A DNA stretch of 64,000 nt from Methanobacteriota archaeon (GTDB lineage: Archaea; Thermoplasmatota; E2; DHVEG-1). Below the pieces are notes generated by a model. That model was not told where the DNA came from. It was given only the letters and a program-made list of their open reading frames with translations, and searched no databases. The DNA lies in assembly GCA_963769885.1 (NCBI GenBank), contig CAVYNH010000007.1, positions 448,001 through 512,000 of the forward strand. Direction: 5' to 3'. Position 1 is the stretch's first letter. The number at the start of each line of letters is the position of its first letter. Made by a program: the position numbers and the translations under genes. Below, in pieces: positions 1 through 64,000 of the stretch.

Positions 1-552
1 GACCTGTTCAGACGAGAGGCGACCGGCCGATTATCCGAATTTGGACTTGCGTCCCTCGAATATGATTACAATGTCAGGCGAATAGGATACACGAAGGCGG
101 AGAACACCGAACTCTTCGAATCGATTGCTTCCCCATATAAAGAGATGATCATTGCGTACGCCCAAGGGATGAACCAGTACATCGCTGAAGCAGTCGCTGA
201 TCCTCTCCATAAGATGCCCATCGAATACCTTCAGAAGGGGTTGACCCCTGAACCGTGGACCGTCGAGGATTCTCTTGCGATCGCTCAAATGATGGTCCGG
301 CGCTGGGGGGAGGGCGGAGGAAACGAGATGATTTTCACGCTCGTGCTTTTTATGCTCATGCAGAAGAATGGCGTTATCTCGGGCTGGAAGATTTTCAATG
401 ACGCCTGTCCTCAGGTGGACCCCGGGTCCACGACCACGCTGAATTCCAGGTACCAGTTCTCAGACACCGAGCATCTCTCGCCTTCCGCCAATTCTCCCCG
501 TAGAAATCATTCCTTTAGCAAAAGAGATTGTTGCGATGAAGCAGATGGATAA
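1..552 (+). CDS. Penicillin acylase family (S45, Ntn-hydrolase), alpha-subunit part; starts before the window
   Basis: Frame 1 is open from base 1 and reads DLFRREATGRLSE...YAQGMN...PEPWTVEDS, typical of the alpha subunit. The homologous frame is lost near 438-445. Confidence 0.8.
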   Translation, partial: DLFRREATGRLSEFGLASLEYDYNVRRIGYTKAENTELFESIASPYKEMIIAYAQGMNQYIAEAVADPLHKMPIEYLQKGLTPEPWTVEDSLAIAQMMVRRWGEGGGNEMIFTLVLFMLMQKNGVISGWKIFNDACPQVDPGSTTTLNSRYQFSDTEHLSPSANSPRRNHSFSKRDCCDEADG

Positions 553-2179
553 GGAGATTTCAGAGGCGAATGGCCTGCTCTACCATTTCGGGAGCAATGG
601 ATGGGTGGTGGCCCCAAACAAATCTGCCTCAGGCAACGCACTCCTGTTGGGCGGGCCTCAGATGGGACACTCGATCCCCCAAATAGTGGTCGAGATTGGA
701 CTCCATGGCGCCGGCATCAACGCGACCGGGATGACATTCCCTGGGGTCGGTCCTGCGGTCGCCATCGGTGTGAGCGAGTGGGGCGCCTGGACCACGACGT
801 CAGGGCTTTCCGATGGCGTTGACACCTACATCGAGATTCTGCATCCACTCAACCGCACGAAGTACCTCTTCAACCACCGCTGGTGTACCATGGAGCGCAG
901 AATCGAAACAATCTACGATGTGAATGGCACCCCTCATGAGTTCGAGTGTCTCCGGACGGTGCATGGTCCGGTGCTTTCCATCAACTGGACGCAACGGCAC
1001 GGTGGGTTTGCAATAAGCCAGCGGATGACCTTCTGGAAGGAGGAACAGCACACCCTCGAGGGGGTCCTCAGCTTTCAGCAGTGCCACAACATCACGGAGT
1101 TCGAACAAGGAGTCAGCAAGATTGTCTCCTCTCATAACTGGTTCTGGGTAGACCGGAACGGTGACGTTGGGTACTACCATGCCGGGTGGTACCCCATCCG
1201 GCCGAGGTACGGGTTCTTCCACCGCCTGATTGACGATCGGTTTCCCCTCGTAGGAACCGGGGAGGAGGAGTGGCTCGGCATCGTCCCCTTCAGCGAACTT
1301 CCACAGGGGAGAAATCCAGATTGTGGATTCTATGCCAACTGGAACAACAAACCTCGGGCAGACTGGCCGTACGCGGAGGCCGAGGTCGGTCCGATGTGGG
1401 GTGAGGGCCACATCGTCGTACGAATTCAGGAGCTGCTTGCAGCTGACGATTCCATCACGTTTGATGATATGAAAGAGATTTGTCATAACGTCGCCTACCA
1501 CGACGCCTATGGGACCTACTTCAAACCGTTTCTGCTCGAGGCAATCGCCCACGTTGGTGGTATTCCATCTGAAGTCACAAACGCTCTCGAGAGCTGGGAC
1601 TGCTACCTCAACGACACGAATGAAGACGGATTCTACGACGACCCTGGCTACACCATCTTTTCCGCGTGGTACGACGCCATCTTCGCCGAGATTCTAGAGG
1701 ACGAACTCGACCCCTTGGTGAAAGACTACTGTCACAGTCTGCTCCTCCACATCTTCCAGGGAAAGGATTCGAAGCTGCACCTCCGCTACCACCGCTACCT
1801 CGATGGGGTCTGTCGAGACACCGCAATCGTGAACGCGCTGCATGATGCACTCACGACGTTATCGATTCAGTATGGGACAAATGTCTCTGCCTGGCTCTCC
1901 CCTGTCGATATGAAGGATTTCACTGAACTGGGAGCGCTCCCTTCGCCAGTCATGCCCTACATGAACCGAGGAACGTATAATCAGATCGCTGAGTTGCCGC
2001 GGTGGCGAAGCGGCACAGAATCCACATCCCCCCATGCCGCCAATGTTCTTCCGCCAGGCCAGAGCGGGTTCGTGGACTCATTCGGCACCCCAAGCCCTCA
2101 CGCCTACGACCAACTCAGTCTTTATACCAGCTGGCAGTTCAAACCAATGCTGTTCACTCTCAGCGATTTCCTCTCGTAG
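536..2179 (+). CDS. Penicillin acylase family, spacer plus beta subunit (frameshifted from the upstream part)
   Basis: GSNGWVVAPNKSASGNALLLGGPQM carries the N-terminal Ser nucleophile. Also RTVHGPV, ANWNNKP and PGQSG motifs. Confidence 0.9.
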   Translation: MKQMDKEISEANGLLYHFGSNGWVVAPNKSASGNALLLGGPQMGHSIPQIVVEIGLHGAGINATGMTFPGVGPAVAIGVSEWGAWTTTSGLSDGVDTYIEILHPLNRTKYLFNHRWCTMERRIETIYDVNGTPHEFECLRTVHGPVLSINWTQRHGGFAISQRMTFWKEEQHTLEGVLSFQQCHNITEFEQGVSKIVSSHNWFWVDRNGDVGYYHAGWYPIRPRYGFFHRLIDDRFPLVGTGEEEWLGIVPFSELPQGRNPDCGFYANWNNKPRADWPYAEAEVGPMWGEGHIVVRIQELLAADDSITFDDMKEICHNVAYHDAYGTYFKPFLLEAIAHVGGIPSEVTNALESWDCYLNDTNEDGFYDDPGYTIFSAWYDAIFAEILEDELDPLVKDYCHSLLLHIFQGKDSKLHLRYHRYLDGVCRDTAIVNALHDALTTLSIQYGTNVSAWLSPVDMKDFTELGALPSPVMPYMNRGTYNQIAELPRWRSGTESTSPHAANVLPPGQSGFVDSFGTPSPHAYDQLSLYTSWQFKPMLFTLSDFLS

Positions 2180-2437
2180 AGAGAGGAGTGGATGTCAAGG
2201 AAAAAACAACCGGCGTTCGTAGCAATCAGTGTACATCGTTTGTCCTAGTTAAGGGACAATTGTACGGTGACATCCGTCATGAAATTCACGTTTTTGCAAG
2301 TATTTAAATGGATTCACGGGGAATACACTCTCCAGGAGTTTAGGAGCGATTACTCTTCCAAAGGTCATCCCTAGCGTCTCGTAGCCTTTAAGTATAAGAA
2401 CTCTATTACAGCAAAATCCCTTAGGGATATATAATTA

Positions 2438-3361
2438 GTGATGAGTATGGCTAAAGCACGTGCACGGACCACGACCCGCAAGACCAAGGATAAGTGGAAG
2501 GCGAAGACGTGGTACCAGATCGCCGCCCCCTCCCTCTTCAACAACGTCCTCGTCGCCGAGACCCTCGCCGAGACGCCCGACTCGCTCGTCGGCCGCATCA
2601 CCCAGGTCTCCCTGCAGGACCTCACCAACGATTTCCGGAAGTCCCACATCAAGCTCCTCTTCAAGGTCGACTCGGTCGAGCAGACCACCGCGCACACCCA
2701 GTTCAAAGGCCACGTCCTCACCTCAGACTACCTCCGACGGATGGTCCGCCGCCGCAAATCCCGCGTCGACGGCACCTTCACGGTCGAGACCCGGGACGGC
2801 GCCATCCTGCACGTCAAGCCCTTCGCCATCACCGAGAAACGCATCCAAAGCTCGCAGAAGAAACTTATCCGCGAGGTCATGAAAAACACGATCAACAAAG
2901 AAGGCAAAGCGAAGACCATGAACGCCTTCATCCGCGACTGTCTCGACGGCAAGATCGGCAGCGAGATCTACAAGCACTGCAAGATCTACTACCCCGTCAA
3001 ACGCATCGAGATCAACAAGACCGAGGTCGAACGCCTGCCCACCGTCGTCATCGAAGAAGAACCACCCAAGCCGCCGGAAGACCAAGCACCAGAAGCCGCG
3101 GCCCCCGCCCAGACGCCACAGGAGGCGGCCCCCGCCGAACCCGAACTCCCACCGGAGAGCGCCGAGTCCGAGCTGCCCCCGCAGACCCCGGAGCCCAAGC
3201 TCCCCGAGCCGGCCCCGGAATCCGAGGTCCCCCCCGGCCCCGCCGAAGAAGAACTCCCCCCGGGAGAAGAACGCGAGGAGCCGAAGAAAAAGGCGAAAAA
3301 ACCTAAAGCCAAGAAGGCGAAGAAAAAAGAAGAAGGCGCAACCGAACAGCCCGAAGCCTAA
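2438..3361 (+). CDS. rps3ae: 30S ribosomal protein S3Ae (eS1) with Pro/Glu-rich and Lys-rich C-terminal extension
   Basis: KDKWKAKTWY, DYLRRMVRRRKSRVD and IYYPVKRIEI motifs. Confidence 0.95.
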   Translation: MMSMAKARARTTTRKTKDKWKAKTWYQIAAPSLFNNVLVAETLAETPDSLVGRITQVSLQDLTNDFRKSHIKLLFKVDSVEQTTAHTQFKGHVLTSDYLRRMVRRRKSRVDGTFTVETRDGAILHVKPFAITEKRIQSSQKKLIREVMKNTINKEGKAKTMNAFIRDCLDGKIGSEIYKHCKIYYPVKRIEINKTEVERLPTVVIEEEPPKPPEDQAPEAAAPAQTPQEAAPAEPELPPESAESELPPQTPEPKLPEPAPESEVPPGPAEEELPPGEEREEPKKKAKKPKAKKAKKKEEGATEQPEA

Positions 3362-3416
3362 AGCCCTCCCACTATTTTTATATATTATTTCATTTATAAG
3401 TTAGACTAGAGTACCC

Positions 3417-5156
3417 ATGAGCCGAAAGGCACGCCTCCTTCCCCTCGCCATCCTCACTCTCCTTCTCTGCCTCCCCATAGGCCAGTGCTGCAAAGACCTC
3501 GTCGCCAGAGGCGACGCCACCGCAGGCGACTACACCCTCCTCCTCAAAGTCCGCGACCCCAGCCGCCCCGGCCCCCAAGTCCTCATCAAAGTCCCCACCG
3601 GCTACCAGTATACCTACCACGCCCCTTGGACCGGCAGACCCCTCCCCTTCACTATCACCCACCGCCTCATCGCCGTCGCAAGCGCAAATGACACCCCACC
3701 CCACATCATCAAAGCCGGCATGGCCCTCACCGACGCCGGCATCGCCTACGGCGACGCCGACACCGGATCAGGTTGGACCAACCCCACCCAGAACGCCTGG
3801 GACGACTTCGACTGGCTTCGCTACGCCTACCAGACCGCCAACACCACCACCGACGCCCTCACCCTCCTCACCCACGCCACCACCGCGCTGCATGCCACCG
3901 CCGTCAGCGAAAACCTCTTCACCATCGGACCCACCGACGCCTACCTCACCGAAGCCGACGCCCTCCACACCCACACCACCCCCATCACCAGCCTCCTCGC
4001 CAAATCCAACTACCCCACCGCCCTCTGGCCCACCCAATGGCTCAACACCCGCCCCCTCGCCTGGACCTACAACGCCACCGCCACCGCCTGGCTCCACCGC
4101 GGCCAGACCCTCCGCCTCGGCAGCCTCTGCGGCATCAGACTCACCAGCATCGGACCGACCAGTATCCGAGTCAAGCCCGTCCCCGCCGCCTACTTCCGCC
4201 TCCGCAACCACATCACCAATGCCACCACCATCACCCTTCACGACAGCGCCGTCATCGCCGGCTACCACATCACCCTCGAAAACCTCACGACAAACACCGC
4301 CCAGATCCGCCTCCGCTACAAATTCGCAGACTGGGAAGACACTCTCCTCGCCATTATGAACGCCCGCTACGGCGCCATCACCACCGAGGACTTCATGAAC
4401 TGGTCCCGACTCCACACCCAAGACCTTGACGGCCTCAGACCCATGTGCGAAGACGCCTACCCCGACGAAGGCAGCATGATCTTCCAGATTCCCACCCACA
4501 ACGCCTCCTTCCTCAGCAGCGGCTGGTTCGCCGCCAACCACGCCTGCACCAGCATCTACGTCCCCATCCACGTCTGCGACACCGACATCGACCCCCTCTA
4601 TACCACCCCCGAGGCCGCCAACCTCTCATACTCCCTGCTTACCACCTATGGCCACGGGACATTGAGCACCATCTTTCATCAGACTGAACACGTCTTCCTC
4701 CAAGAAAACAGCAGACTCGAAGCCCTCGCTACAACCCTCCCGACCGCTAACGCTACCAGAATCCTTACCGTCGCAGACACCGGCGCCCAACACCAAGCCT
4801 TCCAAACCGAATACCTTTGGAGCATCCTCGCATCCTACATCCACAACCCAGCCTACGCCCTCCTCCGCCAGGACATCGAACGCCTCTGGAACTCCACCTA
4901 CCTCGAAACTCTCACCCGTATGAATAATACCGTCAACCACATCATAGACTACTACCCCCTCACCCTACAAATTGGGTTCCTCGCCATCAACATCGTCAAC
5001 ACCACGCTTTGCACCACTAGCTGCCAAGGAATCACCATCCCTCAATACCTGGTCGATCTCTACCAACAAGGAGTCTACGAAATCTATCATCACGAAATCC
5101 CCACCGGCGTCGCCCTTCTCCTCCAAGTCTACACACAGCTGCAGGAACTCCCCTGA
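3417..5156 (+). CDS. Secreted protein, probable Cys-type Ntn-hydrolase (C69/C45-like)
   Basis: A signal peptide is followed by CKDLVARGDATAG...LLKVRD, which resembles the N-terminal catalytic Cys motif. Late SIYVP motif. Confidence 0.55.
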   Translation: MSRKARLLPLAILTLLLCLPIGQCCKDLVARGDATAGDYTLLLKVRDPSRPGPQVLIKVPTGYQYTYHAPWTGRPLPFTITHRLIAVASANDTPPHIIKAGMALTDAGIAYGDADTGSGWTNPTQNAWDDFDWLRYAYQTANTTTDALTLLTHATTALHATAVSENLFTIGPTDAYLTEADALHTHTTPITSLLAKSNYPTALWPTQWLNTRPLAWTYNATATAWLHRGQTLRLGSLCGIRLTSIGPTSIRVKPVPAAYFRLRNHITNATTITLHDSAVIAGYHITLENLTTNTAQIRLRYKFADWEDTLLAIMNARYGAITTEDFMNWSRLHTQDLDGLRPMCEDAYPDEGSMIFQIPTHNASFLSSGWFAANHACTSIYVPIHVCDTDIDPLYTTPEAANLSYSLLTTYGHGTLSTIFHQTEHVFLQENSRLEALATTLPTANATRILTVADTGAQHQAFQTEYLWSILASYIHNPAYALLRQDIERLWNSTYLETLTRMNNTVNHIIDYYPLTLQIGFLAINIVNTTLCTTSCQGITIPQYLVDLYQQGVYEIYHHEIPTGVALLLQVYTQLQELP

Positions 5157-5233
5157 ATTTTCTATTGGCCTCGCACCTCGCACAATGTTTTTAAAAACCC
5201 ACCCTATAACTCCACGATGGGGGTGCTCAGTTC

Positions 5234-6616
5234 ATGAACGAGCAGAAAATCGCCATCATCGGCTGCGGAGCAGGAGGAGGCACCGCCGCCCAGTTCGCCA
5301 GGAAAACCGACCGAAAAGCCACCATCACCATCTACGAACAATCACCGTACGCCCAATACTCCCGCTGCGGGCTCCCCTACGTCATCGCCGGGAAGATCCC
5401 CAGCGTCAACCACCTTCTCGAATACTCCCAAGACTGGTTCGCCAAAGAACACATCACCGTCCACCTCCAGACCACCGTCGAATCCATCGATATCTCCACA
5501 AAGACCCTCGTCGCCGTCCAGAACGGAACACCAACGCCGCATTCATTCGACAGGCTCATCATCGCCACCGGGTCACGGCCCCAGATCCCGCCAATCCACG
5601 GCATCCCCAAGGAAGGCCCGCTCCCCCCACACGTCTACTGTCTCCGATCCATCGATGACGCGGTGAAAATCCAGGATGAGATGCGCCATGCGAAACGCGT
5701 CTGTATCGTCGGCGCTGGCTTCATCGGCCTTGAGCTCGCCGAGGCCTTCACCGAACGAGGACTCTCAGTCACCGTGGTCGAGGCACTCCCTCACATCCTC
5801 GCCAACAGCCTGGACACCGATCTCTGCGACGAAGTTGCCGCTTCCTTCCCCAGTGAGGTCACAATTCGACCAAACCATTTTGTAGTGAAGATTTCGCCGG
5901 CAGGGAAAGCAATCACAGTCCAGATGAAGGATCGGGCGACTAACAAGGAATCCAGCTTCGAGACCGACTTCGTTGTGCTCGCCACAGGGACTCGCCCCGA
6001 GGTTCATCTTGCAAAGAATCTTGGTTGTACTATCGGTGTTACCGGAGGAATCCTCGTTGATAGCCATGCACGGACTTCTCTGCCTGACGTATACGCGGTT
6101 GGGGACTGCACCGAGTACAAGGATTTTGTCACGGGACAACCAGTCTGTGCCGGCTTGGGGACCATCGCGGTCCGGCAAGGTATCACGTCGGGGATCAACG
6201 CGGCTGGTGGCAACTATGAGATGCCAAAGGGCGTGCTCCTGTCTCGGACGTCAACATTTTTTGGCATCCAAATCGCCGCAGTGGGCCCGCTATTGACCCC
6301 TGAGTATCCTCGGCCGCTGGTCCATGGGAAAATCGCTGGGTCTTCGCTGCCGACATATTTCCCTGGCGGGAAGCCCATCACCGTAAAGGTCTTTGCTGAG
6401 GAGGAGTCCGGGCGGATCGTCGCTGCTCAAGCGATTGGGAGCAATGCCTCACAACGGATGAACGTCTTTGCGGCCGCAATCCTGCGGGGGACCACGGTAG
6501 AGGAGTTGCAGAAGCTGGAGACGACCTATGCGCCGCCGCTTGCGCCGACGCTAGATGTAATCACCCTTGCCTGCGATGTGGCGCAGTTGAAGCGCCAGCG
6601 GAAGAAACGGGTATGA
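5234..6616 (+). CDS. CoA-disulfide reductase / NADH oxidase family flavoprotein
   Basis: GCGAGG FAD motif, SRCGLPY redox Cys, GAGFIGLE, YAVGDC and YAPP. Confidence 0.9.
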   Translation: MNEQKIAIIGCGAGGGTAAQFARKTDRKATITIYEQSPYAQYSRCGLPYVIAGKIPSVNHLLEYSQDWFAKEHITVHLQTTVESIDISTKTLVAVQNGTPTPHSFDRLIIATGSRPQIPPIHGIPKEGPLPPHVYCLRSIDDAVKIQDEMRHAKRVCIVGAGFIGLELAEAFTERGLSVTVVEALPHILANSLDTDLCDEVAASFPSEVTIRPNHFVVKISPAGKAITVQMKDRATNKESSFETDFVVLATGTRPEVHLAKNLGCTIGVTGGILVDSHARTSLPDVYAVGDCTEYKDFVTGQPVCAGLGTIAVRQGITSGINAAGGNYEMPKGVLLSRTSTFFGIQIAAVGPLLTPEYPRPLVHGKIAGSSLPTYFPGGKPITVKVFAEEESGRIVAAQAIGSNASQRMNVFAAAILRGTTVEELQKLETTYAPPLAPTLDVITLACDVAQLKRQRKKRV

Positions 6617-7761
6617 TGAAGCTGCTGCATCTGGCGGATACGCATCTGGGGTTTTCTGCGTACCGAAAGGTCACTGGGGAGGGGGTGAATCAGCGCGAGA
6701 TGGACGTGTATTCGTCGTTTCGGCAGTGTGTTGATTATGCGGTGAAGACGCGGCCGGACCTGGTGGTGCATGCGGGGGATTTGTTTGATTCGGTGCGGCC
6801 GACGAACCGGGCGATTAGTGTGGCGGTGGAGCAGCTGCTGCGGTTGTCGGAGGCGAAGATCCCGGTTGTCGTGGTGTCGGGGAATCATGAGACGCCGCGG
6901 CTGCGGGAGACGGGGAGTATTTTCACGGTGTTGGATCATCTTGAGTCTGTGTTCCCGGTGTACCGCAATCGATATGAGACGGTGACGGTGGCTGTGCGGG
7001 GGAAGGAGGTGGCGGTGCATTGCATCCCTCAGTGCATGACGAAGGAGTCGTTTGAGCAGGATATGCTGGGGGTGGCGCCGTCTAGCGTTGCTGATGTGAA
7101 TGTGCTGGTGGCGCATGGGGCGGTGAAGGGGATCGCGGAGTTTCGGATGAATGAGTGCAATGAGCAGTTCCTGCCGGTGGCGATGCTGGGGGAACAGTTC
7201 GATTATATCGCGTTGGGGCATTATCATCGGTTTACGCGGCTTCGTGAGAACGCGTTTTATGTGGGGTCGACGGAGCGGTTTTCGTTTGCTGAGGCGGGGG
7301 ATGAGAAGGGGTTCCTTGAGGTCGGCCTGGGGAAGAAGGTGTCGACGAAGTTCATCGCGTTGGAGACGCGGGGGATGGTGGATGCGCCGGTGGTTGAGTG
7401 TGAGGGGAAATCGGTGGAGGATGTCCATCGCGAGGTTCGTGACGCTTTGCGGCTGATTGATCCTGCGGGGAAGATCGTGCGGGTGTCGCTTGCTGGTCTT
7501 CCGATGCATCTGGCACGGGTCTTGGATAGCCGTGGGATCCGTGAGTTGTGTAAAAGTGCGGTGCATTTTGAGTTGAAGCTTGGGACTGAGCGGTCGGTGG
7601 AGGCTACGGTGTCGTCGGGCCCTGGGTCGTCGTTGGCGGTGGAGTTTGAGCGGTTCGTGCACGGTCAGGGGCTCCAGGAGAAGGAGGCGATTGTGTCGTT
7701 GGGGTTGCGGTATTTGCGGGCGGTGGGTGAGACGGAGGCGGTGAAGGAGGTCGTGGTGTGA
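6613..7761 (+). CDS. mre11: Mre11/SbcD nuclease
   Basis: DTHLG, GDLFD, GNHE and LGHYH motifs; overlaps rad50. Confidence 0.9.
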   Translation: MMKLLHLADTHLGFSAYRKVTGEGVNQREMDVYSSFRQCVDYAVKTRPDLVVHAGDLFDSVRPTNRAISVAVEQLLRLSEAKIPVVVVSGNHETPRLRETGSIFTVLDHLESVFPVYRNRYETVTVAVRGKEVAVHCIPQCMTKESFEQDMLGVAPSSVADVNVLVAHGAVKGIAEFRMNECNEQFLPVAMLGEQFDYIALGHYHRFTRLRENAFYVGSTERFSFAEAGDEKGFLEVGLGKKVSTKFIALETRGMVDAPVVECEGKSVEDVHREVRDALRLIDPAGKIVRVSLAGLPMHLARVLDSRGIRELCKSAVHFELKLGTERSVEATVSSGPGSSLAVEFERFVHGQGLQEKEAIVSLGLRYLRAVGETEAVKEVVV

Positions 7762-9863
7762 TTTTGAAGTCGCTGCGTCTGCGGAATTTCCGGCGGTTTG
7801 CGGATGTGTCGGTGGAGTTCCCGGATGGGGTGACGGGGGTGTTGGGGTTGAACGGGGTGGGGAAGTCGTCGCTGTTTGAGGCGATGGCGTGGGCGTTGTA
7901 CGGTCCGGTAGCGGCGCGGACGTCGGTGGATGAGATTAAACGGCAGGGGGCTGGCGGCGGGGAGCCGTGCCGGGTGGAGTTCGAGTTCGAGTTTGATGAC
8001 CATCTGTTTCGGGTGGTCCGGGAGATGGCGGGGAAGCATCTAGTGGCGTCGGCGTCGGTGACGGTGGATGGGGCGTTGGCGGCATCTGGTGCGGATGCGG
8101 TGTCACGGTTTATTCAGGGTCGTCTGGGGATGGATTGTAAGTCGTTTTATACGTCGATTTTTGCGAAGCAGAAAGAGTTGAATGCGTTGTCGTCGATGAA
8201 TCCGAGTGAGCGGCGTCCGTTGATCTTGCGGATGCTGGGGATTAGTCTGCTGGATGTGGTGATTGGGCAGATTCGGTCTGATGCGCGTGACCGGGAGCAT
8301 CGGATGGAGGCGGTTTCTCGTGAGCTGGTGGATGAGTCCGGTGGGAAGGTGCTTGATGGGCTGTTGTCGTTGCGCCGGGAGTTGGCTGGGAAACGGGGGT
8401 CGTTGCAGTCGAGGGTTGCGGCTGAGACGAAGGCGGTGCGGGATGCGGAGGGGCAGCATGCGGAGTCGGTGGCGGCCTCTCAAGAGTCGAAACTGAGGTA
8501 TGAGGAGGGCCAGCGACAGCGGGAGGTGTGCGAGCAGCAGAAGCATGCGTTTGAGCGGCTGCAGCGGTTGAAGGATGAGGAGAAGTCGTTGACCGGGCTG
8601 ATTGCGGAGCGGCAGCAGAAGCAGCAGGTGGCGGTCGGGCAGCTGTTGAGGCTCAAGACCTTGGATCATGATGTCGCTGAGGTCGATCGCAGCCTGGAGG
8701 CGAGTCGTGGGAAGCGTGAGCAGCTGGTGAGGGCGGTCGAGGAGAAAAAGACCCTGATTCGCCGCTGCGAGCAAGATATCCAGGAGGCGGGGAAGCGGCG
8801 TGGGGAGATCCAGCGGCTCGGGCCGACCGCGAAGTGTCCGACGTGCGAGCGAGAACTCGGGAAGCAGTACCACATGCTCATGCAGCATTATGACGACGCG
8901 GTGAAGTCCGCGGAGGCGCAGATTGGGGAGTATCGGAAGGAGTCCGGTGTGCTTGAGCGTGAGCATGCGCTGGCGGAGAAGCAGCGGGAGGCGCTGGAGA
9001 AGAAGCTGCAGTATCTCCGCGGGCAGCGGCTTGAGTCCGAGGGCTTCAAGGCGACCATCCGCACCATGGAGCTGGAGATCAAGCGTGAGCAGCAGCGGCT
9101 TGCGACGGTGGTGAACGAGGTTGCTGGGCTGGGCACGGTGTCGTACAAGGAACGGGACTATCTCGCGGTGGTGAAGAAGGCGAAGGCGGCCTATGAGCAG
9201 TATCAGCAGGCGCTGGGCCAGCAGAACGTGTGCCGGGGCCTGCTGGAGAAAGCGCGGCTGCAGCTCCGGGGCACGGAGGGAGAGGCTCGGGTGCTGGCGG
9301 AGCAGGAAAAATCGAACGAGGAGCGGATCGCTCATCAAGAGTTGCTGCAGCGTCAGCTCGCGGAGATGACGGCGGAGCGGCAGCGGCTGTCGCTGCTGGG
9401 GGAGGTCATGGGCAGTTTCCGCACGCATCTGATCTCCCAGGTCCGTCCGACGCTTTCCGCCTATGCCTCGGACCTGCTCAGTCAGCTGTCGGACGGGAAG
9501 TACACAATGATTGAGTTCGACGATGATTACAACATCTCGGTGTATGACAACGGCGAGGCGTTCGACATTGAGCGGTTTTCGGGTGGGGAGGAGGACCTGG
9601 CGAACCTCTGTACGCGGATCGCGATTTCTGAGATCATCACGGAGCGCGCGGGCAGCGACTTCAATTTCATCGTGTTGGACGAGATCTTCGGCTCGCAGGA
9701 CAGCGGTCGGCGTCAGAACATCCTGAAGGCATTAGCGGGGTTCTCCGCGAAGTTCCGGCAGATCTTCCTCATCACGCACATCGAGGACATCAAGAACTCG
9801 GTGGAGCACGTCATCTCCATCACTGAAGGTGAGGATGGCGTCAGCACCCTGACCATGGAATGA
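7758..9863 (+). CDS. rad50: Rad50/SbcC SMC-family ATPase
   Basis: Walker A GLNGVGKS, coiled coil, zinc hook CPTC, signature FSGGE and Walker B LDE. Confidence 0.9.
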   Translation: MILKSLRLRNFRRFADVSVEFPDGVTGVLGLNGVGKSSLFEAMAWALYGPVAARTSVDEIKRQGAGGGEPCRVEFEFEFDDHLFRVVREMAGKHLVASASVTVDGALAASGADAVSRFIQGRLGMDCKSFYTSIFAKQKELNALSSMNPSERRPLILRMLGISLLDVVIGQIRSDARDREHRMEAVSRELVDESGGKVLDGLLSLRRELAGKRGSLQSRVAAETKAVRDAEGQHAESVAASQESKLRYEEGQRQREVCEQQKHAFERLQRLKDEEKSLTGLIAERQQKQQVAVGQLLRLKTLDHDVAEVDRSLEASRGKREQLVRAVEEKKTLIRRCEQDIQEAGKRRGEIQRLGPTAKCPTCERELGKQYHMLMQHYDDAVKSAEAQIGEYRKESGVLEREHALAEKQREALEKKLQYLRGQRLESEGFKATIRTMELEIKREQQRLATVVNEVAGLGTVSYKERDYLAVVKKAKAAYEQYQQALGQQNVCRGLLEKARLQLRGTEGEARVLAEQEKSNEERIAHQELLQRQLAEMTAERQRLSLLGEVMGSFRTHLISQVRPTLSAYASDLLSQLSDGKYTMIEFDDDYNISVYDNGEAFDIERFSGGEEDLANLCTRIAISEIITERAGSDFNFIVLDEIFGSQDSGRRQNILKALAGFSAKFRQIFLITHIEDIKNSVEHVISITEGEDGVSTLTME

Positions 9864-9864
9864 A

Positions 9865-10556
9865 ATAGGGGCTGCGCCCCTATGACCCCGTTCCGCCTTC
9901 GTTCCTCGGCAAGCCCTCTTGGGCATTGCCGTATCTCACTCGGCGGTCAGGCGTTGTTGTCGGTCGTCGATGATGGTCACGTTGTGATGGTGTTGCTGAT
10001 CGCGTAGGTAGGCTGAGGATTCATCAAGGCTGGTCAATCCGGTGGACTCGTGGTGCTCGTACCCGCTCCAGAATCCCCCGCGGGGGTAGCGTTTGTGGAA
10101 CCCGGGGTGAGCCTGGAACATTCTCCGGGAGGTGTAAGACTTGAGAATAATCTCAGCGGTTTCAATGGAGTACCGCTTGGGAACGTTGACCTGGAGATGT
10201 ACATGGGTTTCGGCGAATCCGAATTCGCCGAACTCGAACCCAAGGCGTTCCAGGTCGTGGAACGTCTGGGTGCAGGTGTCGATGTGGCTTTGTTTTCGGA
10301 AGTTCCGGTACCTTTTGTGTGTCGGGAACATCATGGTCACCCAGTTGTTGCGGGTGTCACCCGCAACCTTTTTAGAGCTGCCGCTCGATACACTCTCCAT
10401 AAGTTTTTGTACTCCTGTCGCGCGGTAAAGGGGCAGGCGGACGCCTGCCCGCCGCGACAAAAAATGTAACGAGTGTTGTGAGAAAAAGACGACGAGCGGC
10501 CTCTCATCTGCGGGTCTTCACTGCGGTTCAGACCACGCAGTATTCCCGGCCGCTAC
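9865..10556 (-). mobile_element. IS200/IS605-family element, TnpA only, with flanking hairpins (ends approximate)
   Basis: A Y1 HUH transposase flanked by stem-loops: ATAGGGGC-TGC-GCCCCTAT (~9865-9883), GGGCAGGCG-GA-CGCCTGCCC (10431-10450) and a long imperfect hairpin at ~10495-10554. Confidence 0.7.
9936..10400 (-). CDS. tnpA: IS200-type Y1 HUH transposase
   Basis: ETHVHL (HUH), LKSYTSR, FWS and YLRDQ (catalytic Tyr). The ATG at 10400 follows GGAG. Confidence 0.85.
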   Translation of the reverse strand: MESVSSGSSKKVAGDTRNNWVTMMFPTHKRYRNFRKQSHIDTCTQTFHDLERLGFEFGEFGFAETHVHLQVNVPKRYSIETAEIILKSYTSRRMFQAHPGFHKRYPRGGFWSGYEHHESTGLTSLDESSAYLRDQQHHHNVTIIDDRQQRLTAE

Positions 10557-10611
10557 TGATAAAAATAAAGAAAAAAAGGGGTTGGGGGGAGGGCTTGTGT
10601 CCTTCCTGGGT

Positions 10612-11592
10612 TTATTTTCTTAAGTGGAGTCGGCGCTTGCGCCGGGACTCGGGGCTTTCGGGCATCGGCTGGGAGGCAGCGGGGGGCTCAATCTCGGTGA
10701 GTTCCGGCATCTCCACCGTACTCGTCGGCTTCTTCTGCCGCAGGGTTTCCACGGAGGTGGACAGGCGGGTGAAAAGGTCTTCGTTGGCCGTGAACCAATC
10801 CTGCCATTTCATGACCTCGGATTTCAGCTCCTTGTTCTCCGACTCGGTCTCCTCGTAGAGGTGGAAGAGCTTGGTGAGCCGTTCCTTCTCCTTTTCGAGT
10901 TCGGCGGCGGTGTCCTCGAACCTGGCCTTGAAGCCGGCGAACTGCTCGAGTTCCTTGAGATCATTGACTCGGCGTTCGAGGCTGCGGATGACGTCGTCCT
11001 TGGAGGTGAGCTCGCTGCGCATGTGTTCGACGTTCTCCTCGAACTGGTGGCGGATCGTGTCGAACTTGAGTGCCTGTGCTCGGAGGTCTTCAATCTGCTG
11101 GACGTCGCGCTCACGGTCTTCGAGCTTGTGCGTCAGGGTCTGGAGGCGCGAGTTCGCGTCGCGTTCGAAGGCCACGTGGCGCTGCTGGGCGTCATGCATC
11201 TGGGTCTCGAGCTCGGCGATGTGGCGTTCGCTGGCGGCGAGGTTCTCTTCCTGGCCCTTGTAGGCGTCCCAGAGTTTGACGAGGCGTTCTTTTTCCTTGT
11301 CGAGCTCTTGGCTAAAGCGGCGAGCTCCTTCGGTGGCTTCCTCGCGGCGGCGTTCGGCGTCAGAGAGCTGCTCTTCGAATGATTGGAGCATCGAGGTCAT
11401 CCTGGTGATGCCGTCGACGCTGAGCATGCTCTGGACCCGGGACAGTTCCTCCATGCCTTTGCTGAAGGAAGTCTTAATCGAGTCGATCTCGCCGGATGCC
11501 TGTTGCAAGCGTTCGATGAAGTTATCCTTAGGGGCTCTGATTTTCACGTTCTCCTCAAATCTTTCGTCCACCATTTTCACATGCCTTCCCAT
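10612..11592 (-). CDS. Long coiled-coil protein of unknown function
   Basis: Heptad-rich E/K/R/L sequence with an internal repeat (LDKEKERLVKLW / LEKEKERLTKLF). Confidence 0.75.
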   Translation of the reverse strand: MGRHVKMVDERFEENVKIRAPKDNFIERLQQASGEIDSIKTSFSKGMEELSRVQSMLSVDGITRMTSMLQSFEEQLSDAERRREEATEGARRFSQELDKEKERLVKLWDAYKGQEENLAASERHIAELETQMHDAQQRHVAFERDANSRLQTLTHKLEDRERDVQQIEDLRAQALKFDTIRHQFEENVEHMRSELTSKDDVIRSLERRVNDLKELEQFAGFKARFEDTAAELEKEKERLTKLFHLYEETESENKELKSEVMKWQDWFTANEDLFTRLSTSVETLRQKKPTSTVEMPELTEIEPPAASQPMPESPESRRKRRLHLRK

Positions 11593-11863
11593 TAGTTGTA
11601 TGTCTGGGACTAGACAACTGGTCGTGGCTATTTAATTGTTGTTCTTTTATTTGAACGAGCCTATAACTGTAAATAAATTGTACACACATTTGAGCATGAG
11701 AAAAAAAAGAAGAGAAGATGGAATAGGGAGAACGATTGCTTGCCTTGACCCTATACAGGGCACGTCAGGTTCTTTGAAACTCGGTTTCTCGTAATTTATT
11801 AAAAGGTGGTAGCAGATATCGGTGCAATAGCGTTCCGTTTTGCCTTAGGAGGGCTGAGCTGGG

Positions 11864-12529
11864 ATGGGACTCTTCGACCGCATACGAGAGAGTAAGTTTT
11901 CACTAATGATCCAACGGGTGTTCGGCAAGCGTCACGCCAAGATCGGCATCTACGGGCCCCCGAATGTCGGCAAGACCACGCTTGCCAACCGGATTTTGCG
12001 TGACTGGACCGGCGACATCATGGGCAGCGTCAGCGAAATCCCGCACGAGACCCGTCGCGCCAAATGCAAAACCAACATCAAGATCAACACCGGCGGCTCC
12101 TCCCTCAACATCGACCTCGTCGACACCCCAGGCATCACCACCAAGATCGACTACAAGGAATTCATGACGATGTACGGCCTGGACAAAGACGAGTCCCGCA
12201 CCCGCGCCAAAGAGGCCACCGAGGGCGTCATCGAGGCCATCAAATGGCTCGACGACATCGACGGCGTCGTCCTCGTCATGGACGCCACCCAGGACCCCTT
12301 CACCCAGGTCAACGTCACCATCATCGGCAACCTCGAAGCCCGCAACCTCCCCGTCCTCATCGCCGCCAACAAGATCGACGTAGAGAACGCCAGCCCCGCG
12401 ACCCTGAAATCCGCGTTCCCCCAGCACCCCGTCATCCCCATCAGCGCCCTCACCGGCTACAACACCGGCAGCCTCTACAGCACCATGATCAAGGAGTTCA
12501 GCAAGAAACGCAAGCGGCGAGGCACCTGA
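11864..12529 (+). CDS. oapA: Era-like GTP-binding protein (origin-associated protein A)
   Basis: GPPNVGKT, PHETR, DTPG and NKID motifs; first of a conserved three-gene operon. Confidence 0.85.
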   Translation: MGLFDRIRESKFSLMIQRVFGKRHAKIGIYGPPNVGKTTLANRILRDWTGDIMGSVSEIPHETRRAKCKTNIKINTGGSSLNIDLVDTPGITTKIDYKEFMTMYGLDKDESRTRAKEATEGVIEAIKWLDDIDGVVLVMDATQDPFTQVNVTIIGNLEARNLPVLIAANKIDVENASPATLKSAFPQHPVIPISALTGYNTGSLYSTMIKEFSKKRKRRGT

Positions 12530-12530
12530 G

Positions 12531-12908
12531 ATGATCAAAAAAGAACCTCACGGGATCCCCTTCCACCTCATCAGCAAAGACACCCTCGCCCACCTCACCA
12601 CCCAAGAAAAGCTCACCTACATCATCAACGAAGTCAAACACGGCCGGATCCTCGTCCTGGAATCAGGTCTCTCCTCCACCGAACAAGCACAGCTCATCGA
12701 GCAGACCATGCGCGAGATCAACCACGACAGCTTCATCGGCATCGAAATCGGCGGCTACGAACCAGAAAAAACCAGCCTCCTCCACCGGATGCTGGGCGTC
12801 AGCCGCAAACCCCGCATGACCGTCGTCGGCCCCGCCCACCTCCTCAGACTCATCAAAAAAGACGACCACCGCATCGAAACCACCATCACCGCCAAAGGAG
12901 CAGGATAA
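12531..12908 (+). CDS. oapB: DUF2073 family protein (OapB)
   Basis: ILVLESGL...LIEQTM...FIGIEI...MTVVGPA, plus operon position. Confidence 0.8.
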   Translation: MIKKEPHGIPFHLISKDTLAHLTTQEKLTYIINEVKHGRILVLESGLSSTEQAQLIEQTMREINHDSFIGIEIGGYEPEKTSLLHRMLGVSRKPRMTVVGPAHLLRLIKKDDHRIETTITAKGAG

Positions 12909-12913
12909 CCACT

Positions 12914-13369
12914 ATGCCCCACCAATGCCTCCACTGCGGCCACATCATGGAGGATAACGACAACAAATACCTCCGCGGCTGCCCCAAATGCCAAGGCCAC
13001 CGCTTCTTCTACACCAAAACACCGCCCCCCACACCACCACCAACCAAGACCGCCGATGTCAACGAAAAAGTCATGAACCTCATCATCGAAAAACACGAGA
13101 CCATCAAAAACGGTAAGAATAATCATATCCGCCTCACCCCCAAAGAGCTCCGCGACCTCATCGAGCAAAAAATCGACCAAAAAACCAACAACACCGCCCC
13201 ACCCGACCCCGACCCACACCCCGAAACCATCGACATCGAACACAACGGCAAATACCGCATCGACCTCAAAGGCCTCCTCGAAAAAGAACCCATCGTCATC
13301 CAAAAAGACGGCATCTATACTATCCACCTCCCAAGCGCCTTCCAGACTTTGCGAAAAAAACACGACTAA
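12914..13369 (+). CDS. oapC: Zn-ribbon protein (OapC, DUF2072-like)
   Basis: MPHQCLHCG...GCPKC and C-terminal ETI...GKYRIDL. Confidence 0.8.
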   Translation: MPHQCLHCGHIMEDNDNKYLRGCPKCQGHRFFYTKTPPPTPPPTKTADVNEKVMNLIIEKHETIKNGKNNHIRLTPKELRDLIEQKIDQKTNNTAPPDPDPHPETIDIEHNGKYRIDLKGLLEKEPIVIQKDGIYTIHLPSAFQTLRKKHD

Positions 13370-13441
13370 TCCCCATTCTCCCCTCAACAGAAAAAGAAGG
13401 CAAATAGATTTTTATCAATCCTCCTCATACACACCCCCAGC

Positions 13442-14743
13442 GTGACCGCCATGAGATACATCAGAGACGCCGAGTACATCCGCACCCAAGCGAAAAACAA
13501 CAACGACCTCTTCGCCCACTCCCTCCCCATGATCGCCAGCGAAAACGTCCTCTCCCCCCTCTGCCGCGAAATGCTTATCTCCGACTTCCACGGCCGCTAC
13601 GCCGAAGGCACCCCCGGCAACCGCTACTACGAAGGCTGCCAATACTTCGACTTAGTCGAAGAAAAAGCCATGGAACTCGCCAGAACACTCTTCAACGCCA
13701 CCTACGCCGACGTCCGCCCCACCGCCGGCACCACCGCCAACCTGGCCGTCCTCAAAGCCCTCATCAAACCCGGCGAAACAGCGACAGTCTTAGACACCGC
13801 CAACGGCGCCCACATCAGCTTCGGCAAATGGGGCGCAGCCGGCGTCAGAGGCATCAACCTCGTCAGCTACCCCTTCAACGACGACCAGATGAACATCGAC
13901 GTCGACGGCGCCGTCAAACTCATCCGCGAAGTCAAACCCAAGCTCGCCCTCTGCGGCCAATCCGTCTACCTCTTCCCCACGCCCCTCAAGCCCATCGCCG
14001 ACGCCGCCCACGAGGTCGGCGCCGCCGTCGTCTACGACGCCGCACATGTCCTTGGCCTCATCGGCGGGAAACGCTTCCAAGACCCACTCCGAGAAGGCGC
14101 GGACGTCATGACCGGCAGCACCCACAAAACCCTCCCCGGTCCCCAAGGCGGCATGATCCTCTCCAACCGCGGTACCACGGAAGAAGATAAATCCTTCCTC
14201 CGCAAACTCGGCTTCGGCGTCTTCCCCGGCGTCACCAGCTCCTACCACCTCCACCACGTCGCCGCCAAAGGCATCGCCTACGCCGAACACCTCGACTTCG
14301 GCGAAGCCTACGCCGACCAAATCATCAAAAACGCCCAACGCCTCGCCCAAGCCCTCCACGACCGCGGCTTCACCGTCTTCGGCGAACACCTCGGCTTCAC
14401 CAAATCCCACCAAGTCCTCGTCAACATCGGACCAGGCAAAGGCAAAGAAGCCTCCAAAACCCTCATCGACAGCGGCATCGTCACTAACATGAACATGATC
14501 CCCGGCGACGCCGACCCCCTCAACCCCTCCGGCCTCAGACTCGGCACCCCCGAACTCACCAGACTCGGCATGAAAGAACAAGAAATGGACGACGTCGCAG
14601 GCTTCTACGAACGCGCCCTCCTCAAACACGACAACCCCAAAAAAATCAGAGACGACATCAAAACCTTCCGCAAAGACTACCAAGAACTCCACTACTGCTA
14701 CACCAAAGGCTTCCGCGGCTACGACTACCACTACCTCGTCTAA
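13442..14743 (+). CDS. glyA: Serine hydroxymethyltransferase
   Basis: IASEN, YAEG...RYYEG, GSTHKTLPGPQGG and SGLRLGTPE. Confidence 0.97.
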   Translation: MTAMRYIRDAEYIRTQAKNNNDLFAHSLPMIASENVLSPLCREMLISDFHGRYAEGTPGNRYYEGCQYFDLVEEKAMELARTLFNATYADVRPTAGTTANLAVLKALIKPGETATVLDTANGAHISFGKWGAAGVRGINLVSYPFNDDQMNIDVDGAVKLIREVKPKLALCGQSVYLFPTPLKPIADAAHEVGAAVVYDAAHVLGLIGGKRFQDPLREGADVMTGSTHKTLPGPQGGMILSNRGTTEEDKSFLRKLGFGVFPGVTSSYHLHHVAAKGIAYAEHLDFGEAYADQIIKNAQRLAQALHDRGFTVFGEHLGFTKSHQVLVNIGPGKGKEASKTLIDSGIVTNMNMIPGDADPLNPSGLRLGTPELTRLGMKEQEMDDVAGFYERALLKHDNPKKIRDDIKTFRKDYQELHYCYTKGFRGYDYHYLV

Positions 14744-14757
14744 CCCCCCAGGCTATT

Positions 14758-15300
14758 ATGTGGATCGGGCTTACCGGCACCCCCGGCACAGGCAAAACCA
14801 CCATCGCAGACATCCTCCGCACCCACCATCACACCGTCGTCAACCTCTTCTCCTTCGCCACAGACCACCACTGCATCGACGGCGAAGACCCCACTCGACA
14901 CACCAAACTCATCGACATCGACCGCCTCACCCACGCCATTATCACCACCTACGACCCAGACCACACCATCCTCTTCGAAGGCCACTTCGCCCACCTCCTC
15001 CCCCTCGACAACGTCATCATCCTCCGCTGCCACCCCGCCACCCTCCGCCACCGCCTCCAACAACGACACTACCCTCCAGAAAAAATCAACGAAAACGTCG
15101 ACGCCGAAACCCTCGACATCATCCTCTGCGAAACCACAGAACTCCACCCCGCCGACCACATCTACGAAATCGACACCACCCACCGCACCCCCGACGAAAC
15201 CGCCGCCATCATCCAAGACCTCATCACCACCAACTTCCCCACCGAGACAAACTATAAAATAGGAACCATCGATTGGTCAGACGAAATCCTCAAAAAATAG
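14758..15300 (+). CDS. Adenylate kinase AK6/Fap7 family
   Basis: TGTPGTGKTT, EGHFAH, LRCHP and KINENVDAE. Confidence 0.9.
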   Translation: MWIGLTGTPGTGKTTIADILRTHHHTVVNLFSFATDHHCIDGEDPTRHTKLIDIDRLTHAIITTYDPDHTILFEGHFAHLLPLDNVIILRCHPATLRHRLQQRHYPPEKINENVDAETLDIILCETTELHPADHIYEIDTTHRTPDETAAIIQDLITTNFPTETNYKIGTIDWSDEILKK

Positions 15301-15315
15301 CCTGGAGCCCCCCCC

Positions 15316-15951
15316 ATGGTCCTCGACAAAACCCGCAAACCACTGGATCCCCTCCTCACCGCGCTCGCCCGCCCCTTCCGTAGCCTCCCCCCCGACATCC
15401 TCACCGCCGTCGCCCTTTTCTTCGCCCTCGCCGCCGGCGCCCTCTTCTACTTCAGCACCCCCCAAGCCGAACCCACCACCCCACTCCTCCTTATCGCCGC
15501 CCTCTGCATCCTCCTCAACGGCCTCTTCGACGCCATCGACGGCAAAGTCGCCCACCTCTCGCAAACCGCCACCGCGCGCGGCGACTTCCTCGACCATGCC
15601 CTCGACCGCTACGCCGACGTCTTCATCATCGGCGGCCTCGCCCTCAGCCCGTGGTGCCGCCCCAGCATCGGCCTCCTCGCCCTTATCGGCGTCCTTCTCA
15701 CCAGCTACATGGGCACCCAAGCCCAAGCCGTCGGCTGCCGACGCGACTACTCCGGCCTCCTCGGCCGCGCCGACCGCATCACCATCCTCATCATCTTCCC
15801 CATCATCCAACACGCCTTCCTCCTGACCTCCTACACCCTCCCCTACCAGCTCACTATCCTCGAAATCGCCATGATCATCTTCGCTATCATTGGCAACATC
15901 ACCGCCCTCCAACGCTTCTTCGGCGCCCTCAGGTGGTTCTCGCAACAATGA
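15316..15951 (+). CDS. CDP-alcohol phosphatidyltransferase (archaetidylinositol-phosphate synthase-like)
   Basis: DAIDGKVAH...GDFLDHALDRYAD motif. Confidence 0.9.
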   Translation: MVLDKTRKPLDPLLTALARPFRSLPPDILTAVALFFALAAGALFYFSTPQAEPTTPLLLIAALCILLNGLFDAIDGKVAHLSQTATARGDFLDHALDRYADVFIIGGLALSPWCRPSIGLLALIGVLLTSYMGTQAQAVGCRRDYSGLLGRADRITILIIFPIIQHAFLLTSYTLPYQLTILEIAMIIFAIIGNITALQRFFGALRWFSQQ

Positions 15952-17261
15952 AAACATCCACAAAACACGCCATCATCCTCTCCCTCATCGAGAACATCAC
16001 CGAGCTCACCCAACTCGCCGAAACCCTTGGCTACCAGATCCAAAAAACTTTCATCCAGAACAGGACCACCCCTGATGCGAACACCTACGTCGGCACCGGC
16101 AAGGTCGAAGAAGTCCACGACTACCTCGACGACGCCGACCCCACGATTGACCTTGTCATCGTCAACGGGGAACTAAAGCCCTCACAATGGTTTACCCTGG
16201 AAAAAGAGCTCGAAACCGAGGTCTACGATCGCATTCGGCTCATCCTCGAGATTTTTGAGGAGCACGCGGACCGCAAGGAGGCACGCCTGCAGGTCCGCCT
16301 CGCCCAGCTCCAATATGAACGCCCGCACGTCCGCGAACTCATCCACCGGGCACGCGCCGGAGAACACCCCGGGCTCATGGCAGGCGGCGAATACCAGGTC
16401 GACGACTATTACGAGATGATTAAACGGCAGGTCAAAAAAATCCGCGATGAGCTCGAAAAGATCCGTGAGAACCGAGAACTGCAACGCCGCACGCGCCACC
16501 AGAGCGGTTTTTACGCCGTCTCATTGGCAGGGTACACCAACGCTGGTAAAAGCAGCCTCATGAACGCACTGTCTGGCGGGTCGGTCAAAGTTGAGGAACG
16601 TCTCTTCTCAACACTCTCCACAACCACACGGAACATCACCGAAAAGACCGAGGGAAAAAGCCCGCCAATTCTGCTGACGGATACCGTCGGGTTTATCGAG
16701 AACCTCCCCTCCTGGGTAGTGGATGCCTTCCATTCGACTCTGGAGGAAATCGAGCTTGCGGACATTGTCATCGTCGTGGTGGACGGCAGCGAAGAACCAT
16801 CAATAGTGGCGCGCAAGCTACAGGTATCGTTGTCCGAGTTGCGTGAGCTGGGAGCGGAAGCGCCGATTGTCATCGCGGTCAACAAGGTGGATTTGCTGTC
16901 CAGCGAGACTCTGGCAGGGTTGATGGAATACCTGTTCAGGCATGAGGTCTGCGCTGGTCATGTGTGCATCGCGATTTCGGCGAAGCAGCGGCTGCATATC
17001 GATCGGCTCTTGGGGGCGGTGACGTCGCTGCTGCCGCATCAAGTGGAGTTGGTGATGCACCTGCCGGCGTCGAAGGCTGGAAACGCGTTCGTCTCTGAGT
17101 TGTATCATAAGGCGAGGGTCATATCGGTGTCGTATAGTGATGGGATCACAGTGCAGTTCTCGTGTCATGAGGCGATCAAGGGGCGTCTGGTGTCGCGGTG
17201 TCAGCGGCTCCATGGGTGTGTGGTTGAGGAAAAGGCTAAAAGTTTTATACAGCAACCTTGA
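15948..17261 (+). CDS. hflX: GTPase HflX
   Basis: GYTNAGKS, LFSTL, DTVGFI and NKVD. The ATG at 15948 overlaps the upstream stop (ATGA). Confidence 0.95.
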   Translation: MKTSTKHAIILSLIENITELTQLAETLGYQIQKTFIQNRTTPDANTYVGTGKVEEVHDYLDDADPTIDLVIVNGELKPSQWFTLEKELETEVYDRIRLILEIFEEHADRKEARLQVRLAQLQYERPHVRELIHRARAGEHPGLMAGGEYQVDDYYEMIKRQVKKIRDELEKIRENRELQRRTRHQSGFYAVSLAGYTNAGKSSLMNALSGGSVKVEERLFSTLSTTTRNITEKTEGKSPPILLTDTVGFIENLPSWVVDAFHSTLEEIELADIVIVVVDGSEEPSIVARKLQVSLSELRELGAEAPIVIAVNKVDLLSSETLAGLMEYLFRHEVCAGHVCIAISAKQRLHIDRLLGAVTSLLPHQVELVMHLPASKAGNAFVSELYHKARVISVSYSDGITVQFSCHEAIKGRLVSRCQRLHGCVVEEKAKSFIQQP

Positions 17262-17293
17262 TTCCTCGTCCACATATAAGGGAGGTTAGGTCA

Positions 17294-18328
17294 ATGGATG
17301 AGCCGCGAACGCTTCGCATGGAAATTTTTCTTGGAATAAGCCTGCTTGTTGTCGGGATTGTTGGTCGATACATGTTTGTCGGCCGAGGTATTCAGCCCTT
17401 CCCGAATTTTGAGATTATCATGGTCGTGACGTTTATTGGGATGATGGTGCTGCGGCCATGGGTCGCGTTCCTGCTCCCACTTGGGTGTATGATCGGCAGC
17501 GATGTCTTGATTGGGAACCCGATTTTTATAGGGGCGGAGATGAACCGGATTGTATTGTTCACGTATTCGGGGTTTGCGATTCTTGCTGCGGTGAGTTTCC
17601 TGCTGCGAAATCGGCTGCAGCCGATATATCGATCGTTGCGTGTGAAGACGGTGGGAGCTACCCTTGGTCTTGGTGTCGGGTTCGTGCTCCTGTATGATTG
17701 TTGGACGAACCTGGGGTGGTGGTACCTGCTGTATCCGCATACAGCTGGAACGCTGGGGATGGTGTTTACCGCGGGGTTGCCGTTCATGGTGTATCATCTG
17801 ATCTCGGGTCTGGTGACGTTTGGGTGTGTGGGCCTGCCGGTGTTGTTGGTTGCGTCGCGTCGGATTGGGATGCCGTCGCTACGACCGTTGCGTCGGCGGC
17901 AGCTGGTGCCCATCGTCTGCCTGGTCCTCGGGTTGGTCGTGCTGTCGTTCACCGGGATGGCCGCGCGGGTGCCGGAGCAGCACAGCGACATCTGGTTGAC
18001 GAGGGCAGATGCGACGAGCGTGTCGGTGACGGTGCAGGGCGAGGGCTGGAGCGTCGCGGACCATCTCATTGCCTATGAGGGTGACACGGCGTATAGTCTG
18101 TTGCAACGTCTTGCCTCGTCGCATGGCCTGTCGGTGCAGGCGACGTACTATGCGTCGTTCGATTCGTGGCTGGTGCAGGGCATCGGTCCTGATGCTGGGC
18201 ATGATGCGACGTACTGGCAGTATTATGTGGATGGCGTGCTGCCGTCGGTGGGTGCAGATCACTGCCCGGTGGTGAATGGGCAGAGCCTGGTGTGGCGGTT
18301 CGAGGTCGTCTCCTCCGAGATGGGTTAG
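17294..18328 (+). CDS. Membrane protein (ECF S-component/DUF6580-like) fused to a DUF4430 transcobalamin-like domain
   Basis: Six or seven TM segments with an N-terminal PNF motif. C-terminal YWQYYVDG..PSVGAD....NG..LVWRF. Confidence 0.6.
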   Translation: MDEPRTLRMEIFLGISLLVVGIVGRYMFVGRGIQPFPNFEIIMVVTFIGMMVLRPWVAFLLPLGCMIGSDVLIGNPIFIGAEMNRIVLFTYSGFAILAAVSFLLRNRLQPIYRSLRVKTVGATLGLGVGFVLLYDCWTNLGWWYLLYPHTAGTLGMVFTAGLPFMVYHLISGLVTFGCVGLPVLLVASRRIGMPSLRPLRRRQLVPIVCLVLGLVVLSFTGMAARVPEQHSDIWLTRADATSVSVTVQGEGWSVADHLIAYEGDTAYSLLQRLASSHGLSVQATYYASFDSWLVQGIGPDAGHDATYWQYYVDGVLPSVGADHCPVVNGQSLVWRFEVVSSEMG

Positions 18329-19041
18329 ATCTCGCAGTTCTGCTGGTCCAGCGTCTTGATTTTTCCTCGGACGAGGCTGATGGTGAGTGCGACGACGAGG
18401 AGGGCGGTGCCGAGCCCGATGGCGGTGCCGGTGACGTCGAGGGAGACCAAGAGGTTGTAGGATGAGTGGAGGATGATGGCGAGTGCGTAGTAGGGGAGGA
18501 CGAGGAGGAGGGAGGTTTTTTTCAGCAGGGTTTTTCCGTAGCCGTAGCCGGTGAGGGCGGTGGCGGAGGCGTGGAGGAGGCAGGCGCCGAAGCTGCGGAT
18601 GGCGATGAGGAGGAAGAATGCGCCGAGGTCCGGGGTGAGGTTGTCGAGACCGTAGAAGAGGTTCTCGGTGGCGCTGAAGCCGAGGCCGGCGACGGCGCCG
18701 TAGATGAGGCCGTCTTCAAGTTCGGTGAGTTGACTGCGAACGGAGCGGGCGCCGAGGATGAGGGGTTTGGCGAATTCTTCGACGATGGGGGCGATGACGA
18801 TGACCATGAGGAGTGAGACCGTCTCGGCGTTCTGCAGCGAGGCGAAGAGGGAGATCTCGAGTCCGAATTCCAGGATGAAGGCGGCGATGATGGCGAGGCT
18901 GGCTCCCCAGAGGAAGCAGATGAAGATGGATGCCCATCGTTGGCGGTGGCAGCGTTCGGTGTCGCGGATCCACCAGGCGTAGACGATGGGGACGAGGAAG
19001 GCGGTTCCGAGGAGGAGAATGAGTCTGACGTCGAAGTCCAT
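18325..19041 (-). CDS. PrsW-family intramembrane metalloprotease
   Basis: EEFAK, GLGFSATEN, LHA and LHS motifs. Confidence 0.9.
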   Translation of the reverse strand: MDFDVRLILLLGTAFLVPIVYAWWIRDTERCHRQRWASIFICFLWGASLAIIAAFILEFGLEISLFASLQNAETVSLLMVIVIAPIVEEFAKPLILGARSVRSQLTELEDGLIYGAVAGLGFSATENLFYGLDNLTPDLGAFFLLIAIRSFGACLLHASATALTGYGYGKTLLKKTSLLLVLPYYALAIILHSSYNLLVSLDVTGTAIGLGTALLVVALTISLVRGKIKTLDQQNCEI

Positions 19042-19151
19042 TAAGTGGGGGTAGTTTGCTTGTGTTTAATTATTTAATGCATTGATTGTTCAAGTCTGTG
19101 TTTTACTCAGGGAGTGTCCAGGGGAAGTAGTCTTGGGTGTAGATGGTCTTC

Positions 19152-20924
19152 TTAGAGTTTGTAGTAGTACTCGCCGCTTTCTTTCTGCTGGCGTTCGAGG
19201 TAGGAGTCCGGTTTGTTGACGCGAGGCCGCTGGGTGTCTTCGTCGCGGCGGAAGGTGACGTCGACGTTGCGGAGGAACCGGTTCATGCCTTCGTGGAGGC
19301 TGTAGGGGCCGGTGGCGACGCCGCGTACTCCTGAGGTGCCGTCGAAGACGATGAGGCCGTCGCTGACCATGTCGATGAAGTAGACGTCGTGGTCGACGAC
19401 GAGGGCGGATTTGCCTGATTTTTCGACGATGCGGCGGATCATCCTTGAGACGACCATGCGTTGTTCGCTGTCCAGGTACGCAGAAGGCTCGTCGAAGAGG
19501 TAAATGTCGGCCTCGCGCATGATCGCGGAGGCGATGGCGACGCGCTGCAGCTCGCCGCCGGAGAGCGTGTCCAGGGAGCAGTCCAGCAGGGTTTTGAGAT
19601 GGAGGGGCTCGAAGACCTCCGCCTGATACAGTGAAGCGGAGAACAGCTGGGGGGCTGTGGTTTCGTACAGTTCGCGGACGGTGCCTTGGTAGTCGGGGGA
19701 GATGTATTGGGGTTTGTAGCTGATCTTGAGGTCGTATTCTATCTCGCCGGTGGTTGGTTTCTGGACGCCGGCGAGCATCCTGACGAAGGTGGTTTTGCCG
19801 ATGGCGTTGGGGCCGACGACGCCGATGATCTCTCCCTCGCGGATGATGCCAGGTTCGACTTCGAGGCTGAAGTCGTCGAAGTCTTTGGTGAGCCGGCCGT
19901 AGGAGACGTAGACGCGGAGGTCCTGGCGTTGTTTGGGGGGATGGGCGACGAACTCGATTTTTTCGCCGAACTTGAGGTTCTCTTCTTTAAGGTAGCCGGA
20001 GAGGTAGGTGTTGATGGCGTGGCGGACGGCTCTGGGAAAAGTGGTGACGCCGTAGGCGCCCTCGGTGCCGTACATGATGTGGGCGTTGTCGCACATGAAG
20101 TCGAGGATGGCGAGGTCGTGTTCGACGACGATGACCTTCTTGGTTTTAGAGAGGGCTTGGATGATGCGAGCGACCTTGAGGCGCTGGTAAATGTCGAGGT
20201 AGCTGGTCGGTTCGTCGAAGAAGTAGAAGTCGACGTCTTTGATGAGGGCGGCGGCGATGGCGGTCAGTTGGAGTTCGCCGCCGGAGAGGGTGCCTCGGCT
20301 GATGTCCTTGCTGAGGAGGTTGTGGATCCCGAGTGTATTGACGATATCGTTGTAGGCTTTGGTGGTCCCATTTTTTTGGAGGACGTCGGCGACGGTGCCG
20401 GTGAGAATCTTGGGGAGTTGGTCGACGTATTGTGGTTTGAAGACGGCGGTGAGGGTACCTCCAGAGAGGCCCTTGAAGTGGTCGTAGAGTTCGGTGCCGC
20501 TGTAGGCGTCGAGGACGGGGGTCCAGCTTGGCTTGGTGGTGTAGTCGCCGAGGTTGGGGATGATCTGGCCGGCGAGGATCTTGATGGCGGTGGTCTTGCC
20601 GATGCCGTTTTGGCCCAGGACGCCGAGGCAGGTGCCGGCTTGGGGGATGGGGAGGCGGTAGAGGCGGAAGCCGTTTCTGCCGAATTGGTGGACAAGGTCT
20701 TCGGCGAGTTCTTCGGCGAGGCCGATGATCTTGATGGCTTCGAAGGGGCATTTGTGGACGCAGATGCCGCAGCCGGCGCAGAGGTCTTCAGAGATGACGG
20801 GTCTGCCGTCTTCGCCTTTGGTGACGGTTTCGTCGCCAGCGCGTACTCTAGGGCAGAACTTGATGCACTCGTAAGCACAGTTCTTGGGTTTGCATCGGTC
20901 TTTGATAAGGACGGCGATCCGCAT
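19152..20924 (-). CDS. rli: Ribosome recycling ATPase ABCE1/Rli
   Basis: N-terminal Cys-rich 4Fe-4S domain and two ABC domains (GQNGIGKT, GPNAIGKT, LSGGELQ). Confidence 0.97.
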   Translation of the reverse strand: MRIAVLIKDRCKPKNCAYECIKFCPRVRAGDETVTKGEDGRPVISEDLCAGCGICVHKCPFEAIKIIGLAEELAEDLVHQFGRNGFRLYRLPIPQAGTCLGVLGQNGIGKTTAIKILAGQIIPNLGDYTTKPSWTPVLDAYSGTELYDHFKGLSGGTLTAVFKPQYVDQLPKILTGTVADVLQKNGTTKAYNDIVNTLGIHNLLSKDISRGTLSGGELQLTAIAAALIKDVDFYFFDEPTSYLDIYQRLKVARIIQALSKTKKVIVVEHDLAILDFMCDNAHIMYGTEGAYGVTTFPRAVRHAINTYLSGYLKEENLKFGEKIEFVAHPPKQRQDLRVYVSYGRLTKDFDDFSLEVEPGIIREGEIIGVVGPNAIGKTTFVRMLAGVQKPTTGEIEYDLKISYKPQYISPDYQGTVRELYETTAPQLFSASLYQAEVFEPLHLKTLLDCSLDTLSGGELQRVAIASAIMREADIYLFDEPSAYLDSEQRMVVSRMIRRIVEKSGKSALVVDHDVYFIDMVSDGLIVFDGTSGVRGVATGPYSLHEGMNRFLRNVDVTFRRDEDTQRPRVNKPDSYLERQQKESGEYYYKL

Positions 20925-20984
20925 AGGGGTTGTCTCATCCTGAAGAAATCAGCGCTTCATAATGTTTATTGTCCAGGGATGTTG

Positions 20985-21941
20985 TTAGGAGGGTTTGGTA
21001 GCGGTGATGACGTAGTAGCCGTAGCGGGCGTTGTAGTTGTAGAGGAGTTGGAGGAAGGCTCTGGGGAGGAGGATGGCTTTGGTCATGGAACGCTGAAGTC
21101 TGGTGGATCGTGTGTTGGGTGCCGAGGCTTTTTGTTGGTCGGCGAAGAGGAGGCCGAAGCGGAGGACTTGGAGGCGGCTGACGGTGCGGTTTTTGAAAAG
21201 ATTGTCGACGGTGTGGATGGTGAATCCTGCGTCGCGGAGGTGTGTCAGGAGTTGGGTGAGGGTGGTGGTGTTGCGTTGGAGGAGGGAGGGGGCGGGGGCT
21301 TGGCGTGGGATGCGCTTGGTGGGGAGGAGGTCGAGGATGAGCAAGGTCCCATGTGGTTTGAGGAGGCGATGCATTTCGTTGGCGAAGGCGCGTTTGTCTT
21401 CGGCGTGGTTGGCGGATTCGAGGGCGTAGGCGGCGTGGAAGGAGGCGTCTGGGAAGGTGGTCTTGAGGAAGGAGCCTTGGAGGAATCGGACGTTTTCTTG
21501 GTTGGCGGTGGTTTGGTGGTGTCGTGCGATGTGGACCTCGTTTGGGGCGAGGGTGAGGCCGATGAATGAGCAGGTGGGGTGTTGGCTGGCGAGGTAGAGG
21601 GTGGTGGTGCCGATGCCGCAGCCGGCGTCGAGGACGAGGGACTTGGGGGCGAGGTTGAGTCGGCGGTCGATGTAGGCGTCCATGCGGTGGTGCGGTGGGG
21701 CGGGGGTGGTGTCGTGGTAGTCGAAGTGCCAGCCGTTGTCTCGTTGCGCCCGGCGGAGGGAGCTCTGGGGGTTGGTCCAGAGGGAGTCGTAGTAGTCAGC
21801 GAGGGTGGTTTCGTAGTCGCTGAGTCGTTTGGCGTCCTGAGGTGTGGGTGTGGTGGTGGGTCCCATGCCGGTGGGTACGAACGGGGGTAGGTGTTTTAAT
21901 TGTTCTGGTGGTGATTCGATGGGGTTTTTCCGTGGTATCAA
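20985..21941 (-). CDS. Class I SAM-dependent methyltransferase
   Basis: VLDAGCGIG, FPDASF and RLLKPHG. Confidence 0.85.
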   Translation of the reverse strand: MIPRKNPIESPPEQLKHLPPFVPTGMGPTTTPTPQDAKRLSDYETTLADYYDSLWTNPQSSLRRAQRDNGWHFDYHDTTPAPPHHRMDAYIDRRLNLAPKSLVLDAGCGIGTTTLYLASQHPTCSFIGLTLAPNEVHIARHHQTTANQENVRFLQGSFLKTTFPDASFHAAYALESANHAEDKRAFANEMHRLLKPHGTLLILDLLPTKRIPRQAPAPSLLQRNTTTLTQLLTHLRDAGFTIHTVDNLFKNRTVSRLQVLRFGLLFADQQKASAPNTRSTRLQRSMTKAILLPRAFLQLLYNYNARYGYYVITATKPS

Positions 21942-22143
21942 TGATGGTGTGTTCGCATGCCCGGAGGGCAGTCGTGGTTTTAAGAGTGATGAGGAGTTGC
22001 GTCGGCATCGGTAAGGGTATCAGGAGGAGGATTGGCTACCCCTCCTGGAGATAGGTCATTGGTAAGGTTTCATCCCGGGCCGGTGCGGTAGGCTTATGAG
22101 GGGTGTGCCTGATGAGGGGGGAAATCTTCGAGTCGTGGTTGTG

Positions 22144-22752
22144 ATGAATCAGATGAGTGAGGCGAAGAAGCCGGTGTCGGTGGTGGCTGAGCCGGCGCCG
22201 TTGGGGTTGATTGGGTTGGCGGTCGCGGCGCTGGTGTTGGCGTCGACGGATCTGCGTCTGGCGTCGGCGGCGGCGAAGTCGTTGATGATCCCGTGGGCGA
22301 TGTTCATGGGGGCGAGCGCGCAGTTGATCGCGGGGTTGATGGAGTTCCGGCGCAACAACGTGTTTGGGGCGACGACGTTTACCACGTATAGTTTCCTGTG
22401 GTTTTCGGTGGCGATTACGTTGGTGATTACGGTGTTTACGCATGTGACGTTCGATCTGACGCATTATGCGTATGGGTTGTTGGGGTTCTTTGTGTTCAGC
22501 GTGATTCTGACGGTGGCGTCGTTGATGACGAATGTGACGTTTGTGTTGATTTTGGTGGGTATCGACGGGGCGTTGGGGAGTCTGGTGGCGAACCTACTGG
22601 TGAAGTCCCCGTCGGAGGTTGTAGGCGGGTTCTTGGTGTTGGTGTCGGTGCTGTCGTTTTATGGGGCGGCCGCGATCCTGCTGAATAGTATGACGGGCCG
22701 TGTGGTGCTACCGGTGGGGCGTGCGTTGTGGCGTCCGCGGGGCGGCGGGTAG
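22144..22752 (+). CDS. SatP/GPR1/FUN34/YaaH acetate uptake family
   Basis: EPAPLGL, AQLIAG..EF..NNVFGATTF and six TM segments; start uncertain. Confidence 0.85.
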   Translation: MNQMSEAKKPVSVVAEPAPLGLIGLAVAALVLASTDLRLASAAAKSLMIPWAMFMGASAQLIAGLMEFRRNNVFGATTFTTYSFLWFSVAITLVITVFTHVTFDLTHYAYGLLGFFVFSVILTVASLMTNVTFVLILVGIDGALGSLVANLLVKSPSEVVGGFLVLVSVLSFYGAAAILLNSMTGRVVLPVGRALWRPRGGG

Positions 22753-22975
22753 AGTATATTATTATGTACAAGATATTTTTTCTGGGCAAGAACGGGGATG
22801 CTTTTGGCTTTCGTTTTTTCTATTTTGTATTGGTATCAGGGTTTTTTTTCTTTCCTGCTGCGGGCAGGGGCGGCATCTTTCATCCAATCTGTTAAAATAA
22901 TATATTCTTTATTTCTATATATTTAACAAAGTACAAATGATACGACTTCATTTCGAACCCATAAGAAGGGGAAAA

Positions 22976-23090
22976 ATGAAGCACAACATCAGAATTGGAA
23001 GGCCAGTGAAAACCACGGTATTCTTGACACTGCTCATCGCGGCATCTATGCTACTATCTCGCTTCCCTGCTGTAATATCACAGAGCACGA
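22976..23090 (+). pseudogene. Leader/signal-peptide remnant of a cleaved-adhesin-like gene
   Basis: VKTTVFLTLLIAASMLLS matches VKTTAFLTLLVTASMLLS of the 31812 gene. It runs almost directly into the terminator. Confidence 0.7.
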
Positions 23091-23130
23091 TGTTTAAAAA
23101 AAAGATAGACTTCGCAGAATCGCGGCACTC

Positions 23131-23160
23131 TGGGAGGGCACCCTCCTCCCTTCTTTTTTT
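23131..23160 (+). terminator. GC stem plus T-tract terminator-like element
   Basis: GGGAGGGCACCCTCCTCCC-TTCTTTTTTT. Related elements occur at ~29930-29965, ~36416-36450 and ~44369-44408. Confidence 0.55.
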
Positions 23161-23240
23161 CCCTGCTCCCCCCTGGACCATACCGAAAGACAGAAATAGA
23201 CAAAGCAACCTTACCGTATATTATTAGAAGGCGTATATTA

Positions 23241-25895
23241 ATGAACCCAGTAAAATCCTCATTAGTGAATAGAAGGCTACTCACACGAGGTCTCGCGGTG
23301 GTACTATGCCTTATCATGTGTTTTACCGCCATTCCGATCCATCGAATCGCGAGCGCGGCTCCCACCTCTGCCTCGTCGCTCACCTATACCTTTTCCTATG
23401 CACAGCCGGCAGTATCCAACCAAATCCTCTCTTCTCGTTCCTTCACCAAGATCTCCATGCCGAACAGTCTGACCATGAGCAAGGAGGCCGGTCTTCCCGC
23501 ACTCCCAGTCTCATTCCTGAAGATCGCGCTCCCGGCCCAAACCACTGTTGACAAGATCTCCGTCGCGGGCGCCTCGCACGAGGTCCAGACCTCGATCAAC
23601 CTCAATGACCACCCCATCACGCCGTACCAACACCCGATTCCCTTCGGCGACCCGCTGCCGGCGGACATCAATTATAACCAGGGCGTGTACCAATCCACGA
23701 CTCCGTACCCGGCTTCCTGCTACGACGGGGCCTATGACATCGGCTACTGCCGCGGCTACGCCATCCTCTCCCTCGCCCTCATGCCCGTACAGTATGTCCC
23801 CGGCACCGGCAGGCTTCTGTTCACCCCGGATCTGACGGTCACGGTGAGCCTCAAGCCCGCTCCCCTGAACCCGCTGCTCCGCAACGATGCGGACGATGAG
23901 GCCTGGGTCCAGGCGCTGGTCTGCAACCCTGACGTCGTCACCAGCTACCGGAACCGTGGAGCCCCGCTGGGGTACCCCGGCGGCCTCTGCGACCCCGGTC
24001 AACAATATACATATGTTATTATTACAACAACACAGAATGGGCTGTCTGACTGGCAAACCGGCGGCTCACTCACCTACAATTTGACGAGCTTACTGCAGCA
24101 TCACAGCGCCACCGGCATGACCAGTGTAAAGGTCACCAAACAGACCATCGATGCCTGCCATGACTACTACAACACCACCTCGCTCTTCAACGACAGCCAG
24201 GCTCACATCCGCCAGTTCTGTAGAGACGCCTACCAGGATTGGGGGACGGAGTACGTCCTGATCATCGGTGATGCGGACACCATGCCCGCGCGCCTCATGA
24301 GCTCATCGGCGGAAAGCAACGTTGACGCCGATCTCTATTGGAGCAACCTGGATAACTCCTTCAACGCCGACCACGACAGCCAATGGGGCGAGGAAGGCGA
24401 CTCAGGCTTCGACCTCTACAGCGAGCTGTACGTCGGTCGGCTCACCGCCGATACCCCTCAGGATGTCTCGAACTGGATGACCAAGAGCTTCCGCTATGAT
24501 GCAGAGGGTAACCCTGACGTTCTTGATAACGCCTGCTTCTACGGCGGCGACACAACCTGGAACTGCCAGGGAGACGACTTCGAGGACTACAGCGGCGTCA
24601 AGGGAACCCACAACTACCTCGGGCCCAGCCCCGGCGCCTCAGGCCCATACCCGAGCTGGATGGGCTTCGAGTACGGCTTCGAGACCTGGAACCAGGTCTA
24701 CAGCGGCATCTCCTATAACATGAGCAACAAGTGGACCGAGGAGCCGCCGAACCCCGGTTGGCACGGCGGCGCAGGACAAGGCGTCCCCGGACTTCGCAAC
24801 GCCATCAATAACAACCAAGCCTCCGTCATTTCCGGCATCGCCCACGCCAACGAACACATGTCCCTTGATGTCACGGACACAACCTGGGAGACCCAGTACC
24901 ACAACACCCACCCGTTCGTCCTCCATGACTACGGCTGCCACTGCGGCGACTTCTCCGCCTCCGATGATGGAGTCCTCGACTCTATGCTCTTCCGGTCCAG
25001 CACCTACCTTGCCTTCGCGTGTTTCTTCAACACGGGGCTCGGCTGGGGGGCCTTCGACGATACCAACTCCTCCAGCGCGATCCAGCAGAAGATGTTCTGG
25101 GACTACTTCTTTGACATGGCCAACAATTCGGGGAGTGTCATGAATTGGCAGCTCGGGAAGGGCAATGCCTTCTCTAAGGATGAGATGGCCCCGACCATCA
25201 ATTGGGATGGGTCAAACCGGGAGACAATCCAGTGCCTCCTCCTCTTCGGAGACCCCGCGCAGTTGTTCAAACCCGCGCGGTCCAACGCCCCGCCCGCTGA
25301 TCCTGCGGCGCCGCAAGGGCCGACGAACGGTGTTGTGGCCTTCCAGTATGACTTCACCGCGACTACCACCGACCCCGACAACGACTCCATCTTCTATCTC
25401 TTCGACTGGGGCGATGGGACCAACAGCGGATGGGTCGGGTCGTTCGTTTCTGGTGAGACTGGTACCGCAAACCATGTCTGGACCGCGGGAGGCACCTACA
25501 GTGTGACCGTGAAGGCCAAGGATACGGTAGGGGCGATCACGAATGTCTCGCCGCCCGCCTCAATCACAATTGGCGCGCCGAACATGACGTGCAAGATTAG
25601 GGGCGGACTAGGCGCTAAGGTGATCCTCGAGAACTCCGGGGATGGCAATGCCACGCAGATTCACTGGAAGATTAGGATAAATGGTGGTATCGCCAGTGGG
25701 ATCCTTCGGGAGGTGGTTGGATCCATCACGGATCTGCCCGCGGGTGAGAAGACGACGATCAAGCCCTTTGGACACGAGATCGTCGGTTTTGGACGCATCA
25801 CCTTCGAGATGACTGCGACCGCGGCCTATACGAAGAATCTCGATATTACCAAGTTCGGGATGATCGTGGGACCCTTGATGGTGTTCCTCCCGTGA
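23241..25895 (+). CDS. Secreted C25 (gingipain-family) cysteine peptidase: propeptide, catalytic domain, PKD and C-terminal beta domain
   Basis: Propeptide, YVLIIGD, D.YWSNLD, ELYVGR, IAHA, GCHCGDF, LFGDP and FDWGDG (PKD). Confidence 0.85.
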   Translation: MNPVKSSLVNRRLLTRGLAVVLCLIMCFTAIPIHRIASAAPTSASSLTYTFSYAQPAVSNQILSSRSFTKISMPNSLTMSKEAGLPALPVSFLKIALPAQTTVDKISVAGASHEVQTSINLNDHPITPYQHPIPFGDPLPADINYNQGVYQSTTPYPASCYDGAYDIGYCRGYAILSLALMPVQYVPGTGRLLFTPDLTVTVSLKPAPLNPLLRNDADDEAWVQALVCNPDVVTSYRNRGAPLGYPGGLCDPGQQYTYVIITTTQNGLSDWQTGGSLTYNLTSLLQHHSATGMTSVKVTKQTIDACHDYYNTTSLFNDSQAHIRQFCRDAYQDWGTEYVLIIGDADTMPARLMSSSAESNVDADLYWSNLDNSFNADHDSQWGEEGDSGFDLYSELYVGRLTADTPQDVSNWMTKSFRYDAEGNPDVLDNACFYGGDTTWNCQGDDFEDYSGVKGTHNYLGPSPGASGPYPSWMGFEYGFETWNQVYSGISYNMSNKWTEEPPNPGWHGGAGQGVPGLRNAINNNQASVISGIAHANEHMSLDVTDTTWETQYHNTHPFVLHDYGCHCGDFSASDDGVLDSMLFRSSTYLAFACFFNTGLGWGAFDDTNSSSAIQQKMFWDYFFDMANNSGSVMNWQLGKGNAFSKDEMAPTINWDGSNRETIQCLLLFGDPAQLFKPARSNAPPADPAAPQGPTNGVVAFQYDFTATTTDPDNDSIFYLFDWGDGTNSGWVGSFVSGETGTANHVWTAGGTYSVTVKAKDTVGAITNVSPPASITIGAPNMTCKIRGGLGAKVILENSGDGNATQIHWKIRINGGIASGILREVVGSITDLPAGEKTTIKPFGHEIVGFGRITFEMTATAAYTKNLDITKFGMIVGPLMVFLP

Positions 25896-26455
25896 TGAGT
25901 CCGTAATGGGAAGGCTCTCTATAGGGAGCCGGCCCTTCTTCTTTTTTCCTTTTATCATTTTTTTTACCCGCGTCGTCTGCTGTGGTATTCTGAGATTACT
26001 TTCTTTTGGAAAAAGAAGCGGAGTCGACGGAAGGTGAGGTTGGTTCCTCCCAGTTCTTCACTGGATGCGCGTGTTCCGTACTGTTGTATTCCAAATCGCG
26101 ATCAGCGTGTTCGCATAGGTCTTCCCGATCTTTGGAATCCCAAAGGCGATGACCGATTATGGCTCTCACACAATATAGAGGTGCCCCCCATCAAGGCTTT
26201 GGTGAAGAAACTGCAGACAAAGGGGTAGGTGGATTGGGTTGGACAAATGATTGAACGGCTTCGCATGCATTTCTTCAACTAAGGGGAATAGCTTCAAACG
26301 GTTACATAGCAGTGCTGATGATGGCCGTTTGCGAATGCTTTTCAGGCGTTCATTGAGAAGTCGAGGGAAAAGGAGAAAAGAGTGGGGTGAGATGATGAAA
26401 TCAGAAAAAAAAGGAGAATGTTAATTCGTGATATTTTACTGTTCTCTTGTTGCAG

Positions 26456-26845
26456 GTGTGTTGGTCTCTCTGTGGATTTGTCTGTCTCCCCTTTTTTTAT
26501 CAAAAAGAGCCTTCAGAGGAGCGATAATACGTCTCGTAACAGATGTGTTTTTGGTGTTTCATCGACATTTTACAGTTTTTAATATATATGTATTTTAATA
26601 CATTCCTTATTTATATAATTCATTTGTAATTTTTTATTTTTATTCTGTTGATATAATTAAGTTTATAAGGATTGACATCATTCTAATACATTGGAGGAGG
26701 TATACTTGAAACAAGAAACAAAGCAAAGAACTCTATCTAAAAATAGGCTGGTTAAAACAACAGCGTTCTTGACACTGCTTGTCACGGTATCGATGCTGTT
26801 TTCTAGCGTCCCCGCCGCAGTGACACAGAACAAGGCGACACAAAA
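26456..26845 (+). repeat. Duplicated AT-rich promoter plus leader, copy 1
   Basis: Highly similar to ~31562-31950 (e.g. TTTTATCAAAAAGAGCCTTCAGAGGAG...GGAGGAGGTATACTTGAAACAAG). Confidence 0.9.
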
Positions 26846-29800
26846 TTTAACCGCGGGAGCAGCGCACGACTTCGCCGTGACCGCCATCACCTCACCCGTC
26901 AGCGGCACCGGCAGCGGTTCCATCATCCCCGCCGCCACGGTGCAGAACCTGGGCACGAACCAATGAGACCAATGTTCCCATCAACATGAAAATCGGCAAA
27001 TACGGCTCACCGACCACCCTCTGGAGCAACGGCTTCGAAGTCTGGTCTCAATGGACCGCCCAAATCGTTTCTGGGACCTATAACTGGGCGCAATCCAGCA
27101 GCGGAACCTCTCCGACCTGCACGCCGCACGGCGGCACCTACATGGCCTACTACAACTCGTATTCGGCCAGTTCGGGATACCAAGCCCGGCTCTACAGCGG
27201 CAACCTGAGCTACAATAATGCGAACATGAAACTGCGATTCTGGATGTTCCATGACACCGGCTACTTGACGAACGCAGAAACAATCGCCGTCCAGGTCTCC
27301 ACGAATGGAGTCAACTGGGTGACGCTCGCCACCTTCTACCGGTCCACCCAGCTGCAGGGACTACCGGCCGTCAACCAATGGGTCCAACACCAGGTCAGCC
27401 TCGGAGCCTATGGGACATCACCAACACTGCGCATCGGGTTCCTGGCGACAAGCCAATTCGGCGACAACATGTTCATTGACGACGCTAGCCTGATCGACCC
27501 CGGCCTCATTTATATATACAACCAGAACGTGACCGTCTCCCTCAACTCGGGGCAGACCACGACCGTCAACTTCCCGGCCTGGACAAACACCGACTGGCTC
27601 AACGCTACAACCCAGGGCACCAACATCGATTACGATTGCATTGCGACCAGCATGCTCGCCAACGACTCAGACCCCAGTAACAACGTCACCGTTAAAACCG
27701 TGACCCTGTACTACCCGTACCTGCATGACTTCGCCGTGACCGCCATCACCTCACCCGTCAGCGGCACCGGCAGCGGTTCCATCATCCCCGCCGCCACTGT
27801 GCAGAACCTGGGCCAGAATAATGAGACTAATGTTCCCGTCAACATGCGGATTAAAACCAACGGCACACTCTGGGCCAATGGCTTCGAAGTCTGGTCGACA
27901 TGGACCGCCGTCATCCTTTCTGGGTCTTATAACTGGATACAAGCCAGCAGCGGAACCTCTCCGACCTGCTCGCCGCATTCCGGCACCTACATGGCCGAAT
28001 ACCAATCGTACTCGGCCTCCACGGGTTCAGCCCGGGTCTACAGCGGCATCCTGAACTACAATAACGCGAATATGAATCTGATGTTCTGGATGTACCATGA
28101 CACCGGCTACTTGACAACCGCAGACACAGTCACTGTCCAGGTCTCCACAAATGGAGTCAACTGGGTAAACCTCACCACCTACTACCGGTCCACCCAGCTG
28201 CAGGGACTACCGGCCGTCAACGGTTGGTACCAACACTCGGTCAGCCTCGGATCCTACGGGGCATCACCAACACTGCGCATCGCGTTCCTGGCGACCAGTG
28301 CCTACGGCGACAACATGTTCATTGACGACGCTAGCTTGTTTGATTCAACCCTCGGTACTGTTGTATACAACCAAAACGTGAACGTCTCCCTCACCGCCGG
28401 ACAGACCATGAGCGTCAACTTCCCGGCCTGGACAAACACCGCCTGGAACAACGCTTCGATTCAGGGCGTCAACATCGTCTACGATTGCAAGGCGACCAGC
28501 ATGCTCACCGGCGACTTAGCCCCCAGCAACAACGTCACCGTTAAGACCGTGACCCTGAACTACCCGTTCCTGCACGACGTGACGGTCACCGCCATCACCA
28601 GCCCCGTGAGCGGCAACGCGCGACCCCTGCCCGTCTCCCTCACCATTCAGAACATCGGGCAGAACTCCGAGCGTGGATTCTTCATTAAAGCCCAGATCAA
28701 AACGTCCACCTTGGTCCTGGAGTTCGACGAGCTGGCTGCGGTGGCCACCTGGATGGCTCCGGGAGAGACCCGCACATTTAACTACGGGAACTGGACCCCA
28801 GCGGGCATCGCGGCAGGCATCTCCGGTGACATAGGCTACAGCGCCATCGGGACGACGCTGCTGGCCAACGACACCCACACCGCGAACGACCAGAGATACA
28901 GCAACTTCACGCTGCACTACTTCCACGACGTCAGCGTGAGCGCGATCACCTCCCCAAGCTTGAAAGCCCTAAGCTTGAAAGCCGTCCTCTACAAGGCAAT
29001 CGGGCCTCAGAGCATCGCGGCCACCGTTGTGGACCTCGGGACGTTCCCCGAGTCTGGCCTGAACAGGTACCTGCGGTCGTGACCAACTACACCGGTGTCT
29101 ACTACACGTACACAACCGACGGCATCAGCCTCACTCCACTGGGTGGAACACAGTCTGTTGCTCTGGGCACCTGTAACTTCAACGCGGAAGGCGCCTACAC
29201 CCTGAACGTGAGCATCGCGCTTGGCACCGACAACATCCTCACCAACAACTGGAAGCTCCTAAGCCTGGGCATCGACAACACACCGGCGGTCACAACCCTA
29301 GCGATGAACCCAGCCACACCTAACGGAGAGCACAACTGGTACATCACGAACCCCACGGTCACCCTCACCGCAAGCGACCCAATCCTCGGCGGTGGCGGCT
29401 CCACTCCGGGATCCGGCGTCGCCAGCATCAAGTACAAGATCGACTCCGGCTCTGAGATGACCTACACCAACACGCCGTTCACGGTCTCCGGTGACGGCAC
29501 ACACACGGTCACCTACTGGTCCATCGACAAGGTCGGCAACATCGAGATACAAAAGACCACGCTGCCCTTCAAGATCGACACAACCCCACCGCTCGTGAAC
29601 ATCACGAAGGAGAAGCATCTCAACTCGATGATCTTCACCGCCAACGCCACCGACGCAACCAGCGGCATAAACCGGGTCGAGTTCTACCTGCAAGGCGTCC
29701 TGGAGTTCACGGACACCGAGGCCCCTTACCAGTGGACCCTGAGCCCCGTGCCCAACGCGAACCTGACGGTCAAGGTCATCGCCTACGACAACGCCGGCTT

Positions 29801-29915
29801 CAGCGCTACGTCTTCGACGAGTTCGGTCGTCTCACAGCCAACCCGGCAGACCCAGCCCGCCCAGCAACAGACCCAGGGGACAGTCACGCAGCGACAAGCC
29901 AGTAGGGCGAACTAA
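26706..29915 (+). pseudogene. Secreted cleaved-adhesin/CARDB/Ig-like repeat protein with two frameshifts (~26961, ~29065)
   Basis: Three ORF pieces (26691-26966, 26986-29082, 29079-29915) join into a paralog of 31812-36398. An extra C at ~26961 is visible by comparison with the internal repeat. Confidence 0.8.
26865..28572 (+). repeat. Intragenic tandem duplication of ~850 bp (26865-27723 / 27724-28572)
   Basis: HDFAVTAITSPVSGTGSGSIIPAATVQNLG...VQVSTNGVNW...GDNMFIDDASL occurs twice. Confidence 0.9.
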
Positions 29916-30049
29916 GGAACCCCAACTTTGGGAGGAATCCATCCTCCCTCCCCCCTCTTTTTTTTCTTTCTTACATTTTCCCTGAACTATGCCGATAGTA
30001 AGAAACGGATAGCGCGAGCGTACCGTATGTCATTGGAAGGGCATATTTA

Positions 30050-31135
30050 GAAACACAGTAAAATCCTCTGTAGTCAGAGTAGAAGGCTACTCATCCGAGG
30101 TCTCGTGGTGGTACTTTGCTTTAATCATATGTATTACCTCGTTCCCATTGATCGAACTGCGAGCGCAGCTCCCACCTTTGCCTCGTTACTCACTGATACC
30201 TTTTCCTATGTCCGACCTGAACAGCCCAAGTGACTCCTTCTCTCCCGTTGTTTTATCAATATTTCCCTGGCTAGTTGCCTGACTATGAGCAAGGAGGACG
30301 GTCTCCTCGCACTCCCAGTCTCGTTCCTGAAGATCGCGCTCCCGGCCCAAACGACTGTTGACAAGATCACCGTCATGGGCGCCTCACACGAGATTCAGAC
30401 CTCAATTAACCTTAATGACCACCCATCACGCCGTACCAACAATCGATCCCCTTCGGCGACCCGCTGCCAGCCGACATCCACTATTACGAGCGTCTGTCCG
30501 AAACCACCAGCCCTGCCCGATATCCTGCCACGACAGGGGATTGTGACATCGGCTACCGCCGCGGCTGCGCCATTCTTTCCCAGGCGCCTGTATCCATCAA
30601 CTATATCGCAGGCACCATCAGGCTCCCATACACCTGTGGGGATTGAATAGTCACGGTGTTCCTCACGCCTGTCCCTCTGAACCTGCTACTCCAGAACGAT
30701 GAAGAGGACGGGGTCTTGGGCCAAGGTGCTGGTCTGCAACCCTAACGTTGTCACCGGCTATCAGAGCCACAGAATCCGGTTTTGGTATCCCAGCCACATC
30801 TGTAACCACAAGCCGACAGTATCTATCTATTATTATTGTAACCGCATAAAATAACCTGTCGGACTGGTGAATGAGTATAAACACGCCATATAGCTGTCCG
30901 ATTCAATTTATCAATCAAATGACAGCAGGTTGTCATGGATAGAGCGGTGACTATGCAGGATATTGAGACGTTCACTAGCTTGTGAAACGTTTACCTGCTC
31001 CTCAGCGGTTTCCAATCTTGTGTGTGGGAATCCTATAGGGGAGTAGATAAGGCTCTCCCATTCGTCCACCGTGTTTTCTCGCTGCCACTGCGATGATTTG
31101 GACGCCTCCGATGACGGCGTGCTGGATTCCAATGC
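30050..31135 (+). pseudogene. Degraded copy of the C25 peptidase gene at 23241
   Basis: Matches the 23241 5' region (LPVSFLKIALPAQTTVDKI) with stops and frameshifts. A fragment at ~31080-31135 matches the CHCGDF...DDGVLDS coding DNA. Confidence 0.85.
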
Positions 31136-31561
31136 TTACGTAATTAGATAATGACCTCTCATTCCCCTATATGCTGCGCGTGAGCTATGGCGGTGGAGCC
31201 TTCGACGACATCACCCCCTCTTGCGCCGTCTGGCAAAGGCTGATGAGAAAGGAACGCTTGTTCTCCGGCATCTGTCGTGAAACTGGGGGGATTAGCAAGC
31301 GATTTTCTGGCGGCTAGGAGAGTGGCGGCGCGGTCTTTCAAGCGCAGCTTTATCGTTTTTTGAGACGTACCATTCGCATGACCGCGACCGCGATATTCAC
31401 TGAGGATGCCGCTGTTGACTAGACTGGGTTTATTGTAGGGGTTATGATGTTCTTCCTTTCGGGGTGATCTCGATTGGAGAGTCTTCTGAGGATTGGCTAT
31501 CTGACCCGGTGAGAGTTCCTCTGTCCTTCTATTTTTATTTTTTCTCAGTCTACGGTAGTAA

Positions 31562-31950
31562 ATGTGGTGGTCTTTCTATAGATTCGCCTGTTTCCTCTAT
31601 TTTTATCAAAAAGAGCCTTCAGAGGAGTGATAATGCGTCTCGTAACAGATGTGTTTTTGGTGTATCATCGACATTTTACGGTTTTTAATATATATGTCTA
31701 TAAATACATTGATTATTTATATAATTCATTTGTAATTTTTTATTTTTATCCTGTTGATATAATTAAGTTTATAAGGATTGACATCATTCTAATACATTGG
31801 AGGAGGTATACTTGAAACAAGAAACAAAGCAAAGAACTCTATTGAAAAATAGGCTGGTTAAGACAACAGCGTTCTTGACACTGCTTGTCACGGCATCGAT
31901 GCTGTTATCCAGCGTCCCCGCCACGATGCCTCAGAACGCAGCGACAAAAA
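31562..31950 (+). repeat. Duplicated AT-rich promoter plus leader, copy 2
   Basis: Counterpart of 26456-26845. Confidence 0.9.
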
Positions 31951-34900
31951 TGAAGATTGCGACAATAGTGGATCCTAATCCTAATCCCTTAGACGGAGGA
32001 TCGTCCTCACCAAAAAGTGGTGAAAACCTCTTGGCCTACCACGGATATCTGTACGGCGGATATGGTTGGACCACTGGTTTTACCTGGGAAGTCGCCATGC
32101 GCTTGACGCCGACTGAGATGAGTTCCTATGTAGGGCAATATTTCACGGCCGTCAACTGGTTTAACTACCACACCGAACCCTTGAGCGGGTCGATTAGAAT
32201 CTACAACGGCACCGCCACCGGAACCACTACACTGATCAGTCAGACGCCGTACACCGTAACGGGTATCGGCTGGAAACGCATCGTCCTCGGCTCCCCAGTA
32301 AAAGTGCCTGCGACTGGAGACATCTGGGTCTCCGTTCAATTGATGCAGACCCATGGTTATAGATACTATCCCTATGATCAGGGTCCTGCCGTCGTCGGCA
32401 AAAGCGATTGGTATAATACCGGCAGTGGCTGGTCTGAGGTTCGAACTGGTAGTGCAAGCTACAACCGGAGCTGGATGATCGAGGCGATCGTCAGCAGTGC
32501 CGCATCTGATGATGTCGGCGTCAGCGCCATCCTCAGCCCCGTCGGCGGCACAGCCGCTGGCGCACAGACCCCCAGCGTAACGGTCACCAATTACGGTACA
32601 AACGATGCCACCAATATCCCCGTGAACGTGAAGATCGGCGCCGCGGGTGGATCACCAAATATATTGTACCGCGATGGGTTCGAAGCCTACAATGCAACTG
32701 ACGGTAACTTACAGCATTACAATTTCCCACCCGGCTGGACTCGCAGTACAACGAACCGCCTGGCAACGTGGTACGTTTATACCAACTCCCTCGCCAACAG
32801 CTATTCTCAGTACACCCCATGGTATACAAGCACCATGTATCCCAGGATCTTTGAGAATAACACTGCCGCTCAGGACGAGAGCCTGATCAGCCCGGCGATA
32901 AACCTATCTGGCTTGAGCCGCGTCTGTCTGAACTTCACGAAGTACTTCTATTGCTCTGGAGCAGACAGCAAGGTGTATGTGAACTATAGCACGGACGGCG
33001 GCGTAACCTGGGTCCAGCGCTACATGTGGGGCGGTTTAACTACCACGAACAGCACCGCGGTTGCCCTTGACATGTCAGCGTACCCAGGAGTCCTCGGCTG
33101 CACGAACTTTAAGGTGAAGTTCGAGTGGGTCAGCGGCGCAGACGCTTCCCTTGTCGACTACTTCTACTTCGACAACTTCTACGTCTACAAGCCGGTGGCC
33201 TGGGGACCATACGGGAATAATCCGCCCGCAGGCTGGACCATCACGAACGCCTCAACCGGATGGACGTATAACCAATGGCACCGATCCCCCTCGACCTACA
33301 CCAGCTACGACTTCCTTAATTACTATGCCCGTCTCTACTATGCGAGCCCCTACCAGGCGAGGAACGACTCCCTCATCTCACCGGTCATCAACTGCGTAGG
33401 CCTCACCCAAGTCAAGCTGAGTTTCGCCAACTACTGGTACTACGACTCGGCCTACCTTATGCGAGGTTACGTAGAAGGCAGCACGGACGGCGGCGCCACC
33501 TGGCCATACCTGGTTCGGAGCTTCATGTATCCATACGAGTACGTCTATTACACCTATTGCTTCGACATCTCCAGCTGGGCAGCGGGACAGGCGAATGTGA
33601 AGATCCGCTTCCGTTTCGTAGAACCGGCCACGAATTATGGCTCCTACTGGTACATAGATAATGTGTGTGTCGGATCCAATACCGAAACAAGATTGATTGA
33701 GACCTTCGACGGACCCGGATATTTCACGAACTTCAAGGACGTCTCCAGCTACTATGGGGATGGAATGCATTGGATGTACGCGAATAATAAGCAAAATCTC
33801 GGTATCTGGACGAGCCAGGCGTGGCAAAATTCATACTACTATAGCCAAAACTTTGCGACAACCTGGACCACCTGGGCCACACCGGTCATTGCGCCTCACG
33901 GCGGCTTGCGGTTTGGATTCTACTACTACAACTCCGCTCTTGTGCAGAAAAGGCTCTACGCTGGGCCCTTCGACCTCGCGACAGTTCAAGCCCCGAAGCT
34001 GAGCATCTGGATGTTCCATGATGTAAACGGTCCTACCTACAACGACTCAATCCAGGTCCAGGCTTCCTTCGACGGTAAAGCCTGGTTCGACTGCGGCGCC
34101 CCAATCCTGCGTTCGACCACACTCGGAGGCTGGCCAGCCGGATGGGTCAACCATAGCGTCGACCTCACCGGTTTCGGCGGATCCAATACGGTCTACGTCG
34201 CATTCGTTGGAACCCCCCAGACTAGCTACAGCATGGCGATCGATGACATGACCATCTACAACCCCGGTTTCGCCATACGATATGAACGAAACGCCACCGT
34301 TAACCTCACCGCGGGTCAGAGCCAGACCCTAACCTTCGATAGTTGGACGCCGTTAGGATGGCATAACGCGACACAGCAAAACACAACGGTTTCCTACACC
34401 ATCATCGGTCGCACCAACATGGTCGGTGACCAAAAACCGAGCAATGATGCCTTCACGAAATCGATCTCGTTGTACTATCCGTTCATCAACGACGTGAAGG
34501 TCGACAGCATCCTCCAGCCAGTCAGCGGTACCGCGCAGACGCTGCCCGTCTCCCTCGTCGTCAAGAACATCGGGCAGGACCCCGAGTATCCATTCTTCGT
34601 CAAGGCTGAAATCGGCACGACAACCCATATTATTAACGGGTACTCCTCGAGCTTCGATATCGACAACGGCAGTTTCGTGGTCCGCAACGGCACCCAATGG
34701 GAGTGGGGCGTACCCACAAGCGGCCCCATGGCGGCACACTCCGGGACGAAACTCTGGGCGACTAAGCTCGCGGGCAACTACGAGAACCAACGCGCCGCCC
34801 TTATGTCACCGCAAGTCACCGTCCCAGCCACCAACTCGATGCTGACATACTGGCACTGGTATGACTTCGAGAACAGCTACGACGGGTACAACGTCAAGAT

Positions 34901-36398
34901 CTCCACCAACAACGGGACAACCTGGACGCTGATGACACCGGTCTCGCCTGCCTACTCCGGAGTGACCAACACCGCGAACCCACTCGGAAACGGCGTTGCT
35001 GGCATCCCCATCTACACCAACCATGGGTTTAATTACTGGGCGATGGTGACTTTCAACCTGGCGGCCTACGCCAACCAGACCGTGAGGATCTGCTTCGACT
35101 TCGGCGCTGACACCTCGGTCTTCTACCCCGGTGCCTACATCGACGACGTGCTGATTGGATCGGATACAGTGGTCCTGACGATGGAGTACACACAGTACGC
35201 GGCGGTCACCACCGTGCTCAACCCCGGTGAGTCCCGCACGCTGACCTTCCTCAACTGGACCCCCGCTAACATCGCCGCAGGCGTCCCCGGCACCATCGAG
35301 TACGCTGTCAAGGGAACCACCCTGCTGCCAACCGACGGCAACACCGCAAACGACATGAAACAAAAAATCTTCGCACTCGACTACTGGCATGATGTGAGTG
35401 TGACCGCGATCACCTCCCCAAGCTTGGTGAAAGTCCTAAGCTTGAAAGCCCCAAGCTTGAAAGCCGTCCTCTACAAGGCACCCGGCGTGCAACAAATCAA
35501 GGGCACCGTTAAGAACACCGGGACGTTCAACGAGATAGGACTAGTCGCGCATGCGGTCATCACCAACACCACTGCAGAGGTCTACAACAACACCGTCGGC
35601 AGCATCAACCTCCCGGCACTCACCGGTCAACAAGATTTGACCTTCCCTGACCAAAACTTTGTCGTTGAAGGACTCTACACCCTGACCATGAGCCTGCCGC
35701 TGTCAGGAGACAAATACCCGACCAACAACCAGCAGACCCTCAGCATCGGCATTGACGCGACCCCACCGACCACCACCGCTGCCTTGAACCCGGTGAACCC
35801 GAACGGGCTCGCCAACTGGTACATCACGAACCCCACGGTCACCCTCACCGCAAGCGACCCAATCCTCAGCGGTGGCGGCTCCACTCCGGGATCCGGCGTC
35901 GCCAGCATCAAGTACAAGATCGACTCCGGCGTCGAGATGACCTACACGGGCTCGCCGTTCCCAATCACCGGCGACGGCTCGCACACGGTCACCTACTGGT
36001 CCATCGACAAGGTCGGCAACACCGAGACACAAAAGACCACGCCGCCCATCAAGATCGACACAACCCCACCGCTCGTGAACATCACGAAGGAGAAGCACCT
36101 GAACTCGATGATCTTCACCGCCAACGCCACCGACGCAACCAGCGGCATGAACCGGGTCGAGTTCTACGTGGAAGACGCCCTGCAGTTCGTGGACACCGAG
36201 GCCCCATACCAGTGGACCATGAGCCCCGTGCCCCCGGGCACGAACCTGACGGTCAAGGCCATCGCCTACGACAACGCCGGCCTCTTCGCCTCGATTACGA
36301 CGGGATCGGTCGTCTCACAGCCAACCTGGCAGACCCAGCCCGCCCAGCAACAGACCCAGGGGACAGCCACGCAGCAACAAGTCAGTAGGACAAACTAA
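31812..36398 (+). CDS. Large secreted cleaved-adhesin/MAM-like, CARDB and Ig-like domain protein with Gln-rich tail
   Basis: Signal peptide, repeated LISP...STDGG.TW...IDN/IDD modules, DVGVSAILSP linkers, YWSIDKVGN and C-terminal QTQPAQQQTQG. TTG start after GGAGG. Confidence 0.8.
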   Translation: MKQETKQRTLLKNRLVKTTAFLTLLVTASMLLSSVPATMPQNAATKMKIATIVDPNPNPLDGGSSSPKSGENLLAYHGYLYGGYGWTTGFTWEVAMRLTPTEMSSYVGQYFTAVNWFNYHTEPLSGSIRIYNGTATGTTTLISQTPYTVTGIGWKRIVLGSPVKVPATGDIWVSVQLMQTHGYRYYPYDQGPAVVGKSDWYNTGSGWSEVRTGSASYNRSWMIEAIVSSAASDDVGVSAILSPVGGTAAGAQTPSVTVTNYGTNDATNIPVNVKIGAAGGSPNILYRDGFEAYNATDGNLQHYNFPPGWTRSTTNRLATWYVYTNSLANSYSQYTPWYTSTMYPRIFENNTAAQDESLISPAINLSGLSRVCLNFTKYFYCSGADSKVYVNYSTDGGVTWVQRYMWGGLTTTNSTAVALDMSAYPGVLGCTNFKVKFEWVSGADASLVDYFYFDNFYVYKPVAWGPYGNNPPAGWTITNASTGWTYNQWHRSPSTYTSYDFLNYYARLYYASPYQARNDSLISPVINCVGLTQVKLSFANYWYYDSAYLMRGYVEGSTDGGATWPYLVRSFMYPYEYVYYTYCFDISSWAAGQANVKIRFRFVEPATNYGSYWYIDNVCVGSNTETRLIETFDGPGYFTNFKDVSSYYGDGMHWMYANNKQNLGIWTSQAWQNSYYYSQNFATTWTTWATPVIAPHGGLRFGFYYYNSALVQKRLYAGPFDLATVQAPKLSIWMFHDVNGPTYNDSIQVQASFDGKAWFDCGAPILRSTTLGGWPAGWVNHSVDLTGFGGSNTVYVAFVGTPQTSYSMAIDDMTIYNPGFAIRYERNATVNLTAGQSQTLTFDSWTPLGWHNATQQNTTVSYTIIGRTNMVGDQKPSNDAFTKSISLYYPFINDVKVDSILQPVSGTAQTLPVSLVVKNIGQDPEYPFFVKAEIGTTTHIINGYSSSFDIDNGSFVVRNGTQWEWGVPTSGPMAAHSGTKLWATKLAGNYENQRAALMSPQVTVPATNSMLTYWHWYDFENSYDGYNVKISTNNGTTWTLMTPVSPAYSGVTNTANPLGNGVAGIPIYTNHGFNYWAMVTFNLAAYANQTVRICFDFGADTSVFYPGAYIDDVLIGSDTVVLTMEYTQYAAVTTVLNPGESRTLTFLNWTPANIAAGVPGTIEYAVKGTTLLPTDGNTANDMKQKIFALDYWHDVSVTAITSPSLVKVLSLKAPSLKAVLYKAPGVQQIKGTVKNTGTFNEIGLVAHAVITNTTAEVYNNTVGSINLPALTGQQDLTFPDQNFVVEGLYTLTMSLPLSGDKYPTNNQQTLSIGIDATPPTTTAALNPVNPNGLANWYITNPTVTLTASDPILSGGGSTPGSGVASIKYKIDSGVEMTYTGSPFPITGDGSHTVTYWSIDKVGNTETQKTTPPIKIDTTPPLVNITKEKHLNSMIFTANATDATSGMNRVEFYVEDALQFVDTEAPYQWTMSPVPPGTNLTVKAIAYDNAGLFASITTGSVVSQPTWQTQPAQQQTQGTATQQQVSRTN

Positions 36399-36633
36399 CA
36401 AGGACACCCGAACAAGGGAGGACACCCTCCTCCCCCCTCTCTTCTTTTTTAATACTCAAGCCTCCAGCGGATAGCAGATCCCCCCGCCCTCCTGATGACT
36501 TGGAGGGAGCCAGCCTCGTCCGCCGACTCATCAATTTATATATATGAAATCTATAATTAATTCTAACAAGGACCCTGCCTGCATCAGGTTAACCGACCCT
36601 CACCACTCCCACTAGGATATGGAGATGTAACTT

Positions 36634-39294
36634 ATGACCATACCACCAGCTCACTCCAATAGATCCACCACCCGGCTCCTGGCCCTGGCGCTCTGCCTGA
36701 CCATGTGCCTGCCCCCCGCAATCATCGTCAGCGCCGCTGAAAACCACACCAATCACGCACCCACGACGCTCACCTACCAGTTCGCCTTCGAGCCACCCAC
36801 GCTCACGACCACCCGTCTCTACGGCCGCACGTTCTCCCAACTCCACCTCAGCGGCGCTATGAACCTCGGCAAGGACGTCGGCGGACCCAGCATGCCGGTC
36901 AGCTTCGTGAAGCTCGCCTTGCCAGCCGAGACGACCATCGAGGCCATCACGGTCACCGGTCCCGCGCAGACCATCAACGCCCCGGGCCTCCTCCAGCAGC
37001 CCCTCATGCCCTTCCAGCGCGAGCTACCGTTCTCCAGCCCAGCCCCCACCGAGATCGCCTACGACGCGGCACTCTACCACCTGACCACCCCCTACCCCTC
37101 GACCACCTACGACGACGACTACAGCATCGGCTACTGCCGCGGCTACACCATCCTCTCCCTCCCCCTCATGTCTGTCCAGTACATCCCCAACTCTGGGACC
37201 CTCCTCTTTCATCCGCAGCTGACCATCAGCATCACCCTGAAGCCTGCTGCAGCGAACCCGCTCCTCCGCTACTCCGCTGACGATGAAGCCTGGGTGCGCA
37301 GCCTCGTCAGCAACCCCGAAGTCCTATCAAGCTACGGGTCCGTCAAAGGCCCCTTCACCTACCCCGGCGGCCTCTGCGGCCCAAGCCAACACTATGATTA
37401 CGTCATCATCACCACCACCACCAACAGCCTGAACCAGTGGGCGACCAACAGCACCGTCCCCTACAACTGGGACAGCCTCCTCGCCCAGCATGCGATGGAG
37501 GGCCTCTCGGGCACCGTCGTCACGACCCAGGTAATCCAAGCCTGCCATGACTACTACAACCCCGACCCGCTCTTCAACGACAGCCAGGCACGCATCCGTG
37601 AGTTTTGCAAGGACGCCTACCAGGACTGGGGGACCATGTACGTCCTGATCGGCGCCGATGGGGAAGCCAATTACATCCCCGCGCGCCTCATGGACTATTC
37701 CTACGAATCCAACGTGGATGCAGATATCTATTGGAGCAACCTGGACAACACCTTCAACGCCGACCATGACACCCATTGGGGCGAGGAAGGCGACCTCGGC
37801 TTCGACCTCTACAGCGAGCTGTACATCGGACGGCTCACCTGCGACACTCCAAAGGATGTCTCCAACTGGATGACGAAGAGCTTCGAGTACATCAACGAGA
37901 ACAACCTCAACATCCTGGAGAATGCCGCGTTCTACGGCGGCGACACCACCTGGAACTGCCAGGGAGACGACTTCGTCGACTACAGCGCCATAAAAGGGAC
38001 GACGAACTGGCTGGGCCCCAACCCAGGCGCCCACGGCGCCTACCCCGCCTGGCTCGGCTTCCAGTACGGCTTCCAGACCTGGAACCAGCACAACCCCGCG
38101 ATCCCCTATAACCTCACCCAGGCATGGACCGCGGAGCCGACCAACCCCGGCTGGAGAGGCGGCTCTGAGTCCGCGGCTATCGCGGGCCTTCGCAACGCCA
38201 TCAACAGCAACAACGTCACCCTTCTCTCAGGCATTGCCCACGCGGATCCCACCATGTCATTAGACGTCTACGATTCTGACTGGCGGACGCTGTATACCAA
38301 CACCAAGCCGTTTTTCATCACCGACTACGGCTGCCACTGCGGCGACTTCACTGGCGCCGACGACGGCGTCCTCGACGCCATGCTGTTCTACTCAACCCAT
38401 CTCGCCTTCGGCTGCACCTACAACACCGGGTACGGCTGGGGATCCCAAAGCGACACCAACTCATCAAGCGCCCTGCAGCAGAAGCTGTTCTGGGACTACA
38501 TGTTCGACATGACGAACCACTCGAACAACACCGCAAACTGGCAGTTGGGCAAGGCCCATGCCTACTCCAAGGACGAGATGGCGCCCACCGTCAATTGGAC
38601 CTACACCGGTGCTCCGGGCAGCTGGCGCGGCATCATCGAAAGCTGCCTGCTCTTCGCAGACCCGGCACAGCGGATAAAGCCCGTCAGGCTGAACCATCAG
38701 CCCACCATCCCTACGACGCCAGACGGGCCGACCTCCGGGACGGTCGCGGTGAACTACACCTTCACCACGAGTGCGACTGACCCGGACAACGACAGTCTCT
38801 ACTACCGTTTCGACTGGGGCGACGGTACCACCAGCGGCTGGGTCGGGCCGTTCGACTCCGGGGCATCAGGGAATGCCTCCCATTTCTGGACCTCCGGGGG
38901 CAACTTCACGGTCAAGGTCCAGGCGAGAGACTTCCAATTCTCCACCGAGTGGTCAGACTCGATCATCATCCGGGTCGGCTGCCCAATCCTGCAAGTCCAA
39001 GACATCAAGGGCGGCATCGGCGTCAGGGTCACCTTCCTCAACGTCGGCGACGGCAACGCAATCACCAACTGGCGCATCACGGTGACCGGCGGCCGGATCA
39101 GCCTCCAGAAGACCGGCCAGATTGAGTCCCTGCCCGTCAACGAGCCGCAGACTGTCCGTCCCTTCCCGCTCTTCTCGGGCCTTGGGAAGATCAAGATCAT
39201 GGTGGAGGCCAGCGCCGTGTACGGCAACGAGCTTACCGCGCATGCGACCGGCTTCCTCCTCGGACCATTCGTCCTTAGAATTGCTATGAGTTAG
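36634..39294 (+). CDS. Secreted C25 peptidase, paralog of 23241
   Basis: YVLIGAD, GFDLYSELYIGR, IAHAD, GCHCGDF, LFADP and PKD. Confidence 0.85.
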   Translation: MTIPPAHSNRSTTRLLALALCLTMCLPPAIIVSAAENHTNHAPTTLTYQFAFEPPTLTTTRLYGRTFSQLHLSGAMNLGKDVGGPSMPVSFVKLALPAETTIEAITVTGPAQTINAPGLLQQPLMPFQRELPFSSPAPTEIAYDAALYHLTTPYPSTTYDDDYSIGYCRGYTILSLPLMSVQYIPNSGTLLFHPQLTISITLKPAAANPLLRYSADDEAWVRSLVSNPEVLSSYGSVKGPFTYPGGLCGPSQHYDYVIITTTTNSLNQWATNSTVPYNWDSLLAQHAMEGLSGTVVTTQVIQACHDYYNPDPLFNDSQARIREFCKDAYQDWGTMYVLIGADGEANYIPARLMDYSYESNVDADIYWSNLDNTFNADHDTHWGEEGDLGFDLYSELYIGRLTCDTPKDVSNWMTKSFEYINENNLNILENAAFYGGDTTWNCQGDDFVDYSAIKGTTNWLGPNPGAHGAYPAWLGFQYGFQTWNQHNPAIPYNLTQAWTAEPTNPGWRGGSESAAIAGLRNAINSNNVTLLSGIAHADPTMSLDVYDSDWRTLYTNTKPFFITDYGCHCGDFTGADDGVLDAMLFYSTHLAFGCTYNTGYGWGSQSDTNSSSALQQKLFWDYMFDMTNHSNNTANWQLGKAHAYSKDEMAPTVNWTYTGAPGSWRGIIESCLLFADPAQRIKPVRLNHQPTIPTTPDGPTSGTVAVNYTFTTSATDPDNDSLYYRFDWGDGTTSGWVGPFDSGASGNASHFWTSGGNFTVKVQARDFQFSTEWSDSIIIRVGCPILQVQDIKGGIGVRVTFLNVGDGNAITNWRITVTGGRISLQKTGQIESLPVNEPQTVRPFPLFSGLGKIKIMVEASAVYGNELTAHATGFLLGPFVLRIAMS

Positions 39295-39317
39295 GAGAAG
39301 ATATAGGAAAGTAAGAG

Positions 39318-41939
39318 ATGAAACCTATGAACAATAACCATCGAAACGGTATCGTGGCAGCGGCAATCCTGATGCTCCTTCTCGGAGCCTTCCTGCCGCT
39401 CCACCAGGTCAGCGCCGGACAGACGCAGAATCCCCTCAGGATCTCAGTCGCGACGGACGACGACGCCATCACCATCACCTATGATATCGACGGCGTCATC
39501 ATGAACCCTGTGACCATCAGCGGGCAGGCGTACACCATCCCCCGCCTCAGTGGAGAATCCCACCTACTCATCGCAGGAGAGCCGGATCTGCCCTTGATCT
39601 GCCGCAGCGTCATCATCCCGGGCACCGCCCGGATGCAGGCCCAGGTCACAGACGCCTCCTATGTCGACTACACCGGCGTCCGCGTCGCCCCCTCCAAGGG
39701 AAACCTGAAGCGGACGGTGAACCCTGATGAGGTCCCGTACACGCTCGGGTCCGTCTACGACTCAGACGCCTGGTACCCGGCCTCGCCGGTCTCCCTGCGC
39801 GAGCCGTACATCCTGCGCGACTACCGCGGGCAGACCGTGGTCCTTTGCCCCGTGCAGTACAACCCTGTCCGCCAGACCCTGCGGGTGTACTCCCAGGTGA
39901 CCGTCCAGGTCACGGTCGTCGGCGAGGACACCGTCAACTGCCTGCCGCGTACAGCGCCCGTCACCAAGGTTGATTCGTGCTACGCGGACATCTACGCCCA
40001 TCAGTTCCTCAACTACGGCACCGGGCGGTACACCCCAGTGGCGGAACAAGGCAACATGCTCATCATCACCTACGACAGTTTCTACCAGGACATGGTGCCC
40101 TTCCTGCAGTGGAAGATCAGCGAAGGCATCCCCACGCAGATGGTGAACGTCTCCACCATCGGCAACGCGAACGCGATTAAATCCTACATCGCCAACTACT
40201 ACAACACCCAGGGGCTGACGTTCGTCCTGCTCGTCGGCGACTCCGCGCAACTGCCGACCTACATGCTCTCCGGCGACGCCTCAGACCCCAGCTACTCCTA
40301 CGTCGTCGGCAGTGACCATTACCAGGACCTGTTCGTCGGGCGGTTCTCCGCTGAGAATAACGCCCAGGTCCAGACCCAGGTCCAGCGCAGCATCGAATAC
40401 GAACGGGACCCGCAGATCTCGGCCGCTTGGTACAACAAGGGATTGGGCATCGGCTCAGAGTTCGGCCCTGGCGATGACAACGAGTATGATTATCAGCACA
40501 TCCGGAACATCCGCACCGACCTCATGAGCTACACGTATACCGCGGTCGACGAGCTCTATGGCGGCAGCCAGGGCGGCCTAGACCCACCCGGTGAGCCGAC
40601 GACGACGATGGTGGCCACCTCGGTCAACGACGGCCGCAGCATCATCAACTACTGCGGGCACGGCGACGTCACCCTCTGGGGGACGAGCAGCTTCAGCGTC
40701 ACGAACGTGAACCAGCTCACCAACGACAACATGCTGCCCTTCATCGACTCCGTGGCGTGTTACGTGGGCGACTTCGATGGCCAGACCTGCTTCTGCGAGG
40801 CCTGGCTGCGCGCGACCCACAACGGCGAGCCCACCGGGGCGATCGCGCATTTCGGCTCCACCATCTCCCAGAGCTGGGATCCTCCCATGGACGCGGAGGA
40901 TGAGACGGTCGACCTTGTCTGCGAGCACTATACCAGTAACGTCAAGCATACCGTCGGCGGGATCTACTACTGCGGTTGCATGCTGATGAATGACGATTAC
41001 GGCACCGCGGGCACCGGGGAGACCGACTACTGGACAATCTTCGGCGACCCGTCGCTGCAGATCCGTACGGCCACCCCGGCACCGCTCAGCGTCACCCACA
41101 ACCCTGGCATCCCGATCGGCAGCGAGTTCTTCGATGTGACCGTCGCTGGCGTCCAGGGCGCACGCTGCGCCATCTCCCGCAGTGGTGAGCTCATCGGGGT
41201 CGGCTACACGGATGCCACCGGCTTGGCTCATATCTTGTTCAACGGGCCGTTGTATGGGGCCCAACCGGTCAAGCTCGTGGTCACCGCGTACAACAAGCAG
41301 CCCTACATGGCCGACCTTGTGGTCTTCGCAGGGTCACCGCCGTCGACGCCTGCCGCGCCCACAGGGCCCGCCGTAGGCAACGTCGGCGTCAACTACTCGT
41401 TCACGGCCACCACCTCAGACCCGGACAACGATACCGTCTCCTATCGGTTCGACTGGGGCGACGGCAACATCAGCGGCTGGGTCGGCCCCTATGCCTCCGG
41501 TACGCCGGGATCCACGGGCCATGCCTGGGCGGACGGCGGCACCTTCAGCGTCCGCTGTCAGGCCAAGGACGTCTACGGACTGCCGAGCAACTGGTCCGAG
41601 CCCTCCAGCATCCACATCCTCAAGCCGAACGTGACCATCAAGAGAATCGCCAGCAGCCTGCTGGGCATCAGCATCGTCGTCGACAACGTCGGCGACGCCA
41701 ACGCCAGCCTCATCCCCTGGTCCGTTGACTGCAAGCGGCTGTTCGACTATCTCCCCCAGTTCAGCCAGCACTTCGAGGGCAACATCACGGAGATCGCGGC
41801 CGGCGGCACGAAACGAGTACACGTCGGACCGTTAATAAATATCGGCATGACACAAATGACCATAAAAGTCTATGATAAAGTAACCCATGCTACAGGAATA
41901 ATCCTTGGCATGATGGTCATCGTCATCCCGACGGCCTAA
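39318..41939 (+). CDS. Gingipain R-like C25 peptidase with C25 C-terminal Ig domain and PKD
   Basis: APSKGNL propeptide, FVLLVGD, VGRFSAE, NYCGHG (His), VACYVGDF (Cys), SWDPPM and FGDPSL. Confidence 0.92.
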   Translation: MKPMNNNHRNGIVAAAILMLLLGAFLPLHQVSAGQTQNPLRISVATDDDAITITYDIDGVIMNPVTISGQAYTIPRLSGESHLLIAGEPDLPLICRSVIIPGTARMQAQVTDASYVDYTGVRVAPSKGNLKRTVNPDEVPYTLGSVYDSDAWYPASPVSLREPYILRDYRGQTVVLCPVQYNPVRQTLRVYSQVTVQVTVVGEDTVNCLPRTAPVTKVDSCYADIYAHQFLNYGTGRYTPVAEQGNMLIITYDSFYQDMVPFLQWKISEGIPTQMVNVSTIGNANAIKSYIANYYNTQGLTFVLLVGDSAQLPTYMLSGDASDPSYSYVVGSDHYQDLFVGRFSAENNAQVQTQVQRSIEYERDPQISAAWYNKGLGIGSEFGPGDDNEYDYQHIRNIRTDLMSYTYTAVDELYGGSQGGLDPPGEPTTTMVATSVNDGRSIINYCGHGDVTLWGTSSFSVTNVNQLTNDNMLPFIDSVACYVGDFDGQTCFCEAWLRATHNGEPTGAIAHFGSTISQSWDPPMDAEDETVDLVCEHYTSNVKHTVGGIYYCGCMLMNDDYGTAGTGETDYWTIFGDPSLQIRTATPAPLSVTHNPGIPIGSEFFDVTVAGVQGARCAISRSGELIGVGYTDATGLAHILFNGPLYGAQPVKLVVTAYNKQPYMADLVVFAGSPPSTPAAPTGPAVGNVGVNYSFTATTSDPDNDTVSYRFDWGDGNISGWVGPYASGTPGSTGHAWADGGTFSVRCQAKDVYGLPSNWSEPSSIHILKPNVTIKRIASSLLGISIVVDNVGDANASLIPWSVDCKRLFDYLPQFSQHFEGNITEIAAGGTKRVHVGPLINIGMTQMTIKVYDKVTHATGIILGMMVIVIPTA

Positions 41940-42012
41940 GAAAGATTAATCAGCATGGGGAGATATTATTCTCCCCATACCTTTGTTTTACCGACAACAG
42001 GGGAAGCACACC

Positions 42013-44160
42013 ATGAGAAAGACGCCCATCCGACTCATCAGCATCAGCATCCTTGCCATCGCCCTGACCGTCACCCCCACCGGCGCCATGCCCGCCACAG
42101 GGAGATCCGGCGGAGATCGGGCCTTCACTACCTATGCGCAAATGACGACGGCGCTGCAGACCATCGCCTCTACCTACCCAGCCATCGCCCGCCTCTACGA
42201 CCTCGGCCACAGCATCCAAGGACGCGTCCTCTGGGGCCTGAAGATCACCGACAACCCCGACCTCGAGGAAGACGAACCCGAGGTCCGCATCTGCGGCAAC
42301 CACCACGGCAACGAGTACATGGGCGCCGAGATGCCCCTCATGCTCGCCCAGTACCTCACCAGCAACTACGGCATCATCCAGAATGTCACCAACCTCGTCG
42401 ACAACCGCGAGATCTGGCTCATCCCCATGGTCAACCCCGACGGCCACGAAATGGGCCAACGGGAAAACGCCAACGGCGTCGACCTCAACCGCGACTACGG
42501 CTACATGTGGGAGTCCGGCTGGGGCAGCCCCTCCGAGTTCTCCCAGCCTGAGACCCAGGCGATGCGCGCCAACGCCCTCGCCCACAACTACGTCCTCTCC
42601 CTCTCCTACCACACCTCCGGCAACATCGTCAACTACGTCTGGAACTACAAAGCCATGCGCGTCCCCGACCAGACCATGGTCCTGGCGCTCTCCAACGCCT
42701 TCGCCAGCCACAACGGCTACACCGTCATCGACGGCTACGACTGGTACCAGACCCGCGGCGACTGCAACGACTTCAGCTACGGCTGCCGCGGCGACATCGA
42801 CTGGACCATCGAGATCCAAAACAGCGACATCCCCGGCGCCTGGAACCTCAACCGCGACGCCATGCTCGGCATCATCGCCTCCGCCGACATCGGCCTGCGC
42901 GGCATCATCACCGACGCCAACACCGGCAAACCTCTCGACGCCACCGTCTACGTCGACAACGTCTACTGGCCCTGCCTCACCGACCCGGACGTCGGCGACT
43001 ACCACCGCATCCTCCCCCCCGGCACCTACACCGTCCACTACCGATCCAACGGCTACATCGAAGAGACACGCAGCGTCACCATCACCAGCGGCGCCCCCAC
43101 CGTGACGAACGTCCAGCTCACCCCCGGCGGCGACTACTACGCCCACCAGGTCACCCTCGTCAACTACTACGACCCCTACAACGCCCCGAACAACTTCCAG
43201 AACAACCCCACCGAGGCCATCGCCGCCCTCGACGCCCCCGACGGCAGCTGCGCCTCCCTCGGCGTCAACGGCTACATCGTCCTCGACATGGGCACCAACA
43301 TCACCGACGCCCCCAGCGCCCCCGACTTCAAAGTCTTCGAGGGGGAATCCACCCCCGACGGCTACCAGGTCTCCGTCGCCCAGCATTGGAACGGCCCCTG
43401 GAAGTCACTAGGCTCAGGGATGGGCGAGACCTCGTTCGACCTTCAGGGCTCCACCCTGGCCACCGCCAGATTCGTCAAGATCGTCGACGACGGCACGGGC
43501 AGCGCGACCGAGAACCATCCCGCAGCTGACATCGACGCTATCCAGAACCTCGCTCCTGAAATCTCGAACATGCCGCCGAACACCCCCAACGCACCCACTG
43601 GCCCGACCAACGGCGTCACCTACACGTCGTACACCTTCCAAGCGGTCGCCCCCGTCGACCCGGACGGCACCCTCGTCTACCTCCGCTGGTCCTACGGGGA
43701 CAACACCTCGGGATGGTCCGGCCCGTACACCCCCGGCCAGCACGTCGAGGCAAGCCACCTGTGGACCACGCCGGGCGTCTTCGACGTCAAAGTGCAGGCG
43801 AAGGACCTGAACGGCTCGGTGAGCGGCTACTCGGCTCCCCTCTCCGTGACCATCGAGGAACAGCCCCAACTGGTCATCACGGCGATGCATGGTGGCATCG
43901 GGCTGACGCTCACAGTCCATAACCAGGGAGACCAGAACCTCACCAATGTAGGCTGGTCCGTGTCATTCAGCGGCCTAGTCTTCATCGCGAAGGGCACGAG
44001 CGGGCACATCGCCACGCTTCCTGCCGGCCAGAACGCGACCGTTCGTACAGGACTGATTGCGGGCCTTGGGAAAACCGACGTTTCCATCAGCGTCGGGGAC
44101 GCAATCGAACAAGCCAGCGGGTTCCTTCTCGGGCCATTCCTCATCAATGTTAGAAGTTAG
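42013..44160 (+). CDS. Secreted M14 zinc carboxypeptidase with PKD and C-terminal beta domain
   Basis: HHGNE, NPDG, RENANGVDLNRDY, SQPET and LSYH. Confidence 0.92.
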   Translation: MRKTPIRLISISILAIALTVTPTGAMPATGRSGGDRAFTTYAQMTTALQTIASTYPAIARLYDLGHSIQGRVLWGLKITDNPDLEEDEPEVRICGNHHGNEYMGAEMPLMLAQYLTSNYGIIQNVTNLVDNREIWLIPMVNPDGHEMGQRENANGVDLNRDYGYMWESGWGSPSEFSQPETQAMRANALAHNYVLSLSYHTSGNIVNYVWNYKAMRVPDQTMVLALSNAFASHNGYTVIDGYDWYQTRGDCNDFSYGCRGDIDWTIEIQNSDIPGAWNLNRDAMLGIIASADIGLRGIITDANTGKPLDATVYVDNVYWPCLTDPDVGDYHRILPPGTYTVHYRSNGYIEETRSVTITSGAPTVTNVQLTPGGDYYAHQVTLVNYYDPYNAPNNFQNNPTEAIAALDAPDGSCASLGVNGYIVLDMGTNITDAPSAPDFKVFEGESTPDGYQVSVAQHWNGPWKSLGSGMGETSFDLQGSTLATARFVKIVDDGTGSATENHPAADIDAIQNLAPEISNMPPNTPNAPTGPTNGVTYTSYTFQAVAPVDPDGTLVYLRWSYGDNTSGWSGPYTPGQHVEASHLWTTPGVFDVKVQAKDLNGSVSGYSAPLSVTIEEQPQLVITAMHGGIGLTLTVHNQGDQNLTNVGWSVSFSGLVFIAKGTSGHIATLPAGQNATVRTGLIAGLGKTDVSISVGDAIEQASGFLLGPFLINVRS

Positions 44161-44176
44161 AAAAAAGATTGACCAT

Positions 44177-44368
44177 GGATTGATTTTGAAGCGTGACTTC
44201 AATGGTACGGTGGCGTTGGCGGGGAATGGGTCTGAGACGCTCACCTTACGGTCTATCTTAGGCTTCGGGTCGGTGTACGTCACCGTGTCTGCGTAGGCGC
44301 CTGGGATTGCGCCGTTGGAGAAGAAGATCCAGGCTGTCGTGCTCCTGGTCTTTGTGAAGGTCCTGTAA
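44177..44368 (+). pseudogene. Orphan remnant of the shared protease C-terminal domain
   Basis: Reads GLILKRDFNGTVAL...ILGFGSVYVTVSA*APG...KKIQAVVLLVFVKVL*, with no start and an internal TAG. Confidence 0.55.
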
Positions 44369-44420
44369 GGAGAGCCTCCCTCCTCTTTTTTCTTTGTCTC
44401 TTTTTTTAGTTCTGGTGGTT

Positions 44421-45416
44421 CTAGTAGGTGCGGGTGACGCTGTACTCGGCGAGGGCGGCGAGGATGTCTTTGCTTTCGGAGGGTTTGAGGGTGTCGAGGC
44501 AGCGTTTCGCCTGTTCCTGGTAGTCTTGGAGCTTCTGGGTGGCGTAGTCGATGGAGCCGAGGGTGTGGAAGAGGGTGATGGCTTGCTGGACTTTAACGGG
44601 GGTGGTTTTGGGGTTGCCGATGATGTTGAGGAGGGTGCGGCGTTGTCTGGCGTCGGCTTGGGTGAGGGCGTGGACGAGCATGAGGGTGCGTTTGCCGTTG
44701 AGGATGTCGCTGCCGAGTTGTTGTTTGCCGAGGCGGGATTGGTCGGGGAGGATGTTGAGGAGGTCGTCTTTGATTTGGAACATGAGTCCGAAGAGGAGGC
44801 CGTAGCGGGTGAGGGCGTCGATTTGTTGGCGGCTGCCTTTGCCGATGAGGGCGCCGCAGTGGCCGGCGAGTTGGTAGAGTTGTCCTGTTTTTTTCTCGAT
44901 CATGATGAGGTATTCGGGGATGGTGACGTCGAGGCGGTGCATGAATTCGATGTCGAGGGCTTCGCCTTCGTAGAAGTTTTTGGCGGTGTCGGCGATGGCG
45001 CGGATGATCTCCTTGTAGGTGGTGGATTGGAGTTCGGGGGGTGCCATGTAGGAGAGCATGCGGTAGGTTTCGCCGATGAGGGCGTCGCCGGCGATGATAG
45101 CGAGGGGGATGCCGTAGCGTTCGTGGGTGGTGGGGAGTCCGCGTCGCCAGCGGTCGTTGTCGATGATGTCGTCGTGGATGAGAGTGGAGTTGTGGAGGTA
45201 TTCGAGGGCGACGCCGAGGGGGATGGTGTTTTCGGGGACGCCACCGACGGCTTCGCAGGCGAGCATGGCGAGGGTGGGGCGGAGGCGTTTGCCGCCGGAG
45301 AGGGGGATGTAGCGGATGGCTTCGTAGAGGATGGCGGGTTGGCGGGCGGCGAGGTTGCCGTTGAGGGCTCTGTCGAAGGTTTTGGCGCGTTCTTTGAGGA
45401 TGTCTTCGAGGTCCAT
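44421..45416 (-). CDS. idsA: Polyprenyl (geranylgeranyl) diphosphate synthase
   Basis: GGKRLRP, HDDIIDND..RRG, KT and FQIKDDLL. Confidence 0.92.
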   Translation of the reverse strand: MDLEDILKERAKTFDRALNGNLAARQPAILYEAIRYIPLSGGKRLRPTLAMLACEAVGGVPENTIPLGVALEYLHNSTLIHDDIIDNDRWRRGLPTTHERYGIPLAIIAGDALIGETYRMLSYMAPPELQSTTYKEIIRAIADTAKNFYEGEALDIEFMHRLDVTIPEYLIMIEKKTGQLYQLAGHCGALIGKGSRQQIDALTRYGLLFGLMFQIKDDLLNILPDQSRLGKQQLGSDILNGKRTLMLVHALTQADARQRRTLLNIIGNPKTTPVKVQQAITLFHTLGSIDYATQKLQDYQEQAKRCLDTLKPSESKDILAALAEYSVTRTY

Positions 45417-45447
45417 GGGGGTGGTCCTGTGGTGGTTTTCTTGGTGG

Positions 45448-45933
45448 TTAGCCGATGACGAGGTGGATGTCGGCGTCGGCGGCGATGCCGAGGAATTCGG
45501 TCATGCGGATGATTTTAACGTTGTCGAGGAGTTTGCGTTCGGGGATGCCGGCGGAGAGCATGGAGGTGTAGCAGGCGTAGAAGTGGACGCCCATGTCTTT
45601 GGCTTGGTACATGAGGTGGGCGAGGACGGAGCCGCCGCGGCGTTTGATGATGTTTTCTTTCCATCCGATGGGGGCTTCGCCCCAGCGGGCGCGGCGTGGT
45701 TTGTAGGATTTGGTGATGATGTTGATGCCGCGGGAGGTGAAGAAGAGGGAGACGGTCATGCCCATTTCGATGGCGGCGACGCTGATGTTGAAGGCGGTGA
45801 GGGCTTTGTCGTAGGTGTCTTCGGTGACGATGACGGTGAGGGACCCTGGTTTTTTGGCGAGGGGGCGTTTCATTGTTTTTTCGTATTCTTTTCGGAGTGT
45901 GGCCTTGGCTTGCTCTTTGGTGGTGGGTCCCAT
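45448..45933 (-). CDS. DsrE/DsrF/DrsH-like protein
   Basis: A...GMTVSLFFT..G and GVHFYAC..SM. Confidence 0.8.
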   Translation of the reverse strand: MGPTTKEQAKATLRKEYEKTMKRPLAKKPGSLTVIVTEDTYDKALTAFNISVAAIEMGMTVSLFFTSRGINIITKSYKPRRARWGEAPIGWKENIIKRRGGSVLAHLMYQAKDMGVHFYACYTSMLSAGIPERKLLDNVKIIRMTEFLGIAADADIHLVIG

Positions 45934-46088
45934 TGGTATTGTAGTAGGTGGGTTCCTCTAGATAAATTTTTGTTCATTTTTTGGGTTTATCAGGGGTGGT
46001 TGATGGTCCTTGGAGGGAGCCGGAAGGGGGGTTGGGAGGGCAAAATATTAATATATAGGAAGTCTAGATATTTTTATCGGGAGGCGGC

Positions 46089-48416
46089 ATGTTAGCCTGG
46101 AATGCCTTATCTTGGGATACGATTCTGCTGATTATTGCGTTAGCCTTGCTGATTCCGACGTTGCTGGCCGTGGTGTTTGCTCGGATCCGGCGGTTTGAGG
46201 ACCTGGGGGCCACTATCGGAGTGTTCTTGTTGGTGTTGGGGTTGGTGGCGTATTTTTATTTGATTCCGACGACGATTGTGGGGCAGGCGACGCTGCCGCA
46301 GGATTATTTGTGGCAGGATGAGGGGGCGGTTCATTACTGGGAGCGGAACAGTGTGCTGTTGCATCCCAGTGGGGGCAGTGTGCTGCCGTTTGAGCTGGTG
46401 GAGTTGGCCGCGAAGCGGATGCCGATTGACCGGAATTTCCTGGGTCGTGAGACGATTCTGGTGTGTTCGTCGGATGCGAAAGCCCATTCGGCGTTGATCC
46501 ATGATGCGGTGTATGATGACCAAGGGGAGGTGTTGGAGGTCATCAATGGGACGCAGCGGGTCAGCGAGTGGTATCAGGTTGATCCGCATACGAGCAGTCT
46601 GCGGTTCACGGATGTGGACGCGGGCAGCATGGGGATCCCGGCGGGGGTCCGGGAGGTGAATACGGTCCTGGTGGGCTGGGTCGAGTCCAACGGGGAACCG
46701 CAGGGGGCGGAGAACGTCGTGTTTGTCCGTCAGATGCATCGGATCCAGCAGGGGGTGGTGGATGGGATGGATTTGGATGTGTGGCAGTCGGAGACGTTCA
46801 ATCGGCCGATCACGTGGCATGGTGAGCCGTATTTCTGTGATGAGACGCTGCGGTTGACGGTGCATCCGCAGACCGGGTATGTCGTCCATGTGTACCGTCA
46901 TCTGGTGCTCTCCGCGCATCTGTCTCAGTTCTTGGAGCTGTATTATCCGCAGGCATTGGAGTCTCGGGTGGTGCAGCGGTATCTGAAGTTAAATGATCCG
47001 ATCGGGGAGGCGGCGGAGCTGACGTATAATACAACGACGGCGTCGCAGGCGCGGCATCTCGTGGAGGCCGGGGATATCTATAATCTCATCGTCTATATTC
47101 CCCCGTTGATTTGCGTGCCGATGCTGCTTATCGGGCTGTCGCTGGTGTGGCGGTATAGCGGGCGCAGCTATTACTGGAAGCGGTACAAGAAATACGAGCA
47201 AGAGCGGGGGCCTGAGCCGGTCAAGCGTCGGTGGTCGGCGGGTCGAGTCCTTGCGGTGATTGGCGTTTGTGCCGTCTTGATCTCGACTGGGTATTTCGTG
47301 GTGTTGCAGCATCGTCCGTCGACTGAAATCACGACGGCGGCCGTGGCTCCGGCGCCGTTGGATGACGGGATTCCGCCGACGCCGCCAGGGAGCTCCCGGA
47401 TGATTGACTCGGGGCGGCATGTCTTGGTCCCGACGGACGAGGGGGCGCATCCGCTCAGCCATCGTGAATGGTGGTACTTCAACGTCTACTTCAACGATGC
47501 GGGGAGCGGGTTGTTCAACTATACCTTGGTCGTGAGTTTCAACAAGATGTCGTTTAATGATATCCGGTTCTTGAAGCGTGATAATTTCTTCATCATCCTG
47601 TACGACCCAGCGGGCACCTCGTATAGTTACAATACGTTGAACCAGCGGCGTGGGACGCTGAAGGCTGGCATGAACGGCGTCTCGGTCGAGTTCAAGGACA
47701 GCTCAGCGAACGGCACGTATCCGGCGTGGCGGCTGCATGCGAACAATGCGGGGGGGATCCAGGTCGATTTGGAGTATCTCGCGGATTTCCTACCGGTATG
47801 GGTCGAGGGGCGGAGTGCGAACCTCGCGTTCGCGAAGAACCTCTCCGGGGACTATTACGTGCCTCGGTGTCGCGTCTCGGGGACGGTGGTGTGGTCCGGG
47901 AAGACCTATAATGTGAGCGGCATCGGGTATCATGACCATGTCTGGGAGGGGGCGTTGCCTCGTCTGATCACGAAGGGGTGGGATTGGGCGAACCTGCATT
48001 TCGACAATGGCTGGGAGATGTATCTGTCGAAGTTTATTTTGCGGACGCCGGGGAATTTCTATTCCGGGGCGGTCATTCTGTCGCCGAACAATCGGAATCT
48101 GACCGAGTTTTCGAAGTACGATCTGTCGGTGACGAAGTTCGCTCGGGCGAAGAATCTGCCGTTCATGCGGTACCCGGTCGCGTATCATCTGGTAGGGATG
48201 CGTGACGGGATGAACCTCACCCTAGACATCGAGGTGACGAATGTCTGTGAGATTACGTGGAAGTTCGCTCGGACAGGCATGTTTGAGGGGACCTGCCGGG
48301 TGTCCGGGCGGTTCTCGTGGCCCGGGTATTCGGTGGAGCTGCACGGCTTCGGCCTCTCCGAGGTCACGCGGGTCAAGTACCTCCTGGGGCTGCCTGGGGT
48401 GCTGCGTCCGATATAG
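46089..48416 (+). CDS. Membrane protein with DUF3068-like domain and C-terminal AttH/CrtC lipocalin-like domain
   Basis: TM segments and V.P.TG.VV motif. C-terminal EWWYF, GYHDHVW, GWDW and YP. Confidence 0.65.
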   Translation: MLAWNALSWDTILLIIALALLIPTLLAVVFARIRRFEDLGATIGVFLLVLGLVAYFYLIPTTIVGQATLPQDYLWQDEGAVHYWERNSVLLHPSGGSVLPFELVELAAKRMPIDRNFLGRETILVCSSDAKAHSALIHDAVYDDQGEVLEVINGTQRVSEWYQVDPHTSSLRFTDVDAGSMGIPAGVREVNTVLVGWVESNGEPQGAENVVFVRQMHRIQQGVVDGMDLDVWQSETFNRPITWHGEPYFCDETLRLTVHPQTGYVVHVYRHLVLSAHLSQFLELYYPQALESRVVQRYLKLNDPIGEAAELTYNTTTASQARHLVEAGDIYNLIVYIPPLICVPMLLIGLSLVWRYSGRSYYWKRYKKYEQERGPEPVKRRWSAGRVLAVIGVCAVLISTGYFVVLQHRPSTEITTAAVAPAPLDDGIPPTPPGSSRMIDSGRHVLVPTDEGAHPLSHREWWYFNVYFNDAGSGLFNYTLVVSFNKMSFNDIRFLKRDNFFIILYDPAGTSYSYNTLNQRRGTLKAGMNGVSVEFKDSSANGTYPAWRLHANNAGGIQVDLEYLADFLPVWVEGRSANLAFAKNLSGDYYVPRCRVSGTVVWSGKTYNVSGIGYHDHVWEGALPRLITKGWDWANLHFDNGWEMYLSKFILRTPGNFYSGAVILSPNNRNLTEFSKYDLSVTKFARAKNLPFMRYPVAYHLVGMRDGMNLTLDIEVTNVCEITWKFARTGMFEGTCRVSGRFSWPGYSVELHGFGLSEVTRVKYLLGLPGVLRPI

Positions 48417-48523
48417 GCCGTACCCTCCCAAGTCATCCCTTCATTTCATGAGCAGTTTTTCACCTGGAGGGAGAGGTTTGGGCCGTCGCATCTTTAAGTG
48501 ATGGTGACATTAGGTTTCTTGCC

Positions 48524-49384
48524 ATGCGGCACGATTTTGGCTTGGACAAGCCATCGAGAACGGAGGTTGAGGCTCTGCTTCATCGGGTGTTGCCGTTCTT
48601 CGAGGCCGAGCCGCCCCTCATCAACATCCAGGGGTCGGTGGCGTTCGCGGGGGATACACACGGTGACGTGGCGACGACGACCGCGATCCTGGATAGGTTC
48701 AGGGATGCCGACCGGCTCGTGTTCCTGGGTGACTATATCGACCGCGAGCCGGAGCCGGGCTGGTCTCTTGAGAATATCGTGACCTTGTTTGAGGCGAAAC
48801 TACGCTATCCCGAGAAGATCATCCTGCTGAAGGGTAACCATGAGGCGAACAGCATCATCCCATGCTTCCCCTTTGAGTTCGGACGCGAGGTCGCCGAAGC
48901 CTATGGCGCGGGTGTGGCTGAAGCCTTGACCAGGGTTTTCAATGCTCTCCCCTTGATGGTTCTCGGTCAGGGAATCTTCGGGGCTCACGGCGGATTCCCG
49001 GTCGATACGACAGTGAATGAGCTGCGGGCGGCGGGGAAAACCGACCGAGACGTTCTGGAGTACCTCCTGTGGAGCGACCCGGTGGTCTCCGGAACGTTCC
49101 GCGGGGTCGGCGGCCTGTTCACCGCGGACGAGCTGCATCGGTTCCTCGGGCGGATCGGGGCGTCGGTCTTCATCCGTGGCCATGATTACGAGCGGCTGGG
49201 GGAGTCGATCTACGATGATACGTGCCTGACGATCTTCTCTGCACGGCAGTATCAGACCCGGGGAAACGGGGGGATTCTGGTCGCGAAGACCTCAAAACCG
49301 GTGCACCATGCAAGCGAGCTGCAGGTGGAGGATTTCTCAACGGGGCAATGGCGGCCATACATCATAAACGTCACTGACCTATGA
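48524..49384 (+). CDS. PPP-family Ser/Thr protein phosphatase
   Basis: GDTHGD, GDYIDR, GNHE, HGG, LWSDP and RGH. Confidence 0.9.
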   Translation: MRHDFGLDKPSRTEVEALLHRVLPFFEAEPPLINIQGSVAFAGDTHGDVATTTAILDRFRDADRLVFLGDYIDREPEPGWSLENIVTLFEAKLRYPEKIILLKGNHEANSIIPCFPFEFGREVAEAYGAGVAEALTRVFNALPLMVLGQGIFGAHGGFPVDTTVNELRAAGKTDRDVLEYLLWSDPVVSGTFRGVGGLFTADELHRFLGRIGASVFIRGHDYERLGESIYDDTCLTIFSARQYQTRGNGGILVAKTSKPVHHASELQVEDFSTGQWRPYIINVTDL

Positions 49385-49454
49385 TGGTCTCGTAGCGTGC
49401 GAAAGGGATAATAAAAGGTGTGTATGTGGTTCCCCTTTTCAATACGCCTTCGGT

Positions 49455-50726
49455 CTACCCGAAGCAGTACAGGACCCCGGCGTTGCGGATGATGCCCTCG
49501 CAGACGCCGTAATACACCTTGCCGTCAGCGACCGCAGGCGAGGAGAAATACACACGGCACGGGAGCCGACAGCTCCATACGCGCTGCCCTGTCGAGGCAT
49601 CAAGGCAAAGGAACAACCCTCCCATGAGGAGGCGGTTCGTGCCGATGAAGACTTTTCCGCCGGCGACGGCAGGAGACGCATCCGACCCGTGGGCAATGCC
49701 ACGGAGAGCATACGACCATAGCACAGAGCCGGTTTCAGCATTCAGGCAGTAGACCGTCCCATTCCGCCCCCAGGTTCCCAGGTAGAGTCTCCCGTCAGTA
49801 ACGGCTGGCGAGCTTCGGTCGATCATCCGCAGCCCTGAGGCATTGTTTCTCCAAATCAAGGTCCCATTCGTGGCATTCCAGCAATAGACCCCCCCGTTGG
49901 CCCCTGAGCGGGAGGCCTGACAGCCGCAGTAGAGCTTCCCTGAGACCACGGTTGGAGCACAGTAGACGGGACCGACCATGGTCCTGTTCCACTGGGTCCC
50001 GCCGTCGCTGACATCCAAGCAGTAGATGTTCCCGGCGGCCGTCGTCACGTACACAGAGTCGCCAGCGACGCACACCGGGGAGTGAATGTATCCAGAGACA
50101 TTGGAAGTATTCCAGCGTTCCTCACCAGTCGATGCATTGAGGCAGAGGACGACGCCTTGGTCAGGACGGCAGCCGCCGACATAGAGCCAGCCGTCGACGA
50201 CGCATGGTCCTCCTTCGACGTAGATGCTCCCGGGGTATCGCCAGACGAGGTCGCCGGTCGCCGCATCCAGACAGTCAATCTCCCCGAGGCCATCCGTGCG
50301 GTAATCCTGAAGGCGCGCCCAGTTGCCCGTCCCCACATATACCCGCCCGTTCTCATACACCGGGTTGGCGTACACTGAGGAGTTGATGGGCGCAAACGTC
50401 CATTGGACCGCGCCTGTGCCGGCGTCAAGGGACAGCAGCCGGCCTTGCCAGCCGGTCTTCGATGATCCCAGAGAGCCGACGAAGACACTGCCGTTGGCGA
50501 CGATGGGCGAGGTGAACCCGCCGCTGTCGCCTTGATACTTCCACAGAACCTTCTTCGTACTCGGTGCCGTCGACGTCGAGACGCCGCTGTTCCCAGAGTC
50601 ATGGTGGAACTTCGGCCACCAGTCGACCTGGCTCGGCTGCGATCCTGCCTTTCCAATGGTTGAGAGAAGCCCAGTTGGGACAACGAAAAGAACGACGACA
50701 AACAGCACGACGATCCGCGCACGCAT
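49455..50726 (-). CDS. Secreted PQQ-like beta-propeller protein
   Basis: Signal peptide, WPKFHHD and repeated CLNA.TG...W / SSPAV blades. Confidence 0.85.
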   Translation of the reverse strand: MRARIVVLFVVVLFVVPTGLLSTIGKAGSQPSQVDWWPKFHHDSGNSGVSTSTAPSTKKVLWKYQGDSGGFTSPIVANGSVFVGSLGSSKTGWQGRLLSLDAGTGAVQWTFAPINSSVYANPVYENGRVYVGTGNWARLQDYRTDGLGEIDCLDAATGDLVWRYPGSIYVEGGPCVVDGWLYVGGCRPDQGVVLCLNASTGEERWNTSNVSGYIHSPVCVAGDSVYVTTAAGNIYCLDVSDGGTQWNRTMVGPVYCAPTVVSGKLYCGCQASRSGANGGVYCWNATNGTLIWRNNASGLRMIDRSSPAVTDGRLYLGTWGRNGTVYCLNAETGSVLWSYALRGIAHGSDASPAVAGGKVFIGTNRLLMGGLFLCLDASTGQRVWSCRLPCRVYFSSPAVADGKVYYGVCEGIIRNAGVLYCFG

Positions 50727-50925
50727 TAGACGACGCCTCCTTGGGCTCCCAACACCTACCCTCTATTTATTTTTTATGCCACGCACCCCATAAAAGTACA
50801 AAAAAAAGAGCACGACGCCAACCGACGGCCACCCCTTCAAAAAAACAAGTCAACCCCTCCTGACTCTAGAAAACAGGTATAAACAAGTTCAGACTAATAA
50901 GATACCCGCAAAGGACCCACCGACC

Positions 50926-60749: not shown

Positions 60750-60877
60750 GCAGGGGTAGCCAAGCCTGGCCAACGGCGCAGGACTTAAGATCACAAGGGC
60801 TGAAACACAGCGGAAGGTTCGTTGGATGAGACATCCTGTCTCGCAGGAGTCCGAGGGTTCAAATCCCTTCCCCTGCA
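60750..60877 (+). tRNA. tRNA-Leu(TAA) with 43-nt intron (60790-60832) at position 37/38
   Basis: Acceptor GCAGGGG/CCCCTGC and anticodon TAA at 60786-60788. BHB motif: CTTA/TGAG helix with AGA and ACA bulges. Long variable arm. Confidence 0.95.
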
Positions 60878-60943
60878 CTCTTTCTTCCACAAGATAATTA
60901 TTAATACATGAAACAAGATTTATTGTTAGAGGGAGGAAGTAAA

Positions 60944-61813
60944 GTGCAGGAAAAACACAAAATCTTTGCAATACTTGCTACAACACTACTTCTCACAGTA
61001 TCGTGTTTGCCAACAATCTCTATGGCAACCCAAAACCACTCATCGGTCCAAGTGACCACTGAGGTATACGGTTTACAAAATGATAAACCGAAGACCGTCT
61101 CACTCACCGACGAACAATACCAGCAGTTCGAAGAGTACTGCACCAGCTTCCATACAAGACTCACACAGGCAACAACCCAAAAGGAAGTCACGCTCCTCTT
61201 CAAAGAAGCGGTCGGCGTCCTCCATAGCTACGACCTCCTCCCCGCAGGTATGACCCTCCCTCAGGCACAACGCATGGTTGAACGCCTTGCGCAAATCTCA
61301 CAACGACTAAACACTCGAGCAAACACCTACTACTCACAGACCGGCAACCACATCTGCCTCATTGCGGGGCACACCACGCAAACATGGTTTACCTCACCCC
61401 TTTATGCCTCCCTGTTAGTCCTCTTGTGGCTCATCCAAAAACACGACACTCTCGTCTTCCTCCTCTTTACCGCTATGATGATGGATGACCTCGTCGATCA
61501 ATTCATTCCCCTAGCTCCTTTCGATGCTATTAGTTTCGGTGAAGCATGGATGGATGGTTGGGAAGGACAATGGCACGACGCCTATTCCGAAGGCTGGGTC
61601 CATACCTTCGGATTTGGCGGCGCTCACGACTGGAACGGAACATTCAAAGGAGCGCTCACAATCGACATCCCCGGAGGCAGCCACCTCTACTCTGATCTCT
61701 ACCCAGGAGCCACCGGTTTTATCGGTATTAAAACCGAATCCCTGTACCGATCCTCCTTTTACCTCGGTCTTGCTCTCAACGTCCAACTTAACAATGTCAA
61801 TACTACACGCTGA
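60944..61813 (+). CDS. Secreted hypothetical protein (cassette 1 cargo)
   Basis: GGAGG precedes a GTG at 60944 (the ORF extends to 60908). Signal peptide and C-terminal GF.GI...FYLG.AL.V. Confidence 0.75.
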   Translation: MQEKHKIFAILATTLLLTVSCLPTISMATQNHSSVQVTTEVYGLQNDKPKTVSLTDEQYQQFEEYCTSFHTRLTQATTQKEVTLLFKEAVGVLHSYDLLPAGMTLPQAQRMVERLAQISQRLNTRANTYYSQTGNHICLIAGHTTQTWFTSPLYASLLVLLWLIQKHDTLVFLLFTAMMMDDLVDQFIPLAPFDAISFGEAWMDGWEGQWHDAYSEGWVHTFGFGGAHDWNGTFKGALTIDIPGGSHLYSDLYPGATGFIGIKTESLYRSSFYLGLALNVQLNNVNTTR

Positions 61814-61862
61814 AATCACAAAAAAAAACATGGCCTGTATTATTAACCTTACTTAGTTGATT

Positions 61863-61918
61863 GTCAATATTTGACGTACCGGTAAACTGGGGTTCAAATC
61901 CCTTCCCCTGCACTCTTT
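61863..61918 (+). repeat. att-like repeat 1: shared arm plus tRNA-Leu 3' end
   Basis: 61890-61918 is identical (29/29) to 60855-60883. Confidence 0.95.
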
Positions 61919-61981
61919 TTTACCTGAAAAAGGTTTAAATAACCAAGGGTAATCTATTTGCATATAGAGGGCGGGAAAGCA

Positions 61982-63127
61982 ATGATTGGAAATCCTATTG
62001 TTAGGAAACATTTGGCGGTTGGAATCATTCTCTTGTTTGTTGGGGCTTGTGTCGTTCCAGTGATTGCACAAGATCCTGAAAAACCACTACCGACATCAAG
62101 AGGCGATTGGGTATATGTTGGTGGGAGTGGACCTGGGAACTACTCAAAGATTCAGGATGCGATCAATAATTCTTCAAGTGGAGGCACCATTTACGTCTTT
62201 CATGGTACCTATCATGAGGCAATCACGATCACTGTTTGGAATCTGACGATAATCGGAGAAGGTAGAGACGTTACAATCATTGATGAGAACTGGACCGATG
62301 CCGCGGTGGTGATCGAAAAAAGTTGCGTGAGCCTCCGTGGGTTCACCATCACAGGGAAGAAGGACGGTATTTATGTTCATGGGGAATTAACCACCATAAC
62401 GGTTTCTGACAATAATTTTACACAAAATTACTGTGGCGTTGAGTTTCAATACGATTGGGATAACTATGATAATGTCATAGAGAACAATATTTTTTATTCA
62501 AATCACTGTGGGATTTATTTCGTAAGCGATCTCTGGTTCAATACCATTAGAAACAACTCATTCATCAATAATTTTGATGGTATGGAAATCAGTGGAAACA
62601 ATATCAGAGTACTGAATAACACATTTCTGAATTGTCAGGGGAGTGGCATTTCCCTTTATGGCGGACCATCGATGGTTGAAGGTAATATTTTTACTAAAAA
62701 TAACATGGGAGTATCTGGTGGTGGTCTGGAACAAACAATTTCTGGAAATCTATTTATTGAAAATGATATCGGTCTGAATCTTGGTGGCTCAGGACATACT
62801 ATCACTGGAAATGTCTTTGAGAATAATTCACTTGGCGTGAGAGTATCTGGTTCCAATACAAAGGTGAATCAAAACAATTTCATACAGAACGGCAAACACG
62901 CACAGTTTGCTGAAGAAAACCGATCGAATGGGAATAACTGGGACAACAATTATTGGAGCGATTCATTCCACTTTTTTGGTTACAAGTGCATTTTTGGGAA
63001 GATGCACACAAAAATACCAAGGCTTTTACAATTTGATCCATTCAGTACTACCTATTTTTGGATTGGATGGATCAACTTCGACAGGCATCCCGCACAAGAA
63101 CCCTATAGTATTCCAGAAATGAATTGA
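61982..63127 (+). CDS. Secreted NosD/CASH right-handed beta-helix protein (cassette 2 cargo)
   Basis: YVGGSGPGNYSKIQDAI, GTYHE, Asn-rich PbH1 repeats, NYWSD and FDRHPAQEPY. Confidence 0.85.
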   Translation: MIGNPIVRKHLAVGIILLFVGACVVPVIAQDPEKPLPTSRGDWVYVGGSGPGNYSKIQDAINNSSSGGTIYVFHGTYHEAITITVWNLTIIGEGRDVTIIDENWTDAAVVIEKSCVSLRGFTITGKKDGIYVHGELTTITVSDNNFTQNYCGVEFQYDWDNYDNVIENNIFYSNHCGIYFVSDLWFNTIRNNSFINNFDGMEISGNNIRVLNNTFLNCQGSGISLYGGPSMVEGNIFTKNNMGVSGGGLEQTISGNLFIENDIGLNLGGSGHTITGNVFENNSLGVRVSGSNTKVNQNNFIQNGKHAQFAEENRSNGNNWDNNYWSDSFHFFGYKCIFGKMHTKIPRLLQFDPFSTTYFWIGWINFDRHPAQEPYSIPEMN

Positions 63128-63140
63128 TTGATACTCATCC

Positions 63141-63190
63141 GTCAATCATCGTCGTGCCGTTAAACCAGGGTTCAAATCCCTTCCCTCTCA
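63141..63190 (+). repeat. att-like repeat 2
   Basis: GGGTTCAAATCCCTTCCC (18 nt identical to the tRNA), then diverged; the shared arm lies upstream. Confidence 0.9.
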
Positions 63191-63317
63191 TTTTTTTCCT
63201 GCGATGCATCCTGAGAACAGAAAACTTTAAATATGAAATGTTATATATACATAACATATTGTTATAGATAAATAATAAAATGTTATCACCAACACACATT
63301 GAAAAGAGGTGAAATGC

Positions 63318-63722
63318 ATGAAAGAAAAATTAGAAATGATCACGGGGCTGATAATAGTAATTGTCGTGTTCCTGACACTTCTCATCTATGCCATGAACAT
63401 CGGAATATTAGATATGGAAAAATTTGGATTATTTGTCATCGCCATTCTGCTAGTGTCGGCAGTCCTCTACATCCTCTGGGATCGAGCAAAAAACGTAAGA
63501 AAAGGACTGCCAGCGAAGGACGAACGGCTAATAAATATCACCTACAAGGCTGGACATAACGGATTTATCGCAGCAACACTCAGCAGCGTTTTCGCCCCAG
63601 TGCTCTCAAGCATTCTCCTCAATCGAGAACTCGAGGGCCACCATGTGACCAGCATCGTGGTTCTTGTTTCAGGCTTTGTCTTCATTGTATCATATTTGCT
63701 TCTGGCGAGGAGAGGGAAGTAG
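63318..63722 (+). CDS. DUF2178-like membrane protein (cassette 3 cargo)
   Basis: Four TM segments with a DER...I..KA motif, paired with an XRE HTH gene. Confidence 0.7.
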   Translation: MKEKLEMITGLIIVIVVFLTLLIYAMNIGILDMEKFGLFVIAILLVSAVLYILWDRAKNVRKGLPAKDERLINITYKAGHNGFIAATLSSVFAPVLSSILLNRELEGHHVTSIVVLVSGFVFIVSYLLLARRGK

Positions 63723-63725
63723 CCT

Positions 63726-63923
63726 ATGAAAACACGCATCAAGGAACTCCGGGCGCGATACGATCTCACCCAAGAGGACCTTGCGAAGAAAGTAGGAGTC
63801 CGACGAGAAACAATCCTCTTCATAGAGAAGGGAAACTACAATCCCTCACTCCAACTAGCCCACGATATCGCACAAGCCTTGCAGACAACCATCGATGACT
63901 TGTTTCTATTTGACGATAAATAA
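63726..63923 (+). CDS. XRE/Cro-family HTH transcriptional regulator
   Basis: [29 protein letters not shown]. Confidence 0.92.
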
Positions 63924-63936
63924 GAGAAGCGCCATC

Positions 63937-63986
63937 GTCACCTCTTGTCATGCTGAAAATCTGGGGGTCAAATCCTTTTCCTTGAG
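63937..63986 (+). repeat. att-like repeat 3 (most degenerate)
   Basis: GGGGTCAAATCCTTTTCCTTG aligns ungapped to the tRNA T-arm/acceptor, with the shared arm upstream. Confidence 0.75.
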
Positions 63987-64000
63987 CTTATCTATTTTTT

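Follow-up and report, generated by a model that had tools for sequence, protein, structure and literature searches.

Three miniature cassettes without an integrase, probably stacked in tandem at a tRNA-Leu gene of an uncultured Thermoplasmatota archaeon

The window, the whole 64,000-nt stretch of DNA that was analysed, carries a tRNA-Gly(UCC) gene (60669..60745, + strand; ARAGORN; Rfam RF00005, 62 bits) that ends 4 nt 5' of a tRNA-Leu(UAA) gene with a 43-nt intron (60750..60878, + strand; ARAGORN intron mode; Rfam 39.8 bits, gathering score 29). The tRNA-Gly(UCC) gene is a conserved partner of the anchor and lies outside the cassettes described below, and the genes upstream of the array encode an aminotransferase and a Na+/H+ exchanger. 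The tRNA-Leu(UAA) gene is the anchor of the array (attB/attL), and its 3'-terminal 23 nt (60855-60877), with the sequence GGGTTCAAATCCCTTCCCCTGCA, are the presumed recombination core, the tail of an intact tRNA gene. The recurrence of this tail at 61890, 63168 and 63964, reported in a preliminary description of the DNA, was confirmed by same-strand matching and a shuffle control. Copy 1 (61890-61912, +) matched at 23/23 positions with 0 mismatches, the match extending through CTCTTT (29/29); copy 2 (63168-63190, +) matched at 20/23 with 3 mismatches, its first 18 nt being exact; and copy 3 (63964-63986, +) matched at 17/23 with 6 mismatches. At a threshold of at most 3 mismatches, 3 matches to the core were found in the window, against 0.00 expected from 100 shuffles. 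An intact tRNA gene followed by displaced direct copies of its 3' end that bound an insert, the Islander-type pattern, was present at the array.

The core copies delimit three units, described beforehand as about 1.0, 1.3 and 0.8 kb and measured here at 1035, 1278 and 796 bp. Cassette 1 (60879..61912, +) has a T-rich left end and one ORF (60908-61813, +) for a protein of 301 aa with a hydrophobic N-terminus and no Pfam family, followed by a type-C arm (TGTCAAT at 61863-61869 and the palindrome TACCGGTAAA at 61877-61886) and core copy 1. Cassette 2 (61913..63190, +) consists of a T-tract, the TATA-like box TTTAAATA (61933-61940), one ORF (61982-63127, +) encoding a NosD/right-handed beta-helix protein of 381 aa, a type-C arm (GTCAATCAT at 63141-63149 and GCCGTTAAA at 63156-63164) and core copy 2. 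Cassette 3 (63191..63986, +) contains a T-tract, a second TTTAAATA box (63226-63233), two ORFs encoding a DUF2178/DUF6773-like membrane protein (ORF a, 63309-63722, +) and an HTH_3 regulator (ORF b, 63726-63923, +), a degenerate arm and the decayed core copy 3. Judged from the sequence, the two boxes sit 20-35 nt past the preceding cores, and a T-tract lies behind every core copy in the window. The ORF and Pfam contents bore out the earlier statement that the units hold unrelated genes, all four in the direction of tRNA-Leu(UAA), and the T-tracts after the repeats and the TATA-like boxes before the genes of cassettes 2 and 3 were found as described. The GC content of the units was 0.37-0.47, versus 0.55 for the genome. 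As had been observed, no window unit carries an integrase (no PF00589 match in the array); the suggested genome-wide search for a tyrosine recombinase returned eight PF00589 matches, none of them in or beside the array, and a plausible helper family was encountered only in relatives.

The supposition that the array might continue beyond the window was not upheld, as the extended contig showed it to end about 0.8 kb past the edge with no closing repeat. The distal flank starts at 63987..64000 (+) and comprises an ORF of 239 aa (genome position C7:512061-512780), behind which no closing repeat was found, followed by a convergent CDF transporter gene and then uvrB. G001, a genome of the same genus, lacks the 239-aa gene at the syntenic position, and the GC content of the gene is native-like.

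The 23-nt core is common to four of the five tRNA-Leu genes of the host genome (CAA, GAG, CAG and UAA), each of which is trailed by 1-3 co-oriented extra copies at a spacing of 0.9-1.4 kb. The DNA bounded by extra copies was of low GC throughout the genome, and one array (C6:290456-292370) is headed by no tRNA. When non-tRNA cores were collected by the core alone, 8 of about 11 were preceded by ACCGGTAA-like arms, and the tRNA had no arm. A second site type (GTTGGTATCMCTTCCCCTGCA), which also bounds a moved cassette, matches the tRNA only over the last ~11 nt, so that the position of the crossover is uncertain.

Just 5' of the core, the non-tRNA copies have an element-derived arm with the palindrome TTACCGGTAA. 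The arms belong to three conserved families, 45-90 nt long, and the distance between palindrome and core is fixed across these otherwise unrelated families, which argues for recognition by a protein. In the cassettes the palindrome precedes the core, and in integrase elements it is present on both sides. Additionally, a left-end motif, ACAAAGATTTAAATA, recurs in many cassettes.

The same att architecture was found on integrase-bearing elements. The candidate helper is a tyrosine integrase of ~314 aa with an upstream 181-aa gene (orf181), carried by MCM-encoding proviruses or integrative elements of the same archaeal family, which integrate at the same tRNA-Leu core (22-23 nt) and have the same palindrome and arm types A and C. 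A complete 9.4-kb element encoding an MCM helicase ends in a type-C arm plus core, a second element, with a cassette behind it, terminates in a type-A arm and core, and composite arrays of helper and integrase-less units are present in L114 and G098. The succession of tRNA-Leu core, 5-8 nt, TACCGGTAAAA-like palindrome, TATA, orf181 and Int was observed in six of the nine closest homologues of the L114 integrase, and the four closest of 26 viral contigs in IMG/VR show the tRNA, a TTACYRGTAA palindrome, TATA and integrase. The palindrome-bearing integrase family spans several tRNA specificities. Neither the candidate integrase nor orf181 was detected in the host genome assembly (92% complete) or in its congener; hence, the host cassettes are without their presumed helper on the assembled sequence.

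Of 107 further genomes of the family, 53 had palindrome-plus-core sites; the 10 genomes examined from sister families had none, a reversed-pattern control gave 0, and all matches to the site in GTDB (49/49) belonged to Thermoplasmata/Thermoplasmatota-type MAGs. Within the 107 genomes, sites were hardly commoner where the integrase was present (11/19) than where it was not (42/88). From relatives and metagenomes, 184 cassettes bounded on both sides were obtained, with a median length of 932 bp. A single ORF of at least 60 aa was found in 137 of the 179 ORF-bearing cassettes, and the longest ORF was sense in 116 and antisense in 63, so the co-orientation noted earlier is correct for the window and does not hold across the family. 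The cargo was diverse (83 Pfam families among 150 proteins), the commonest type being NosD/beta-helix proteins (20/150), with peptidases and reductases among the others. Similarly, the proposed polarised decay, with the newest cassette first, agrees with the 0, 3 and 6 mismatches in the window and is not general: in 18 tRNA-anchored arrays with at least two sites, decay had gone further at the last site in 8 and at the first site in 6, and was equal at both in 4.

Furthermore, the cassettes move. Cassettes 97-99% identical over their whole length were found between unrelated flanks, and the homology between moved cassettes begins directly after the left core and ends at the right core. A nitroreductase cassette lies behind tRNA-Leu(CAA) in the host genome (C4:198743-200050). 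In G001 a 93%-identical cassette belongs to the array that precedes the CDF and uvrB genes, whereas these flanking genes are only 83% identical between the two genomes. A ~96%-identical wetland strain lacks cassette 3 or has another sequence in its place, core 3 being joined to core 4 there with the joint inside the cores, and in G018 cassette 3 and a cassette-2-like gene stand in reverse order. The comparison of the locus across relatives, recommended in the preliminary description, therefore revealed variation in the presence, order and tRNA locus of cassettes. This turnover between close relatives supports the view put forward there that the units are discrete non-autonomous cassettes recombining at the tRNA-Leu core. 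No terminal overlap indicative of a circular form was found in the contigs fetched by the site pattern, and recombination products, circular cassettes and empty sites were not observed directly, the public runs being used as assembled contigs. We consider it probable that three miniature integrative cassettes without an integrase have accreted in tandem at the tRNA-Leu(UAA) 3' end.

An origin of the units as decayed remnants of large integrase-bearing elements, from which nearly everything was deleted (the classical origin of CIMEs), appears unlikely. Large integrase/MCM elements of relatives do use the same core and end in the same arm families, the distal core sites in the window are decayed, and both archaea and bacteria commonly have tandem remnants at tRNA genes (PMC5704250; PMC8371274). 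Nevertheless, the 184 cassettes are tightly small and mostly contain one intact gene, and neither an integrase nor a fragment resembling any of 16 tyrosine recombinase queries was detected in them at E<=0.01. Near-identical complete units recur between unrelated neighbours, and their cargo consists of ordinary accessory genes (NosD-like proteins, peptidases and reductases) and no backbone genes. The missing remnants of backbone and integrase, together with the diverse cargo, speak against an origin by decay, although an old origin of this kind is conceivable.

A second explanation, to which we give the same low probability, dispenses with a dedicated recombinase and invokes homologous or microhomology exchange between the 23-nt cores and their conserved flanks after DNA uptake. 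It would account for the lack of a recombinase around the array in the host genome and near most arrays, as well as for the lack of a genome-level association of sites with the integrase, and the cassette ends, which share the core, the T-tract and an arm conserved over as much as 90 nt, would offer some homology. It is at odds with a palindrome at a fixed distance in three otherwise unrelated arm families, and with the presence of this palindrome at the att of an integrase family whose members use several tRNA specificities. The boundaries of exchange, moreover, coincide with the core, and insertion at a single 23-nt core would require a circular donor and very short homology.

It is very improbable that the tRNA-tail copies are functional RNA signals, such as tRNA-like 3' ends or terminators, with the position at tRNA-Leu being incidental. 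A T-tract typical of archaeal termination follows each core, and type A and B arms hold CAGGAG, able to pair with the CCCCTG of the core beside the T-arm hairpin and giving a consensus fold reminiscent of an acceptor and T-arm. The alignment consensus of the sites, however, contained the T-arm stem and weak acceptor-like pairing only. As single-stranded DNA, seven arm-plus-core sites (five stretches, two of them folded on both strands) showed no extra hairpin stability over shuffles (z from -0.78 to +1.35), and Rfam called none of the core copies. In addition, the gene is antisense to the site in the 63 cassettes mentioned above, arrays begin exactly at tRNA-Leu genes, and cassettes are swapped exactly at the cores.

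The 3' ends of tRNA genes are targets of casposons in Thermoplasmatota and Methanosarcina, with a duplication of about 14-15 bp, which invites a reading of the units as non-autonomous transposon-like elements (mini-casposons or MITE-like), with the tRNA end as a target-site duplication. This we regard as extremely improbable, since the score for terminal inverted repeats at the cassette ends (mean 6.76) was no higher than the control (6.9), a search of the genome for Cas1 (PF01867) was negative, and the repeat consists of 23 nt plus a T-tract with a long asymmetric arm on one side. A paper on Methanosarcina casposons mentions tRNA-Leu (PMC10359463). Finally, a true integron or CALIN with IntI-dependent attC cassettes, suggested by the resemblance of small gene cassettes in a row and by the integrons and CALINs reported in archaeal MAGs (PMC9668308), can be dismissed: no integron integrase was found, the sites have no attC-type hairpin potential, the cassettes have their own TATA-like boxes, and the array is anchored at a tRNA; the best Xer-like genes of the genome, located away from the array, scored 69 bits where the NCBIfam integron integrase family demands 265, and were also far below the NCBIfam cut-off for XerA.

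In the tandem accretion array favoured here, each cassette is a self-contained unit of four parts: a T-tract replacing the tRNA terminator; in most cases, a BRE/TATA-like promoter; a single gene or a pair of genes; and a conserved non-coding arm that ends in TTACCGGTAA and is followed, after 5-6 nt, by a 23-nt copy of the tRNA-Leu T-arm/acceptor 3' strand. The attP-like site of a circular cassette would recombine with an identical core, whether this belongs to one of the four tRNA-Leu genes or to the site of a resident cassette, and insertion would regenerate the tRNA and push the previous core downstream, so that arrays grow and are shuffled. Since the cassettes encode no recombinase, one must act in trans, as the preliminary description had supposed, and an integrase family with the same core and arm palindrome makes this plausible. 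Catalysis would be provided by a tyrosine integrase, the best candidate being that of ~314 aa with its upstream 181-aa partner gene, and the palindrome would be bound by a protein.

A wider reading is offered tentatively, as a possibility somewhat short of an even chance. This Thermoplasmatota family may run an independently evolved analogue of the integron, in which four tRNA-Leu genes serve as attI-like platforms for a shared pool of hundreds of promoter-bearing one-gene cassettes, rich in secreted beta-helix proteins and tagged by the arm, TTACCGGTAA and the tRNA tail, and in which a provirus tyrosine integrase and a 181-aa DNA-binding partner move them in trans. If so, viruses would be an engine of gene-cassette exchange in their hosts, and the capture and shuffling of single-gene cassettes would not be unique to integrons and could be built from the commonest parts of prokaryotic mobile DNA, the 3' end of a tRNA together with an integrase of the phage type. 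It would also explain the quick turnover of accessory genes, mostly surface or secreted, in an archaeal lineage abundant in sediments and wetlands, and would tie this turnover to proviruses that come and go. A short att site (palindrome, spacer and 23-nt core) is defined here and a concrete integrase/partner pair is named, which might become genetic tools for archaea without any.

Among known systems, 'gene capture in archaeal chromosomes' by SSV-type integrases was reportedly described by She et al. in 2001, the integrase gene being split on integration. There, as here, foreign genes become fixed beside tRNA genes through integrase-mediated insertion, but no split integrase was found in the present case (no PF16795 match in the genome and no integrase fragments in the cassettes). 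Integrative elements with tyrosine integrases that target tRNA genes have been described in archaea (the Thaumarchaeota iMGE survey, PMC6563490; the Islander database, PMC4383910; and the review PMC8371274, from which tandem integration at one tRNA is already known). There too, the insert lies between direct repeats of the 3' part of the tRNA and an intact tRNA is restored, and the candidate helper, with Int beside att and an MCM helicase, is an ordinary element of this kind. The cassettes, in contrast, are of ~1 kb and carry no integrase of their own and no replication or structural gene. Populations of such cassettes were not found described in that review of archaeal tyrosine recombinases (PMC8371274) or in full-text literature searches.

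With CIMEs and tandem accretion, the array shares att-flanked units that lack recombination and transfer genes, follow one another at the target gene's 3' end and have the att specificity of autonomous elements in relatives; an incoming element with a matching integrase can enter a resident att site. CIMEs are described as decayed ICEs or IMEs, whereas a large and diverse population of intact single-gene units with conserved arms and no backbone remnants was found here, in archaeal hosts and with an MCM-encoding provirus-like element as candidate helper.

Integrons and integrase-less attC clusters (CALINs) have been reported in archaeal MAGs (Ghaly et al. 2022, PMC9668308), and many arrays of this kind have no nearby integrase, so that the enzyme must act in trans. 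In both cases, small cassettes, most of them with a single gene and all ending in a recombination site, are stacked at a fixed chromosomal site and are shared and shuffled among genomes as discrete mobile units. The earlier likening of the locus to an integron with a tRNA as its attI is retained for the cassette array at the tRNA and abandoned for membership: the anchor is a tRNA gene end and not attI, the sites are a tRNA-derived 23-nt core plus a palindrome arm with no attC-like folding, and there is no IntI. Integron cassettes are mostly promoterless, co-oriented and served by a platform promoter, whereas these have their own TATA-like boxes and about one third are antisense, with four tRNA-Leu genes per genome acting as parallel platforms. 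Because its cassettes are mobile and integrase-less and share their ends with integrase proviruses, the locus resembles an integron built from the parts of tRNA integration.

A tRNA-Gly(UCC) gene (60669-60745) lies 4 nt ahead of a tRNA-Leu(UAA) gene carrying a 43-nt intron (60750-60878) in the window, which was taken from contig C7 (448001-512000) of an archaeal genome of 2.09 Mb in seven contigs. The final 23 nt of this leucine tRNA gene (the core) were found again on the same strand at 61890, 63168 and 63964, with 23/23 (29/29 including the flank), 20/23 and 17/23 matches to the tRNA tail, respectively, and no such copy was expected in the window by chance. The recurrence of this tail and the division of the DNA into three units, as given in the preliminary description, were thereby confirmed. 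The units measured 1035, 1278 and 796 bp between cores, and their GC content was 0.37–0.47 vs. 0.55 for the genome. Unit 1 encodes a 301-aa protein that could be assigned to no family, unit 2 a NosD/beta-helix protein, and unit 3 a DUF2178-like membrane protein together with an HTH_3 regulator. A T-tract was present downstream of every core, and TTTAAATA boxes were located upstream of the genes in units 2 and 3. The units had been described as lacking an integrase, and indeed no recombinase gene was detected within or adjoining the array. The proposed extension of the array beyond the window edge was not borne out, since the distal flank contains a 239-aa gene (possibly a fourth cassette of old date) without a closing repeat, followed by a convergent CDF transporter gene and uvrB; the array therefore stops there. 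The GC content of the window cassettes (60879-63986) is near that of low-GC members of the family such as genome G098 (0.29–0.37), which hints at the direction of transfer.

An identical 23-nt tail is common to four of the five tRNA-Leu genes of this genome (CAA, GAG, CAG, and UAA), and behind each of them one to three more copies were observed, 0.9–1.4 kb apart and bounding low-GC DNA. The cargo of the other arrays was unrelated (a nitroreductase, a PAS protein, an ICMT-like methyltransferase and an M14 carboxypeptidase), and some of these genes were antisense to the tRNA. The non-tRNA cores were preceded by an arm absent from the tRNA, whose shared element was the palindrome TTACCGGTAA, ending 5–6 nt before the core; no informative cluster of this palindrome was found elsewhere in the genome. 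At C6:290456-292370 (L012:2957-4871), three sites bounded two cassettes (548 and 1345 bp; GC 0.24–0.33) with no tRNA at the head. The first of these sites had a differing, degenerate arm, TTTTTACGTCCAGG, which recurs in other genomes, and the M14 carboxypeptidase cassette was 83% identical to one located behind tRNA-Leu(CAG) at C7:164949-166342. A second site type, GAGATTTRAACTYGAG+GTTGGTATCMCTTCCCCTGCA, was detected at C4:198747-198787, at C4:114721-114761 and in the same-genus genome G001 (L030:1715-1755); it has only the last ~11 nt in common with tRNA-Leu, yet closes a cassette that has changed its locus. At C4:198677, ~70 nt from a site of this second type, part of an arm, ACCGGTATTTCGGAGTTCAAATCA, is present in inverted orientation. 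When extra downstream copies of the last 15 nt were counted in the whole genome, tRNA-Leu had the highest number (10), and others belonged to the tRNAs for Pro(CGG) (2), Glu (5–6), Ser(GCU), Met, Val(GAC), Arg(GCG) (2), His and Lys. Hence, tRNA-anchored insertions are a general feature of this genome.

Among GTDB species representatives, the arm-plus-core pattern was present in 49 stretches, which without exception belonged to Thermoplasmata/Thermoplasmatota-type MAGs; a metagenome scan gave at least 120 contigs with it. Within the same family, 53 of 107 other genomes carried it, vs. none of 10 from sister families, and the reversed-pattern control gave zero everywhere. The site-bearing loci yielded 306 different non-tRNA sites. 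With a site spacing of at most 4 kb allowed, 184 cassettes were delimited at both ends, and within this limit their median length was 932 bp (range 154–3276 bp). A single ORF of at least 60 aa was found in 137 of the bounded cassettes. The longest ORF was in sense orientation in 116 cassettes and antisense in 63, so the co-orientation of genes reported for the window is not a rule. The cargo comprised 83 Pfam families in 150 proteins, NosD/beta-helix being the commonest (20), and tyrosine recombinases, whole or fragmentary, were absent from all 184 cassettes. Terminal inverted repeats were absent from the cassettes, no Cas1 was found in the genome, and the sites showed no attC-like folding.

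Three conserved families of non-coding arms (types A, B and C) of 45–90 nt were distinguished, and the two well-preserved sites of the window (61890 and 63168) belong to type C and carry TGTCAAT ahead of the palindrome. At the left end, many cassettes bear a conserved T-tract together with ACAAAGATTTAAATA, interpreted as a putative BRE/TATA promoter. The possibility that the TAA of the palindrome provides the stop codon of the cargo gene was ruled out, these stops being mostly ~70 nt upstream. Type A/B arms (e.g., L012:3436-3525 and many metagenome loci) are 75–90 nt long and conserved across unrelated cassettes. Their (A)CAGGAG(TA) motif resembles the 5′ acceptor strand of tRNA-Leu, GCAGGGGTA, and is able to base-pair with CCCCTG in the core; it may be what is left of a complete tRNA copy, or else a structural mimic. 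Some cassettes (L205:2240-2962 and L174:6964-7686) end, instead of in a palindrome arm, in a longer, decayed piece of a tRNA-Leu gene that extends from its D-loop region as far as its 3′ end, which suggests the occasional transfer of array segments along with tRNA sequence. Additionally, the arm CCGGTAAAACCG was joined to a different core, AGTTCAAATCTC, in five copies in the relative G008 (one genus), and therefore an arm can be paired with a different tRNA-like core.

Cassettes with 97–99% full-length identity were found between unrelated neighbors, the homology beginning right after the left core and stopping at the right core. One of them, c109, was preceded by another cassette, and its twin c148 was located directly behind tRNA-Leu(UAA) in a different contig. 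Furthermore, the nitroreductase cassette behind tRNA-Leu(CAA) (C4:198743-200050) had a 93% identical counterpart in G001, within the array located upstream of CDF and uvrB, at the locus of the window itself; these two flanking genes were only 83% identical between the genomes. None of the three cassettes of the window was present at the corresponding place in G001. In wetland metagenome contigs with ~96% identity in the flank, the core at 63168 was joined straight to that at 63964, so cassette 3 is absent or replaced there. This comparison with public runs was made on assembled contigs with a best share of 0.31, and the lack of coverage of cassette 1 in four runs is uninformative on its presence. 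In G018, from another genus, a cassette-3-like unit was followed by a decayed site and then by a cassette-2-like gene, an order opposite to that of the window. Identical gene order without turnover, which the preliminary description had regarded as contrary to its reading, was thus not observed, since the cassette content of G001, the wetland strain and the order in G018 all differed. No circular contigs were found among those retrieved by the site pattern.

The proposed polarity, with the newest cassette first, held in the window but is not general. Core decay within the window rises with distance from the tRNA, but among 18 tRNA-anchored arrays with at least two sites, the last site was the more decayed in eight, the first in six, and both were equal in four. 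Insertion next to the tRNA is a possible mode.

Neither the array nor the region upstream of its tRNA genes contained an integrase in cis. The SSV-type integrase PF16795 had no match in the genome, and its sole serine recombinase (C7:35961) is distant from the array. Eight PF00589 matches were obtained, among them four adjoining tRNA-His, tRNA-Gly, tRNA-Arg and tRNA-Pro, which belong to other elements, and three Xer-like ones: two full-length copies with 86% identity (C6:676482-677501 and C4:123883-124914) and a fragment (C4:108815-109237). All three were well below the XerA equivalog cut-off, and no clear canonical XerA was recognized among the eight. As the cassette enzyme these paralogs were rejected and kept as a weak lead, their family being missing (E ≤ 1e-10) from several site-bearing genomes. 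Neither palindrome nor core was present near their genes, and a twelve-mer repeat search around them gave nothing notable. Xer-like relatives adjoin the tRNA-Gly/tRNA-Leu(UAA) pair in G008 (L040:7330-8325) and in the locus L108 (2143-3042), on the side away from the cassettes, a layout that recalls the intI-attI arrangement of integrons; these two proteins are not closely related. A further relative lies 1.5 kb from a site in the locus L153.

An ORF screen of all site-bearing loci yielded only a handful of recombinases. One of them, in locus L114, is placed at the left end of an 8.7-kb insert starting at a core copy, and has a normal Phage_integrase domain and SAM-like N-terminal domains. Its family was present in 19 of 107 genomes of the archaeal family and had no member in the sister families. 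Six of its nine closest homologs had the same succession of a tRNA-Leu (various isoacceptors), 5–8 nt, a TACCGGTAAAA-like palindrome, a TATA box, a conserved 181-aa ORF (orf181) and the integrase. The locus L243 is a complete 9.4-kb element with genes for an MCM helicase and a serine resolvase; its terminus is a type-C arm plus core. In another integrase element, a type-A arm plus core forms the end, and a cassette of 1.16 kb comes next. The integrase family was also detected in 26 IMG/VR viral contigs, and in the four closest this layout was repeated next to tRNA-Ser, tRNA-His and tRNA-Leu, the palindromes conforming to TTACYRGTAA; the palindrome therefore follows the integrase family and not the tRNA. 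No IMG/VR contig carried an arm plus core, and one matched the core alone.

At its N-terminus the 181-aa protein carries the motif R-x-I-Y-V-Y-L-P, behind which helices follow; its C-terminal part resembles a winged helix. Its structural model was of moderate quality (mean pLDDT 72), the weak matches were to winged-helix domains, and no PDB match to the fold was obtained at E ≤ 0.001; the role of Orf181 as a DNA-binding partner that would bind the palindrome is therefore putative. Neither the candidate integrase nor orf181 was found in this genome or in G001, and across genomes the occurrence of sites was not clearly correlated with that of the integrase. This would be consistent with a transient helper, but is also the main weakness of its assignment.

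The most economical reading is that of a population of miniature, integrase-less integrative cassettes which accrete in tandem at tRNA-Leu genes and have their att specificity in common with MCM-encoding proviruses or integrative elements. No description of single-gene cassette populations at archaeal tRNA genes appeared in full-text literature searches or in the papers on archaeal recombinases and archaeal integrons. The system had been called integron-like, and this is retained for its operation (shuffling of small cassettes at a fixed platform, with an enzyme that would act in trans) but not for membership: it is not an integron. The closest described relatives are the CIMEs and tandem accretion of bacteria (PMC5704250) and, in archaea, tandem tRNA-integrated elements (PMC8371274).

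Follow-up and report, generated by a model that had tools for sequence, protein, structure and literature searches.

Tandem accretion at tRNA att sites and cis-mobilizable elements (CIMEs; ICESt1/ICESt3 family) have been reviewed (PMC5704250), and "gene capture" has been described for archaeal chromosomes (She et al. 2001, as cited in PMC8371274). The arrays described here resemble both in that integrase-less, att-flanked inserts pile up at a single target gene, which is restored, and in that the integrase is presumed to act in trans; as in CIMEs, att sites are present and genes for recombination or transfer are absent. They differ from both in the size of the units, which measure about 0.15-2.5 kb and mostly contain one gene, and in their occurrence at every tRNA-Leu isoacceptor gene sharing the core, with hundreds of units across an uncultured archaeal family. 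Unlike the situation with CIMEs, the genomes and loci that were searched yielded no helper element bearing a cognate integrase. Tycheposons of Prochlorococcus contain a tyrosine recombinase gene and genes for replication, each tRNA being served by its own integrase clade (Hackl et al., 10.1101/2020.12.28.424599). The islands seeded by them share with the present arrays the growth at the tRNA-proximal end, the partial tRNA copies between inserts and the adaptive accessory cargo, whereas the units described here lack recombinase and replication genes and are defined by a short conserved arm.

Integrons have also been described in archaea (Ghaly et al. 2022, PMC9668308). The likeness to them lies in the arrays, built of small cassettes that mostly contain one gene, end in a conserved recombination site and are swapped between related genomes. 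However, the anchor here is a tRNA 3' end rather than attI. The array has no IntI-like gene next to it, its upstream region being occupied by a tRNA-Gly gene and small ORFs; its site, as judged from the lack of covariation, does not fold as an attC hairpin, and the cassettes appear to bring their own promoters.

The tRNA-Leu gene is an integration target in archaea for IntpTN3 of Thermococcus and for pT26-2-related plasmids of Methanococcales (PMC8371274). These share the target with the present units, but are integrase-bearing plasmids, several of them of the SSV type with att inside the int ORF, whereas no integrase-like ORF reads through the Leu core here. Compared with tRNA-integrating elements of tyrosine integrases in general, the units have the tRNA 3' repeat at both ends, a regenerated tRNA and conserved element-side arms, and they lack an integrase gene inside the element. 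The int fragments abutting the cores that would be left by SSV-type proviruses with a suicidal integrase are not seen, and the lone SSV-type gene located by a tRNA-Leu belongs to tRNA-Gly. Casposons use the Cas1 casposase, have terminal inverted repeats, produce a target duplication of 14-15 bp and in some cases integrate at tRNA-Leu. The repeat described here is 23-26 nt long, and no terminal inverted repeats were noticed on reading the cassette ends.

The host archaea are uncultured and, to our knowledge, no vehicle of gene transfer is known for them. The window, which is the whole stretch of 64,000 nucleotides that was analysed, contains near its end an array of three cassettes of about 1 kb with unrelated cargo, each closed by an arm and a core; all features given below lie on the + strand. 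The anchor is a tRNA-Leu(TAA) gene (60750-60877) with an intron of 43-46 nt and a long variable arm (Rfam RF00005, 39.8 bits), which was missed by ARAGORN at default settings and found once introns were allowed. A tRNA-Gly(TCC) gene (60669-60745; ARAGORN; Rfam tRNA 62.1 bits) is located directly upstream. The anchor tRNA is intact, and its last 23 nt, GGGTTCAAATCCCTTCCCCTGCA, recur three times downstream, as in an att-type direct repeat; exact repeats of this stretch were found genome-wide. In the tRNA this attB-type core (60855-60877) extends from the T stem and loop to the 3' acceptor strand; it is common to all tRNA-Leu isoacceptors of this genome but UAG and is repeated after every cassette, a T run following every core. 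Scored against the last 22 nt of the tRNA, GGTTCAAATCCCTTCCCCTGCA, core copy 1 (61890-61912) has no mismatches, copy 2 (63168-63190) has three, all in the acceptor part, and copy 3 (63964-63986), the last recognisable joint, has six.

The body of cassette 1 (60878-61862) begins with an AT-rich, TATA-like stretch, which is followed by a 301-aa ORF (60908-61813); its product has a hydrophobic segment at the N-terminus and matched nothing in a Pfam scan. Cassette 2 (61913-63140) starts with the promoter-like module AAAGGTTTAAATAACCAAGG (TATA box 61934-61941), also found after many cores elsewhere, and encodes a 381-aa secreted NosD/right-handed beta-helix protein (61982-63127; Pfam NosD 1.4e-17, Beta_helix 3.2e-17). 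Cassette 3 (63191-63936) contains a TTTAAATA box (63227-63234) and two ORFs, one (63318-63722) for a 134-aa membrane protein with DUF2178 and DUF6773 matches under Pfam curated cut-offs, and the other (63726-63923) for a 65-aa HTH protein of the XRE type (Pfam HTH_3 4.2e-15). Past core copy 3 there is one further variable gene (239 aa, just beyond the window end), after which the flank is conserved with the sister genome.

Directly before the core copies, and abutting them, lie the three 27-nt arms (61863-61889, 63141-63167 and 63937-63963). The preliminary description gave their ungapped pairwise identities as 19/27, 16/27 and 15/27, counts which proved exact, and held the arms to be closer to each other than to the equivalent tRNA segment (60828-60854), which is also borne out, since arms 1, 2 and 3 match that segment at 9/27, 10/27 and 14/27 positions. 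Not one of 200,000 random triples drawn from the window, nor of 200,000 arm shuffles, attained their summed identity of 50, so that the similarity lies far above shuffled controls and the shared 27-nt arm is confirmed as real. The last 14 nt of arm 1, TACCGGTAAACTGG, are the family consensus, and weaker conservation reaches upstream of this arm to about 61840; arm 2 shows four mismatches to the 14-nt proximal consensus and arm 3, the most decayed, five. The palindrome GTCAA-TAT-TTGAC pointed out earlier is present in copy 1 and in that copy only, the family consensus at this place being the non-palindromic TGTCAATCATTATC, and is idiosyncratic.

The occurrence of the arm is by no means limited to the window. 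In this genome (G000) nhmmer detected nine full arm-plus-core sites (E<=1.5e-10), located behind tRNA-Leu TAA, CAG, GAG and CAA and in one orphan array. The core sequence alone revealed 14 non-tRNA cores, of which 7-8 have the 27-nt arm, two a related TACAGGTA arm and two a palindromic variant. Of 24 genomes sampled from the same family, 23 contain arm-plus-core matches to model R1, and an exact 24-nt pattern of arm plus T arm was found in 29 MAG loci and at least 120 metagenome stretches; MAG and metagenome loci together comprise 329 sites in 149 loci. The profile scan that had been proposed thus returned sites at other tRNA-Leu genes, in nearly all sampled family genomes and in more than 140 further loci, and the hits always end short gene units with varied cargo. 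The arm consensus was built over 164-175 sites. Conservation at positions -14 to -1 is partly circular, as the collection loci were fetched by a pattern containing that stretch, but beyond this ascertained motif the pairwise identity of 164 sites was 0.46 at -28 to -15 and 0.35 at -55 to -29, against a background of 0.28. A second motif, CAGGAGAAA, occurs in the same orientation on both sides of the core start, at -50 to -31 in 58 of 256 sites and at +30 to +39 in 30 of 256, which points to an attP-like layout.

The arm is moreover found on other cores. In a Bathyarchaeota MAG a tRNA-Leu(CAG) gene is followed by four cassettes, each closed by TTATATGTACCGGTAAAYTGG and a core matching the host's own acceptor sequence, and in G000 an arm of the type TACCGGTA or TACTAGTA is also found in front of end copies of tRNA-Arg(GCG) and tRNA-Ser(GCT). 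The presence of the same arm on these differing cores indicates that it is independent of the core. This bears on the proposal that the arms are remnants of duplicated full-length tRNA-Leu genes, i.e. a decayed anticodon and variable-arm region. Arm 3 does match the tRNA segment at 14/27 positions, and a distal motif, AYAGGAGTA, read by eye from the consensus, resembles the tRNA 5' end GCAGGGGTA with transitions only. However, arms 1 and 2 are far from the tRNA segment, local alignment of the arm consensus with the part of tRNA-Leu that precedes the T arm, or with any tRNA-Leu body, was non-significant (p 0.22-0.95), the sites gave no tRNA match in Rfam with a cut-off as lenient as E<=1, and the cargo ORFs stop 41-77 nt short of the cores, so that there is no space for a tRNA body. 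The origin from decayed tRNA copies, which the preliminary description had named as a possible objection to its reading, is therefore largely refuted and should be regarded as highly improbable.

The arm as a hairpin of RNA or single-stranded DNA was also rejected. No covariation was detected for the only candidate stem, in which 78.5% of the cells were paired, just as many as shuffling gave on average; in 17 of 43 sequences the T stem pair 52-62 was broken. The earlier suggestion of an attP- or attC-type site consequently stands for the attP arm and falls for the attC-like hairpin, for which there is neither covariation nor a conserved copy-1 palindrome.

The arm is thus widespread, independent of cargo and unlike tRNA, with cassette boundaries that run from core to core, and its interpretation as a shared attachment site on a cassette family is supported. 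Each 27-mer would be the proximal part of a cassette-side P arm of about 50 nt, and the locus would consist of the tRNA-Leu gene followed by repeats of P' end, own promoter, one or two genes, P arm and core, the core duplicating the tRNA's T arm together with its 3' acceptor strand. From the sequence it appears probable that the arms are of the attP type and belong to a family of non-autonomous cassettes, on which a recombinase encoded elsewhere acts in trans. The stack may arise as circular P arm-core-P' cassettes recombine successively with the intact tRNA-Leu 3' end, each insertion restoring the tRNA and presumably shifting the older cassettes outward. The crossover probably takes place within or just 3' of TTCCCCTGCA, and in some site variants this part alone is in common with the tRNA. 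Since the cassettes contain no recombinase, an enzyme made elsewhere would have to move them; its likeliest source may be a helper element of rare occurrence, or else a chromosomal gene for a tyrosine integrase that has escaped recognition. The arm would then be conserved because only those cassettes that retain it remain mobile.

Direct comparison of this genome with the congeneric G001 showed that the cassettes move as units. The segment C1:449-1759 of G001 and the segment C4:200050-198743 of G000 are 93.3% identical over 1315 nt, as compared with 72-86% identity of the housekeeping flanks of the two genomes. The homologous block starts inside a core and ends just past the next one, and is located at tRNA-Leu(CAA) in G000 and at the tRNA-Leu(TAA)/uvr locus in G001. 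The alignment shows that one cassette has recently changed its tRNA-Leu locus, moving as a unit bounded by cores, and it indirectly supports excision and re-integration. At the CAG and CAA loci the two genomes contain different cassettes between conserved flanks.

Such core-to-core boundaries fit homologous recombination inside the 23-nt core equally well. It may be supposed that ordinary homologous recombination between repeated cores or arms, for instance after DNA uptake, shuffles the cassettes, and that the arm is kept for another reason, such as a role as a 3'-UTR or terminator module; most cargo genes do face the arm, a T run follows each core, and no recombinase was found in the searched loci. 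Against this, the identity tract is just about 23-26 nt long, some of the cargo is antisense to the arm (e.g. nitroreductase and PAS genes), and no pairing signal of RNA or single-stranded DNA was detected. The decay of the distal arms in the window would be unexpected for an expression signal selected by the host, and the same arm in another phylum, with the core re-matched to the local tRNA, has the appearance of an adapted attachment site. Recombination of this ordinary kind is accordingly considered an unlikely basis of the arrays, and movement in trans through the arm is preferred.

The recombinase was sought by tblastn, phmmer and our own HMM across all site-bearing loci. There was no PF00589 match in the window array, the nearest matches being elsewhere in the genome, and no recombinase family among 20 cassette ORFs scanned with Pfam. 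A profile from 49 tyrosine recombinases identified six integrase ORFs in about 0.9 Mb of site-bearing loci, none of them placed to serve tRNA-Leu. The L159-type integrase was rejected as the cognate enzyme, its family serving tRNA-Glu, tRNA-Arg and tRNA-Val, as were the L106 type, an SSV-type integrase at tRNA-Pro, tRNA-Ala and tRNA-Gly, whose copy beside a tRNA-Leu belongs to tRNA-Gly, and the L191 type, which sits at tRNA-Ser and others. At L191 a 7-kb element follows the last site, with no recognisable attR at its far end. An SSV-type reading, with att inside the int ORF, was discarded, as no ORF of at least 130 aa reading through the Leu core was integrase-like; the Xer-like paralogues of G000 (C4:124360 and C6:676965) are surrounded by dyads unlike the arm. 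The Bathyarchaeota MAG contained a single weak integrase match. In a viral collection there was no match to the arm pattern and no relative of two of the three integrase families followed. No autonomous element with a cognate integrase at the same site was found in the genomes and loci searched, and none of the fetched loci was a circular contig. Four public runs compared with window positions 60600-64000 gave only short Logan contigs, breaking at repeats, the joints of which were those of other tRNA-Leu genes or of paralogous cassettes of relatives.

These results also have a bearing on the view that the units are scars of once-autonomous viruses or plasmids, each with its own related integrase and deleted to about 1 kb, in which case the arms would be alike only by kinship and nothing would move now. 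Tandem accretion and decay at tRNA genes are well known (10.1101/2020.12.28.424599; PMC8371274), integrase fragments lie near the sites in two loci (L127 and L135), and in the window both arms and cores decay away from the tRNA, with 0, 3 and 6 mismatches in the cores and 0, 4 and 5 in the arms. The polarity also favours the preferred cassette reading, and over seven usable arrays core decay increased with rank (Spearman 0.46, p 0.035, a weak trend); the lack of a significant trend for arm decay (Spearman 0.16, p 0.50) counts against that reading. On the other hand, the 329 sites are almost devoid of integrase remnants, the units are compact, with one or two genes and a promoter-like box of their own, and gene-less units of 60-150 nt exist. 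A cassette shared by two species with 93% identity occupies different tRNA-Leu loci in them and is bounded exactly at cores; this speaks for recent movement of the small unit itself. That the arrays are scars of this kind seems improbable, and a mobile cassette family is again favoured.

It is tempting to speculate further that these uncultured sediment archaea possess a tRNA-anchored analogue of the integron, in which promoter-bearing single-gene cassettes with a docking arm of about 50 nt (core motif TACCGGTAAAYTGG) would be captured, stacked and exchanged at tRNA-Leu 3' ends, occasionally at tRNA-Ser and tRNA-Arg, by a recombinase encoded outside the cassettes, and could have passed from one phylum to another, Thermoplasmatota to Bathyarchaeia, with the core re-matched to the local tRNA. 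This wider reading of the sequences is tentative. If a trans-acting enzyme exists, it would represent an independent invention of integron-like gene capture on a tRNA end, and the compact attachment site might be of use in archaeal genetic tools; if there is no such enzyme, serial insertion and decay are nonetheless cleanly recorded in the arrays. The defined 50-nt joint around swappable one-gene modules is a searchable marker of an accessory gene pool and a testable substrate for finding the recombinase.

Secreted beta-helix proteins, peptidases and small enzymes make up most of this accessory pool. The beta-helix (NosD) proteins are the largest cargo family, with 72 ORFs in 54 loci, and the gene pair of cassette 3 was seen again elsewhere in relatives.

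The window corresponds to C7:448001-512000 of the source genome. Its tRNA-Leu(TAA) gene (60750-60877; Rfam, 39.8 bits) carries an intron of 43-46 nt and was recovered by ARAGORN with introns allowed, the default run having missed it. Its final 23 nt, GGGTTCAAATCCCTTCCCCTGCA, span the T stem to the 3' acceptor strand, and copies of this 3' end (the core) start at 61890, 63168 and 63964, with 0, 3 and 6 mismatches, respectively, to the last 22 nt of the gene. The 27-mers at 61863, 63141 and 63937 (the arms) adjoin these cores on their upstream side with no gap. Their pairwise identities of 19, 16 and 15 of 27 are exactly those counted in the preliminary description; the equivalent tRNA segment matches them at only 9, 10 and 14 of 27, so that the arms are indeed closer to each other than to the tRNA. 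Among 200,000 random triples and 200,000 shuffles, not one had a summed identity as high as theirs. The same ARAGORN setting reported many tRNAs with introns of 0.3-2.8 kb in the source genome, which are probably tRNA 5' parts joined to distant 3'-end copies.

The sharing of one arm type by unrelated cargo was also borne out. The first unit (1.0 kb) encodes a 301-aa protein with no Pfam family, the second (1.3 kb) a 381-aa secreted NosD/beta-helix protein, and the third (0.8 kb) a small membrane protein and a 65-aa XRE-type HTH protein. By eye, each unit opens with a run of T followed by a TATA-like, AT-rich box (for example TTTAAATA at 61934 and 63227). Homologous recombination between units, the arm having a role in expression, is an improbable explanation.

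A core-only search of the source genome gave 14 non-tRNA copies, whose arms are of the TACCGGTAAAYTGG type in 7-8, the related TACAGGTA type in 2 and a palindromic variant in 2. The proposed profile of arm and core yielded nine full sites there (E<=1.5e-10), located behind tRNA-Leu TAA, CAG, GAG and CAA, which have this core in common, and in one orphan array. A sequence-only covariance model matched arm and core in 23 of 24 sampled same-family genomes. The exact 24-nt arm-plus-T-arm pattern recovered 29 MAG loci, almost all with a Thermoplasmatota label, and at least 120 metagenome stretches of sediment and lake origin. These MAG and metagenome sequences comprise 149 loci with 329 sites, most often in same-strand runs of several. 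Across the phylum (401 genomes sampled) the strict pattern was confined to this family, occurring in 12/54 of its genomes vs 0/347 others. The arm represents a family of sites and not a local accident.

Upstream of the core the consensus reaches out to about 50 nt, TTTTA.AG.AGTAAT.AT.ATC.TGTCAATCATTATCrTACCGGTAAACTGG, followed by the core. Conservation of its last 12 nt is partly ascertained, because the MAG and metagenome fetch pattern contained them; the independent signal comes from further out, where identity is 0.46 (-28..-15) and 0.35 (-55..-29) and the background value is 0.28. The palindrome GTCAA-TAT-TTGAC noted earlier is present in the first copy and absent from the consensus; related arm subfamilies have an 8-12 bp near-palindrome (TACCGGTA, TACATGTA, TACTAGTA or TAATATTA) at the same position. 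A second motif, CAGGAGAAA, lies in the same orientation on both sides of the cores (58/256 sites at -50..-31, 30/256 at +30..+39), being found after many cores as well; this placement corresponds to the layout of attP arm-type sites. The distal motif AYAGGAGTAAT (window 61840-61862 and consensus) differs from the tRNA-Leu 5' end, GCAGGGGTAGCC, by transitions only, a resemblance that may stem from chance, ancestry or acceptor-strand pairing.

Explanation of the arms as decayed full-length tRNA copies, considered from the outset, is very unlikely. Local alignment of the consensus with the tRNA-Leu bodies was significant in no case (p 0.22-0.95), Rfam detected no tRNA at the arm sites, and the cargo ORFs end 41-77 nt ahead of the next core, leaving no room for a tRNA body. 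Moreover, the arm is independent of tRNA-Leu identity, since in the source genome it is also found ahead of end copies of tRNA-Arg(GCG) and tRNA-Ser(GCT). The preliminary description had left the choice between an attP- and an attC-type site; the former is favoured. The arm is no conserved hairpin of the kind expected of the latter: pairing in CCGG/CTGG, the sole candidate stem, does not exceed that of shuffled columns, and 17/43 sequences lack the T-stem pair 52-62.

The arms are best read as attP-type arms of a non-autonomous cassette family accumulating at tRNA-Leu 3' ends. The flanks of the tRNA-Leu loci are 72-86% identical between the source genome and its congeneric sister, but the cassettes in between differ. 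A TM1586-type nitroreductase cassette (93.3% identity over 1315 nt) heads the array behind tRNA-Leu(CAA) in the source genome and follows arm and core at the tRNA-Leu(TAA)/uvr locus of the sister. Its homology begins within the core and stops just past the next one; with serial insertion at a tRNA, junctions are expected to read P(i+1)-core-P'(i), P being the arm side and P' the other side, and these limits fit that rule. The comparison also shows that a small unit was recently relocated, and the cassettes appear to move as units. The cassette ends at a variant site with only TTCCCCTGCA in common with the tRNA, so that the crossover is likely to lie in or after the acceptor part. In a Bathyarchaeota MAG, tRNA-Leu(CAG) is followed by four cassettes, each closed by TTATATGTACCGGTAAAYTGG and a core matching that host's own acceptor sequence, which indicates that the arm travels and the core adapts.

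Other joints were also observed. A long inverted repeat with G-T wobble positions, AGAGATTTGAAC-CTGAG-GTTTAAGTCTCT, replaces the T-arm part of one variant joint, where TTCCCCTGCA is all that is retained of the tRNA (C4:198747-198790 and C4:114720-114760 of the source genome; loci L082, L171, L194 and L214). Gene-less units of the same genome (C4:138546-138628 / C6:2845-2888) consist of tRNA-Met, 60 nt, TCAGGAGAAAA, a stretch resembling the arm and a further T-arm/acceptor core, or of tRNA-Ser(CGA), 22 nt, TTTTTTACAAGTTTACTGT and a second core; L159:42-262 holds a similar empty unit of 150 nt. In a closed relative genome (L066:4585-8726) arm and core directly follow purA and precede a KaiC-like operon, which in another relative follows the tRNA-Leu(TAA) array (L061:3360-8859), suggesting a chromosomal rearrangement with its breakpoint at a cassette joint.

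No recombinase family matched among 20 cassette ORFs scanned, and clustering of 673 array ORFs gave no recurrent candidate. Among the ORFs of the site-bearing loci (about 0.9 Mb), six matched a profile of 49 tyrosine recombinases; the three integrase families followed each serve other tRNAs. No integrase-like ORF reads through a Leu core, and the arm was not found in the viral collection searched. No cognate recombinase for the tRNA-Leu cassettes was found in the cassettes, the site-bearing loci or the integrase families followed. Mobilisation in trans by a putative recombinase is nonetheless the mechanism we consider most likely, with somewhat better than even confidence; that the units are deleted remnants of autonomous elements seems unlikely. 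The nearest known systems are CIME-type accretion, tycheposon islands and integrons. Since the window locus has no integrase in the element, and neither the IntI/attI nor the attC hairpins of integrons, it is described as tRNA-site accretion working like an integron, outside the integron family.

In front of end copies of tRNA-Glu and tRNA-Arg(CCG) the source genome has a second family of arms, GGGATTTATACCCGTGGGTGCCA (C2:15003, C6:12004 and C4:139772). It may have an identifiable enzyme, because these tRNAs are among the types adjoined by C4:132713 / L159-type integrases in this genome and its relatives. At L106:2013-3042 an SSV-type integrase ORF (N-terminus MRAPGIEPE) begins antisense to a 3' fragment of tRNA-Gly, 16 nt upstream of tRNA-Leu(TAA); this provirus is in the neighbouring tRNA-Gly, outside the Leu array. 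At L191:3192-10190 the last cassette joint is immediately followed by a 7-kb element, beyond which come chromosomal RPA genes. This element encodes a small serine recombinase (Resolvase, 2.1e-35) as well as a tyrosine integrase, and has no recognisable core at its far end. In the window, a 61-aa ORF upstream of tRNA-Gly (60071-60256, minus strand) resembles a small gene or element present in multiple copies: every related genome searched contains several DNA matches to it, at 68-80%.
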